A DNA stretch of 39,952 nucleotides. Origin: a virus. Taxonomy: Duplodnaviria > Heunggongvirae > Uroviricota > Caudoviricetes. Below the pieces are notes generated by a model, which ran no database searches, was not told where the DNA came from, and worked only from the letters and a program-made list of their open reading frames with translations. The stretch is taken from IMG/VR virus record IMGVR_UViG_2880384115_000007; one strand, 5' to 3'. How positions within the stretch are numbered: position 1 is the first letter of the stretch; each line of letters opens with the position of its first letter. Shown here in pieces: positions 1-39,952 of the stretch. The position numbers and the translations under genes were made by a program.

Positions 1-516
1 ATGAAATTTAAAAAATGTCTTCTGCCTGTGGCAATGTTAGCGTCATTCACTCTGGCAGGATGCCAGTCAAATGCTGATGATCATGCCGCCGATGTTTATC
101 AAACCGATCAACTGAATACCAAACAAGAAACTAAAACCGTTAATATTATTTCCATTCTTCCCGCAAAAGTTGCCGTAGACAACGCCCAAAATAAACGGAA
201 CGCACAAGCCTTCGGCGCGCTTATTGGCGCTGTCGCTGGCGGTGTTATCGGCCACAACGTCGGGTCTGGCAGCAATTCCGGAACGACGGCAGGTGCAGTT
301 GGCGGCGGAGCTGTAGGCGCGGCAGCGGGTTCTATGGTGAATGATAAAACCTTAGTGGAAGGTGTTTCTTTAACATATAAGGAAGGCACCAAAGTGTATA
401 CCTCCACCCAAGTGGGTAAAGAGTGCCAGTTTACGACAGGTTTAGCCGTTGTTATTACCACGACGTATAACGAAACGCGTATTCAGCCAAATACCAAATG
501 TCCTGAAAAGAGCTAA
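1..516 (+). CDS. Glycine-zipper lipoprotein (YcfJ-like); probable host flanking gene
   Basis: ATG at position 1; signal peptide with lipobox LAGC; Gly/Ala-rich run GALIGAVAGGVIGH typical of glycine-zipper lipoproteins; lies beyond the phage lysis end. Confidence 0.55.
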   Translation: MKFKKCLLPVAMLASFTLAGCQSNADDHAADVYQTDQLNTKQETKTVNIISILPAKVAVDNAQNKRNAQAFGALIGAVAGGVIGHNVGSGSNSGTTAGAVGGGAVGAAAGSMVNDKTLVEGVSLTYKEGTKVYTSTQVGKECQFTTGLAVVITTTYNETRIQPNTKCPEKS

Positions 517-531
517 TAATCAGGAGGAGTC

Positions 532-1071
532 ATGAAGAAAGTTTTTCTTTGCGCCATCTTAGCCTCCTTAAGCTATCCGGCTATCGCCTCATCATTGCAG
601 GATCAACTCTCGGCTGTCGCAGAAGCGGAACAGCAAGGTAAAAATGAAGAGCAAAGGCAGCATGACGAATGGGTCGCGGAGCGCAACAGGGAAATCCAGC
701 AAGAGAAGCAACGTCGCGCAAACGCCCAGGCCGCGGCTAATAAAAGAGCGGCAACGGCAGCAGCGAATAAGAAAGCTCGTCAGGATAAACTGGACGCCGA
801 AGCCACTGCGGACAAAAAACGCGATCAAAGTTATGAAGATGAGCTACGTAGCTTAGAGATTCAGAAACAAAAACTGGCGCTGGCGAAAGAAGAAGCCCGC
901 GTTAAGCGCGAAAACGAATTTATCGATCAGGAACTGAAGCACAAAGCTGCGCAAACCGATGTGGTGCAATCTGAAGCTGACGCAAACAGAAATATGACTG
1001 AAGGCGGTCGCGATCTGATGAAAAGCGTGGGTAAAGCAGAAGAGAATAAATCAGATAGCTGGTTTAACTAA
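532..1071 (+). CDS. Secreted, highly charged coiled-coil protein of unknown function; probable host gene
   Basis: AGGAGG RBS upstream of ATG 532; N-terminal signal peptide; K/E/R/Q/A-rich helical sequence; strong terminator downstream. Confidence 0.5.
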   Translation: MKKVFLCAILASLSYPAIASSLQDQLSAVAEAEQQGKNEEQRQHDEWVAERNREIQQEKQRRANAQAAANKRAATAAANKKARQDKLDAEATADKKRDQSYEDELRSLEIQKQKLALAKEEARVKRENEFIDQELKHKAAQTDVVQSEADANRNMTEGGRDLMKSVGKAEENKSDSWFN

Positions 1072-1109
1072 ACGATGTTAGTAACTTCAAACCTATAATT
1101 CTTTAGGAT

Positions 1110-1140
1110 AAAAAACCCTCTGTAGTAACAGAGGGTTTTG
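1110..1140. terminator. Bidirectional rho-independent terminator at the host/prophage junction
   Basis: Perfect 9-bp stem AACCCTCTG / CAGAGGGTT with 6-nt loop, A-run before and T-run after; sits between convergent host gene and phage spanin genes. Confidence 0.7.
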
Positions 1141-1288
1141 TTCATTCATAGTGCAGGGTCAAATCATTCCCACTCAATTATTTACGGACACCATAACCAA
1201 TTGAGTGATAACGCTTTTCCAAATCTCAATTTTCCTCGTACCGTTTTATATACCGTCACAGGAAATCAGTACCATGAAAAATGCTATG

Positions 1289-1771
1289 CTATCTGGTCAG
1301 GGTGTCATACTGTTTTTCGCAGACTCTTCCGGCTTCGGCTGCCCGGTCAGCATACTCTGCCAGTTGTCTGTTTCTCTCGAGAGATTTGCTGAGCACGTCG
1401 GCAAGCAAAACTCCGGTGTCTGCGGCTGACGACCCAGCGCCGACAATGGCGTTATACTGCCTGAGCTGCTCACGGATGGCAAAGAGTTGTTGCTGCAACC
1501 GGCCAGCGCTAGCGGCAGCATCAAGAGCATCATTGCGCGCCTGGTCGATCCTCTGCTGAGCTTCACGTTCATTGGTCACTTTCTCCTGTTCGTAGTACTG
1601 ACGAACTTTGTCTTCTTCGGCTTTGCGGTCTTCTTCCGCCTGAGCATACCCGGCATCGTACTGGCGACTGCCGTGTATATTCCAGGCAACCACTCCTGAT
1701 ATGACCAGAACAGCAAGCACTGCCACGATAAGCAACTGTTTCCAGTATGCTTTTACGAATGCCCAGATCAT
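1289..1771 (-). CDS. Rz-like i-spanin (lysis)
   Basis: N-terminal TM helix then charged coiled-coil periplasmic domain; start overlaps endolysin stop; contains an embedded lipoprotein ORF in another frame. Confidence 0.7.
1297..1572 (-). CDS. Rz1-like o-spanin lipoprotein, embedded in the i-spanin gene
   Basis: Alternate-frame ORF wholly inside 1289..1771; signal peptide with lipobox LAGC; Pro/Ser-rich mature part; classic embedded spanin pair. Confidence 0.6.
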   Translation of the reverse strand: MNVKLSRGSTRRAMMLLMLPLALAGCSNNSLPSVSSSGSITPLSALGRQPQTPEFCLPTCSANLSRETDNWQSMLTGQPKPEESAKNSMTP

Positions 1772-2397
1772 ACCGCCAGCACCTTACTGGCAGTGATGTA
1801 CCGCGCTCGCCGGTCGTCGATGCCGTTCCGGCCACCATTGATAATCAGAGTTACACGTGCAATATCGCCGGTATACTTCATGCATCCTTTGCTGGCGAAG
1901 AACCACGCCGCGCTACGAGCCGCATATTCGTCCTGCGCCAGCAGTTCAGGGCTCTCCAGCAGGTCAACCTTCAGACCGTTTCCGCAATCACGATAGTTAT
2001 TCAAACCGGTAATCTGGATAAGTCCGCGCCCTCGGTAATTCCAGCCATCACCAGGGGCATTGTTCCCCATGCGTTTGCTGTATACCAGATTTGCGATCGC
2101 GCGCTGGCGCTCAAGTGGCAATGGTGGTTCACCAGCACGGCGCCCCAGTGCGTTAGCCTGTCCCTGGGTGAGACGCCCAGCCCGAACGAAGTTAGCCAGT
2201 CCGGTGACGCTGTAGTTGAAATTTTCCTGCAACCGGTTGAAGCCACCAGACTCATGCCCGACCTGAGCAATAAACATTGCCTGATCTTCGGGTTTGCTGA
2301 TACCAAACTCTTTCATCGCAGAAGTTATATGCGAGAACCAGCGAGCGGCCAGCGCCTCGCTAATACCAGCAGCTCGCTGGAATTGTTTAATCTCCAT
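1768..2397 (-). CDS. Endolysin, glycoside hydrolase family 19 (chitinase-like)
   Basis: Start moved to ATG at 2397 (MEIKQFQ...); GH19-like motifs QVGHESGGF and [15 protein letters not shown]; the ORF-track N-terminal extension overlaps the upstream gene and looks non-coding. Confidence 0.8.
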
Positions 2398-2695
2398 GTT
2401 TAGACCTCGATATTTTGAAAATATGAACAACGTTACCGCGTGTTTTAATAACCGCGGCAAGCATGACAGCGTTGATAATGACCTCAGATAAATCCACAGC
2501 CATTGGCGTGCGTAACCAGATTGCATAGACGACACGAACAGGAATACTTGCCGCAGCAACAATAAGGAAATAAGCAAGCCACCCTCCCCATCTTCGATGT
2601 TGAGAGCCGTTACGCCGGAATGTGACAACGCGAATTGCTATGCCAGTACAAATAACTGCATTGGTGATAAGCAAAAAAAACTCATGCGTTACCAT
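2387..2695 (-). CDS. Small membrane protein of the lysis cassette (holin or antiholin candidate)
   Basis: 102 aa with hydrophobic segments; sits between putative holin and endolysin; overlaps both neighbours. Confidence 0.45.
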
Positions 2696-3086
2696 CGTCT
2701 TTTCTCCCCGGAATTAACTCGCGTGGATTATCGGAACGGTGATAGAGCCAGATGCCAATACGCACGGCGACAATTGCTGACACGAATGCGCCTGCAGAGA
2801 AAACAATCCCTTTTTCAAAAGAGTCCTGCGTGATGGTAGGGATCAGGCTGGCTATGCCGATAAGAATTGATGCTGCTGGTTTGTAAAAGAGAAGGCCGCA
2901 AAGAAAGCTGAGCATCGACAGGAGCACCCGGCGACGGATGGGGTACTCTACTGCAGAGGTAACAAAAATTACCGCCCCAGCCAAAGCCCCTAAAGCAACC
3001 TCCGGAGGGACACCTGCAATAACCGCAGCAAGAGAACTAACACTAAGCCACTGATTTGAAGTTTCATTGGTTAGTTGGAATGACAT
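2682..3086 (-). CDS. Putative holin
   Basis: 134 aa with multiple predicted TM helices and charged C-terminus; first gene of the lysis cassette after the tailspike. Confidence 0.5.
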   Translation of the reverse strand: MSFQLTNETSNQWLSVSSLAAVIAGVPPEVALGALAGAVIFVTSAVEYPIRRRVLLSMLSFLCGLLFYKPAASILIGIASLIPTITQDSFEKGIVFSAGAFVSAIVAVRIGIWLYHRSDNPRELIPGRKDDGNA

Positions 3087-3158
3087 AACGAAACCCGTTT
3101 ATTTGCAAACACCCTGCTTCAGGAAAAGTATACCGCGCAACAACACACCATTTACGGT

Positions 3159-5621
3159 TCAATTCCCTGTTAATTGCAAAACTTGCTCTTCCAGCTTTTT
3201 AACCCTGCGTCTCATCATCGCAGATTCCAGAATCAGAGCCTCTTCATAACGGATACCGTAACATTCACCAGCCTCGACGGCTTCGCGTACCAGAACCTTT
3301 GTCTGTATAAGTGGGTAAACTCCTGCAGAATGCTCTTCTTCCGTCACATCCCTGTATTCTGCCGGGGTCTCATTCCACTTGTCATAACAGATAAATGCCA
3401 GTCGTGACACATCTATGCCTTCATTCTGAAATACACTGATAACATGCTGCGCAACTGCACCAAAGTGCCATCTTGCTCCGTCTTTACCTTTCACTTCGAT
3501 CCTGTCAAGGTACTGGTATGAAACCCATTCCACTCTTTCCCATGCGTCCAGTATTTTCTCATCAATAACCTCTGGAGCAGTCTTGAAACGCGCATCGGAC
3601 AGCACCGTAAACGCTGACTGGGTAAATCCCCCCGACCATGCACGACCAGCCAACCCAAGAGAATAAGTATTCGTTGTCGATGGTGTCATGGCTGAATCAG
3701 AAAACTGTATATATTCTGAATTTCCAGTAGATATTCGAATATTTCCATTTATTAGCGACATAGTGCCTTTAGTATTATCACTATTGAATAATTTCAATTG
3801 CGAACTTATACCGCCTCCCACAGCCAGAGATACATCGCCTTCAGCAAGCATTCTGAATTTATCTGCAGAAACAAGCGTCTGGTTAGCAAGGTTAAAATAT
3901 TTAACCCACCATTCAAAATGCCCTGACATAGTCCCAACGTACTGACCAAGCGCAGGGACGTGAACAACATTGCTATTTGTAGTGCCGTCTATACTGGAAA
4001 TACCAGTCACCGCTGATGCAGAACTCAGAATATTATTTCTGTCACCCGGATGTTTAATTTCAACAAAGTTCCTGATACACCCTTCCTCGAAGGTAACCAC
4101 GCCGGAAGAACTATACATGGGGAATATTGACGCATAATTACTGCGTGCAGCATCTAAGAAACGAATGGTTGTAGATGTCTGCAGATCTCCTGATTCATTT
4201 TTCCCATCACACCCAGTCATTAGAATATTACTGGCAATATTATTATTTCCCTGAACGGTGACGCCGTGCGCCTGCTTTGCGTCCGATTCAGAGTAATCAA
4301 CCAGCACATCCGAAATCAGGTTACCAGTCCCCTTGCCAACAACTACTGCGGCGTATTTTGGGTTGTTAGCCATTACACTGCTAATGATATTATTCGTTGG
4401 GGCAGTTTCCGTCTCAGTTCCATTGTAAACAACGTGCTGACACTCTTCACCAATAACATTGCTGACAATGTTATATTTTGCTGCTGTTTTAAGTTCCACT
4501 GCACCAAACTGAGGATAATTTCTGGCTATCACACCATCAATTAGCGTATTTTGCGATGAATCAAAAAGCACACAACCTGCTTTTTTATTATTTGCGAACC
4601 CTAAATACTCTCCTCTTATATCTCTAACAATGTAACCTGACGGAATACCATTATCCGGATAAGCGATCAAGCTAAATCCTGGTCCTCGCGTATTTGTAAA
4701 TCTGATATTTTTAACCGATACATCATGGCCACCTGAAAATGACACCTGGTGTCCCTGCACACTATCATCTGATTTATTTCCCATAATTGTTAGCGTACTA
4801 AGCATGCCACCATCGGGCATGTTAAAAACCAGATGATTACCATCTCTGTCATACTGTTTTATCGTTCCCCCACCTGTTCCGTACAAGCCACAACGTGAAA
4901 GAGAAACTAAAGATGTATTGAATACCCCTTCCGGAACAAAAACACTGCTAAACGAATGTAATGATTTTGTAAAAGCATCCTTGTTATCATTTAAGATTCC
5001 ATTTTGAGCTCCAAAATCCTTAATGCTGACACCATCACGCATCTTATCCTGGAACGTTCTGTATACCGCTCCAGAACCATACTGAATAAACCAACCAAAA
5101 CCACCAATAACTCCGGCGATTGCAGCATCGACATAATTACGCATTGAGCGATTATTTACAGCGTCCTGCTCAAGTGATGGATCGGCAAGGTTAGATATTC
5201 TGTTTTGCTTTGCATCGTAATATTTTGCAAGCAAAGATGGTTTCATCAATGCACGTCTGAACCACCCAAAACATCGCTGGATCAGCATCGTCAGGTAGTC
5301 AAATGCATCCTCATGAACTTCGGGGAAAAATTTTCCCTGATTGCGAAGATCAGTCTCCTGCACCACATCAAGCACACGCTCTATCGTGATTCGCCAGCCA
5401 GCAGCAAGCGGCGACGGAAGAACCACTGCACCGCCACTATAAGTTCCCGCCCCTGTTACCGTATAACCAGCATCCAGCACTAGTTTTGTAACGTTACCGT
5501 TAAGGTCAGACACCTGAACAACCAGGTCGGATTTTTTGAAAATACGGAAGGTATACGGAAATGATGTCGTAACGCCGTTACCTGTGTATTCGTTGTGGTC
5601 AACTTCGGTTGAGACCGTCAT
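3159..5621 (-). CDS. Tailspike / receptor-binding depolymerase with C-terminal self-cleaving chaperone domain
   Basis: 820 aa; N-terminal ~130 aa resemble the T7 gp17-type tail-fibre anchor; central Gly/Asn/Ser/Thr-rich repetitive region typical of beta-helix depolymerases; C-terminus (SDARFKT...WHFGAVAQHV) resembles peptidase S74 intramolecular chaperone domains; centre and C-terminus look AT-rich by eye. Confidence 0.8.
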   Translation of the reverse strand: MTVSTEVDHNEYTGNGVTTSFPYTFRIFKKSDLVVQVSDLNGNVTKLVLDAGYTVTGAGTYSGGAVVLPSPLAAGWRITIERVLDVVQETDLRNQGKFFPEVHEDAFDYLTMLIQRCFGWFRRALMKPSLLAKYYDAKQNRISNLADPSLEQDAVNNRSMRNYVDAAIAGVIGGFGWFIQYGSGAVYRTFQDKMRDGVSIKDFGAQNGILNDNKDAFTKSLHSFSSVFVPEGVFNTSLVSLSRCGLYGTGGGTIKQYDRDGNHLVFNMPDGGMLSTLTIMGNKSDDSVQGHQVSFSGGHDVSVKNIRFTNTRGPGFSLIAYPDNGIPSGYIVRDIRGEYLGFANNKKAGCVLFDSSQNTLIDGVIARNYPQFGAVELKTAAKYNIVSNVIGEECQHVVYNGTETETAPTNNIISSVMANNPKYAAVVVGKGTGNLISDVLVDYSESDAKQAHGVTVQGNNNIASNILMTGCDGKNESGDLQTSTTIRFLDAARSNYASIFPMYSSSGVVTFEEGCIRNFVEIKHPGDRNNILSSASAVTGISSIDGTTNSNVVHVPALGQYVGTMSGHFEWWVKYFNLANQTLVSADKFRMLAEGDVSLAVGGGISSQLKLFNSDNTKGTMSLINGNIRISTGNSEYIQFSDSAMTPSTTNTYSLGLAGRAWSGGFTQSAFTVLSDARFKTAPEVIDEKILDAWERVEWVSYQYLDRIEVKGKDGARWHFGAVAQHVISVFQNEGIDVSRLAFICYDKWNETPAEYRDVTEEEHSAGVYPLIQTKVLVREAVEAGECYGIRYEEALILESAMMRRRVKKLEEQVLQLTGN

Positions 5622-5724
5622 GTTAAATCTCCAGATAGTCGCAGCACCCGTTGCGCCGCATATCTGGTTATTCTATTACCTGAAAAACCACATATGGATA
5701 TAAAGGCTGTAAATACGAATAGAT

Positions 5725-5741
5725 ATTACCTTTCAGGTAAT
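5725..5741. promoter_or_regulatory. Dyad ATTACCTTTCAGGTAAT (TTACC-N5-GGTAA), candidate operator
   Basis: Perfect 7-3-7 inverted repeat between divergent tailspike gene and LexA-box gene; same dyad recurs at 10 other intergenic sites. Confidence 0.6.
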
Positions 5742-5777
5742 TTGCAAAACGTGCTGGATAGCAAACAAATTATTTGC

Positions 5778-5797
5778 TACTGTATAAATATACAGTT
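5778..5797. promoter_or_regulatory. LexA (SOS) box
   Basis: TACTGTATAAATATACAGTT matches the CTGT-N8-ACAG enterobacterial LexA consensus at 18 of 20 positions; directly upstream of the 5818..6075 gene. Confidence 0.8.
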
Positions 5798-5817
5798 ATT
5801 GCATGGAGAAGATTAAG

Positions 5818-6075
5818 ATGCAGCAGTATCACTATCCACTGGAAGAGGGATTTACCGAAAGGATTCACACGCCGGGAGGCGTCAGGTCACTGGTGGAGGG
5901 ATCGCACTTGATGAAATTACTCCGGGATCTCGATAAGGATGGATTTAATGTCGATGGCCCACTTGCCGAACTGACTGCACTGATTAACTACGTCACCAGC
6001 TCACAGATGTCTATGCAGGATCTGCAAACACATCTCGACTATTGTGCCGAACAATTACGAAAACAAACCAGATAA
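5818..6075 (+). CDS. Small LexA-controlled protein; candidate SOS-inducible antirepressor
   Basis: Start placed at second ATG (5818), which has a GGAG RBS; the 85-aa product aligns with the C-terminal ~65 aa of the Bro-N protein at 6391..7101; LexA box sits in its promoter. Confidence 0.5.
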   Translation: MQQYHYPLEEGFTERIHTPGGVRSLVEGSHLMKLLRDLDKDGFNVDGPLAELTALINYVTSSQMSMQDLQTHLDYCAEQLRKQTR

Positions 6076-6211
6076 GATTTGAAATTACCAATAGGAGTGC
6101 TTATATTTACCTTTGCAGTAAATTTACATCGCACTCCTCTTGTGCCATAGTAATCGGGCACTGGCAAAATCCAGTGCCGGGATTGGCGTCCCGGGTTACT
6201 AAGTGGCGCAT

Positions 6212-6235
6212 ACCACGCCAGACGTGGTTTTTTTA
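6212..6235 (+). terminator. Rho-independent terminator
   Basis: Stem ACCACG / CGTGGT with 5-nt loop followed by seven T; ends a structured untranslated stretch 6076..6235. Confidence 0.55.
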
Positions 6236-6390
6236 TGCGTTAAGCACAGCTATATCCGAATTATGGTGGGCTGGGCAGGGGTCCGAAAGGACGCCGGTAC
6301 CACTTAGGCCGGTACGCCAACCTTGTCCAGTTCACCACCAGTAATTGGCGTTGCGGTGGTGATTAAAATCACTAAGTGGAGATAACCACC

Positions 6391-7101
6391 ATGGCTAATG
6401 CTCAAACTGCCATCTTCAAATTTGAATCTGTTAACCCTATCCGTTCCATCATTATCGATGGCCAACCATGGTTTGTAGCCCAAGACGTTTGTAGTGCGCT
6501 GCGTATCCAAAACGTCACCCAAGCACTTGAAAAACTGGATGATGATGAAAGGTCTATGTTCAACATAGGGCATGAACATCGTGCAATTTTTGACAGCCGA
6601 GTAAAAGAGATCAACATTATCTCCGAGTCAGGCCTCTACACACTGATCCTCCGCTGCCGCGACGCAGTGACACCAGGCACTATCCCCTACCGCTTTCGTA
6701 AATGGGTTACAGGTGAGGTTCTTCCTCAGATCCGCCGCACCGGAAGTTACATTAAAAACTCGCTCCCGCAGGAAGAACGCATAAAGATGGTTGCCGACCA
6801 GGTAGCCAACGCCACAGCATCAGCAATGATGCAGGCAATGAAGATAGAGAACAAAACCTACAGTGCCCCACTGAAGCCCGGCTACCGTAGCCTGATTCAT
6901 TCTCCGTCTGGTGTTCTCGGCCTGACGGAGAACTCACTGCTGATGAATCTGCTGAACCAGTTACAGGACGACGGGCACGACGTATCGGGCGCGGCGGCGG
7001 AGCTGACCACCATGTTCTGCTACATCGTTGGTGTGAGCAAATGCCTGCGTGATATCCAGACGCACGCGGAGTACATCAACGACAAGGCAGGGTTCTTCTG
7101 A
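6391..7101 (+). CDS. Bro-N domain protein (antirepressor-like)
   Basis: Start at ATG 6391 with GGAG RBS (track start 6376 is GTG); N-terminus has Bro-N hallmarks (FKFESVNPIRSIIIDGQPWFVAQDV...LDDDER...FRKWVTGEVLPQIRRTGSY); C-terminal domain homologous to the 5818..6075 product. Confidence 0.75.
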   Translation: MANAQTAIFKFESVNPIRSIIIDGQPWFVAQDVCSALRIQNVTQALEKLDDDERSMFNIGHEHRAIFDSRVKEINIISESGLYTLILRCRDAVTPGTIPYRFRKWVTGEVLPQIRRTGSYIKNSLPQEERIKMVADQVANATASAMMQAMKIENKTYSAPLKPGYRSLIHSPSGVLGLTENSLLMNLLNQLQDDGHDVSGAAAELTTMFCYIVGVSKCLRDIQTHAEYINDKAGFF

Positions 7102-7173
7102 CGGGCGGCGGCACAGGGATGTGCCTTTAAATAATTCTGTACAGATTGCAGACTGGGGGTGAATAGCGTACTA

Positions 7174-7188
7174 TTACCTCAAGGGTAA
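7174..7188. promoter_or_regulatory. TTACC-N5-GGTAA dyad upstream of the moron gene
   Basis: TTACCTCAAGGGTAA about 60 bp upstream of ATG 7248. Confidence 0.5.
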
Positions 7189-7247
7189 GAAAGCATTTTT
7201 AATCTTCCCTTCAAAACGCGTCCTGTAGCCAAACATGGGAGGACGAA

Positions 7248-7880
7248 ATGAGAACAAATACAACAAGAAAAGCGATGCCATACATTATCCCAGAAGCAGA
7301 TTTCGATAGAAAACTGAACATGTCTGAGAAGAACACTAGTCACACCGAAAGCTACTTAGCGAAAGGTGTGGTTGATTTCGTTCTTCCGGGATTCACAACA
7401 CCTTATGGTTATCGCCTTGTAAAATCTTGTAATGGCGATCATTACAGAATGATTACTACCAGCGATACTCCAGAAACGGTGTATGCGGTTAAGTTAATCT
7501 TTCGGGAAGATATCGTCGAAGCCAAAAGAACATGTACGCAGATCATGGTATGGCGTACGCCTAATGTTATTCATGACCGTGCTGTTCATGGTTTGCCTCA
7601 GATTTTTTTTCAGTTCTTCCTAGAGCAATATGCGATCGTTGTATCTGATGAGCAACAAACAATCGATGGGAGAAGATTCTGGGAAAGAATGATTTCTTGG
7701 GCTATAAACACCCCAGGATATAATGTATACGTTTCAGATGGCTCTGAAGAAGATAGACCTCTTAGCTTCATGGCATCATGGGATGATTTCTATAGCCAGT
7801 GGGCTGATTTCTGTTGGGGCAGTGATAAAGATGTGCATACCCACAGACTACTGGTTATAAGCAAAGATAAACTGCATTAA
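7248..7880 (+). CDS. Hypothetical protein, AT-rich moron
   Basis: 210-aa ORF with GGGAGG RBS and its own terminator; visibly more AT-rich than flanking phage genes; no recognisable motifs, no TM or signal peptide. Confidence 0.6.
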   Translation: MRTNTTRKAMPYIIPEADFDRKLNMSEKNTSHTESYLAKGVVDFVLPGFTTPYGYRLVKSCNGDHYRMITTSDTPETVYAVKLIFREDIVEAKRTCTQIMVWRTPNVIHDRAVHGLPQIFFQFFLEQYAIVVSDEQQTIDGRRFWERMISWAINTPGYNVYVSDGSEEDRPLSFMASWDDFYSQWADFCWGSDKDVHTHRLLVISKDKLH

Positions 7881-7882
7881 TA

Positions 7883-7907
7883 GAAGCCCGCAGCGCGGGC
7901 TTTTTTG
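7883..7907 (+). terminator. Rho-independent terminator
   Basis: GCCCGC-agc-GCGGGC stem-loop followed by six T, directly after the stop of 7248..7880. Confidence 0.7.
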
Positions 7908-7978
7908 TGGACGAAACAAAAGTCAGTGCTACACTCATTGACGCCACATTGAGGTGGCTTATAGATGGAAATTTCACA

Positions 7979-8140
7979 ATGAAAAAAGCATTTGCTGCAC
8001 TGTTCGTTTTGTTGTCTCTGGTAGCTTCAACTCAGGCCTTTGCCGGTCGTTGTCAGCACGACAGCGATACTGCCGCTGACGGCTCCCGCTGCGGTGGGCG
8101 TTCTGCGGATTCCCGCCCGGGCGGCGGTGGCATTCGTTAA
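7979..8140 (+). CDS. Small secreted Cys-containing peptide (hypothetical)
   Basis: In-frame ATG at 7979 gives 53 aa with signal peptide MKKAFAALFVLLSLVASTQAFA; sigma70-like promoter TTGACG-16-TATAGA at 7938..7965; below the usual ORF size cutoff. Confidence 0.35.
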   Translation: MKKAFAALFVLLSLVASTQAFAGRCQHDSDTAADGSRCGGRSADSRPGGGGIR

Positions 8141-8163
8141 AAACAAGGCCGCGAAAGCGGCCT

Positions 8164-8175
8164 GTGACATGTCAC
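8164..8175. repeat. Perfect 12-bp palindrome GTGACATGTCAC, copy 1 of 3
   Basis: Identical palindrome also at 25721..25732 and 27985..27996; this copy overlaps the stop codon of 8172..8468 at a convergent junction. Confidence 0.8.
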
Positions 8176-8468
8176 GCTCTTTTTCTGAATGATAGCCATT
8201 CGAAAAATGATGACATTCCACCGCAGACAATAGCAAAGATGATCCCACCAAAGAAGAGAAGGCCAGCCTGCCACCACTCCCACCGCCATACATCCACAGC
8301 GCCAACCATACCAACAATCGCTCCAACAAATGGAATATAGCTCACGATGAAAGCAATGGGGGCTGCAATTATCCAGTGCAATCCCCACCATGATTCAAGC
8401 CCAGCCATAATTGCTGCCAACTGAAAAAGACCAACGACGATATAAACAATGAATCCTATAGCTTGCAT
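8172..8468 (-). CDS. Small integral membrane protein (hypothetical; superinfection-exclusion candidate)
   Basis: 98 aa, almost entirely hydrophobic with Trp-rich loops; AGGTGA RBS; sits between internal virion genes and the moron island. Confidence 0.5.
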   Translation of the reverse strand: MQAIGFIVYIVVGLFQLAAIMAGLESWWGLHWIIAAPIAFIVSYIPFVGAIVGMVGAVDVWRWEWWQAGLLFFGGIIFAIVCGGMSSFFEWLSFRKRA

Positions 8469-8663
8469 GTAGTCACCTATTTACCCAGTAAAAATCAGAG
8501 GCCTCCCCTCAATAAGGCTTGCAACAAGAACTACTCCCTGCACAACAAAGATGAACCAGCAAATAGCTTGAGTCTGAGGGTTAAGAAAATATTTGTAGCG
8601 GTCAATAAATAACAGCCCACCAGAAATTATCACACTCAAAATAATTAAAAACACAACACTTCC

Positions 8664-11138
8664 TTATTGCGGAGTGACATCCTGAGGTCGCCACCAGTAT
8701 GTCTGGTTAAACTCTTTCTTCGAACGTTGCTCCATTTTACGCAAATAGCCTGGTGAAAAATACTCCTGCATCTGGTTAAAGATCATGTGATCAAGAGCTG
8801 CCTTCAAGTACCAGAGATTCGCACCTGGCATCAGCCCTTTCCCAAGTTTCACCAGATCACCACCAGTCTGCTCGTTCTTCCCTTCCACAGCATTTAATGG
8901 TATGCCCTGAGCTATCTTCACTACGTCATCAACCAGGCCAGCTACCGGGCCAAGCATCGACGCCAGCGCGCCGCTTCCGTACCTAGTGTGATCTGACAAT
9001 AAAAAGTCACCGTAAAGGCCAAGACCACCACCTTTCAGTAGAGCACCAAGCCAAAATTTAGCAGCATCTTCTCCTGTCATCTCGCGAGGATTACGACCAG
9101 ACGCAAGGTCGTTAAGTTGCTGCGACAAAGCGCCAAGAATGGTCGTACTGGCAATAAACGTCGCAATATATGCCGCACGCCCACCAGCAGACGGCATACC
9201 CATAGCGCGTGACCAGTGACGCATAACCACCGAGATAGGGAACGATTTAAACAGGAAAACACTTCTCGTTAATTCACCTTTCCATGTTCCACGCTGAATA
9301 CCAGAACCGGTTATCAGTTGCTCACGTGCTCCCGGTGTAATAACAGCCATATCAACTTCTTCAGTTACGGCACCGAGCAGTTTACGCATTGCCTCAAATT
9401 TCACGCGTTCAGGCTCACCAAGATGTTTAACTGCTGAATCAGGGATACGCATAATGCTTTCCGGTGTCAGCATCGTATTATTACCGTTCCCCCAGTCCTC
9501 CTGTTGCGCCAGCTTCCATACGCTCCAGTCTGTGTCAGTAATCCCTTTACTTTTCAGGATACGAAAATCAGAGTCATCGAGGCTACGAAGGTCTGGTGTC
9601 CGTGACACTACTTCTCCCAGGCTTCCCATCATGGTTACGCCATAGGCGCGCTTGTGCGCATCTGACCATGCTGTAAGCCCACTGGCACGCATTACCGCCG
9701 TTGCCGCCCAACGAGACACAGACGGCCCCATATTATCCATCGCCCAGCGGTTAACGCTGCCAAGTAGAGATTCCATCGCCAGGCCAGCGCGGCGCGCCCG
9801 CGCAAGCTCAGTACGGTTCGTTGGGTCCATAGCTTCAAGCTGGTTGCGGAATAACTGGTTCATTGGAAGGTTGGTCACCTTCGCAGACAGATACATGGTT
9901 CCAAGATCAGAGAACGATGATAGCAACGCGGATCCGAGTCTGCTGGCAACCAGCCAGTTGCGGATATTGTCAGACCATCGCGCGATGTGCGGATTCGCTA
10001 CAGGCTGTGTCTTTCCGGAAATAAAGTTGTACAGATTCTCTGTGTTGTTCGCCAGCCGCTCGACTTTACCGGTTTTACTCGGGTTAGCTGTTGCCGTTTC
10101 TGCCTTCACCTGATCAAGAAGAGAGCGGAAAACATGATCGGGGTTTGGGCCATATGTTTCCACCAGTGCAATATCTTTACTGATACCTTCCAGGTAACCG
10201 ACCATGATTTCCCATAGAGAGCGATCGCCATAAAGTTGCTGATATTGCAGATATGAATCTGCATCTTTGAAATGTATCTGTCGTGATGCATTACCACGGT
10301 TAGCACGTGCGCCGGAAATTCGCATGCCGGTATCAGTAAGCTTATTCAGCCCACCAGTGGCGATTGTGTTATAAGCTTCTCCAAGAAATGCAGACAACTC
10401 GGCATCGTTCATCAGTTGTCCATCGGCTCGGATATAATATTTGCGATCCAGCTTACCTATAACATCGCTAACCCACTTATCCTTTGATACCGCCCCAACC
10501 TTTTCCATAGAATGATGTTGAGGGATCCCCCAGTTTTCGAGATAGCCAATGTCCCCACCAGCATCATTAAACCGGCGGCGCAGTAGCTCTGTCACTTCTC
10601 TCCACGCCTTAGCACCTTTTCTTGCTTTAGCATTGCCAGTATTTTGCCCCCGCATTTCATATACCAGGTCACGTACGCCCGCTTCATCTTCAAACAGACC
10701 AAAAAAGCGAGGATCAACTGCTTCGAATGCCTCCTGCAATTGACTCAATGCATAATCACGGGTGGCTTTTGTTCTGGATTCAACAGAGAGGAAATTCGAT
10801 TTACCGTCTGCATTAAAAGCAATAGTACGGTTAAGAGCGCCAAGTTTCCCATCAGCCCCTTGATAGCTATTGATAAATTTATCCAATCTCTGACGTGCGG
10901 CTATAGTGAGGGCCACACGACGTTTCTTTAATGCCGCTTCTCGCTGTAATTCTTCAGATGCCAATTGTGCTGCACGATATAGCCGCTCTGATTCGGAAAG
11001 TTGTCTCCACGACATCGGGTCATCACGAGCAATAGAGCGCATATTTCGATAAATGCGGTCTTCAATGTTCTGTATTTCTCGCGCCGTTAACGTGCGCTGC
11101 GCCGCCTGCTGGACCGCTTGTATACATTCCTGTCTCAT
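8664..11138 (-). CDS. Large internal virion / DNA-ejection protein
   Basis: 824-aa ORF last in a run of three large genes after the tail tubular genes, matching the internal-core gene positions of T7/epsilon15-type podoviruses. Confidence 0.55.
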   Translation of the reverse strand: MRQECIQAVQQAAQRTLTAREIQNIEDRIYRNMRSIARDDPMSWRQLSESERLYRAAQLASEELQREAALKKRRVALTIAARQRLDKFINSYQGADGKLGALNRTIAFNADGKSNFLSVESRTKATRDYALSQLQEAFEAVDPRFFGLFEDEAGVRDLVYEMRGQNTGNAKARKGAKAWREVTELLRRRFNDAGGDIGYLENWGIPQHHSMEKVGAVSKDKWVSDVIGKLDRKYYIRADGQLMNDAELSAFLGEAYNTIATGGLNKLTDTGMRISGARANRGNASRQIHFKDADSYLQYQQLYGDRSLWEIMVGYLEGISKDIALVETYGPNPDHVFRSLLDQVKAETATANPSKTGKVERLANNTENLYNFISGKTQPVANPHIARWSDNIRNWLVASRLGSALLSSFSDLGTMYLSAKVTNLPMNQLFRNQLEAMDPTNRTELARARRAGLAMESLLGSVNRWAMDNMGPSVSRWAATAVMRASGLTAWSDAHKRAYGVTMMGSLGEVVSRTPDLRSLDDSDFRILKSKGITDTDWSVWKLAQQEDWGNGNNTMLTPESIMRIPDSAVKHLGEPERVKFEAMRKLLGAVTEEVDMAVITPGAREQLITGSGIQRGTWKGELTRSVFLFKSFPISVVMRHWSRAMGMPSAGGRAAYIATFIASTTILGALSQQLNDLASGRNPREMTGEDAAKFWLGALLKGGGLGLYGDFLLSDHTRYGSGALASMLGPVAGLVDDVVKIAQGIPLNAVEGKNEQTGGDLVKLGKGLMPGANLWYLKAALDHMIFNQMQEYFSPGYLRKMEQRSKKEFNQTYWWRPQDVTPQ

Positions 11139-11143
11139 TTAAT

Positions 11144-12946
11144 TTAACCTCTCAAGAAACACGCCACAGCGACATCAAACAGGCTGGAATCCTGTATTGC
11201 CTGCTCACTTTCCCTGTTCGCTTCATCCAGTACTTCACGCGCGCTGCGCGATTGTGGATTACCATCATCATCCAGCACGGTGATTATCATGTCAGGTGAT
11301 TCAAGCAGCGAGTCTTCAGCTATGCGCAGATCAATATCTCCTGCCTGATCCGCCATCATTTTTTGTTCTGCCTGTTGCAATATTTTATCAGGCTCAAAAG
11401 GAGCTACTTCGTCTGGCGTCCTGACCTCTGCTGTTTTATAGAATGAAACAGCCTGAGCATTAAGTTCACTTTCTGCCTGCTGTCTCCGAGCCAGTTCTGC
11501 TCGAGCTTCAAAAAACTGACCGCCAGGCTCATGCGGTGCCAACGCGTTACGAGAAAATTCCAGGCGTTCTTGTGCCTGCCGGATTCGTTGGTCAATATCG
11601 CGAAGTCTGGCCTGTTTATCTGATCGAGCACGAGACAAAGCTTTACCGCTACCGGTTGGCTCTTCTGCAAGAATTTGTGCACGCTGTTCAGTGAGATTTT
11701 CAATAATTCGTTGGCTATTAGCGATTTCAGACTGGTAAACCTGTCTATCTCCACGCGGCAAAAGCTGCGCGGCCTGTTCTTCAAGCAACCGATTTTCTAT
11801 AGCGCGCGCCGTTACTCCATCATCTACAGATGACAGAGCCTCATTAACTGCCTGAGACAGCAGACTCTTGCGCCCAGGAATTTCACTGAAAGATGCAGAC
11901 TCAACAATGCTGGCAACGTCTACAGGTCTCCCCTGGCTAACATCAGACATAGCTTTTCGCAGAGCCTGAATGTGAGAATTGCGCGAAAGCACGTTGATCG
12001 GCACGCCGGGAGAAATATCAATTTCAGCATGATGAGCGGCATTCGCCGCCAGTGCAGCATCGACATCAACTGGTGAAAAATTGGGGGTGCTTGTAGCCTC
12101 ACCGCGAGAGTTAATAAATCTGCCGACACCACCAAACGCCACCCCAAGAACAGCATCAATAGCAATTGCCTGTCGATCCAACACATCATACTGGTTAGCC
12201 ATTTCGTTATAGCCACCATCACGAAGCGTTTTTGCAGTAAGCCCACGCTGTGCCATACCGAACGCAATATTTGTACCTGCGGCATAGGCAATATCTGGCG
12301 TTGCACGTACTGCTGTTGCTGCGGCGCGTCGCACTGAACTTTCACCCGTCCGCGCAAGCTGAGCCGCCACACCTTCCGCCAGCGCACCACCAGCACGTAA
12401 CCAGAGACTCATAGGGATCAGTGTTCCGGCACCAGCAGTAATACCCTGCACTAATCCCGCTTCCTGCGCCGTCCTGAAATCAACACCCTGTGCTGTCAGC
12501 CGTTCAAACTCAGAAAAACCCTGTAGCGAAGTTACCGCCGCAGCACCTCCGACCGGACCACCGAGCGTTGTACCGATAACAGCCTGCCCGCCCATATCGA
12601 ACAACCCATAAAGAACCTGCCCGGCGGTTCCGGTTGTCGCGGCATCAGGCGTCAGCCGCTTAACCTGCTGCTCTGCTAGTTTTCTCTGCTCGGCAATGTA
12701 TGAAACTGAAGTGTCATTGAGCGAGGTGTTTTCGTTAACAAACCGAGCAATCGGGGATACGATTTTATCCATCCCTGCCCAGAGCAACTGATCTGGCTTT
12801 GCCACCAGCCCGGAGTACAAACCAGACAATGCCGCTCCTACAGCATTGTCGAAAAAACCAACATCGCTGTTAAAGCCAACTGGATTTGATGCTGCTTCGT
12901 CAAGCTGCTGATTCTGGTTTACTGGATTAAGGCCAAAGTAACTCAT
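11144..12946 (-). CDS. Internal virion / ejection protein
   Basis: 600 aa, Ala/Gly-rich with C-terminal coiled coil; overlaps the upstream gene stop. Confidence 0.55.
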   Translation of the reverse strand: MSYFGLNPVNQNQQLDEAASNPVGFNSDVGFFDNAVGAALSGLYSGLVAKPDQLLWAGMDKIVSPIARFVNENTSLNDTSVSYIAEQRKLAEQQVKRLTPDAATTGTAGQVLYGLFDMGGQAVIGTTLGGPVGGAAAVTSLQGFSEFERLTAQGVDFRTAQEAGLVQGITAGAGTLIPMSLWLRAGGALAEGVAAQLARTGESSVRRAAATAVRATPDIAYAAGTNIAFGMAQRGLTAKTLRDGGYNEMANQYDVLDRQAIAIDAVLGVAFGGVGRFINSRGEATSTPNFSPVDVDAALAANAAHHAEIDISPGVPINVLSRNSHIQALRKAMSDVSQGRPVDVASIVESASFSEIPGRKSLLSQAVNEALSSVDDGVTARAIENRLLEEQAAQLLPRGDRQVYQSEIANSQRIIENLTEQRAQILAEEPTGSGKALSRARSDKQARLRDIDQRIRQAQERLEFSRNALAPHEPGGQFFEARAELARRQQAESELNAQAVSFYKTAEVRTPDEVAPFEPDKILQQAEQKMMADQAGDIDLRIAEDSLLESPDMIITVLDDDGNPQSRSAREVLDEANRESEQAIQDSSLFDVAVACFLRG

Positions 12947-15456
12947 TGCGGAATATCTCCGGAGAATCTCTGACGCTTCTGTGTCAGATCAAGAACAACG
13001 GGAGAACCATCATCTTTTAGCAGATAACCAGTACCAAGTTTCACCAGGTACTGACTATCGCCGTAACTTTGCAAACCATACTGACCAGGCGGTGTTTTTA
13101 TCCCTGTGCCAACAACTTGTTCATTCCAAGCCTGATTAACCTGCTTATCGAATTGCTCTGCAGACATTCCCCACGGCAAAAGAACATTCCCCATTCCGTT
13201 ATAGTCATGCACGCCACCTGTAGCTACGTTAACAGCCTGTTTCCAGATATCATTGTCAATTTCGCCTGATACCACGCCTTTTTTCGCCATCACACCAGCG
13301 TAATAGTCCTTTGCGATCTCGAATGCCATTGATGCCCCCTGAGCATCACCAGCAAATGCATCCTTCACCATGTCAGAAAACTCAAGGCGAAGATCAGCAT
13401 CTTTAGGCATCGGAATACCTTTCGCGTCATCAGTACCTTTACGAGCCGCCGCGCCAGCAAGAATTGTCTGCGCAGCGGTTTCTGGAGACACGGAAACATC
13501 CGGATTAAACCAGTTTTTTTCTGCCAAAATACCACCTGGCTTATCCATCAGTATCCCGGCAACGGCAGCAGATGGAGCGTTGGCACTGATCTGCTGTAGT
13601 GCTGACATATACACCTGCCCACCACCAGTGCTCTGCCTGATGGTATCGAGATATGCTGCCTGTTGGGAAACGGGCGCATCACGAAAGAAAACACCGATCT
13701 GATTGGCCTCGTCTTTGGAAAAGAACGTCAGTGGAGTGCCATATGACTTAGCAAGGTCACTGACCTGAGCAGCACGCAAGGCAACGCTCTGTCCAAAGTT
13801 ATCCTTATTGCTCATGTCGATAGGCTTTGCCTGTCCGGCGGCAAGAGAGAACTGCACAGGATCCGACTGCCGCTGCTTTATCACCTGATTTGCAGCCGAA
13901 ACAACGTTGTCATAAAGAGCTGCGCGTGCCGCATACCCCTCCCCTGTCTCACCAGTATCCGGGCGTAATTGCTCAACATATGCTGTAATGCTGCTTGTCG
14001 GCATGTTGCGGAAAGAGCCTATATACTGTCCGGCTATCTGCGTATTTCTGAACTCGGTATATCGCAGGTTTCCTTCTCTGACGCCATAAGCTGCAATAAA
14101 ATCAGCCTCACCAGGTGGATTAGGAAATTCAACGCCACGCATATACGCAGCCGTCGCATCGCGAACCTGGCTGTCAATCATCGTTTTATATTCAGCCTGC
14201 TGCTGCCGACGCAGTTGATCCGCCTGTCGCATATAACTTGCCTGCGCCTCAGGAGATGCCGCATCGAATGCTGCATTACCAGTATAGCGTTTGGTGTTGG
14301 TTGGAATTGTTGATAAACCAAGTGCTGCACTGACACCAGCAGTTAACTGCTGATCACTGTATGGCTGGCTACCGTTCTCATGATGGATAATGGCTGCACA
14401 AAGCGCCTTCAGGGTATCAGGATTTGATGCATCGAGAGGATCATCAGCAGAAACGCCAAGTTGTTCGCACACCGCTTTGATATACGACATAGTGTCATTT
14501 TTATCAGCAGGCGGTGCCCAGCGATTAATTATCTCGCTGACGGTATCAATACCCTGCCTCTGATACGACATCAGGTTCCGCCCTAATGCACGAATCCCGT
14601 GTTCAGGTGTTTCGAATTTAGCAAATCGACCATCATCACCGGTCTGGCCTACCCACGGATTAGTTTTGCTGTATTCGAGATTTCCTGGGTTATTGTTGCG
14701 TATGCCACGGGCACGCTCGGAAGAGTCACTATCTGCTACAGCACGGCGAGCTCCAGCAGCAGTATCACTTAACTCGCCATTACTTTGGATGAATGCGGTC
14801 GCATTGTTTGCCGACCACTGGGACAATGCAGCATCAGCAACCTTCTCTTTAAACTCGATTTTCTTGGCCTGGATTTGCTCGTTGCTCCAGCCATGTGCAA
14901 CACCGTACTCCTCAATTTGCTGGAAAGTTTGCTTGTTAGCCAATACGTATGCGGCGTTGTCGCCATACAATGCTGCGGCATTTTTACCATTGTTCAGCAG
15001 TGTCGCCTGAAACTGGCCTTCTTCGTAGGCATTAATTTGCCCTATCTCGTGTCGCCCGGCCTGCGTAGTGAACTGAATGCGCTGCTGCTGCGCCTGCTGC
15101 ATGAAAGCATTACGAGCCTGTTCATCCGGCAGAGACATAGCCAGTTGTTCGACCTGAGCATCAAACTGCTGCGTATACTCATGGCCTTTTCCAATAGCAT
15201 TTTTCCCTTTCAGGTTAAGCAATCCTGTTTCAGGATTATTCAGCAGATCGCTGCTTATCTGACTGAGGTTAAGAGATGCCTCCTGAGCCAGAGCGATATT
15301 GGCACGCTGTTTTGCCTGCCCCAAAACATCAATTGCCTCTGTCCCTGCCCGAACAAAAGCATCACCAATACCTTGCTGAGAAAACGTCTGCAAGCCTGCT
15401 GACTGAACTCCACGACTCTCAACCTGACGTCCGGATACTGTTGGTACGACTGGCAT
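12943..15456 (-). CDS. Internal virion protein with conserved RNNNPGN-motif domain
   Basis: Start moved to ATG 15456 (MPVVPTV...) with GGAGG RBS and TAATG overlap with the upstream stop; conserved block ARGIRNNNPGNLEY...GIRALGRNLMSYQRQG; the track's longer N-terminus overlaps the upstream gene. Confidence 0.55.
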   Translation of the reverse strand: MPVVPTVSGRQVESRGVQSAGLQTFSQQGIGDAFVRAGTEAIDVLGQAKQRANIALAQEASLNLSQISSDLLNNPETGLLNLKGKNAIGKGHEYTQQFDAQVEQLAMSLPDEQARNAFMQQAQQQRIQFTTQAGRHEIGQINAYEEGQFQATLLNNGKNAAALYGDNAAYVLANKQTFQQIEEYGVAHGWSNEQIQAKKIEFKEKVADAALSQWSANNATAFIQSNGELSDTAAGARRAVADSDSSERARGIRNNNPGNLEYSKTNPWVGQTGDDGRFAKFETPEHGIRALGRNLMSYQRQGIDTVSEIINRWAPPADKNDTMSYIKAVCEQLGVSADDPLDASNPDTLKALCAAIIHHENGSQPYSDQQLTAGVSAALGLSTIPTNTKRYTGNAAFDAASPEAQASYMRQADQLRRQQQAEYKTMIDSQVRDATAAYMRGVEFPNPPGEADFIAAYGVREGNLRYTEFRNTQIAGQYIGSFRNMPTSSITAYVEQLRPDTGETGEGYAARAALYDNVVSAANQVIKQRQSDPVQFSLAAGQAKPIDMSNKDNFGQSVALRAAQVSDLAKSYGTPLTFFSKDEANQIGVFFRDAPVSQQAAYLDTIRQSTGGGQVYMSALQQISANAPSAAVAGILMDKPGGILAEKNWFNPDVSVSPETAAQTILAGAAARKGTDDAKGIPMPKDADLRLEFSDMVKDAFAGDAQGASMAFEIAKDYYAGVMAKKGVVSGEIDNDIWKQAVNVATGGVHDYNGMGNVLLPWGMSAEQFDKQVNQAWNEQVVGTGIKTPPGQYGLQSYGDSQYLVKLGTGYLLKDDGSPVVLDLTQKRQRFSGDIPQ

Positions 15457-16001
15457 TATAATCCTCCGGGTAATCTGGTTCCTGCTGCTGCCCCGATTGG
15501 CGCAGGAGTGCTTTGAGTAAACGGACTCCACGTCCCACTAAACATCTGGTACGCACCGTATGCCTTCAGAGGCGCAGTGAGCAATGTTGTTGCTGCTCCC
15601 ACATTCCCCTGTTTACGGGCTGAACTGGCTTCTGCTTTATAGTTGGCAGCCTGAACCTGATAACCGTAAGCCTCGCGTTGCGCGTTATTCACCGTCGTCA
15701 GCGAATCAAGAGCGCCAAACTGGGCAGTGTCGCCAAATATATCCAGCGCGTTACCGGTAGATAAATCGGCGCCGGTCGCCCCCATTGTCGCCGCTTGAGT
15801 ACCAAGCCGCTGTCGGGTCTCTCTGCGCCGTTGCTCAGCTTCAGCGTTACCTCTGTTTATTGCATCATTTGCCTGAGCAGTGGCTATATCTGCGTTCGCT
15901 TCTGCAACCTTCGAGGCATACTTTCCCTGTTGGTACTGGGTGTATGCCTGAATGCCACTCATGGCGAGCATTGCGCCACCAGCAATAACCGGATCGCACA
16001 T
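15456..16001 (-). CDS. Small internal virion protein (Ala/Gly/Gln-rich)
   Basis: 181 aa low-complexity helical protein in the internal-core position; translationally coupled to both neighbours. Confidence 0.5.
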   Translation of the reverse strand: MCDPVIAGGAMLAMSGIQAYTQYQQGKYASKVAEANADIATAQANDAINRGNAEAEQRRRETRQRLGTQAATMGATGADLSTGNALDIFGDTAQFGALDSLTTVNNAQREAYGYQVQAANYKAEASSARKQGNVGAATTLLTAPLKAYGAYQMFSGTWSPFTQSTPAPIGAAAGTRLPGGL

Positions 16002-16465
16002 TATTTTCTCTCCATGTGAAATCTGTGGAAATTAAGACCAAGAGCACCATAAGGCGCGGCTTCTTCAAGCCTGAATCCAAGCCAGTGCAGCCATGCTTTG
16101 GCAACATGGTTTCGCTCGTCGACGTAGTTTTCCAGGCGCGGATAAACTGCCAGCATCTGCTGCAATACAGGTCGGCAGTGGCGAAGAAATGTCTTCTGAT
16201 ATTTTTCAATACGGCTGGTTCCGACCAGCCAGGGTGTACCATTGCCACCGATCATTGACGCCGGAGATACACCAAACATGGTTACCAGTTCTCCGTTCGC
16301 GAACCCTGACCAGGCCATAGTCGCAGTGCGAAGACCAACACGCAGCGCATCTTCGGTAGTCATCAGCGATACCGCATACAGTTCGTCAATATCAGCCTGA
16401 CGAACATCCGGCAAAATCATCTGAAGATGCTCTTCGGTGGCGGGAATAATTCGAACATCGATCAT
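16001..16465 (-). CDS. Hypothetical virion-associated protein
   Basis: 154 aa; coupled between the tail tubular B-like gene and the internal virion genes. Confidence 0.45.
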   Translation of the reverse strand: MIDVRIIPATEEHLQMILPDVRQADIDELYAVSLMTTEDALRVGLRTATMAWSGFANGELVTMFGVSPASMIGGNGTPWLVGTSRIEKYQKTFLRHCRPVLQQMLAVYPRLENYVDERNHVAKAWLHWLGFRLEEAAPYGALGLNFHRFHMERK

Positions 16466-18936
16466 CAGAATCCCCCAACAGTAAGACGAGGAATAACGGC
16501 AAGAACAGACAGCGGCAACGGGTCAAGCTGACGGATTCTTACACGTCCGTTTTTGCCCCAGTTACTGTCCAGTTTCACTTCTACTTTTCCGGTAGCGTCA
16601 TCAACAGGATCATCGTAGAACTCGAATTCACGCTGTGGATATTCGTACCATTTACCGCCGGGCGTAGTCGCCCAGATGCCGCGACTGGCATTCACAACCA
16701 GAGTAACGGAGGGGATCACCTGTTTTTTGTCCAGCAGCGTTTCCTGTCCGTTAATGTTGATATCCAGTGTTTCGAATTCAGCAGTTATTGGCAGACCGAT
16801 GTGCACTACAGCCCCCGGAGATTCCAGCGTGACGGCACCTCCGGAAACCACTTTCTGTGGCTCCACGTTCGCATCAGAGAGAATGTTTACGGTCTGGCCT
16901 TCAAGATGAGACAGGCCTCCAAATGTCCGGCGCGCCATCTGCCAGTTCGTGGTGGCCACATTCCTGAGGGATGGCGGGACGTTCCTGTTAGCACGAACCA
17001 CTACAGCGGTATTGCTGGTTACAGAAATAATGTCGCAACGTAATTCTTTTGACACCTCATCACCAGTATCAGGATCAGTTCCGGTATAAGGGAACTGTAG
17101 TTGCGCGCCGACATCACTACTGGTGAAGTACGCACCACCAGAAACACTGATTGTATATTCCGCGCGGTAATCCCATTCACCAGAACCACCAGTGATGGTC
17201 ATCGTTCTGTCAGACGTATTTCTTCCATCATAGCTAAGGCCAGAATCAACAAAGAAAGCATCTTCATCGCTGGTAAATAAACGGCTGGACAGTCGCTCGA
17301 TGTATCTCACTGTTTGCCCGTTAACGGTTCGGTTAACGACGAAATACACCGCATCTTCATTTCCTTCGCTGATACTGCATGTGCTTTCATATTTTCCGGT
17401 ACTGGATTGTGGTGCCCATGCAAAAACCTGCTGATCACGCAAATAGGTCATCACCAGTAATTTACCGTCATCACGAATGCAGAAGGCGCTGGAGTAAGGG
17501 ACAATAGAGAAGCACCAGTCAACAATACTGTGCTTCTGAAAAAGATGATTGGCAAGGATGGTCAGGTCGTTCCCCTGATAGCCGTCAACATCGAATGAGT
17601 AGGCCAGATCACGGACAACACTGCCTTTCTCCTGGACGAACAGAGCAATATTCGCCACGGCAATTGGTGGGACATTGCTCGAGCCATTTGATCCCTGAGA
17701 GCTGAATGCAAATGATGATGGGGTAAGCACTTTGTTCTGGTCGCCAGTGATGACGTACTCACCTCCGGAAGTCAGCGCCACCAGCGAACCAACATCAATC
17801 AGGTGACGGATCTCATTAACCTGACGCCCGGCATAGGTGTAGATAATTCTGTCGTCATCCTGCGTAGGATTGCTTTTGCCAAAATCCTTATAATCCCCGG
17901 TACGGCTGGCCCAGATAGTCTGAGGAAACGCAGTCGATGCGGCGAAGTAAAGACGTTGTTGATAATAAACAACAGTGCCAGGATAACCATTAACACTGTT
18001 CCAGGCATATTTAGCCCATTTATAGCTGGCATTATCCTCGCCAACTACCTGCGAAGGGATATAGGAAATCACCTCGGCAGTTGCAGTAGTTCCATTTGCA
18101 GCAGTGATACGGGCAATGCCAAAACCACTGTGCAGATATTCCCACTCAATGCCAGTATCATCATCACCGGATCCGCCCCAGCCATCCCATGATGTGCCTT
18201 CTGTATGCGAAGGGCGCAAAGTACCTGTTTTGCCTGCGTTAACGGCGCGATAGTAGTTACTGTCTGCTCGGCGAATATCGCCAATCGACGTACTCTTACT
18301 GGTTTCCCATACCGGCACAGAATCCACTGCAGGCTGTTCCAGATAGAACAATTTGCCTACCTGCTCCGCGCCAAAAATAGAGGCGCTTGCCGTTAGCGTA
18401 ATTGTCCCGGTGCTGGCGCTGGCATAAACCGTCACTGACTCGTCAATATTGATATCTTCAAATGGTCCGTTCTTCGTTACCACATCAACCAGTTGCCAGT
18501 TGTCATGCGCATAGCGACGCAACTCTTTCGGCGGGTATGCCGGATGAACAAGCGTAAGCACGTCGGCGCTTTGCGTGAATTTAATTCGGAACAGATCGGC
18601 TTCAGTATATGGCGTGGCAATTTCATAAATAACATTGCTGCTGTTCAGCACCAACGCACCATCTTTGATAACGCGCATGTACTGGTGTCCGAACTCCAGA
18701 GCATAGGTCTGAACCGTCGAGAACTGGAACGGGATCAGGCGGCATTTCCGATTTGGGTATTTGGCGGCACCGACAAAACGCGTACCTGGTCGATTCTCAA
18801 CGCCGCCATACTGCCGCACGATAAAGTTATCGCACTTGCGCAATGCCACCTGGTACTTCGCCATGTCAATACGCCCGTACAACGACGGTCCAATCTCACC
18901 ACCGGCAAAGCTGGGCTGGATCCAACTGATAGCCAT
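16465..18936 (-). CDS. Tail tubular protein B-like (nozzle)
   Basis: 823 aa; N-terminus (ISWIQPSFAGGEIGPSL) resembles T7 gp12-type proteins; follows the tail tubular A-like gene as in T7-type podoviruses. Confidence 0.55.
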   Translation of the reverse strand: MAISWIQPSFAGGEIGPSLYGRIDMAKYQVALRKCDNFIVRQYGGVENRPGTRFVGAAKYPNRKCRLIPFQFSTVQTYALEFGHQYMRVIKDGALVLNSSNVIYEIATPYTEADLFRIKFTQSADVLTLVHPAYPPKELRRYAHDNWQLVDVVTKNGPFEDINIDESVTVYASASTGTITLTASASIFGAEQVGKLFYLEQPAVDSVPVWETSKSTSIGDIRRADSNYYRAVNAGKTGTLRPSHTEGTSWDGWGGSGDDDTGIEWEYLHSGFGIARITAANGTTATAEVISYIPSQVVGEDNASYKWAKYAWNSVNGYPGTVVYYQQRLYFAASTAFPQTIWASRTGDYKDFGKSNPTQDDDRIIYTYAGRQVNEIRHLIDVGSLVALTSGGEYVITGDQNKVLTPSSFAFSSQGSNGSSNVPPIAVANIALFVQEKGSVVRDLAYSFDVDGYQGNDLTILANHLFQKHSIVDWCFSIVPYSSAFCIRDDGKLLVMTYLRDQQVFAWAPQSSTGKYESTCSISEGNEDAVYFVVNRTVNGQTVRYIERLSSRLFTSDEDAFFVDSGLSYDGRNTSDRTMTITGGSGEWDYRAEYTISVSGGAYFTSSDVGAQLQFPYTGTDPDTGDEVSKELRCDIISVTSNTAVVVRANRNVPPSLRNVATTNWQMARRTFGGLSHLEGQTVNILSDANVEPQKVVSGGAVTLESPGAVVHIGLPITAEFETLDININGQETLLDKKQVIPSVTLVVNASRGIWATTPGGKWYEYPQREFEFYDDPVDDATGKVEVKLDSNWGKNGRVRIRQLDPLPLSVLAVIPRLTVGGF

Positions 18937-19541
18937 CAGGACAACCTCGCAATGGTAAACTCGTCAACCGGTGGCTGTGGTTCCTGTGATTCATTCTGGC
19001 TATGCGAGCCAGCACTAAGAATCACGCGATTGTACATATTGAGAGCAAATGTACCGAGGTCTGCATTCCCAGTCAGCGCCATGTTAATAGCTGCCGCAAG
19101 ACGCCAGGCCAACGCCTCCATAAAAATGGCATCAAACATGTTCACATCTGTAACGCGAGAGACATACTTGAGCCATGCCTGAGGCTGGTCTGTGTAGATC
19201 AACTTTCCTGTTCCGTTGGTGTCTGCACCAACTTCGTACTGAACGCGCATTGCTGCTGTTGGATTGCGTACACCAGGAAGCATAATTTCAGTAATGCGCA
19301 GACAATCTGACGGGTACTGGTACGCATATTCCCAGTCAGGCGGTGGATTGCTCGTATCTGCAAGCGCCACGCGTTTGGTAGCAAAGTTCCAGTCAAAATC
19401 AGAAAGCACAGTATCACGGCAGGCCTCAAAGTGCAGCGAACATTCCCCCGCTTCCTTGCTGGCTTCCGTCAGGCTGTTAATGCTGCGGCTGTTGCCAATA
19501 TTGGACAGCGCACGATTACAGATCTCTACTACAGAGGCCAT
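18936..19541 (-). CDS. Tail tubular protein A-like (gatekeeper/adaptor)
   Basis: Start at ATG 19541 with GGAGGTGA RBS; about 200 aa, size and position match T7 gp11-like proteins. Confidence 0.45.
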   Translation of the reverse strand: MASVVEICNRALSNIGNSRSINSLTEASKEAGECSLHFEACRDTVLSDFDWNFATKRVALADTSNPPPDWEYAYQYPSDCLRITEIMLPGVRNPTAAMRVQYEVGADTNGTGKLIYTDQPQAWLKYVSRVTDVNMFDAIFMEALAWRLAAAINMALTGNADLGTFALNMYNRVILSAGSHSQNESQEPQPPVDEFTIARLS

Positions 19542-19864
19542 CACTCACCTCCGTTACCGTACAGAGTTTCAGCCGCTGATTTTTCTACATCCCCGGAAAC
19601 AGGAGCGATCGCCATATCAGTGATCTGCAGATCGGCGCTGCGATTAACGCCATCGTCAGTTTCTCTGGCAGACAGGCCTCGGATAACAGCCTTTGCAGTT
19701 ATCATCACTTCTGTTCCGACGCCCTGAGGTTGCGCCTTCAGCTTATTCAATGTGTCGTTATTCAGCGTGATGCACAGCCCCCACGGGTATTCATCGCGAG
19801 TTCTGGTTTCTCCGCTCTCATCCTGGTAGCTGTCAGTGCCGGTTTTGAGGTTTACGAGTTCCAT
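19541..19864 (-). CDS. Hypothetical head/tail accessory protein
   Basis: Start at ATG 19864 with AGGAG RBS (track start is GTG); 107 aa; lies between capsid and tail tubular genes. Confidence 0.4.
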   Translation of the reverse strand: MELVNLKTGTDSYQDESGETRTRDEYPWGLCITLNNDTLNKLKAQPQGVGTEVMITAKAVIRGLSARETDDGVNRSADLQITDMAIAPVSGDVEKSAAETLYGNGGE

Positions 19865-19914
19865 ATACACTCCTGCAATAAAGGGGCCGAAGCCCCTTGT
19901 CTCATCCGCGAGGC

Positions 19915-20250
19915 TTACACGCCCAGTTCTTTACGCTTATCTGCGATCTTCTCGCGGAGCGTTTCTGCTTTGGCGTTATGGTGTGGCTTCTCGTTAAAGA
20001 GCAATTCGTACTCTTCACGGAGCTTATCCAGTTCACCATCATCTGACACATCGTTGATGATTTTGGTGCTGGTTGCTGCCATAGACACCTTTCCTGCTAC
20101 CTTTGCTTTTGCCTGTCTGGCTGCATCGTTAACAGGTTCCAGTGCGCTACCAGGCTCACCTTCGTATTCGATTTCTGCCCCCTCCGGCCACAGAGTGTTA
20201 TGGATATGAGAGAGGCGCAGAACGCGGTATCTTGGTTTCTCACCTGACAT
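19915..20250 (-). CDS. Hypothetical virion protein (decoration or connector candidate)
   Basis: Start at ATG 20250 with AAGGTGA RBS; about 111 aa, charged C-terminal helix; followed by stem-loop 19881..19898. Confidence 0.4.
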   Translation of the reverse strand: MSGEKPRYRVLRLSHIHNTLWPEGAEIEYEGEPGSALEPVNDAARQAKAKVAGKVSMAATSTKIINDVSDDGELDKLREEYELLFNEKPHHNAKAETLREKIADKRKELGV

Positions 20251-20260
20251 CAATATCACC

Positions 20261-20698
20261 TTAACCAGTTACTTTTGAGCGGATCGGATACGGCGTATTG
20301 GCATCAACATCAAGACTGATACCAGCAGTGAATTCGCCAGCCGTTAGTGGGCCAGTTGCGACGGAGTAGTTAACACGCAGATATCGCTGAACACCGGCAG
20401 GCACCTTTGCAGAAACAACTCGTTTACCTGCTGTCAGGGCGGTCTTTGCCAGTGCGCCACTATCATAAATAGTGGTCCATGAGCTGTTATCCTCACTCGT
20501 CTGCAACTGGATGTTTACAGTTGCATCACCGCTTGCCGCGGCGGCTGTGTTAACCAGCGCCCAAAACTCAAGCGGGTAACCCACGCCGATATCACGACGT
20601 TTTCCGTCAATTGGACCGAGATCGATTACGTCAGTAGAAGCCGCGGTATTCGTAACCGCCTGAGCTTCGGAGAACATCAACAGTTTGTCGGTGATCAT
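20261..20698 (-). CDS. Hypothetical capsid-associated protein (decoration candidate)
   Basis: 145 aa, Ala/Thr/Gly-rich, directly downstream of the major capsid gene and its stem-loop. Confidence 0.45.
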   Translation of the reverse strand: MITDKLLMFSEAQAVTNTAASTDVIDLGPIDGKRRDIGVGYPLEFWALVNTAAAASGDATVNIQLQTSEDNSSWTTIYDSGALAKTALTAGKRVVSAKVPAGVQRYLRVNYSVATGPLTAGEFTAGISLDVDANTPYPIRSKVTG

Positions 20699-20749
20699 CT
20701 TCTTTCTCCATTAGTGGGTCTGTTACGACCCACAGGTTAATAACAGGCG

Positions 20750-21742
20750 TTACACCACGCGGGCTTCTGTTTCCAGAAGCGCATCAGTCTCACGGATTGG
20801 TACACCACGGAATGAAGTCCACCACTCGCCTTCTGTCTCTTTTACGCTGATCGCCAGAGATGTTTTCTCCAGAGATTGCAGATCAAGCGCCTGGCCTACA
20901 GTGCGGTTCATGTAGAACACCGGGCTGCCCATGCCACGGTTTGGAATGCGATGCAGTGCTTTAACCATCAACTTCGCAATATTTGCTGCAGAGGAAGGTT
21001 CTGAAAGATTGCTGACATCGATGTTTGCAATGCGAACAACATAACGCCAGTCACGGAGAGCAAGCCCGTTGTCCCATTTGTAATGGGTACGGTAGCCTTC
21101 GTACTTGCCGCCATCCGCATCTTTCAGTGTCACCTGGCCTTTATCTTCCATCTGGATGCCAGCCTTCTGCCCTTTCGGGAAGATGCCATGCACGGTGTTT
21201 TCGCCCCACACCACTAACCAGATTGAGGTGTTATCTGTACCCGTGCCACCAGCATCAATGATGTTCTGAGCATTACCCGCAGACAGGCTGGAATAGCGGG
21301 AGGACAGTCCCATAAACTGCTGAGGGTTAACGCTGGAATCACCATAAAACAGCGTCTGCGCCATCTGCTGATTCATCGCTTCAATAAATGCGCGGTCTTC
21401 AGACAGGCGGAATTCGGCGGTATTGCCGTTCAGATCAGCCAGTGACCTATCGACTTCAGCATAGGTTTCCAGCATGCCAACGGAATCGGTTACCTGCACT
21501 GTGGTTGATTTGCTTGGCTGTACGCCATAGTTCAGCAAACGCCAGGTAGCTGAAGGTAAACCAGAACGAATGGTGGTTCGGTGTCCGGTAGGAAGGTTCC
21601 CTTCGACAAAAGGCATATCCTGAAGGATCGGGTTAGTTTGACCGAGAAGCTCGATAATCTTATCGACTTTCCCGTTTGGATCGACGCGCTTACCCCAGTC
21701 AGCCAGCGTTAGCGCAGTTAAGCCTTTAACAGCCATTGTCAT
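20750..21742 (-). CDS. Major capsid protein
   Basis: 330 aa with AGAGAGGA RBS; follows portal and scaffold; stem-loop (20714..20733) downstream typical of highly expressed capsid genes. Confidence 0.7.
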   Translation of the reverse strand: MTMAVKGLTALTLADWGKRVDPNGKVDKIIELLGQTNPILQDMPFVEGNLPTGHRTTIRSGLPSATWRLLNYGVQPSKSTTVQVTDSVGMLETYAEVDRSLADLNGNTAEFRLSEDRAFIEAMNQQMAQTLFYGDSSVNPQQFMGLSSRYSSLSAGNAQNIIDAGGTGTDNTSIWLVVWGENTVHGIFPKGQKAGIQMEDKGQVTLKDADGGKYEGYRTHYKWDNGLALRDWRYVVRIANIDVSNLSEPSSAANIAKLMVKALHRIPNRGMGSPVFYMNRTVGQALDLQSLEKTSLAISVKETEGEWWTSFRGVPIRETDALLETEARVV

Positions 21743-21750
21743 TTCCTCTC

Positions 21751-22446
21751 TTATTTGCCATAGAGCACTTCGGCCGCACTACGCTGGCCTTCATTACCAC
21801 CGGTGACCATGCCATCTTCAGACATCGCCTTTCCGATTTTCACGAACGTCTTGACCAGATCAGGGTGATTACCCAGTCCGGTGGTGTTCAGATATTCTTT
21901 GAGCTCAGGTGTCCCGAACTGGTCAAGCGCACGCTGCGCGGCGCTAAGGTTAGAAATCAACTTGTCGCCACCGATTTCTTTGTCAGCTTTTACATCCGCA
22001 GCCCACTGCTCGGTTGTTTTCTGCCAGGCTTCTGCCTGGCGCTGCTGAACACCTGCCAGAATCTTCGGATAAGCATCAACCAGCTTTTGCGCTTGCTCGT
22101 TGGTCAGGTTAAGTTCTCGCGCCACCGGCTCGAATTCCTTCAACGCTTCTGTATCCAGCTCTACGCCTTCGGCAGCCTGAAACTCGTACTTCTCAGGCGC
22201 ACCCTCTGGTTTATCGCCGTCCTTTTTTTCATCCTGCTTATCGTTTTCAGGCTTTTTGTCATCAGCAGGTTTATCGCCATCAGCAACAGGTTGTGGCTTA
22301 TCACCTTCCTGTTGTGATGGATCACCAACTGGAGCAGGGTTATCACCTGCAGGAGCTGACGGTTCTGACGCAGCCGGAGCTGCTCCACCATCGACTGGTT
22401 GCTCATTGCAAAGACGGCTATACAGCAAACGCTCAAATAAATTCAT
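21751..22446 (-). CDS. Scaffolding protein (putative)
   Basis: Start at ATG 22446 with AGGAG RBS; acidic Pro/Asp/Lys-rich N-terminus then helical region; located between portal and capsid. Confidence 0.5.
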   Translation of the reverse strand: MNLFERLLYSRLCNEQPVDGGAAPAASEPSAPAGDNPAPVGDPSQQEGDKPQPVADGDKPADDKKPENDKQDEKKDGDKPEGAPEKYEFQAAEGVELDTEALKEFEPVARELNLTNEQAQKLVDAYPKILAGVQQRQAEAWQKTTEQWAADVKADKEIGGDKLISNLSAAQRALDQFGTPELKEYLNTTGLGNHPDLVKTFVKIGKAMSEDGMVTGGNEGQRSAAEVLYGK

Positions 22447-22448
22447 GA

Positions 22449-22745
22449 TCACTCCTGTTCACTGGCCTCTTTGGCCATCTTCAAATACTGTTCAGGGCAA
22501 TGCGCCATAACGCGCTGAAACAGTTCCAGCGCCAGATTGCGTTGCCCCTCATTAAATGCCATTGCCATAGCGTCCATCGGTGAGATAGCGGAAAACACAC
22601 GGCCTTTCTCCAGCACCGACCAGACAACGCGACGCCCTTGTTCACTGCTCATGACAAAGCGAATGTCATCAATTTCACGCTGCGCCATGTCACGTTGCTT
22701 ACGGGCGTTTTCTTCTTTCAGTTGATCGTCTTCGTAATCTGTCAT
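22449..22745 (-). CDS. Hypothetical small head-assembly protein
   Basis: 98 aa charged helical protein coupled between portal and scaffold genes. Confidence 0.4.
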   Translation of the reverse strand: MTDYEDDQLKEENARKQRDMAQREIDDIRFVMSSEQGRRVVWSVLEKGRVFSAISPMDAMAMAFNEGQRNLALELFQRVMAHCPEQYLKMAKEASEQE

Positions 22746-24421
22746 TGTGATTGCCCACCCTGACCACTAACTGCATTCGCCATAGCTGTCAAAACACTCG
22801 GATCCGAAGTTTTAGCTTCGCTTAGCGTCTTGGCACCCTGTGCCGCCGCCATCCCCACCGCCATCATTTGTTGTTGCTGTTGCTGCTGTGCCCGTTGCTG
22901 GCGAGCCTGCTCAACCTGTTCCTGCGGAACAATGACGGTTGGAGACACTCCGGACATATCAGCGAATGCATCGATCGCCTGATCAACGTTGAGTTTGTCG
23001 AGAGCTTCTGGTTTCGCTTGCGCAAGTTGACCAATGAAGTTAACCGTGGACGCCAGACTGGACAGGCCGATAGACTTCTGCGCCTGAGCCATGACGGAAA
23101 TGTATTCGACCTTCAGGGGCATACCTTCCATCACGTCTGGCGGTGGCGGCAGCATGTTTTTACGCACCATCATCGAGAAAGCGCGGTCAATGAGAGGATT
23201 AAGACATTCGTCGTTCAGGCGCTCCAGAACCGGCCCCAACATCAGAAGTTTTTCTTCTTTCATTTCGATCACCGCTTCAACAGGCATCGAGCGGGTATTG
23301 ATGTTCTGCAACATCATGAACAGATCGACAAAGTAGGCGCTGTTAATGATTTGACGAGTGTCCTGAATGTCTGCTACCAAATCTGCTGTACTGGGGTTAA
23401 CCAGATAAGCAGGCCTGAAGCCATCCTGACCAGTAATCTGATCGATATACGTGATGTCGCCAGGAAGAAGGGAGGCGCGCTGATTCTTGAGGGAAGTCGG
23501 AGCAACCATCGGCGGATTGGTGGCTTTATCAATCAACTGCGACTTGCGCTTCTGGAGAAGCTGCAATGCCTTAACAGGTCCAAGCGCCAGCATACCCGGG
23601 CATGATGATCCATAAACATCTTCGCCGTTAACTTCCCAGCGCGGAGCCATAATTGGAAACTCATCAAATCCGGACTCACGCAACAACTTGTCGTTATCGC
23701 CACCAACCTCGTAATAAACCGATTTGAATGGCTTGTTCTTGCTATCCAGCTTCGATGTATCGCGGTCAATGTTCGGGTAAACCGAATGCATCACGTCAAT
23801 CCACTTCTCGTAGGTGCCGCTTTCCCACATGCTTTTTACGGATTCGCTGACGTTATTTAGCCCGAACTCCTGAACAAGCTGACGAACAGTCATAGAGAAC
23901 TTGCGAAAACAGGTGTCCACACTGCCACGAGGTGAGTTAGCCAGGTAGTAACTGCCTATCGGGAATGGCATTGTGCGAATGATGTCCTCGTCATCCTCCA
24001 GCACCGCCATTGCACCAGTGCTGTATGTGCCGAGGCTTCCGTATAACTGCGGAAGAGACTGGTAGAGATTCGACTTATTGAACATATCGTTCATGCGGTT
24101 CTGCACCGCCTCGAGCCACAACTTAACAGGACCATAATCCATCATTTCAGGATCTGGCGTAGCCAGGCGAAACCACGGACGCGCAGGGCTTGTGATGCCT
24201 GACATCATGCCGCTGGCGAGAGTGCGCGCCGCCATAGTCCCGGTCGAATCAATAATGCGTGTATTGCGTCGATCGTTACGGTTGACCTCAGAAGTCAGAA
24301 AGCGGGAACCACGCGGGTTGATGTAATCACTCAACTCGCGCCAGTGCGGCTCGAACGACTGACGCTCGCTTTCAAGTTGTGCGAACTGTTTGTTCAATCG
24401 CTCTTTAGTTGTTTCCGCCAT
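22742..24421 (-). CDS. Portal protein
   Basis: 559 aa; size and position (after terminase, before scaffold and capsid); Gln/Ala-rich C-terminal tail common in podoviral portals. Confidence 0.75.
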   Translation of the reverse strand: MAETTKERLNKQFAQLESERQSFEPHWRELSDYINPRGSRFLTSEVNRNDRRNTRIIDSTGTMAARTLASGMMSGITSPARPWFRLATPDPEMMDYGPVKLWLEAVQNRMNDMFNKSNLYQSLPQLYGSLGTYSTGAMAVLEDDEDIIRTMPFPIGSYYLANSPRGSVDTCFRKFSMTVRQLVQEFGLNNVSESVKSMWESGTYEKWIDVMHSVYPNIDRDTSKLDSKNKPFKSVYYEVGGDNDKLLRESGFDEFPIMAPRWEVNGEDVYGSSCPGMLALGPVKALQLLQKRKSQLIDKATNPPMVAPTSLKNQRASLLPGDITYIDQITGQDGFRPAYLVNPSTADLVADIQDTRQIINSAYFVDLFMMLQNINTRSMPVEAVIEMKEEKLLMLGPVLERLNDECLNPLIDRAFSMMVRKNMLPPPPDVMEGMPLKVEYISVMAQAQKSIGLSSLASTVNFIGQLAQAKPEALDKLNVDQAIDAFADMSGVSPTVIVPQEQVEQARQQRAQQQQQQQMMAVGMAAAQGAKTLSEAKTSDPSVLTAMANAVSGQGGQSQ

Positions 24422-24435
24422 TTCAATGACTCCGG

Positions 24436-24642
24436 TTACTGACCAAGCAGCGTTTTACCGCTGGTATTAGCGGTTGATGTGTCGCCCTGAGAACCGGTAA
24501 GCAGCGTAGAACTACGACCAGCAGCAGCGCGACGGCGACGTGTTTCTTCGTCGCGGGCATCAACAACGGCGGCATCCTGCTCCTGTGGTGCTGCCTGAAC
24601 TTCTGGTGTTGCAGGCACTGATGGTGAGCTACCCATGCACAT
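24436..24642 (-). CDS. Small hypothetical protein upstream of portal
   Basis: 68 aa with GGAG RBS 8 nt before ATG; Ala/Thr/Ser/Arg-rich; ends 14 bp before the portal start. Confidence 0.35.
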   Translation of the reverse strand: MCMGSSPSVPATPEVQAAPQEQDAAVVDARDEETRRRRAAAGRSSTLLTGSQGDTSTANTSGKTLLGQ

Positions 24643-24732
24643 ATCAATGACTCCGTACGCAATTAAATTATTACCAATTTAACCACATATGATTTATTTA
24701 TCGTAGAAGGTTGACATTTGACGCGCGAATTA

Positions 24733-24747
24733 TTACCTTTCAGGTAA
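24733..24747. promoter_or_regulatory. TTACC-N5-GGTAA dyad in the portal-operon promoter region
   Basis: TTACCTTTCAGGTAA; TTGACA hexamer at 24711..24716 and conserved box AACCACATATG at 24681..24691 nearby. Confidence 0.55.
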
Positions 24748-25069
24748 CTAAAGAGCTCATTCCGGCTACTAACCTGACTGGCTTGTCGTTAAATTGAACA
24801 GGTGGAGTGAGATTTTATTTTGAGCAGTACGGCGTATGGCACATGCGCCGATAGCGGTCTGGATACGTTTAAGGGGCACCCTCCCTTGCTCGGGCAAACG
24901 AACCAGGTAGCCGGAATGTGCAAGTCGAGCGGTTTTATTCCGCGCACGGGGATTCACCATCCTGGCGATTCGGTGTGACGCCTCGGAAGAGACGAGGGTA
25001 CAACGATGAGAGCATTTATGGAGCCGCGACAAAGTGTGGCGCCTTAACAGGCTAAGTGCTCTCAGCGTT

Positions 25070-25146
25070 GTGGTATTAGCTCAGTTGGACAGAGCAACCG
25101 CCTTCTAAGCGGTTGGTCGCAGGTTCGAATCCTGCATGCCACGCCA
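25070..25146 (+). tRNA. tRNA-Arg (anticodon UCU)
   Basis: 77-nt cloverleaf folded by hand: 7-bp acceptor stem (one GU), D-arm GCTC/GAGC, anticodon stem ACCGC/GCGGT with loop CTTCTAA (anticodon TCT), T-arm GCAGG-TTCGAAT-CCTGC, 3' CCA encoded. Confidence 0.85.
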
Positions 25147-25189
25147 GAATCACGCCTAAGGACCGTGATACCAGAAGTTCCAGGTGCTT

Positions 25190-25231
25190 GGCGGTGATGG
25201 TTTCCCTTGAAGGACTATCACCGCCCTTTTT
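25190..25231 (+). terminator. Stem-loop terminator downstream of the tRNA
   Basis: 9-bp stem GGCGGTGAT / ATCACCGCC with 18-nt loop followed by five T. Confidence 0.5.
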
Positions 25232-25309
25232 ACAGCAGGACGCCATTGCGATGACTTCATGCTGTAAACCCGTACAGCCACGGAAGGCATAACTCATTGC
25301 TTCCAGTTC

Positions 25310-25333
25310 GCCCGGTTCGCCGGGCATTTTTTT
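25310..25333 (+). terminator. Rho-independent terminator (UUCG tetraloop)
   Basis: GCCCGG-ttcg-CCGGGC followed by seven T; ends about 10 nt before the RBS of 25345..25716. Confidence 0.65.
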
Positions 25334-25344
25334 AAGGTGAGATT

Positions 25345-25716
25345 ATGAACGACCAGCAAATCGAAAAAGAAATCGTTGAGAAAGGCAAAACGGCACCGCG
25401 CGTTACGCCAGACCATATCGAAGGCATTATTGCTCAGGAGGCATATTTCACAGCAGAAGATGGTGCCTTTGGCAAAGCCATAAAAGCGAAACATACTGGC
25501 GGAGAGGTAAACTACCAGCCGCACGAATCACTTTCTCTGCTGACGTTCTGCGTCCTGGTGCTGCGCAACGGCTTCACCGTCACCGGAGAGAGCGCCTGTG
25601 CAAGCCAGGAAAACTTTGATGCAGAAATTGGTCGGAAGATTGCCCGGCAGAATGCTGTAAACAAAATCTGGATGCTCGAAGGTTACTTGCTGAAGCAGAA
25701 GCTAAGCGAGCAATAA
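25345..25716 (+). CDS. Conserved phage protein, possibly Gp49/Sf6-gene-66-like family
   Basis: 123-aa ORF with AAGGTGA RBS; contains the block LRNGFTVTGESACASQENFDAEIGRKIARQNA that I associate with that family (from memory, unverified). Confidence 0.5.
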   Translation: MNDQQIEKEIVEKGKTAPRVTPDHIEGIIAQEAYFTAEDGAFGKAIKAKHTGGEVNYQPHESLSLLTFCVLVLRNGFTVTGESACASQENFDAEIGRKIARQNAVNKIWMLEGYLLKQKLSEQ

Positions 25717-25720
25717 CACC

Positions 25721-25732
25721 GTGACATGTCAC
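25721..25732. repeat. Perfect 12-bp palindrome GTGACATGTCAC, copy 2 of 3
   Basis: Starts 5 nt after the stop of 25345..25716 and just before the bidirectional terminator; identical to copies at 8164 and 27985. Confidence 0.8.
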
Positions 25733-25735
25733 AAA

Positions 25736-25763
25736 CAGCCAGCCGATGAGCTGGCTTTGTTTT
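25736..25763. terminator. Bidirectional terminator between convergent genes
   Basis: Stem AGCCAGC / GCTGGCT with 6-nt loop, flanked by AAACA and TTGTTTT. Confidence 0.6.
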
Positions 25764-25806
25764 ATCCTCATCAGAGGATATCAACGACATTATCCCCACC
25801 AGCGGA

Positions 25807-27282
25807 TTAAGCATATGGATCGTAATCTGTGATGGCCTTGCCTTGCTGGTTCTGCTGCCCGGGAATTCGCAGACGCTTCGACACAGGGAACGCAAACGTC
25901 AGCAGTAGCGCATCGCCTTTACCAGGAGAACGCCCAAGCCGCTCCTTGATATCTTCCTTCGGTTCGATAACGATTTTACCGTCCACTCGAACTTTGTACT
26001 CTGCCGCAGACAGGTCGTCCGCTGTTTCCTGGTCATCCAGCATGCCGCCCAGCCTCAGCCATGTCTTGCATGAGTTGAACATCTCCCCACGCTTGTTGAG
26101 CATCTGCGGGTCAGTAGACGCGCCACCGAACGGAACAAGTTGCCATGTACGACCCCAGCCATCACCGATTGACTTCAGACCAGTTCCGTAACCGAAGTCG
26201 ATGAACACCGCGTCAGCCTGGTACTGGTCTTCAAAGTCAGCGATACGCTTCGCCATAATCAGATCGTCGGTGGTCTTGTTACCAGTCCATAGCACCTTAC
26301 TGTGCAGCCCCTGCCGCAGGTATATCACCGCGTCATCAACGCCTGAATATGCCGGGTCAACACCGATTATCACCGGAGCATGCGCCACCTGCGCAGCGGT
26401 TACCACCCGTTTCATTGCCTCATCAGTAAGACCGGTAGGGATAAACTGCAATTCAGATGCATCAGGGAATATGCCGCGCACACGGATTTTAACGAAGTCG
26501 CTGTCTTCCCCGTAGTCATCAACCCATTTCTGCAACTGCTGTTTGTTAGTGCCTTCCACCGTCCGGCTGTCAATCTGCGCAGTTTTCCAGCGGTGTTTAT
26601 ATTTGCGGAAACATTCACGGAATCGCCCGGTATTACGCGTCGGGTTTCCGAACGCCACCCAGATAATCTCAGTGTCTTCGTCCGTTAGCGCACCTTCGGC
26701 AACTTCCCACACCAGATCCGCAATATTCGACGCTTCATCGAATACCACGATGATGCGTTTGCGCTCGTTGTGTAGTCCGGCGAATGCCTCAGTGTTGTGC
26801 TCAGACCAGGGGATTGCGTCAGCTCGCCACCGCTTGTCGTGTCCAGGGTCATTGCTGTACATCGCGGTAGCTGTACAGGTAAACCAGTCTTTCGTGATAG
26901 CAAGGTTTGACCACTTGATAATTTCCGGCCAGGTCTTCGTTCGTAGCTGGTTGTCGGTGTTGGCGGTCACCACGACCTTACAATCCTCGCAAGTGGACAT
27001 GCCCCAGTTGATCAGCATTGAGATGAATGCGGATTTACCAATACCGTGACCCGAAGCACGTGCCAGCATAAGCGGCTGATAGCGCGTCTCTGGATTCTGC
27101 AGGTGATCACGTATCTCTCGGAACGCATCAGCCTGCCACTTACGTGGGCCGGTAGCATGTGCCAGTTCAGTCCCCTCTTCCCCCCACGGGAACGCATAGA
27201 GGGCATAGCCAAGCGGATCGTGAGTGAACCCTGCAATATCCTCGATCAACTGCTCTTCAGGAGATAACGCTGTATCTGTCAC
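25807..27282 (-). CDS. Terminase large subunit
   Basis: 491 aa; N-terminal ATPase region with Walker-A-like GHGIGKS and C-terminal nuclease-like region; GTG start overlapping the small-subunit stop. Confidence 0.8.
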   Translation of the reverse strand: MTDTALSPEEQLIEDIAGFTHDPLGYALYAFPWGEEGTELAHATGPRKWQADAFREIRDHLQNPETRYQPLMLARASGHGIGKSAFISMLINWGMSTCEDCKVVVTANTDNQLRTKTWPEIIKWSNLAITKDWFTCTATAMYSNDPGHDKRWRADAIPWSEHNTEAFAGLHNERKRIIVVFDEASNIADLVWEVAEGALTDEDTEIIWVAFGNPTRNTGRFRECFRKYKHRWKTAQIDSRTVEGTNKQQLQKWVDDYGEDSDFVKIRVRGIFPDASELQFIPTGLTDEAMKRVVTAAQVAHAPVIIGVDPAYSGVDDAVIYLRQGLHSKVLWTGNKTTDDLIMAKRIADFEDQYQADAVFIDFGYGTGLKSIGDGWGRTWQLVPFGGASTDPQMLNKRGEMFNSCKTWLRLGGMLDDQETADDLSAAEYKVRVDGKIVIEPKEDIKERLGRSPGKGDALLLTFAFPVSKRLRIPGQQNQQGKAITDYDPYA

Positions 27283-27875
27283 TGATTACCATCCTGACGT
27301 TCTTTGAGTCGCTTCCTGGCTGCTGCTATGCGATCAGCAATTGTCACATTCACATTAACATCCAGACGTTCTTTGAACGCGTTGACATCAACATGCTTAC
27401 CAATCAGCTCAAGGTTCTTCACCTTGTCAGGCCATTTAATTTTTTTGAGGATTGTCTCTATCGAATCCTCGTTCATGTTCATGATGGTCGATGACAGATC
27501 AAAGCCACTAAGCGTAGTGCGCCAGATTTTCGGCCACTCACGGATTGGTTTAAGGCTCCCATCGTCGTTGAGGATGTCGATCACGTCCATCTGGTCGATC
27601 TCCACCAGGCGCATGAGAACGTAATCAGCACTGACGCGCATTCGTTTGTTGCGCTCCTCCATCAACTCGGCAATCCGTTTTTGAATGCGTTCATCGCGCA
27701 TCATGACGCTGGCTTTAACTGCCGCTGTATTTGGGGAGAATCCTGCGTTAATCGCTGCCTGAGTCTGGTTTTCAGGCGTTTTGATGTATGACTGGCAATA
27801 AGCCTCCTGCATTGCTGTTAGTGGCTTAAATTGCGTTGATTTGCGTTTATAGGTTTTAGGTTCAGCAGGCATCAT
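27279..27875 (-). CDS. Terminase small subunit
   Basis: Start moved to ATG 27875 (RBS GGTGG upstream); conserved block YCQSYIKTPENQTQAAINAGFSPNTAAVKAS typical of small terminase subunits; the track's longer N-terminus would put the palindrome at 27985 inside its RBS. Confidence 0.65.
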   Translation of the reverse strand: MMPAEPKTYKRKSTQFKPLTAMQEAYCQSYIKTPENQTQAAINAGFSPNTAAVKASVMMRDERIQKRIAELMEERNKRMRVSADYVLMRLVEIDQMDVIDILNDDGSLKPIREWPKIWRTTLSGFDLSSTIMNMNEDSIETILKKIKWPDKVKNLELIGKHVDVNAFKERLDVNVNVTIADRIAAARKRLKERQDGNQ

Positions 27876-27984
27876 AACCACCGTGGTAATAGTTACCGTT
27901 TTGGTAATAGTACCATGCAAAATAAAGCCGCCATAGTTGGCGGCAGTATCCAAAACCGTCAAATTCATCATGCATAATCTACTC

Positions 27985-27996
27985 GTGACATGTCAC
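27985..27996. repeat. Perfect 12-bp palindrome GTGACATGTCAC, copy 3 of 3
   Basis: Overlaps the stop codon of 27993..28340 directly upstream of the terminase operon. Confidence 0.8.
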
Positions 27997-28340
27997 ACTA
28001 TTAATTTCGTTTCATGCCAGCCTTTAGTCACCCAGCATTGCGAGTCACCATTACACGGGCATGAATTAACTGGAACTCTCTCGCCGCACTTACCGCAACG
28101 TTTTCTGCTGATCGATTTTATACGCCCGCGCACACGTGCATCATCCTGGCGGATCAGCAGCGCGATGTACTCGGCCATTTCATAGGGATCGCGACCAGGG
28201 CGCCGGGCGGCGCAGTTCCGCGCCAGCATTTCCTGCTCCTGCTTATCCAGCACCAGTTCAATTTTGCGCTCACCGGCGGCGGACTGCCGAGCGCGCTGCG
28301 CGGCTTTGCGTTCTGCGGGGGATTTAGCCACGAATCGCAC
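27993..28340 (-). CDS. Zinc-ribbon protein, basic N-terminus (hypothetical; late-regulator candidate)
   Basis: 115 aa; Arg/Lys-rich N-terminal half and C-terminal CGKCGERVPVNSCPCNGDSQC Cys cluster; immediately upstream of terminase genes; track start is GTG, so N-terminus uncertain. Confidence 0.4.
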   Translation of the reverse strand: MRFVAKSPAERKAAQRARQSAAGERKIELVLDKQEQEMLARNCAARRPGRDPYEMAEYIALLIRQDDARVRGRIKSISRKRCGKCGERVPVNSCPCNGDSQCWVTKGWHETKLIV

Positions 28341-28446
28341 TCCACGCCAGATTGATTAATGACTCCCAGGTAATATAAACCCGGATACCAGCAGCCAGGC
28401 CGAAACCAATCACCATGGCATAAAGCAGAGCGTTGCACTTGTTCAT
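28324..28446 (-). CDS. 40-aa hydrophobic peptide (hypothetical)
   Basis: In-frame ATG 28446 preceded by strong AGGAGGTGA RBS; product MNKCNALLYAMVIGFGLAAGIRVYITWESLINLAWSAIRG is a single TM helix. Confidence 0.35.
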   Translation of the reverse strand: MNKCNALLYAMVIGFGLAAGIRVYITWESLINLAWSAIRG

Positions 28447-29354
28447 CACTTCACCTCCTGCGGCGGTTCTGGTAGCGGCATCCAGTGTGACGGTTTCCAC
28501 GACGCACCAGGAATTATCCACCCATCATTAGCGTCAGGATGCCCCGGGATGTAAGTCGCCCATTTCATTCGCCAGTCACCTTTCCTGTCAAACTCCACGG
28601 CAACAAGAACGGCTGTTTTGGTATCCGGCATTCGCTCACTACAGCTTATCAAACCATCCGGAGTTACCGGATAGTTGCCAGCCAGTCTACGCAAAACAGT
28701 CTTAACCGCCTCAATACGGTCATCATCGCAACTTTCCAGCGTATCTATGCGATCGAGCATGATGATGGCGTTATCAATATCAGGATTGCCGGTCCACTCA
28801 TTACCGCGATTGGATTCGGCAGCCTGGTTGCCGCGTACTGGTTGATTATCGGCTTTACCCAGTCTGTCGTTGCTGCATGAATGCCCTTCCAGCAAGGCCA
28901 ATGCTTGTCGCATGAAATACGCAATATGTTTGCCGTGGTAATCGTCTTCATCGATGTGAAAAGCGATACTGCGGATGTATTCAATTGCGTTTTCAATGGC
29001 CTCAGGCGTTATCGGAGTTGGTCCATCGAATTCGGGCATGTCAGGACCTTTTCTGATAGCTTTAGCCAGCTCCAGCGGGTCATCGTAAAGCCAGTCGCCA
29101 GTTTGTGGGTGATTTGCTTCTGCAAGCTGCGCAGCCCATTCAAGACCATCTTTTTGACCTTGGAGATAATCAAGTGGCAACTCTTCATGATTACTTGCAG
29201 GTTCGGCACTATCAGCTTCGCGCCGCTTCTGTAGCTCTGCTGCCATCGCTCTCACGACTTCAACTGGTGCCCTTGCAGCAAACTCTATGTTGGTGATTAG
29301 CTCATTAAGATATTGCTCGCCTGGATACTGTTTCTTATCGGTTATAGTGGTCAT
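28446..29354 (-). CDS. DUF551-like phage protein
   Basis: Start at ATG 29354 with AAGGAGAG RBS (track start is TTG); C-terminal block WIIPGASWKPSHWMPLPEPP typical of DUF551. Confidence 0.5.
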   Translation of the reverse strand: MTTITDKKQYPGEQYLNELITNIEFAARAPVEVVRAMAAELQKRREADSAEPASNHEELPLDYLQGQKDGLEWAAQLAEANHPQTGDWLYDDPLELAKAIRKGPDMPEFDGPTPITPEAIENAIEYIRSIAFHIDEDDYHGKHIAYFMRQALALLEGHSCSNDRLGKADNQPVRGNQAAESNRGNEWTGNPDIDNAIIMLDRIDTLESCDDDRIEAVKTVLRRLAGNYPVTPDGLISCSERMPDTKTAVLVAVEFDRKGDWRMKWATYIPGHPDANDGWIIPGASWKPSHWMPLPEPPQEVK

Positions 29355-29355
29355 A

Positions 29356-30096
29356 TCACTCTCCTTTGATGCCAATGTTTACAGCTTGGCAAGCCTCTTT
29401 GAGCACCCAGTCAACAGCGTCTTTCCATGCTCCGGTTTCGACTGACGGGTTCTCACGTTTTACCTGCTCATAAAAACGCACCGCTTTAATCAGTCCTTCA
29501 GGTACTACTGGCGATGGCTGTTTAGCTTCTAAATCAGCAATTCTGTCAACTACGGCATCTACTGCATCTGAAAAACCGAACCAGTTACTCCACTCAGGCC
29601 TATCCCCGGTTGCTGCAAAATACATATCAGCTAAAGCAGACTCAGCATGGTCACGCTCGTTAATGAGTTGCTCTTCGCTTTTCTCCAGTTCAGCAATACG
29701 CTTACTTCCATCCGAGATAACACCTTCGTAATATTCACGCTGCTCGTTGAGTTTTGATTTTGCCAACTCCAGTTGTTTTGTTAGTTCCGCAATACGGCAA
29801 ACATCGTTGATACGCGTTTCCTCTAATGCGTTGATCTCATCCAACAATGCCAGCGCAACATTTGGATTAAAAGCAGCAATAAATTCAGCGTTTGCATAAG
29901 CCTGAACATCTGTTTCAACCAGGCAGTTAACATGACATTCCGCAATCACGCCACCTGGTTCTCCTTTCCATTTTTGACAAACAAAAACTCCTGTTAAATT
30001 GCCGTGTTGGTTAACAGATGTATGCCCTACGATGTAGCTTCCTTTAGTTGCTTTCTCTGCCTTTTCACGCAGTACCTGATAGTTAATGTTGCTCAC
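29356..30096 (-). CDS. Ead/Ea22-like protein
   Basis: N-terminus MSNINYQVLREKAEKATKG and central coiled coil match the Ea22-like early proteins of enterobacterial prophages; GTG start with AAGGAGG RBS. Confidence 0.5.
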   Translation of the reverse strand: MSNINYQVLREKAEKATKGSYIVGHTSVNQHGNLTGVFVCQKWKGEPGGVIAECHVNCLVETDVQAYANAEFIAAFNPNVALALLDEINALEETRINDVCRIAELTKQLELAKSKLNEQREYYEGVISDGSKRIAELEKSEEQLINERDHAESALADMYFAATGDRPEWSNWFGFSDAVDAVVDRIADLEAKQPSPVVPEGLIKAVRFYEQVKRENPSVETGAWKDAVDWVLKEACQAVNIGIKGE

Positions 30097-30400
30097 TGGT
30101 TGCCTCCTTTGCCGGGATTTCTAACTTTTGAGTGGTTGTATCAAATTCAAACAACTTAACCACGTCATCAAACAGGACATAATCACCATCAGGATCTTCA
30201 GTCATATCTGCGCCACAATCCTGACCGCACGAGTCACAACCATCCATATCAAGCTCGTATCGCTTGAGTTTTGCGATATTTGATAAATTCAGCGCCAGTA
30301 CAGCAAGGTCATAAACCTCATCAGCGGTATACCCGGCACCATGCCCATACATTTCAATACGGGATATGATTTCTTCTACACGTTGTTTTGTGATCGTCAT
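30083..30400 (-). CDS. Hypothetical acidic protein
   Basis: 105-aa ORF with GGAAGGTGAG RBS; Asp/Cys-rich. Confidence 0.4.
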   Translation of the reverse strand: MTITKQRVEEIISRIEMYGHGAGYTADEVYDLAVLALNLSNIAKLKRYELDMDGCDSCGQDCGADMTEDPDGDYVLFDDVVKLFEFDTTTQKLEIPAKEATSEQH

Positions 30401-30926
30401 TTTTACTCACCTTCCTGTTCTTCCAGAAAAATACGCATAGCCTCAAGCATCTCTTCGGTGTCATACGGTGACAACTTGTCACGCAGGATGTGTTCAATGC
30501 TGTTAATGAATTGCGGATTGCTTTGCGTTCAATTTCAGCCAGAAAAGCATCGGTGGCTGGAGTTTCGCTGTGGTGCAGGGCATCGTTGATAATCATTGCA
30601 GCAACTCCGGCCTGCCCTGCATCCGTGACCGACACATGCTCAAGAGTTACAGCCATTGCATGTTTCAGCCCCGCATTCTCCGCTGCCAGCGCCGAAAACT
30701 TCTCGTGTGCCAACTTAACAGCTGCATCAGCCTGCTTAATTGACTCAATCGCTTTCTGCTGGTCTTCGGCCAGCGCATTAGCACGCACCAGTTGCACTTC
30801 CAGTTGCGTTGCCAAATCGCTGATCAGCTTTGCCACACTGCGCATATCAACGGCACCACATTCTGCTTTCAGTTCCGAAGCCATCTCATGCCCGGCGGCA
30901 ACTAACCCTTTGATATTACTTTCCAT
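30354..30926 (-). CDS. Hypothetical protein, possible frameshift near the 3' end
   Basis: 190-aa ORF with GAGGG RBS; last ~45 aa look non-native and overlap the next gene by 46 bp, while an alternate frame ends cleanly 2 nt before the next start. Confidence 0.4.
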   Translation of the reverse strand: MESNIKGLVAAGHEMASELKAECGAVDMRSVAKLISDLATQLEVQLVRANALAEDQQKAIESIKQADAAVKLAHEKFSALAAENAGLKHAMAVTLEHVSVTDAGQAGVAAMIINDALHHSETPATDAFLAEIERKAIRNSLTALNTSCVTSCHRMTPKRCLRLCVFFWKNRKVSKNDDHKTTCRRNHIPY

Positions 30927-30987
30927 CTTTACCCTCGCTTATCCACATAACTTATTGATAACATTGATAACTAAAAAGATCGTCGAT

Positions 30988-31332
30988 TCAGAACTCTTCG
31001 ATATTCCAGCCACCACCTGCTTTCTTTGGTTTAACCGTTACCCCGATGATTCGGAACGGATACTGATCTGCGGCGACTTTGGTTTTCACCCTGGCGTCGT
31101 CGGTCCAGAAACCTTTCACTTCGTGCAGTTCCATCTCGCCGGTGGCGAGCATCACAGCAAAATCGGGCGTATAGAACGTGTTGTCAGCTAACCGCAGCTT
31201 GATACCCTCAAATCGATACCAGACGATTTCTCCTGCACGTTTACGCAGCTCAAGGTGCTGGCAATACGCAGATTCTGTTTTGTTCATCTGACCTGTTTTG
31301 AGTCGACCAAGAGCCTGTATCTGTTTTCTCAT
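30988..31332 (-). CDS. PD-(D/E)XK-type nuclease (DUF1064/resolvase-like), putative
   Basis: 114 aa with YTPDF...ELHEVKG nuclease-like motif; RBS GAGG lies inside a TTACC-N5-GGTAA dyad. Confidence 0.45.
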   Translation of the reverse strand: MRKQIQALGRLKTGQMNKTESAYCQHLELRKRAGEIVWYRFEGIKLRLADNTFYTPDFAVMLATGEMELHEVKGFWTDDARVKTKVAADQYPFRIIGVTVKPKKAGGGWNIEEF

Positions 31333-31335
31333 GAT

Positions 31336-31412
31336 TTACCTCTGAGGTAATTAAAAACCACATAAGACACGAAATCAATAGATTTTAGAATATTTTATTA
31401 CCTAACAGGTAA
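31336..31412. promoter_or_regulatory. Promoter/operator cassette with two TTACC-N5-GGTAA dyads and conserved box
   Basis: Dyads at 31336..31350 and 31398..31412; box AAAAACCACATA at 31353..31364; TCGACA-like hexamer just upstream in gene orientation. Confidence 0.55.
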
Positions 31413-31449
31413 TTGTCGAGGCGTAAAAAAATGCGCTATCGCGCTGGTA

Positions 31450-32250
31450 TTACTTGATAAATCCTGCCGCCTTTCCCCGCCTGTATTCCTCCATCAGCCA
31501 CTGCGCCGGTGTTATTCCCCCAAGGGTGGCGGCGTTAGGCATGCACCCGAAACTTCGCCCTGGTGGATGGTAAACGTCTCTCCCTGTGTCCGGAGGCGTA
31601 CTCATGGGCTCTGGCTTTGCCTGTATGCTGATCACCGGATCGGGTATCTGCTGTCCGGAAGCCACCTTTTTCGCCCAATCATCGAGCAGCCTGCGTGCGT
31701 GTTTCTCAACCTCAATCTCGCTAAGCTGGCGCTGATACATTGCACGGCGGGTATCACATACGACCCAGTACATAACCGGATGTCGCCACGGGAATCTTTC
31801 GGGACCACCAGGATATAAACTTTTTTCCTTGCTGTACCGGTGAAACTCCGCCATCACATCGTCAATGGTGACGCCAAGAACCATCTTGCTGTCTTTGCAC
31901 CACTTGATAAATTGCCCTGGAGACGGCCAGAACGGAGATTCACTGGCGCGGGCGTGGCGCATACCAGCAGAAACCTGTTCACGGGTTCGGATCCCCCCTT
32001 CGGCAAACGCAGCAATCCACTGCTGTTTTGCAGCAACTTCCTGCTCTGGCGTCTTCAGGTTGGTTACCACTGCCGCCGGAAACAGTTGTTTCAGCTGTTT
32101 AAAAAGGGCATCAACAAGCCTCTCTGCTGACATGTTCACCACATTGTCATTGTTGACGTACTGATGCTCATAACCTGACATGCGAGAAAGGGCTTCTCCG
32201 TCACGGTTTTGTATCGCGGTAAAAACGTTGTTCACAAGAAATCCTCCCAT
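31450..32250 (-). CDS. Replication protein P-like (helicase loader)
   Basis: Block QWIAAFAEGGIRTREQVSAGMRHARASESPFWPSPGQFIKWCKD closely parallels lambda P (QWVLAFRENGITTMEQVNAGMRVARRQNRPFLPSPGQFVAWCRE, recalled from memory); follows the O-like gene. Confidence 0.7.
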   Translation of the reverse strand: MGGFLVNNVFTAIQNRDGEALSRMSGYEHQYVNNDNVVNMSAERLVDALFKQLKQLFPAAVVTNLKTPEQEVAAKQQWIAAFAEGGIRTREQVSAGMRHARASESPFWPSPGQFIKWCKDSKMVLGVTIDDVMAEFHRYSKEKSLYPGGPERFPWRHPVMYWVVCDTRRAMYQRQLSEIEVEKHARRLLDDWAKKVASGQQIPDPVISIQAKPEPMSTPPDTGRDVYHPPGRSFGCMPNAATLGGITPAQWLMEEYRRGKAAGFIK

Positions 32251-33047
32251 GCTTCAGGGCTGTTCCAGTGCGGAACGTTGTTATCAGGTAATGTTGATTG
32301 CTTCTGTCTGCTAATCTGCAGCCGCCTTGCCAGCTTCTGCTCCCACTGTGCCTGATGGTATGCCTTACCCTCAGCCATCCAGTAAATTCTGAACTCTGCA
32401 AGTTCCTGTGCCGTTGGCAGACTGTCCAGGTAGATCCCCTGCAATGAGCTTTTCCGAAGAAAGTCATCTGATGGCTGCCATTGTTCATGCATGACAAATT
32501 TGCCTAATTGCCCTGGCCCACCAGGAGGAACAAAGTTATTCATCACGGCGTTGTTTGCGCCGGGGTCATGAGGCACAGAATCCCCGCTTTTTGTCCTGCT
32601 CTCCCTCTCTTGGTTAAATGACTGGTTATATGACTGGTTCTGGATCCCGTTTTTGGGATCATTCAACATCCCGTTTTTGGGATCATTCAACATCCCGTTT
32701 TTGGGTATATTCCCGTTTTCGGTAACATTACCGTTTTCGGGTTCATTGCCCCCCTCCCGGTTGCCTTTAATGTTCCCGTTTTTGGTTATATTAAGAGAGA
32801 AAACCCGCACTCTTTTTGTCGCTCCCTTTCTCTCTCCGGTATCTGAAATAAGCCCCATTTTCATGAGCGATATAAGCCCGGCCTGCACGGTTTTTTTATT
32901 CAGGCAAGTGTCTTTAACGAGGCGTTCTATGCTGGGGTAGCAGAGGTTATATTCATCGGCTCTGTCAGCCATCGAGAGCAGTATGAGCTTTAATGATGAG
33001 CTACCTGGATCTGTCTCCCAGGCCCAATCTGTTGCATGTCTGCTCAT
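32232..33047 (-). CDS. Replication initiator O-like protein with internal origin
   Basis: N-terminal HTH-like domain, central NGMLNDPK tandem repeat encoded by DNA iterons, C-terminal domain; GGAG RBS; precedes the P-like gene as in lambdoid replication modules. Confidence 0.6.
   Translation of the reverse strand: MSRHATDWAWETDPGSSSLKLILLSMADRADEYNLCYPSIERLVKDTCLNKKTVQAGLISLMKMGLISDTGERKGATKRVRVFSLNITKNGNIKGNREGGNEPENGNVTENGNIPKNGMLNDPKNGMLNDPKNGIQNQSYNQSFNQERESRTKSGDSVPHDPGANNAVMNNFVPPGGPGQLGKFVMHEQWQPSDDFLRKSSLQGIYLDSLPTAQELAEFRIYWMAEGKAYHQAQWEQKLARRLQISRQKQSTLPDNNVPHWNSPEAWEDFL
32644..32790. repeat. Iteron array (putative origin of replication) inside the O-like gene
   Basis: Two perfect 24-bp tandem repeats ATCCCGTTTTTGGGATCATTCAAC (32644..32691), each with an internal ATCCC...GGGAT inverted repeat, plus at least four degenerate copies; flanked by direct repeat TGACTGGTT at 32618..32640. 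Confidence 0.7.
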
Positions 33048-33062
33048 GATTAATCTCCGCTA

Positions 33063-33263
33063 TCAGCTTGAGTGTTGTGGGGAGGAATTAATCATGATCT
33101 GCTTAATCTCTGCCCTGATGCGACGGTTTGATTCCATGGTGCACTCAACACAGTGTCCGTTGTAAACCCAGCGTTCACTGTCATGTCCGTGCTTACATGG
33201 TTTTCCGGTGTAGTAGCGTTTAAGTCCGCGCTTTGCGGCATCAATACGTGTAATGATTTCCAT
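33063..33263 (-). CDS. Small Cys/His-rich (zinc-finger-like) protein in the cII position
   Basis: ATG at 33263 gives 66 aa with CKHGHDSERWVYNGHCVEC; the track's longer version starts at TTG. Confidence 0.4.
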   Translation of the reverse strand: MEIITRIDAAKRGLKRYYTGKPCKHGHDSERWVYNGHCVECTMESNRRIRAEIKQIMINSSPQHSS

Positions 33264-33372
33264 GGTAAGCCCTGTTATTAGTATTGGGATTACGGTTATT
33301 TTGTGCTGACACAAAAAAAAGATCAACCATATTTGGTTTTTTATTACCTTTAAGGTGCGAATAGATATGAAA

Positions 33373-33392
33373 AGACCGCCGGGTGGCGGTCT
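33373..33392 (-). terminator. Stem-loop downstream of the cro-like gene (possible weak terminator)
   Basis: Perfect 8-bp stem AGACCGCC / GGCGGTCT with GGGT loop; only three U follow on the minus strand, so intrinsic termination is uncertain. Confidence 0.35.
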
Positions 33393-33413
33393 ACAGAGGG
33401 GTGTAGCTGGATA

Positions 33414-33644
33414 TCATGAGTAGAAGAAGTATGCCAGTTCTGCTTTTGAGCGCAACCATTGTCTTGTTTTACAGGCTTTAAAAAGCCCATTCATCAATAC
33501 TTTACCTGGCATTTTGCGCTTACCTGTTAAGTGAGTCTGGATATAGTGACTCGTCGTTCCGGCTTCCTGTGCGAAGGCTTCACGCTCATCCGGAGTAAGT
33601 GCAAGCCAGTGCTTTTTGAAATCGAAATGTCCGTTATCGCTCAT
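33414..33644 (-). CDS. Cro-like small regulator (putative)
   Basis: 76 aa, divergent from the CI-like gene across a 154-bp region with three operator dyads, followed by a stem-loop and the O/P genes; call rests on position, no sequence match to known Cro. Confidence 0.45.
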   Translation of the reverse strand: MSDNGHFDFKKHWLALTPDEREAFAQEAGTTSHYIQTHLTGKRKMPGKVLMNGLFKACKTRQWLRSKAELAYFFYS

Positions 33645-33680
33645 AGCTATTGCCTGATATTTATTTCAGATAATAAATAT

Positions 33681-33743
33681 TCACCCATAAGGTAACAAAA
33701 ATCAAGGATAGTTACCTATGAGGTGCATTTACCCGTTGGGTAA
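33681..33743. promoter_or_regulatory. Tripartite operator region between cI-like and cro-like genes
   Basis: Three dyads with identical 5-bp spacing: TCACC-N5-GGTAA (33681..33695), TTACC-N5-GGTGC (33712..33726), TTACC-N5-GGTAA (33729..33743). Confidence 0.6.
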
Positions 33744-33798
33744 TATTGCTTTAAATTGAATCATCTACTGATTCATATATGAGGCGATTTTCCAGAAA

Positions 33799-34383
33799 AT
33801 GAAAAGTATCCAGGACGTCCGCAGGCAAAATCTCAACGACTTGATCGACCGTGAATTCAATGGTGTTCAGACGCGGATGGCAGAAAAACTTGGAACTCAG
33901 GCAAATCTGGTAAACCGCTGGGCTCTTGGCAAGAAGGTTATCGGCGACCAGGTTGCGCGAAAAATTGAAGCTGCCGCCAATAAACCACGTAACTGGCTTG
34001 ATATCGATCGCTCGCTTTCTCAGGAAGGTTTTCAGCCTGTCGGCCCAAGCGACATTGGTCAGCTGGCGGCTCACAACCTGGAACGCTGGATGAGCGAAAG
34101 CCGCGACCTTTCAACACAGGGAAAACTTCACCGCGCATCCGGCGTCGCCCAGGTGACAATCAGCCGCCTGTTAAACAATGAGGTCAGCGTTTCCATTTCC
34201 ACCCTGGAGAATGTTGCATCCGCATTCGGGCGTCACGGCTATGAATTACTGATTCACCCGCACGACCCTGCGACCATCAACTATGACCGCTCGCGCTACG
34301 CATTGTTACCCGAAACCGAGAAAGCAAAGATCGAAAGTTATATTGAATTTGTCATCAACCAGAACGAAAAAAACAAACAATAA
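33799..34383 (+). CDS. CI-like prophage repressor, two HTH domains, no S24 peptidase domain
   Basis: N-terminus (MKSIQDVRRQNLNDLIDREFNGVQTRMAEKLGTQANLVNRWALGKK) resembles phage CI-repressor HTH domains; second HTH-like segment (VAQVTISRLLNNEVSVSISTLENVA); no Ala-Gly / Ser...Lys autocleavage module. Confidence 0.65.
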   Translation: MKSIQDVRRQNLNDLIDREFNGVQTRMAEKLGTQANLVNRWALGKKVIGDQVARKIEAAANKPRNWLDIDRSLSQEGFQPVGPSDIGQLAAHNLERWMSESRDLSTQGKLHRASGVAQVTISRLLNNEVSVSISTLENVASAFGRHGYELLIHPHDPATINYDRSRYALLPETEKAKIESYIEFVINQNEKNKQ

Positions 34384-34403
34384 AATCATACTTTTCAGTA
34401 AGT

Positions 34404-34428
34404 AAGCCGCCTTCTGGCGGCTTTTTTA
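34404..34428 (+). terminator. Rho-independent terminator after the repressor gene
   Basis: GCCGCC-ttct-GGCGGC followed by six T. Confidence 0.75.
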
Positions 34429-34440
34429 TTGCCTATACTA

Positions 34441-34517
34441 TTACCTAATGGGTAATTTTTTTAACTCATATCTATTGACATCAAACCAAATACGCATAAT
34501 TATTACCTCAACGGTAA
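34441..34517 (+). promoter_or_regulatory. PL-like early promoter with two operator dyads
   Basis: Dyads at 34441..34455 and 34503..34517 bracket a consensus -35 TTGACA (34475..34480); the second dyad sits where the -10/+1 is expected. Confidence 0.55.
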
Positions 34518-34536
34518 CAGACCGAGGTAACAAGTT

Positions 34537-34689
34537 ATGCAGTGGAAAATCATCAACGGTTGGTACTGCGTTACTGCATGCGGATTCATGAGCTGGAAGT
34601 TCCGCACCTTACAGGAAGGCATTAAGTGGGCTTTCGTCAGCAAAGAAGCTCGCGATGTGGCCAACGATAACGAGATATGGGAGGGCTGA
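34537..34689 (+). CDS. Small hypothetical protein, first gene of the early plus-strand operon
   Basis: 50-aa ORF (MQWKIINGWYCVTACGFMSWKF...) with GAGG RBS; not in the supplied track because it is under 60 aa. Confidence 0.3.
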   Translation: MQWKIINGWYCVTACGFMSWKFRTLQEGIKWAFVSKEARDVANDNEIWEG

Positions 34690-34691
34690 TA

Positions 34692-34991
34692 ATGAACGTT
34701 AATCAGCAGAAAAATCTTCAAAAAATCATGCTGGCATTCGACAAGGACTACCGCCTGTCAGAACAGCTATATGACCGACAAGTTGAACTGATCGAGAGCA
34801 TCCGGCTTCATCAACTGGCCTCAACTTTTGACGCTGTAACAGGCAAAGGAGTTCGCCAGGAAGTGCTGGAGGCAGCTAAAGACAGCCATGAGTTCGAAGA
34901 ACTTATGGATGCCTACCGGCGCGAGGCAATGGCAATTATCGCCCGCTGGGATCTGGCGGATCGGATTGATGGGCAGAGGGAAGCGGCATGA
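34692..34991 (+). CDS. Hypothetical protein
   Basis: Start placed at MNVNQQ (ATG 34692), directly after the upstream small ORF stop; about 99 aa helical protein; coupled to the exonuclease gene. Confidence 0.45.
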   Translation: MNVNQQKNLQKIMLAFDKDYRLSEQLYDRQVELIESIRLHQLASTFDAVTGKGVRQEVLEAAKDSHEFEELMDAYRREAMAIIARWDLADRIDGQREAA

Positions 34992-35809
34992 AACCGGGAA
35001 TTTATTTCGACATCAGCAACGAAGACTACCACGCCGGTGACGGCGTGAGTAAGTCGCAACTGGACATGGTTGCCAAGAATCCGGCGCTTCTTAAATGGGT
35101 TCAGGCAGCACCAGAAGACGAAGAGAAAAAGTCTGCACTGGATATGGGAACCGCATTGCACTGTCTGCTTCTGGAGCCTGGAGAATTCGACAAACGCTTC
35201 ATTGTTTCACCGAAGTTCGATCGTCGGACAAAACAAGGTAAAGCTGACGAAGAAGCATTTCTTCGTGATGTGGCGGATATGGGTATTACGGTACTTGATG
35301 TCGAGCAGTGGCGAAAACTGGAGCTGATGCGTGATAGCGCAATGGCTCATCCGGCGGCACGCTGGATGCTGGAAGCACCTGGTTACTGCGAAGCATCAAT
35401 GTACTGGAACGATGAAGAGACGGGTGAGTTGTGCCGAATTCGTCCAGACAAATGGCTGAACGAGCACAACGTGATCGTCGACGTGAAAAAGGTTGCAGAT
35501 ATGGACCGTTTTGCACGCCACATCGAGGAATTCCGCTACCACGTGCAGGACGCAATGTACCGCGAAGGCGCAATGAGGGTTACTGGTCAGCCGCATGGTT
35601 TTTTCTTTCTTGCCGTCAGCGAAAGCATTGATTGTGGTCGGTATCCGGTACGCGTGTTCGAGCTGGATGCGCCAGATGTCGATGCCGGGCACGCTCTGTT
35701 CCGCCGGGATCTGAATACCTATCACGAATGCCGCATCAACGATGAATGGGGCGGAGTGGAAATTATTAAACGCCCTGACTGGGCACGTAAACAGGATATG
35801 TACGTATGA
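34988..35809 (+). CDS. PD-(D/E)XK exonuclease (RecE/YqaJ-like recombination exonuclease)
   Basis: 273 aa with nuclease-like D...E.K spacing; immediately upstream of and coupled to recT. Confidence 0.55.
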   Translation: MKPGIYFDISNEDYHAGDGVSKSQLDMVAKNPALLKWVQAAPEDEEKKSALDMGTALHCLLLEPGEFDKRFIVSPKFDRRTKQGKADEEAFLRDVADMGITVLDVEQWRKLELMRDSAMAHPAARWMLEAPGYCEASMYWNDEETGELCRIRPDKWLNEHNVIVDVKKVADMDRFARHIEEFRYHVQDAMYREGAMRVTGQPHGFFFLAVSESIDCGRYPVRVFELDAPDVDAGHALFRRDLNTYHECRINDEWGGVEIIKRPDWARKQDMYV

Positions 35810-36687
35810 GCAATGATATCGCAATCACATCACAACCAGGCGCAACTGTAGGCACTGCTGCGGCAATCTTCAGCCCCGAGGGCATGAATCAACTGGTGCG
35901 TTTCGCTGAGTTGATGTCACAAAGCAAAGCGACTGTACCGAAACATCTTGAAGGCAAACCTGCCGATTGCCTGGCGGTGACCATGCAGGCGGCACAGTGG
36001 GGAATGAACCCTTTCGCCGTGGCGCAGAAAACGCATGTGGTAAACGGAACGTTAGGCTACGAAGCACAGTTGGTAAACGCGGTCGTATCCTCTTCCAGCC
36101 TGCTAGCGACACGCCTGAATTATCGCTGGAGCGGTGACTGGTCGAATGTTAACGGCAAAACAGATAAATCACCGAATCTGACGGTAACTGTGTCAGCAGT
36201 CCTTAAAGGAGAAGCAGAACCACGTGAGCTTACCATCAGTATGGCGCAAGCCGGAGTGCGTAACTCTCCATTGTGGGAACAGGATCCGCGCCAGCAACTT
36301 GCCTATCTTTGCACGAAACGATGGGCTCGCCTGCACGCTCCTGATGTACTTCTTGGTGTTTACACCCCTGACGAATTACAGGAAACGGCACCGCGCGTTG
36401 AGCGAGACATTACTCCGCAAACAACTACTGCTGCGGGAATGAACAGTCTGATCAACGCTAAACCAGTGAAAAAGCCTGATGAGCAAACGCGTAAAGCGGA
36501 TAGCCGTGATCCAGAAGAAATGCTGATGGCCTTTACCAGCGCAGCGATGAATTACAGCACTGTCTCCGAACTGGATAAGGCTTACAAATACATTGCACAA
36601 AAACTTTCAGATGATGACGAACTGCTGGCAAAAGCCACCGACGTTTACAGCGTTCGTCGGGAAGAATTAAACGAAACATCTATGTAA
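35806..36687 (+). CDS. recT: RecT-family single-strand annealing recombinase
   Basis: 293 aa; paired with an upstream exonuclease; composition and length consistent with RecT-family proteins. Confidence 0.65.
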   Translation: MSNDIAITSQPGATVGTAAAIFSPEGMNQLVRFAELMSQSKATVPKHLEGKPADCLAVTMQAAQWGMNPFAVAQKTHVVNGTLGYEAQLVNAVVSSSSLLATRLNYRWSGDWSNVNGKTDKSPNLTVTVSAVLKGEAEPRELTISMAQAGVRNSPLWEQDPRQQLAYLCTKRWARLHAPDVLLGVYTPDELQETAPRVERDITPQTTTAAGMNSLINAKPVKKPDEQTRKADSRDPEEMLMAFTSAAMNYSTVSELDKAYKYIAQKLSDDDELLAKATDVYSVRREELNETSM

Positions 36688-36736
36688 CCACCACCGCGGC
36701 GCCACACGCGCCGCACTGCAACCAAGAGAGGTATTT

Positions 36737-36985
36737 ATGAAAGGTGCATTAGGTAAGAAGGAACTCCTGGCGGTGGTGCCACTGTCATGGAGCACTATCG
36801 ACCGTATGGAGCGCGCAGGGGAATTTCCTAAACGCTGGTATATCACTGACAAACGCTGCGCATGGAACCGTGACGAAGTTGAGCGTTGGCTTGATGAACG
36901 TCAGGCAGCAAGCCCGGCAGAGTTCCAGGGTAAAAAACCTCCTGTTCAGCAACGTGTATATCGTCCCGTGAGCAACGCTGCATGA
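36737..36985 (+). CDS. AlpA-family DNA-binding regulator / excisionase-like protein
   Basis: 82 aa with AlpA-like pattern (LLAVVPLSWSTIDRMERAGEFPKRWYITDKRCAWNRDEVERWL); AGAGAGG RBS. Confidence 0.6.
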   Translation: MKGALGKKELLAVVPLSWSTIDRMERAGEFPKRWYITDKRCAWNRDEVERWLDERQAASPAEFQGKKPPVQQRVYRPVSNAA

Positions 36986-37094
36986 GTGCGCTGCTAAGGC
37001 ACTGGATCAAATGGTCAGGATGGTACTTATTCCTGGCCTCTGTTTCAGCATGGCTTTATCTGCTGGCATTAATTTTCAGAGAGGGTTGGATTAA

Positions 37095-37394
37095 GTGAGA
37101 AAGTTAAGCCGACTTGAAAAATATCACATGAATAAGGTTTCAATGCGCAGTCCGTCAAAGATTGTCGCCGTTACTCCTGCGGCGATAGAGATCGAAAAAC
37201 GCGCGATTGAAAGAGAGAAAAAAGGGCAGTTCCGCATTGCCGCCCACCTTTGGCTTCAGTGTATGGATGTTGCTTCTGGTGATGTTGAACGTGCAAGGAT
37301 CGCGATTCTCAGGGACCAATGTATCACAAAAGGTAACGGACTTCGCCGTGGCGACTATAGCGGCATAGGATGTTGTGGGGTGGTTTATGACTAA
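37095..37394 (+). CDS. Hypothetical small regulator (weak PerC-like resemblance)
   Basis: 99 aa, GTG start with GAGGG RBS; segment FRIAAHLWLQCMDVASGDVERARIAILRDQCI loosely resembles PerC-family activators; low confidence. Confidence 0.3.
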   Translation: MRKLSRLEKYHMNKVSMRSPSKIVAVTPAAIEIEKRAIEREKKGQFRIAAHLWLQCMDVASGDVERARIAILRDQCITKGNGLRRGDYSGIGCCGVVYD

Positions 37395-38037
37395 GAAATA
37401 CACACTAATCTATGCAGATCCACCCTGGGCATACCGGGACAAAGCCACAGATGGTAATCGCGGTGCCGGTTTTAAATATCCGGTTATGAGTGTGCTGGAT
37501 ATCTGCCGCCTTCCTGTGTGGGATTTGGCCGGTGAAAACTGTCTGTTGGCCATGTGGTGGGTGCCAACACAACCACTCGAAGCACTAAAAGTTGTTGAAG
37601 CCTGGGGATTTCGTCTGATGACGATGAAGGGCTTCACGTGGATAAAATGTGGTAGTCGACAACCAGATAAACTGGTTATGGGTATGGGACACATGACTCG
37701 CGCCAATAGTTAAGATTGCCTGTTTGCGGTAAAGGGAAAACTACCTACGCGCATTAATGCAGGGATCGTTCAGTCATTTACCGCACCGCGGCTTGAGCAT
37801 TCAAGAAAGCCAGATATCGTTCGTGAAAAACTTGTGCAATTATTAGGCGATGTTTCTCGCATTGAACTGTTCGCCCGCCAGACGTCTCATGGCTTTGATG
37901 TTTGGGGTAATCAGTGCGAAGACCCGGCAGTGCAACTACACCCTGGATACGCGTTGGATATTGGCGGATTAACAAATGCATTCAGCAATGCTCCGCTGTC
38001 ACCAATAGACAACCAGGGGCGGGAGCGTGCAGCATGA
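37387..38037 (+). pseudogene. N6-adenine DNA methyltransferase (MT-A70-like, DPPW motif) interrupted by an in-frame TAA
   Basis: N-terminal part has YADPPWAY; TAA at 37711..37713; conserved C-terminal half continues in the same frame to 38037 (…CLFAVKGKLP…RLEHSRKPDIVREKL…[19 protein letters not shown]). Confidence 0.7.
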
Positions 38038-38693
38038 GCCTATATCAACGCATCAATGGCGCTGACTGGTGCAATATCTTCGTCGTCGGCGATCTGCATG
38101 GGTGCTACACGCTGCTGATGAACGAACTCGACAAAGTTTCATTCGACCCGGCGCGCGATTTACTTATTTCCGTTGGTGACCTTGTTGACCGCGGCGCTGA
38201 AAACCTCGAATGCCTGGATTTGATTACTATGCCGTGGTTCCGAGCTGTTCGTGGCAACCATGAGCAGATGATGCTGGATGCACTGGTCAACGGCGGAAGT
38301 TTCGGACATTGGATGTCAAACGGCGGTGGATGGTGGCACCAACTTGATTCTGAGCAGGATGTGCAAATCAAATACCTTCTGCCAAAGATTGCCAACCTCC
38401 CGATGATTATCGAACTGGTTACCGGCAATAAGAAGGTCGTCATCTGTCACGCAGACTACCCGCACAACGAATACGCATTCGATAAGCAAGTACCAGAAGA
38501 AATGGTGATATGGAATCGTGAGCGGGTTAGCGACGCGCAGGACGGTATTGTCTCGGAGATAACCGGTGCCGATTTGTTCATCTTCGGTCATACGCCAGCA
38601 CATCACCCACTGGTGTATGCAAACCAGATGTACATCGACACCGGCGCAGTGTTCTGCGGAAATCTGACGCTTATCAAAGTCCAGGAAGGATAG
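38034..38693 (+). CDS. Serine/threonine protein phosphatase (lambda-phosphatase-like metallophosphoesterase)
   Basis: Start at ATG 38034 overlapping the methyltransferase stop; metallophosphatase motifs GDLHG, GDLVDRG, GNHE. Confidence 0.75.
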
Positions 38694-38695
38694 AA

Positions 38696-39952
38696 TTATT
38701 TATTACTGTCTTCCATCCACTTCTCAAACTTCGACGGGGAGAACGGAATCAGATCCGTATGCTCCCCGTCAATCCAGGAATCAATCATATCTGCCCACTG
38801 CTGCAACATGTAGGCGCGCTGTCTGGCGTATTCCGCTTTGTTATATACGGCGCGCACACCTTTCTGCTCATGTGCCAGAGCCTTTTCAATCCAGTCTGAA
38901 GGATAACCAGCCTCATGCAACAACGTACTGGCTGTACGGCGCATATCGTGTACGGTGAAGTCCTGAATATGCTCACCATCTTCATTTATTATTTTCACCG
39001 TTCTGTCGATCAGAGAGTTCAACGCGGCATTAGATAATGGCTTCCGGAAATTGTAACGACCAGGAACCAGGTATTCACTTCCACCAGCGCACATCTGCAA
39101 CCCAACCAATATATCCTGTGCTTGTTTAGGCAGGTAAATAACGTGCGCCCGGCTTCCCTTCATGCGGCCTGAAGGAATTGTCCATGTCCATTTTTTAAAA
39201 TCTATTTCATCCCACGTTGCATTGGTGAATTCGCCTTTACGAACCATAGTGATAAGCACCAGCTTTAAAGCCATTTTCATAGTGCCCATAGCACCAATGG
39301 CATCCAGCGTGCGGAAGAACAGACCAATTTCTTCTGGTGTCAGTGTTCGCTCTCGTGGTTTAAATATGGCGATAGACGAAGGTTTAATGTCAGCAGCAGG
39401 ATTAAACAAACCATGACCACGGTCATTGGCGTGACGGTATACGCTGCTGATGATCTCCCTGGCCTGTACTGCTGTTGCCCGACCACCGCGTTCGACAATC
39501 CGGTCACACAAATCACGAACCATCGATGTGGTAATTTCAGCCATCATTTTGTTGCCAAGAACCGGAAGTATGTCACGGTCGATCACCGCCTGCTTCATTG
39601 CGCGGGTACTTTCAGCCAGGATGACGTGTTTCATATAACTGTCGGTATGTACCGCAAACGTCTCGGCACCACGAATCTTTTTGATACCGTCACGTTTAGC
39701 CGCAGCCGGCGACTGGCCTGCTTTAAGCAGCTTCTTTGCAGCAATCAGTTCTTCTCGCGCTTCTGCCAGGCTGATACCGTCACGCCCATACTGCCCGATT
39801 ACCAGTGTTTCGCGGCGACCGTTGATACGGTAGTCATAGCGAAACGAGACCGTACCTGACGTAAGCACAGCTACATACAGCCCGTCACGATCGGAAACTT
39901 TGTACAGTTTGTCCTGTGGCTTGAGGTTTTTTAATTTTGTATCGGTAAGCAC
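38696..39952 (-). CDS. int: Tyrosine integrase, P4-like family (N-terminus at the window edge)
   Basis: 418 aa; N-terminal arm domain (LTDTKLKNLKPQDKLYKVSDRDGLYVAV) and C-terminal catalytic domain (…HDMRRTASTLL…ALAH…VYNKAEY); ORF begins with GTG at the last window base so the true start may lie outside. Confidence 0.85.
   Translation of the reverse strand: MLTDTKLKNLKPQDKLYKVSDRDGLYVAVLTSGTVSFRYDYRINGRRETLVIGQYGRDGISLAEAREELIAAKKLLKAGQSPAAAKRDGIKKIRGAETFAVHTDSYMKHVILAESTRAMKQAVIDRDILPVLGNKMMAEITTSMVRDLCDRIVERGGRATAVQAREIISSVYRHANDRGHGLFNPAADIKPSSIAIFKPRERTLTPEEIGLFFRTLDAIGAMGTMKMALKLVLITMVRKGEFTNATWDEIDFKKWTWTIPSGRMKGSRAHVIYLPKQAQDILVGLQMCAGGSEYLVPGRYNFRKPLSNAALNSLIDRTVKIINEDGEHIQDFTVHDMRRTASTLLHEAGYPSDWIEKALAHEQKGVRAVYNKAEYARQRAYMLQQWADMIDSWIDGEHTDLIPFSPSKFEKWMEDSNK

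Follow-up and report, generated by a model that had tools for sequence, protein, structure and literature searches.

A candidate iteron-type replication origin within the initiator gene of a phiV10-like Escherichia coli phage

Short repeated sequences inside a phage gene may be kept for what they bind, for the peptide they encode or for the structures they form, and the question raised by the present locus is which of these accounts for a compact array of repeats lying within a putative replication gene. The array was examined in a window of 39,952 bp, the whole stretch of DNA that was analysed, which at the DNA level is 98% identical to phage phiV10 of Escherichia, a member of the genus Uetakevirus, and to relatives of that phage. 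Among 5,426 complete E. coli genomes, 423 contain the gene that holds the repeats. Taken together, the sequence comparisons make it quite probable that the repeats serve a temperate E. coli phage of the phiV10 kind (Uetakevirus) as its vegetative replication origin, situated in the linker-coding part of the phage's initiator gene and bound by the product of that same gene.

Three arrays were returned by Tandem Repeats Finder from the whole window, with periods of 24, 18 and 12 bp, and all of them fall inside 32611-32747, so that these are the sole tandem repeats of the window (Table 1). A repeat search resolved a family of six 24-mer copies with starts at 32644, 32668, 32692, 32710, 32728 and 32773, each holding a copy of the 16-bp dyad ATCCCAAAAACGGGAT on the gene strand. 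These iterons, numbered I1 to I6 in the gene direction, span 32644-32788 and follow one another at start-to-start spacings of 45, 18, 18, 24 and 24 bp. They comprise two perfect copies, a near-perfect one and three that are degenerate, in agreement with the original prediction of two perfect and at least four degenerate copies. Read on the minus strand, that of the gene, the unit is ATCCC-AAAAAC-GGGAT, a hyphenated dyad with 5-bp arms and an A-rich 6-nt spacer, and the predicted inverted repeat of ATCCC and GGGAT is borne out by arms that are complementary at 5/5 positions in both perfect iterons. The extent first proposed for the origin, 32617-32792, does cover the iteron array, but the third copy of a neighbouring 12-mer repeat reaches 32605. 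At up to three mismatches, the core TCCCGTTTTTGGGA has seven matches window-wide, six of them in 32645-32787; the extra match, at 39553 with three mismatches, was rejected as a further site because it stands at chance level. No second cluster of iteron dyads was found in the 40-kb window by this core search (at most three mismatches), nor any alternative origin or operator candidate, and no Rfam family overlaps the iteron region.

Table 1. Features of the repeat locus and its surroundings (window coordinates unless gene nucleotides are given)
Feature	Position	Strand	Description	Basis or remark
24-bp-period array	32644-32705		2.6 copies, 100% match; unit ATCCCGTTTTTGGGATCATTCAAC	Tandem Repeats Finder
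18-bp-period array	32693-32747		3.1 copies, 78% match	Tandem Repeats Finder
12-bp-period array	32611-32639		2.4 copies, 94% match; unit TGGTTAAATGAC	Tandem Repeats Finder
Iteron I6	32644..32659		Perfect dyad ATCCCAAAAACGGGAT, gene strand	Last in gene direction, adjoins the 12-mers
Iteron I5	32668..32683		Perfect dyad ATCCCAAAAACGGGAT	
Iteron I4	32692..32707		TACCCAAAAACGGGAT	Near-perfect, 1 mismatch in 14-nt core
Iteron I3	32710..32725		TTACCGAAAACGGGAA	Degenerate, 18 bp from I4
Iteron I2	32728..32743		AACCCGAAAACGGTAA	Degenerate, 18 bp from I3
Iteron I1	32773..32788		TAACCAAAAACGGGAA	Distal degenerate copy, 45 bp from I2
Three tandem 12-mers	32605..32640		Gene strand GAACCAGTCATA, TAACCAGTCATT, TAACCAAGAGAG (KAACC...)	Candidate DNA-unwinding/helicase-loading element
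Replication initiator gene	32232..33047	-	271 aa	ORF; Pfam, PHROG, PDB, AlphaFold2
Lambda-P-family helicase-loader gene	31450..32250	-	Phage_lambda_P PF06992, E=1.5e-56	phrog_109 'P-like helicase loader'
Early-right context upstream of initiator	33373..33698	-	Promoter, cro-like gene, terminator-like hairpin	
pR-like promoter	33698..33670	-		Consensus scan only
cro-like gene	33414..33644	-		phrog_35 match
Terminator-like hairpin	33392..33373	-		Consensus scan only; a terminator is annotated at this position in the phiV10 record
I1-I2 spacer	gene nt 277-303		26% variable sites	67 haplotypes
Weak iterons	gene nt 304-340		32% variable sites	67 haplotypes
Downstream linker	gene nt 441-540		20% variable sites	67 haplotypes

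The geometry of the array bears directly on one alternate scenario, in which the inverted repeats between adjacent iterons, each with a T-run after it on the plus strand, act as terminators of antisense transcription. A scan does place terminator-like sites on the plus strand at 32654-32673 and 32678-32697. However, the stems are weak, with six pairs (three of them G-C) closing an 8-nt loop, such hairpins are a geometric by-product of two dyads lying 24 bp apart, and the scan gave five sites where shuffled versions of the region would give 2.8 +/- 1.8. Further, the hairpins are not preserved in relatives whose iterons are spaced by 17 or 22 bp, which leaves this scenario with almost no credibility.

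All of the iteron copies lie inside the minus-strand initiator ORF, as originally predicted, where they encode the peptide ...PKNGMLNDPKNGMLNDPKNG... and occupy gene nt 260-404 (aa 87-135), between the parts that code for a winged-helix domain and a DnaT-like domain. The N-terminus of the protein matches Pfam HTH_36 (aa 18-67, E=1.8e-10) within a winged-helix fold of aa 1-90, the C-terminus matches Pfam DnaT (aa 184-252, E=1.2e-15), and the whole protein matches phrog_1032, 'replication initiation protein' (E=1.3e-108). In an AlphaFold2 model, for which the input was 59 sequences, pLDDT is 85-98 for aa 1-90, with a modelled topology of H-H-H-H-beta-beta, and below 50 for aa 94-208, a predicted disordered linker; a shallow alignment over the C-domain left that part of the model poorly resolved. 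By these values the iterons and the adjoining 12-mers, which code for aa ~136-147, lie almost wholly in the linker, and I1 (aa 87-92), which starts directly after the part coding for the N-domain, is placed where the winged-helix segment ends. A profile search of proteins with the N-domain returned mostly short fragments, usable just for alignment depth. Foldseek comparison of the N-domain model with the PDB retrieved winged-helix proteins only, through generic and weak matches (best E=3.6e-3), and no specific structural family could be assigned to the domain on such matches.

Two identifications of this protein were considered and set aside. The first is that of a replication-restart DnaT orthologue. 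The likeness to E. coli DnaT (primosomal protein I) is confined to the C-terminal ssDNA-binding domain: only aa 180-265 align, with DnaT residues 85-170, at E of ~1e-19 to 1e-21 against the PDB entries for that domain (4ou6, 4ou7, 6aep, 9zbt), whereas the N-terminal 90 aa are the HTH_36 winged helix that E. coli DnaT is without. Moreover, the gene belongs to a phage early-right operon, in which a P-family gene follows it. Judged by its architecture, the initiator is an origin-binding protein and not a DnaT orthologue. The name 'primosomal protein DnaT', under which it appears in many records, is a routine misnomer. The second identification is that of a lambda O homologue, suggested when the gene was originally described as 'O-like'. 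No homology to lambda O was detected by Pfam, BLASTP or hhalign, there being no PF04492 match (lambda O itself gives E=5.7e-36), no significant BLASTP alignment and an hhalign probability of 15%, and the gene is O-like only in its position and role.

The repeats might nevertheless matter only as protein, the array being a low-complexity, slippage-prone stretch that supplies a flexible NGMLNDPK spacer between the two domains, with the DNA dyad incidental. This would fit the predicted disorder of the region, and every copy in the window is indeed in frame (45, 18, 18, 24 and 24 bp). As these spacings are all multiples of three, relatives are needed to tell a DNA element from a peptide repeat. 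Among close relatives, 80 IMG/VR loci provided 77 genes of equal 816-nt length, which collapse to 67 haplotypes. The copy number of the repeats shifts by whole units, giving proteins of 263-311 aa, and a peptide spacer could likewise be expected to tolerate such unit-wise expansion and contraction. Relative to this window, the 24-mer varies from one copy fewer (BP9) to five more (P0001) and the 18-mer gains at most two copies (L053, L072), the 12-mer array having 2.4 or 3.4 copies; the number of iterons ranges between strains from ~5 to ~11 sites. This variation is comparable to that between lambda, with four iterons, and the Stx phages, with six (PMC7466680).

The distribution of substitutions among the 67 haplotypes points away from the peptide. 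Gene nt 341-440, which hold I4-I6 and the 12-mers, have 4 variable sites in 100 vs 99 in 716 for the rest of the gene (Fisher p=0.0035), and of third codon positions 1 in 33 is variable there vs 57 in 239 elsewhere (p=0.005). The gene thus varies least, at synonymous sites as well, in the strong iterons and the 12-mers, while the linker segments that flank them are its most variable parts (Table 1), many of the changes being non-synonymous. A linker that is hypervariable even as protein on either side of a stretch with near-invariant synonymous sites is not what a peptide spacer would lead one to expect. Low variability of identical tandem copies could, in part, come from homogenisation by slippage or conversion.

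Distant homologues provide a clearer separation. A genome scan with the N-domain alignment, at one genome per species, gave 80 loci, 76 of them long enough for analysis, with N-domain identities of 40-87% and a distribution over Enterobacterales, Vibrio, Acinetobacter, Pseudoalteromonas, Desulfovibrio, Sphingomonadales and Burkholderiaceae. In the 330 nt that follow the N-domain, the best 12-mer occurs in a mean of 4.9 copies vs 2.0 in a same-sized control (76 loci), and 65 of the 76 loci have at least four copies. The array consensus across loci is a variant of the same dyad, with a 6-nt spacer in 55 of 65 loci. Adjacent copies are most often spaced by 17 bp (70 times), 22 bp (46), 24 bp (42) and 18 bp (16), and modulo three the spacings divide 79/67/57; with so nearly uniform a division, the dyad copies are read in all three frames, which indicates conservation as DNA rather than as a peptide repeat. 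Further, the arms covary symmetrically between lineages (ATCCC/GGGAT, GTCCC/GGGAC, GTACC/GGTAC, CCCCC/GGGGG), and in Acinetobacter phage AP22 the dyads are kept as ACCC-N6-GGGT although the encoded peptides differ radically (PKNG, PIYG, PKFG). Against dyads set at 17-, 22- and 25-bp steps in three frames, kept through radical changes of peptide in AP22 and in Edwardsiella phage GF-2 and covarying arm by arm, the spacer explanation appears very unlikely.

The same homologues show which part of the protein the array travels with. The initiator is modular, as found by tblastn against phage records: HTH_36 is present in 64 of 64 scanned initiators, the DnaT domain in 6 and Phg_2220_C in 5, and most C-domains are without a Pfam match. 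The N-domain is shared by GF-2, Vibrio phage Her, AP22 and PPompW prophages, which carry the same kind of array in the same place (AATGATCCCAAAATTGGGATTTTG x2.8 in GF-2, CCGAAAACGGTACTTTGAATAGGC x4.6 in Her). In Tyrion, SPN1S, TL-2011b and Rac the likeness is limited to the DnaT-like C-domain, and no iteron array is present in the C-domain-only sharers compared (including Tyrion, SPN1S and TL-2011b). GF-2 is a natural domain swap, in which a phiV10-type N-domain and its iterons are joined to a C-domain that matches residues 156-299 of lambda O at 62% identity (E=2e-67). The repeats are accordingly present in orthologous genes, and their absence, which would have spoken against an origin, was not observed. 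On this comparative evidence the array is tied to the N-terminal DNA-binding domain and is selected as DNA, and from their co-inheritance it is the N-domain that would bind the dyads.

Next to the strong iterons, in the gene direction, lie the three tandem 12-mers. The original prediction had noted a direct repeat, TGACTGGTT, on one side of the array; this repeat is present, but it is more than a flank, as it belongs to a conserved 12/13-mer element and to the 12-bp array. The 12-mers form the least stable 30-mer adjoining the strong iterons, at -34.9 kcal/mol vs a regional mean of -40.6 +/- 3.3, a modest reduction of ~1.7 SD, and the gene has just one less stable stretch, the AT-rich one around I1, with I1 itself lying within one of the gene's two least stable 30-mers. 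The 40 nt after I6 are 57.5% AT, compared with a gene mean of 51.7% and with 77.5% after the fourth iteron of lambda. What distinguishes the element is its sequence. Among the close relatives the 12-mers are almost invariant across the 67 haplotypes, and among the distant homologues two or more [GT]AA[CT]C pentamers follow the last iteron in 61 of 65 loci, with three in 45 of them, vs 1 in 488 controls (steps of 11-14 nt were required, and the 488 control windows were drawn from the same genes). The pentamers follow one another at steps of 12 nt (55 times), 13 nt (42) and 11 nt (9), and since steps of 11 and 13 are not multiples of three, the element repeats at the DNA level, a further point against the peptide spacer. 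In many relatives an A-rich tract, at 65-80% AT, continues past the 12/13-mers. It may be suggested, tentatively and at slightly less than even confidence, that the 12/13-mers (KAAYC-N7/8) are a sequence-specific, family-wide origin element, serving as an unwinding/helicase-loading or single-strand binding site, rather than a generic AT-rich tract, and that they are common to a widespread, undescribed class of phage origins in which an HTH_36 winged-helix initiator is combined with C-terminal recruitment domains that are interchangeable (DnaT-like, lambda-O-like, Phg_2220_C and others). Under such a reading, the element would be comparable to the 13-mers of oriC or, in iteron plasmids, to the DUE strand that Rep binds.

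The closest functional parallel is ori-lambda, in which the iterons lie in the linker-coding middle of O and are followed by a region of high AT content (PMC6022878, PMC7466680). The layout had been predicted to mirror that of ori-lambda inside gene O, and the comparison upholds this: ori-lambda and the candidate origin both lie mid-way in the initiator gene, where it codes for the flexible linker that joins the DNA-binding N-domain to the C-domain, with a less stable element next in the gene direction and a P-family loader gene after it. As in lambda and the Stx phages, the iterons number 4-6 and are hyphenated dyads with A-rich centres. Those annotated in lambda (39034-39118) are 18 bp long and of the ATCCCTCAAAACGAGGGA type, as against ATCCCAAAAACGGGAT here, and the two share a TCCC...AAAAC...GGGA flavour. 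Spacings are likewise similar, with steps of 20, 24 and 23 bp in lambda and 18 and 24 bp here. However, the present dyad measures 16 bp, with CCC-N6-GGG, whereas lambda has one of 18 bp, with CCC-N9-GGG; the C-domain resembles that of DnaT rather than that of lambda O; and the sequence-conserved 12/13-mers, at the AT content given above, stand in place of a 39-bp tract of 77.5% AT. Because the iteron differs from that of lambda, cross-incompatibility with lambda-type replicons is not predicted, and the original expectation that the repeats would forecast incompatibility with lambdoid prophages is not upheld.

A more serious alternative accepts the repeats as initiator-binding sites and assigns them a mainly regulatory function, in titration or handcuffing, in autoregulation of the O/P genes by a transcription roadblock or in the exclusion of related phages, with replication starting elsewhere. 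In iteron plasmids, arrays of binding sites can serve copy control. Binding-site arrays also take part in copy control on chromosome II of V. cholerae (PMC3401445). The free variation in iteron number between strains, from ~5 to ~11 sites, would sit comfortably with such a function, and the locus has only a weak form of the high-AT tract that an unwinding element should have. However, the 40-kb window contains no other dyad cluster or tandem repeat that might be the real origin. Further, an array followed by conserved 12/13-mers (61 of 65 loci) and mostly by an A-rich tract of 65-80% AT resembles an origin and not an operator, and the arrangement follows the same logic as the experimentally defined ori-lambda (PMC7466680, PMC6022878). 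A mainly regulatory role for the array is therefore unlikely, although less so than either the peptide or the terminator explanation.

With the array taken as the origin, the present data allow a model of initiation to be proposed by analogy with lambda O. Dimers of the winged-helix N-domain would bind the iterons, possibly the strong, 24-bp-spaced I4-I6 first, to form an O-some-like complex, and stress from this nucleoprotein complex may open the adjacent 12-mer region. The DnaT-like C-domain, together with the neighbouring lambda-P-family loader, whose gene lies directly downstream and overlaps the initiator stop, would then bring host DnaB onto the opened DNA; it is a guess whether the DnaT-like domain binds ssDNA, the loader or both. 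Upstream of the initiator lie the elements of an early-right region (Table 1), with a divergent repressor gene. Transcription from the early-right promoter would run through the replication genes and the origin, and may contribute to origin activation.

A second parallel is found outside the phages. In RepA_N initiators of Gram-positive plasmids, such as RepA of staphylococcal pSK41, a winged-helix N-domain is followed by linker DNA that bears iterons within the rep gene, and then by a host-recruiting C-domain. The initiator here has the same order of parts, with a winged-helix N-domain, iteron-bearing linker-coding DNA and a C-domain, and the Foldseek list includes N-terminal-domain structures of initiators (4pql, 5kbj, a Rep-DNA complex, and 4pt7), from plasmids in which the iterons presumably likewise lie inside the rep gene. 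However, these Foldseek matches, at E~1e-2, are weak and do not surpass those to generic MarR/Fur winged helices, the initiator here has no Pfam RepA_N match, and the hosts and partner proteins differ.

An origin within an initiator gene is a textbook arrangement, and no principle is changed by the present example. Such an origin in phiV10-type phages, and in the HTH_36 initiator class, does appear not to have been described previously: the phiV10 record annotates terminators in this region and no origin or repeat feature, and within the literature covered, which is incomplete, no description of this origin was found for phiV10-type phages, for epsilon15, for the HTH_36 initiator class, for DnaT with iterons or for the iteron sequence. 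The repeats provide a concrete candidate origin with which prophages of the phiV10/Uetakevirus type may be annotated. PhiV10 itself is in use as a reporter phage for O157 and as an engineering phage. In addition, the locus would represent a replicon type that differs from lambda in specificity, which bears on interference between co-resident prophages and on phage-derived vectors. The most useful by-product of the analysis is the family-wide module of iterons and 12/13-mers, which supplies a rule for recognition, namely dyad iterons and KAAYC 12/13-mers right after HTH_36, by which origins may be located in unannotated phages and prophages of Proteobacteria.

Among the relatives of the initiator gene, that of Edwardsiella phage GF-2 (L085 1501-2343) is a natural chimera: its N-domain is a winged helix of the phiV10 type, with iterons to match, and it is joined to a C-domain of the lambda-O type that is 62% identical to residues 156-299 of lambda O (E=2e-67). 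Extreme among these relatives is a single initiator gene in a Pseudomonadota MAG (JAYXXU010000338.1), with eleven CCCAAAAACGGG-type dyads at gene nt ~308-547, spaced in steps of 17, 22, 24, 25 and 46 bp. The phiV10-type repressor/initiator/P module is also present, at 98-99% identity, in two records. One, PP488543.1 (134084-137060, close to the record end), carries the label of phage BP9, a Vequintavirus of 138 kb, and the other, PP350014.1 (90452-92452), that of the 115-kb “phage PH444”; both may be chimeric assemblies or reflect prophage contamination.

Elsewhere in the window, the recE-like gene and the recT-like gene each have an ORF of their own, with a 4-nt overlap between the two; the phiV10 record has one fused “recET” CDS annotated at the equivalent place. 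The isrK and C4 antisense RNA matches are adjacent, together spanning 6158-6342 (+), and the pair resembles a module of the P1/P7 type for antisense-RNA immunity or control of an antirepressor.

recE/recT-like ORFs, tRNA gene and Rfam RNA matches of the window
Feature	Position	Strand	Detail
recE-like and recT-like ORFs	34988-36687	+	273 and 293 aa
tRNA-Arg	25070-25146	+	anticodon TCT; ARAGORN and Rfam
isrK Hfq-binding RNA	6158-6234	+	Rfam, above gathering score
C4 antisense RNA	6259-6342	+	Rfam, above gathering score

Within the iteron array, the I1-I2 spacer (window ~32744-32772; peptide GNREGGN) is hypervariable, as 7 of its 27 sites differ, with non-synonymous changes among them, across 67 otherwise near-identical haplotypes of the initiator gene, in which the adjoining strong iterons are almost invariant. 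Three GATC (Dam) sites, at window 32643, 32657 and 32681, fall inside 40 bp (window average, 3.8 per kb) and overlap the right-arm ends (GGGAT-C) of I4, I5 and I6. Use of the candidate origin could plausibly be modulated by methylation or SeqA via these iteron GATC sites.

Follow-up and report, generated by a model that had tools for sequence, protein, structure and literature searches.

A prophage MT-A70-family methyltransferase gene interrupted by a single, probably recent nonsense mutation

The stretch of viral DNA analysed here (39,952 nucleotides, hereafter the window; IMG/VR record IMGVR_UViG_2880384115_000007) carries on its plus strand a 651-nt MT-A70-family methyltransferase gene (37387..38037) that is interrupted by one in-frame stop codon, and we consider it highly probable that a recent, strain-specific G-to-T nonsense mutation has inactivated this otherwise intact E. 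coli prophage gene. According to the explanation that we favour, a G-to-T transversion at position 37711 would have converted codon 109 from GAA (Glu) to TAA, and translation would end after 108 residues, giving a product that keeps the DPPW motif, is missing the latter half of the methyltransferase domain and would be inactive as an enzyme. The 3' half of the gene would then persist as an untranslated remnant, probably with a slight loss of fitness for the lysogen. We regard this as an ordinary event of an already understood kind, namely the knockout in a single strain of a common and already annotated prophage gene.

The frame-1 translation of 37387..38037 reads MTKKYTLIYADPPWAY...GMGHMTRANS*DCLFAVKG...EHSRKPD...GRERAA*, where the premature stop is the TAA at 37711..37713 and the terminal stop is the TGA at 38035..38037. 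An initial annotation of this DNA had described a methyltransferase split by a single in-frame TAA, and both the coordinates and the frame that it gave are correct by the sequence and its translation. The truncated 5' part (37387..37713, plus strand) consists of 108 codons plus the premature TAA and includes DPPW at residues 11-14, and the orphaned 3' part (37714..38037, plus strand) continues in the same frame through codons 110-216, with EHSRKPD at residues 137-143. The intact gene starts in RefSeq at the ATG at 37387. For the truncated ORF an alternative start, GTG 37375, appears in the list of open reading frames and yields a product of 112 aa.

Domain searches were made with the Pfam MT-A70 model (PF05063), which has a length of 172 positions and a cut-off of 23.9 bits. 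The N-terminal half scored 36.2 bits (HMM positions 1-83) and the C-terminal half 28.2 bits (HMM positions 102-172), each above the cut-off alone, and the protein repaired with Glu at codon 109 scored 78.4 bits over HMM positions 1-172 of 172 (protein residues 5-176). Because both halves match MT-A70 on their own and the repaired protein matches in full, we are dealing with one interrupted gene and not with a chance pair of ORFs. NCBIfam returned no model naming the methyltransferase. That both halves are intact, as had been claimed from the sequence alone, is upheld by these separate matches and by the undecayed state of the downstream half: the 3' part is sequence-identical to the intact allele of strain 4/0 and carries no further decay.

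The repaired protein displays the features of the family, with DPPW (catalytic motif IV) near the N-terminus and EHSRKPD further C-terminal, both of which align with Tetrahymena AMT1; METTL3 chains match the same region. The alignment to the Tetrahymena MT-A70 structure protein covers residues 3-171, and Glu109 is placed opposite the Glu of 'KESCLIGVKG' in the Tetrahymena MT-A70 protein 7f4r. A functional member of the MT-A70 family requires an uninterrupted ORF across the full domain, and in the window this ORF is broken by the TAA at codon 109. The window allele is best described as a putative pseudogene of the MT-A70 family, apparently of the simple nonsense type and with no other lesion. 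Its 108-residue fragment retains DPPW and would be without about half of the catalytic domain, from which a complete loss of enzyme activity is predicted.

The state of codon 109 before the change can be read from relatives. Searched by megablast against 5,426 complete E. coli genomes, the locus gave 622 records, and three E. coli orthologues (AR_0055, 4/0 and Ecol_AZ146) are annotated in RefSeq as one 651-nt CDS, 'MT-A70 family methyltransferase'. When aligned, all three show GAA (Glu109) at the place of the window's TAA, and the only difference between the window and the gene of strain 4/0 is G37711T. The proposal that one base change at the first position of the stop would restore a sense codon is therefore sound. 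A recent nonsense mutation had been the first of three options offered in the initial annotation, and it is the one favoured by the evidence, that is, by the orthologues, the single-base difference and the undecayed 3' half. The comparison with orthologues that it had called for showed one 216-codon ORF in which this codon is GAA, and related phages likewise carry one ORF here, not the two separate ORFs that it had named as the contrary outcome.

We then find the intact and interrupted alleles very unevenly recorded. The 61-mer with GAA is matched exactly in 192 records among the complete E. coli genomes, and the TAA-centred 61-mer in none of the 422 matching records of the same set. At least 120 IMG/VR contigs contain the GAA 29-mer, and the TAA 29-mer is absent both from IMG/VR and from the JGI metagenome contigs. 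The exact repaired 216-aa protein is encoded on 207 contigs and belongs to a cluster of 2,905 members, and the isolated phages HEMP4 and Phi05_1999 B possess methyltransferases 96-98% identical to it. Neither allele was found among the GTDB representatives (one genome per species, searched with a probe carrying N at the mutated base); these representatives do not contain the exact sequence and are not informative on either allele. Taken from the sequence records, the mutation appears to be very recent and strain-specific, recorded from one sequencing run (ERR1618244), on which a literature search returned no paper.

Among the 120 IMG/VR loci listed, 108 have an undisrupted 651-nt ORF, which occurs in 83 different nucleotide sequences. 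Pooled over the loci listed, pN/pS came to 0.23 for the whole gene, with 0.14 in codons 1-108 and 0.31 in codons 110-216, and these low values in both parts indicate that the intact gene, including the part that now lies 3' of the stop, is kept by selection. Of the IMG/VR relatives sampled, about 2% have a disrupted allele; a stop replaces Trp73 in the methyltransferase of one locus (L102), and that of another (L115) is frameshifted after Lys-Gly 117. In the protein clusters, 89 short N-terminal forms are grouped together, versus 2,905 full-length variants. Among these short forms are a frameshifted product of 124 aa on 27 contigs, a form of 120 aa on 5 and a form of 118 aa on 2; for some of the short forms, the end of the contig may be all that truncates them. 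Sporadic loss appears to be normal for this gene, and the window allele would be one more independent knockout. The start region also shows minor variation among relatives: in three IMG/VR loci (L103, L113 and L085) the first methyltransferase codon is not ATG and the start is shifted by one codon (T-M-K-K-Y), and other IMG/VR relatives begin with MSKKY or MNKKY.

The alternative that survives best is that a sequencing or assembly error produced the stop, in which case the true genome would read GAA and the gene would be intact; we consider this unlikely. The TAA allele is a singleton, found on one contig and with no exact match in the complete E. coli genomes, IMG/VR or the metagenome contigs, and G-to-T is a known oxidative-damage artefact of library preparation, both of which count in favour of an error. 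Such damage artefacts are, however, of low frequency and do not reach the consensus base. Moreover, an exact-product look-up placed the truncated 112-aa product on exactly one contig, Logan ERR1618244_74 (the 108-aa product from the ATG start gave no exact-product match, the gene caller using GTG 37375). This contig of 42,905 bases is 100% identical to window positions 32676..39952 (7,277 bases), with the same T, and it starts inside the window and extends into guaA and guaB. Since it begins inside the window, it stems from an assembly separate from the window's own, and a separate assembly with the same base makes an assembler artefact unlikely. In addition, of the AR_0055 prophage proteins with an alignment in the window, only the methyltransferase meets an internal stop, so errors are not widespread in the window assembly. 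If the Logan contig and the window share reads, an assembler artefact is still excluded, and a mutation in laboratory culture or a systematic library error is what would be left to consider. All told, we see only a slight chance that an error or a culture artefact lies behind the T, and the error option of the initial annotation loses most of its force given the identical base in the Logan contig from ERR1618244.

A second alternative accepts the mutation as real and holds that the loss was adaptive, having been selected in the lysogen through changed prophage behaviour, for example less spontaneous induction. It draws on the closest characterised homologue of the window gene, gp5 of phiPA8 (M.EcoPA8orf6770P), which is 84% identical over residues 1-187, a span that includes DPPW and Glu109. 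In the Stx2a phage phiPA8, gp5 raises spontaneous Stx-prophage induction and virulence, and in phiPA2, where the homologue is naturally disrupted by IS629, both are lower (PMC10810198). Independent knockouts also recur among the relatives of the window gene. On the other hand, the TAA allele is known from one run only, with no clonal expansion, the intact relatives are under purifying selection, and PNB-2, the partner needed by the phiPA8 mechanism, is absent from the whole window (tblastn, E up to 1). For an accessory gene, a frequency of about 2% for disrupted alleles appears to be in keeping with mutation and drift. We hold adaptive loss to be highly improbable, and note that a singleton allele is in itself uninformative on neutral versus selected loss. 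Although speculative, a knockout of this PerC-linked variant might be non-neutral and retune induction or host translation, with the recurrent truncations reflecting selection in lysogens; this too we judge very unlikely.

Downstream of the stop, the first canonical in-frame start is GTG 37834, with no Shine-Dalgarno sequence before it. A restart product from this codon would be without EHSRKPD, the protein collection contains no such 67-aa product, and in the 3' part no gene is called on the Logan contig and no long ORF appears in the list for the window. That the stop is bypassed by low-level or programmed UAA readthrough, or that the enzyme is reassembled from N- and C-terminal fragments, has in its favour that both halves remain intact and in frame, yet we give it practically no weight: TAA is conserved in no relative, the tRNA search found no suppressor tRNA in the window (its sole tRNA is Arg-TCT), the residue replaced is a conserved Glu, and the C-terminal half has no start codon before GTG 37834. 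The suggestion of low-level readthrough in the initial annotation is thus unsupported, and a recent nonsense mutation remains the reading that we prefer.

The methyltransferase gene is preceded by a gene for a PerC-family small regulator (37095..37394, plus strand; Pfam PerC, 26.4 bits, and RefSeq orthologue annotation), homologues of which start in RefSeq at either 37095 or 37143; its stop and the methyltransferase start share 8 nt (ATGACTAA). It is followed by a gene for a serine/threonine protein phosphatase (a metallophosphoesterase of 219 aa; 38034..38693, plus strand; Pfam Metallophos, 57.9 bits, and RefSeq), which matches NCBIfam PRK11439 and PRK09968 below cut-off. A convergent tyrosine integrase gene (38696..39952, minus strand) then forms the prophage end adjoining host guaA. 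The phosphatase and integrase proteins are each 100% identical to their AR_0055 counterparts, and in this integrase context the methyltransferase is an accessory gene near the attachment site. The PerC-family gene was considered as a PNB-2 partner and rejected, as the two products have no similarity and PNB-2 is absent from the window. In Serratia phage BZS1 a small 'ANR family transcriptional regulator' (L127, 11704..11886) directly precedes a GATC-specific MT-A70 gene. The PerC-family protein has no pairwise similarity to this ANR-family protein and reaches only a weak, sub-threshold 21.6 bits against the ANR profile (cut-off 32). Phage MT-A70 genes may in general be accompanied by a gene for a small partner or regulator upstream.

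The methyltransferase had also been proposed to be translationally coupled to the phosphatase. The ATGA overlap on which such coupling would depend is present (phosphatase ATG at 38034..38036, methyltransferase TGA at 38035..38037), but dependence of the phosphatase on it is unproven, as this gene has its own GGGAG Shine-Dalgarno sequence 8 nt upstream. No promoter-like or terminator-like sites were found in 36600..38900, and the untranslated 320-nt stretch contains no C-rich, G-poor (rut-like) segment, its C/G ratio lying between 0.78 and 1.0. Given the phosphatase's own Shine-Dalgarno sequence, the lack of rut-like bias and the lack of promoter-like or terminator-like sites, strong polarity on the phosphatase is not predicted, and its translation is probably lowered modestly at most.

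The window starts with host yfgH and yfgI (1..1071) and extends precisely to the start codon of the integrase gene. This host-gene start, together with the extension of the Logan contig into guaA and guaB, indicates that the prophage fills the yfgI-guaA interval, as in AR_0055. In AR_0055 this site is occupied by a prophage of about 39 kb that encodes a core protein of the T7 gp14 family, a gp10 'capsid staple' and a cement protein of the Bbp16 type, and we take the prophage to be an epsilon15-like podovirus. Apart from the methyltransferase gene it looks intact and is probably functional. The right-hand 25 kb are 99.4-99.6% identical to AR_0055, the closest prophage. The block of tail or injection proteins at about 8180..15040, by contrast, does not match AR_0055 at the nucleotide level, and protein identities there reach only 23-69%; this is a mosaic module exchange. 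A hypothetical gene at 30354..30926 (minus strand) contains a 190-aa ORF, and its 174-aa AR_0055 homologue aligns in two frames with the junction near 30500, a frame difference that gives the hypothetical protein an alternative C-terminus. The tRNA-Arg gene (anticodon TCT, for the rare AGA codon; 25070..25146, plus strand) is located between the portal and terminase regions and is annotated in AR_0055 as well.

With respect to the activity that was lost, the initial annotation spoke of a DNA adenine methyltransferase, a label that holds at the level of the family. Adenine-N6 methyltransferase is a safe designation; 'DNA' is unproven, the 84% identical homologue having been reported to act on 16S rRNA. 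Specifically, phiPA8 gp5 together with PNB-2, the product of the gene upstream, is reported to prefer 16S rRNA in 30S subunits (PMC10810198). M.EcoGV, which is similar to phiPA8 gp5, methylated DNA at GATC when overproduced (PMC10810198). Further away, PhiBZS1_p32 of Serratia phage vB_SspM_BZS1 shares 40% identity with the repaired protein over 206 residues and has the same conserved motifs, and its GATC specificity on DNA was established by restriction-protection assay (PMC7556043). Homology to PhiBZS1_p32 and M.EcoGV suggests that the intact enzyme might methylate GATC, and DNA is likely to be its substrate. GATC itself is not depleted in the window (151 sites observed, 155 expected).

Should the enzyme be specific for GATC, a dam+ E. 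coli that lost it would show hardly any change in methylation; the loss would be nearly silent, and this would be consistent with sporadic knockouts being tolerated. In annotations the locus is to be entered as a pseudogene, neither as two ORFs nor as a case of recoding. The singleton allele could also be put to use as a natural knockout with which to probe the PerC-linked, PNB-2-less MT-A70 variant, the questions being whether GATC in DNA or 16S rRNA is the target, and what effect the enzyme has on spontaneous induction.

For comparison with known systems, the closest are the RefSeq proteins WP_000163441.1 (strain 4/0) and WP_088251335.1 (AR_0055) from E. coli epsilon15-like prophages, which represent the same gene at the same locus. 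The order of PerC-family gene, methyltransferase, Ser/Thr phosphatase, convergent integrase and guaA is common to these prophage loci and the window, and their alleles are intact at 216 aa, whereas the window allele ends after 108 aa. The phiPA8 gp5 gene is, like the window gene, a prophage accessory gene near the integrase end. It differs in that the C-terminal ~29 residues are unrelated, the alignment ending at residue 187, and in that PNB-2 is encoded upstream of the enzyme in phiPA8, where the window has the PerC-family gene. Of the components of a phiPA8-type holoenzyme the window locus therefore has the gp5-like catalytic subunit, and the adjacent PNB-2 and the gp5-type tail are missing. 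PhiBZS1_p32 is likewise a phage gene product encoded close to an integrase, but it is much more distant from the window protein than is phiPA8 gp5 and has a 23-residue insertion; together with M.EfaBMDam of Tn1549 it belongs to the beta-class, MT-A70-family, GATC-specific DNA methyltransferases. Finally, Tetrahymena AMT1/MTA1 (7f4r, 7f4l) and human METTL3 (5il0 and others) match at the level of the fold over residues 3-171. This eukaryotic match is remote (E-values of 6e-13 and 2e-5), and those enzymes are heterodimers acting on eukaryotic DNA or mRNA; even so, AMT1 keeps both the DPPW motif and the Glu that the window allele has lost to its stop codon.
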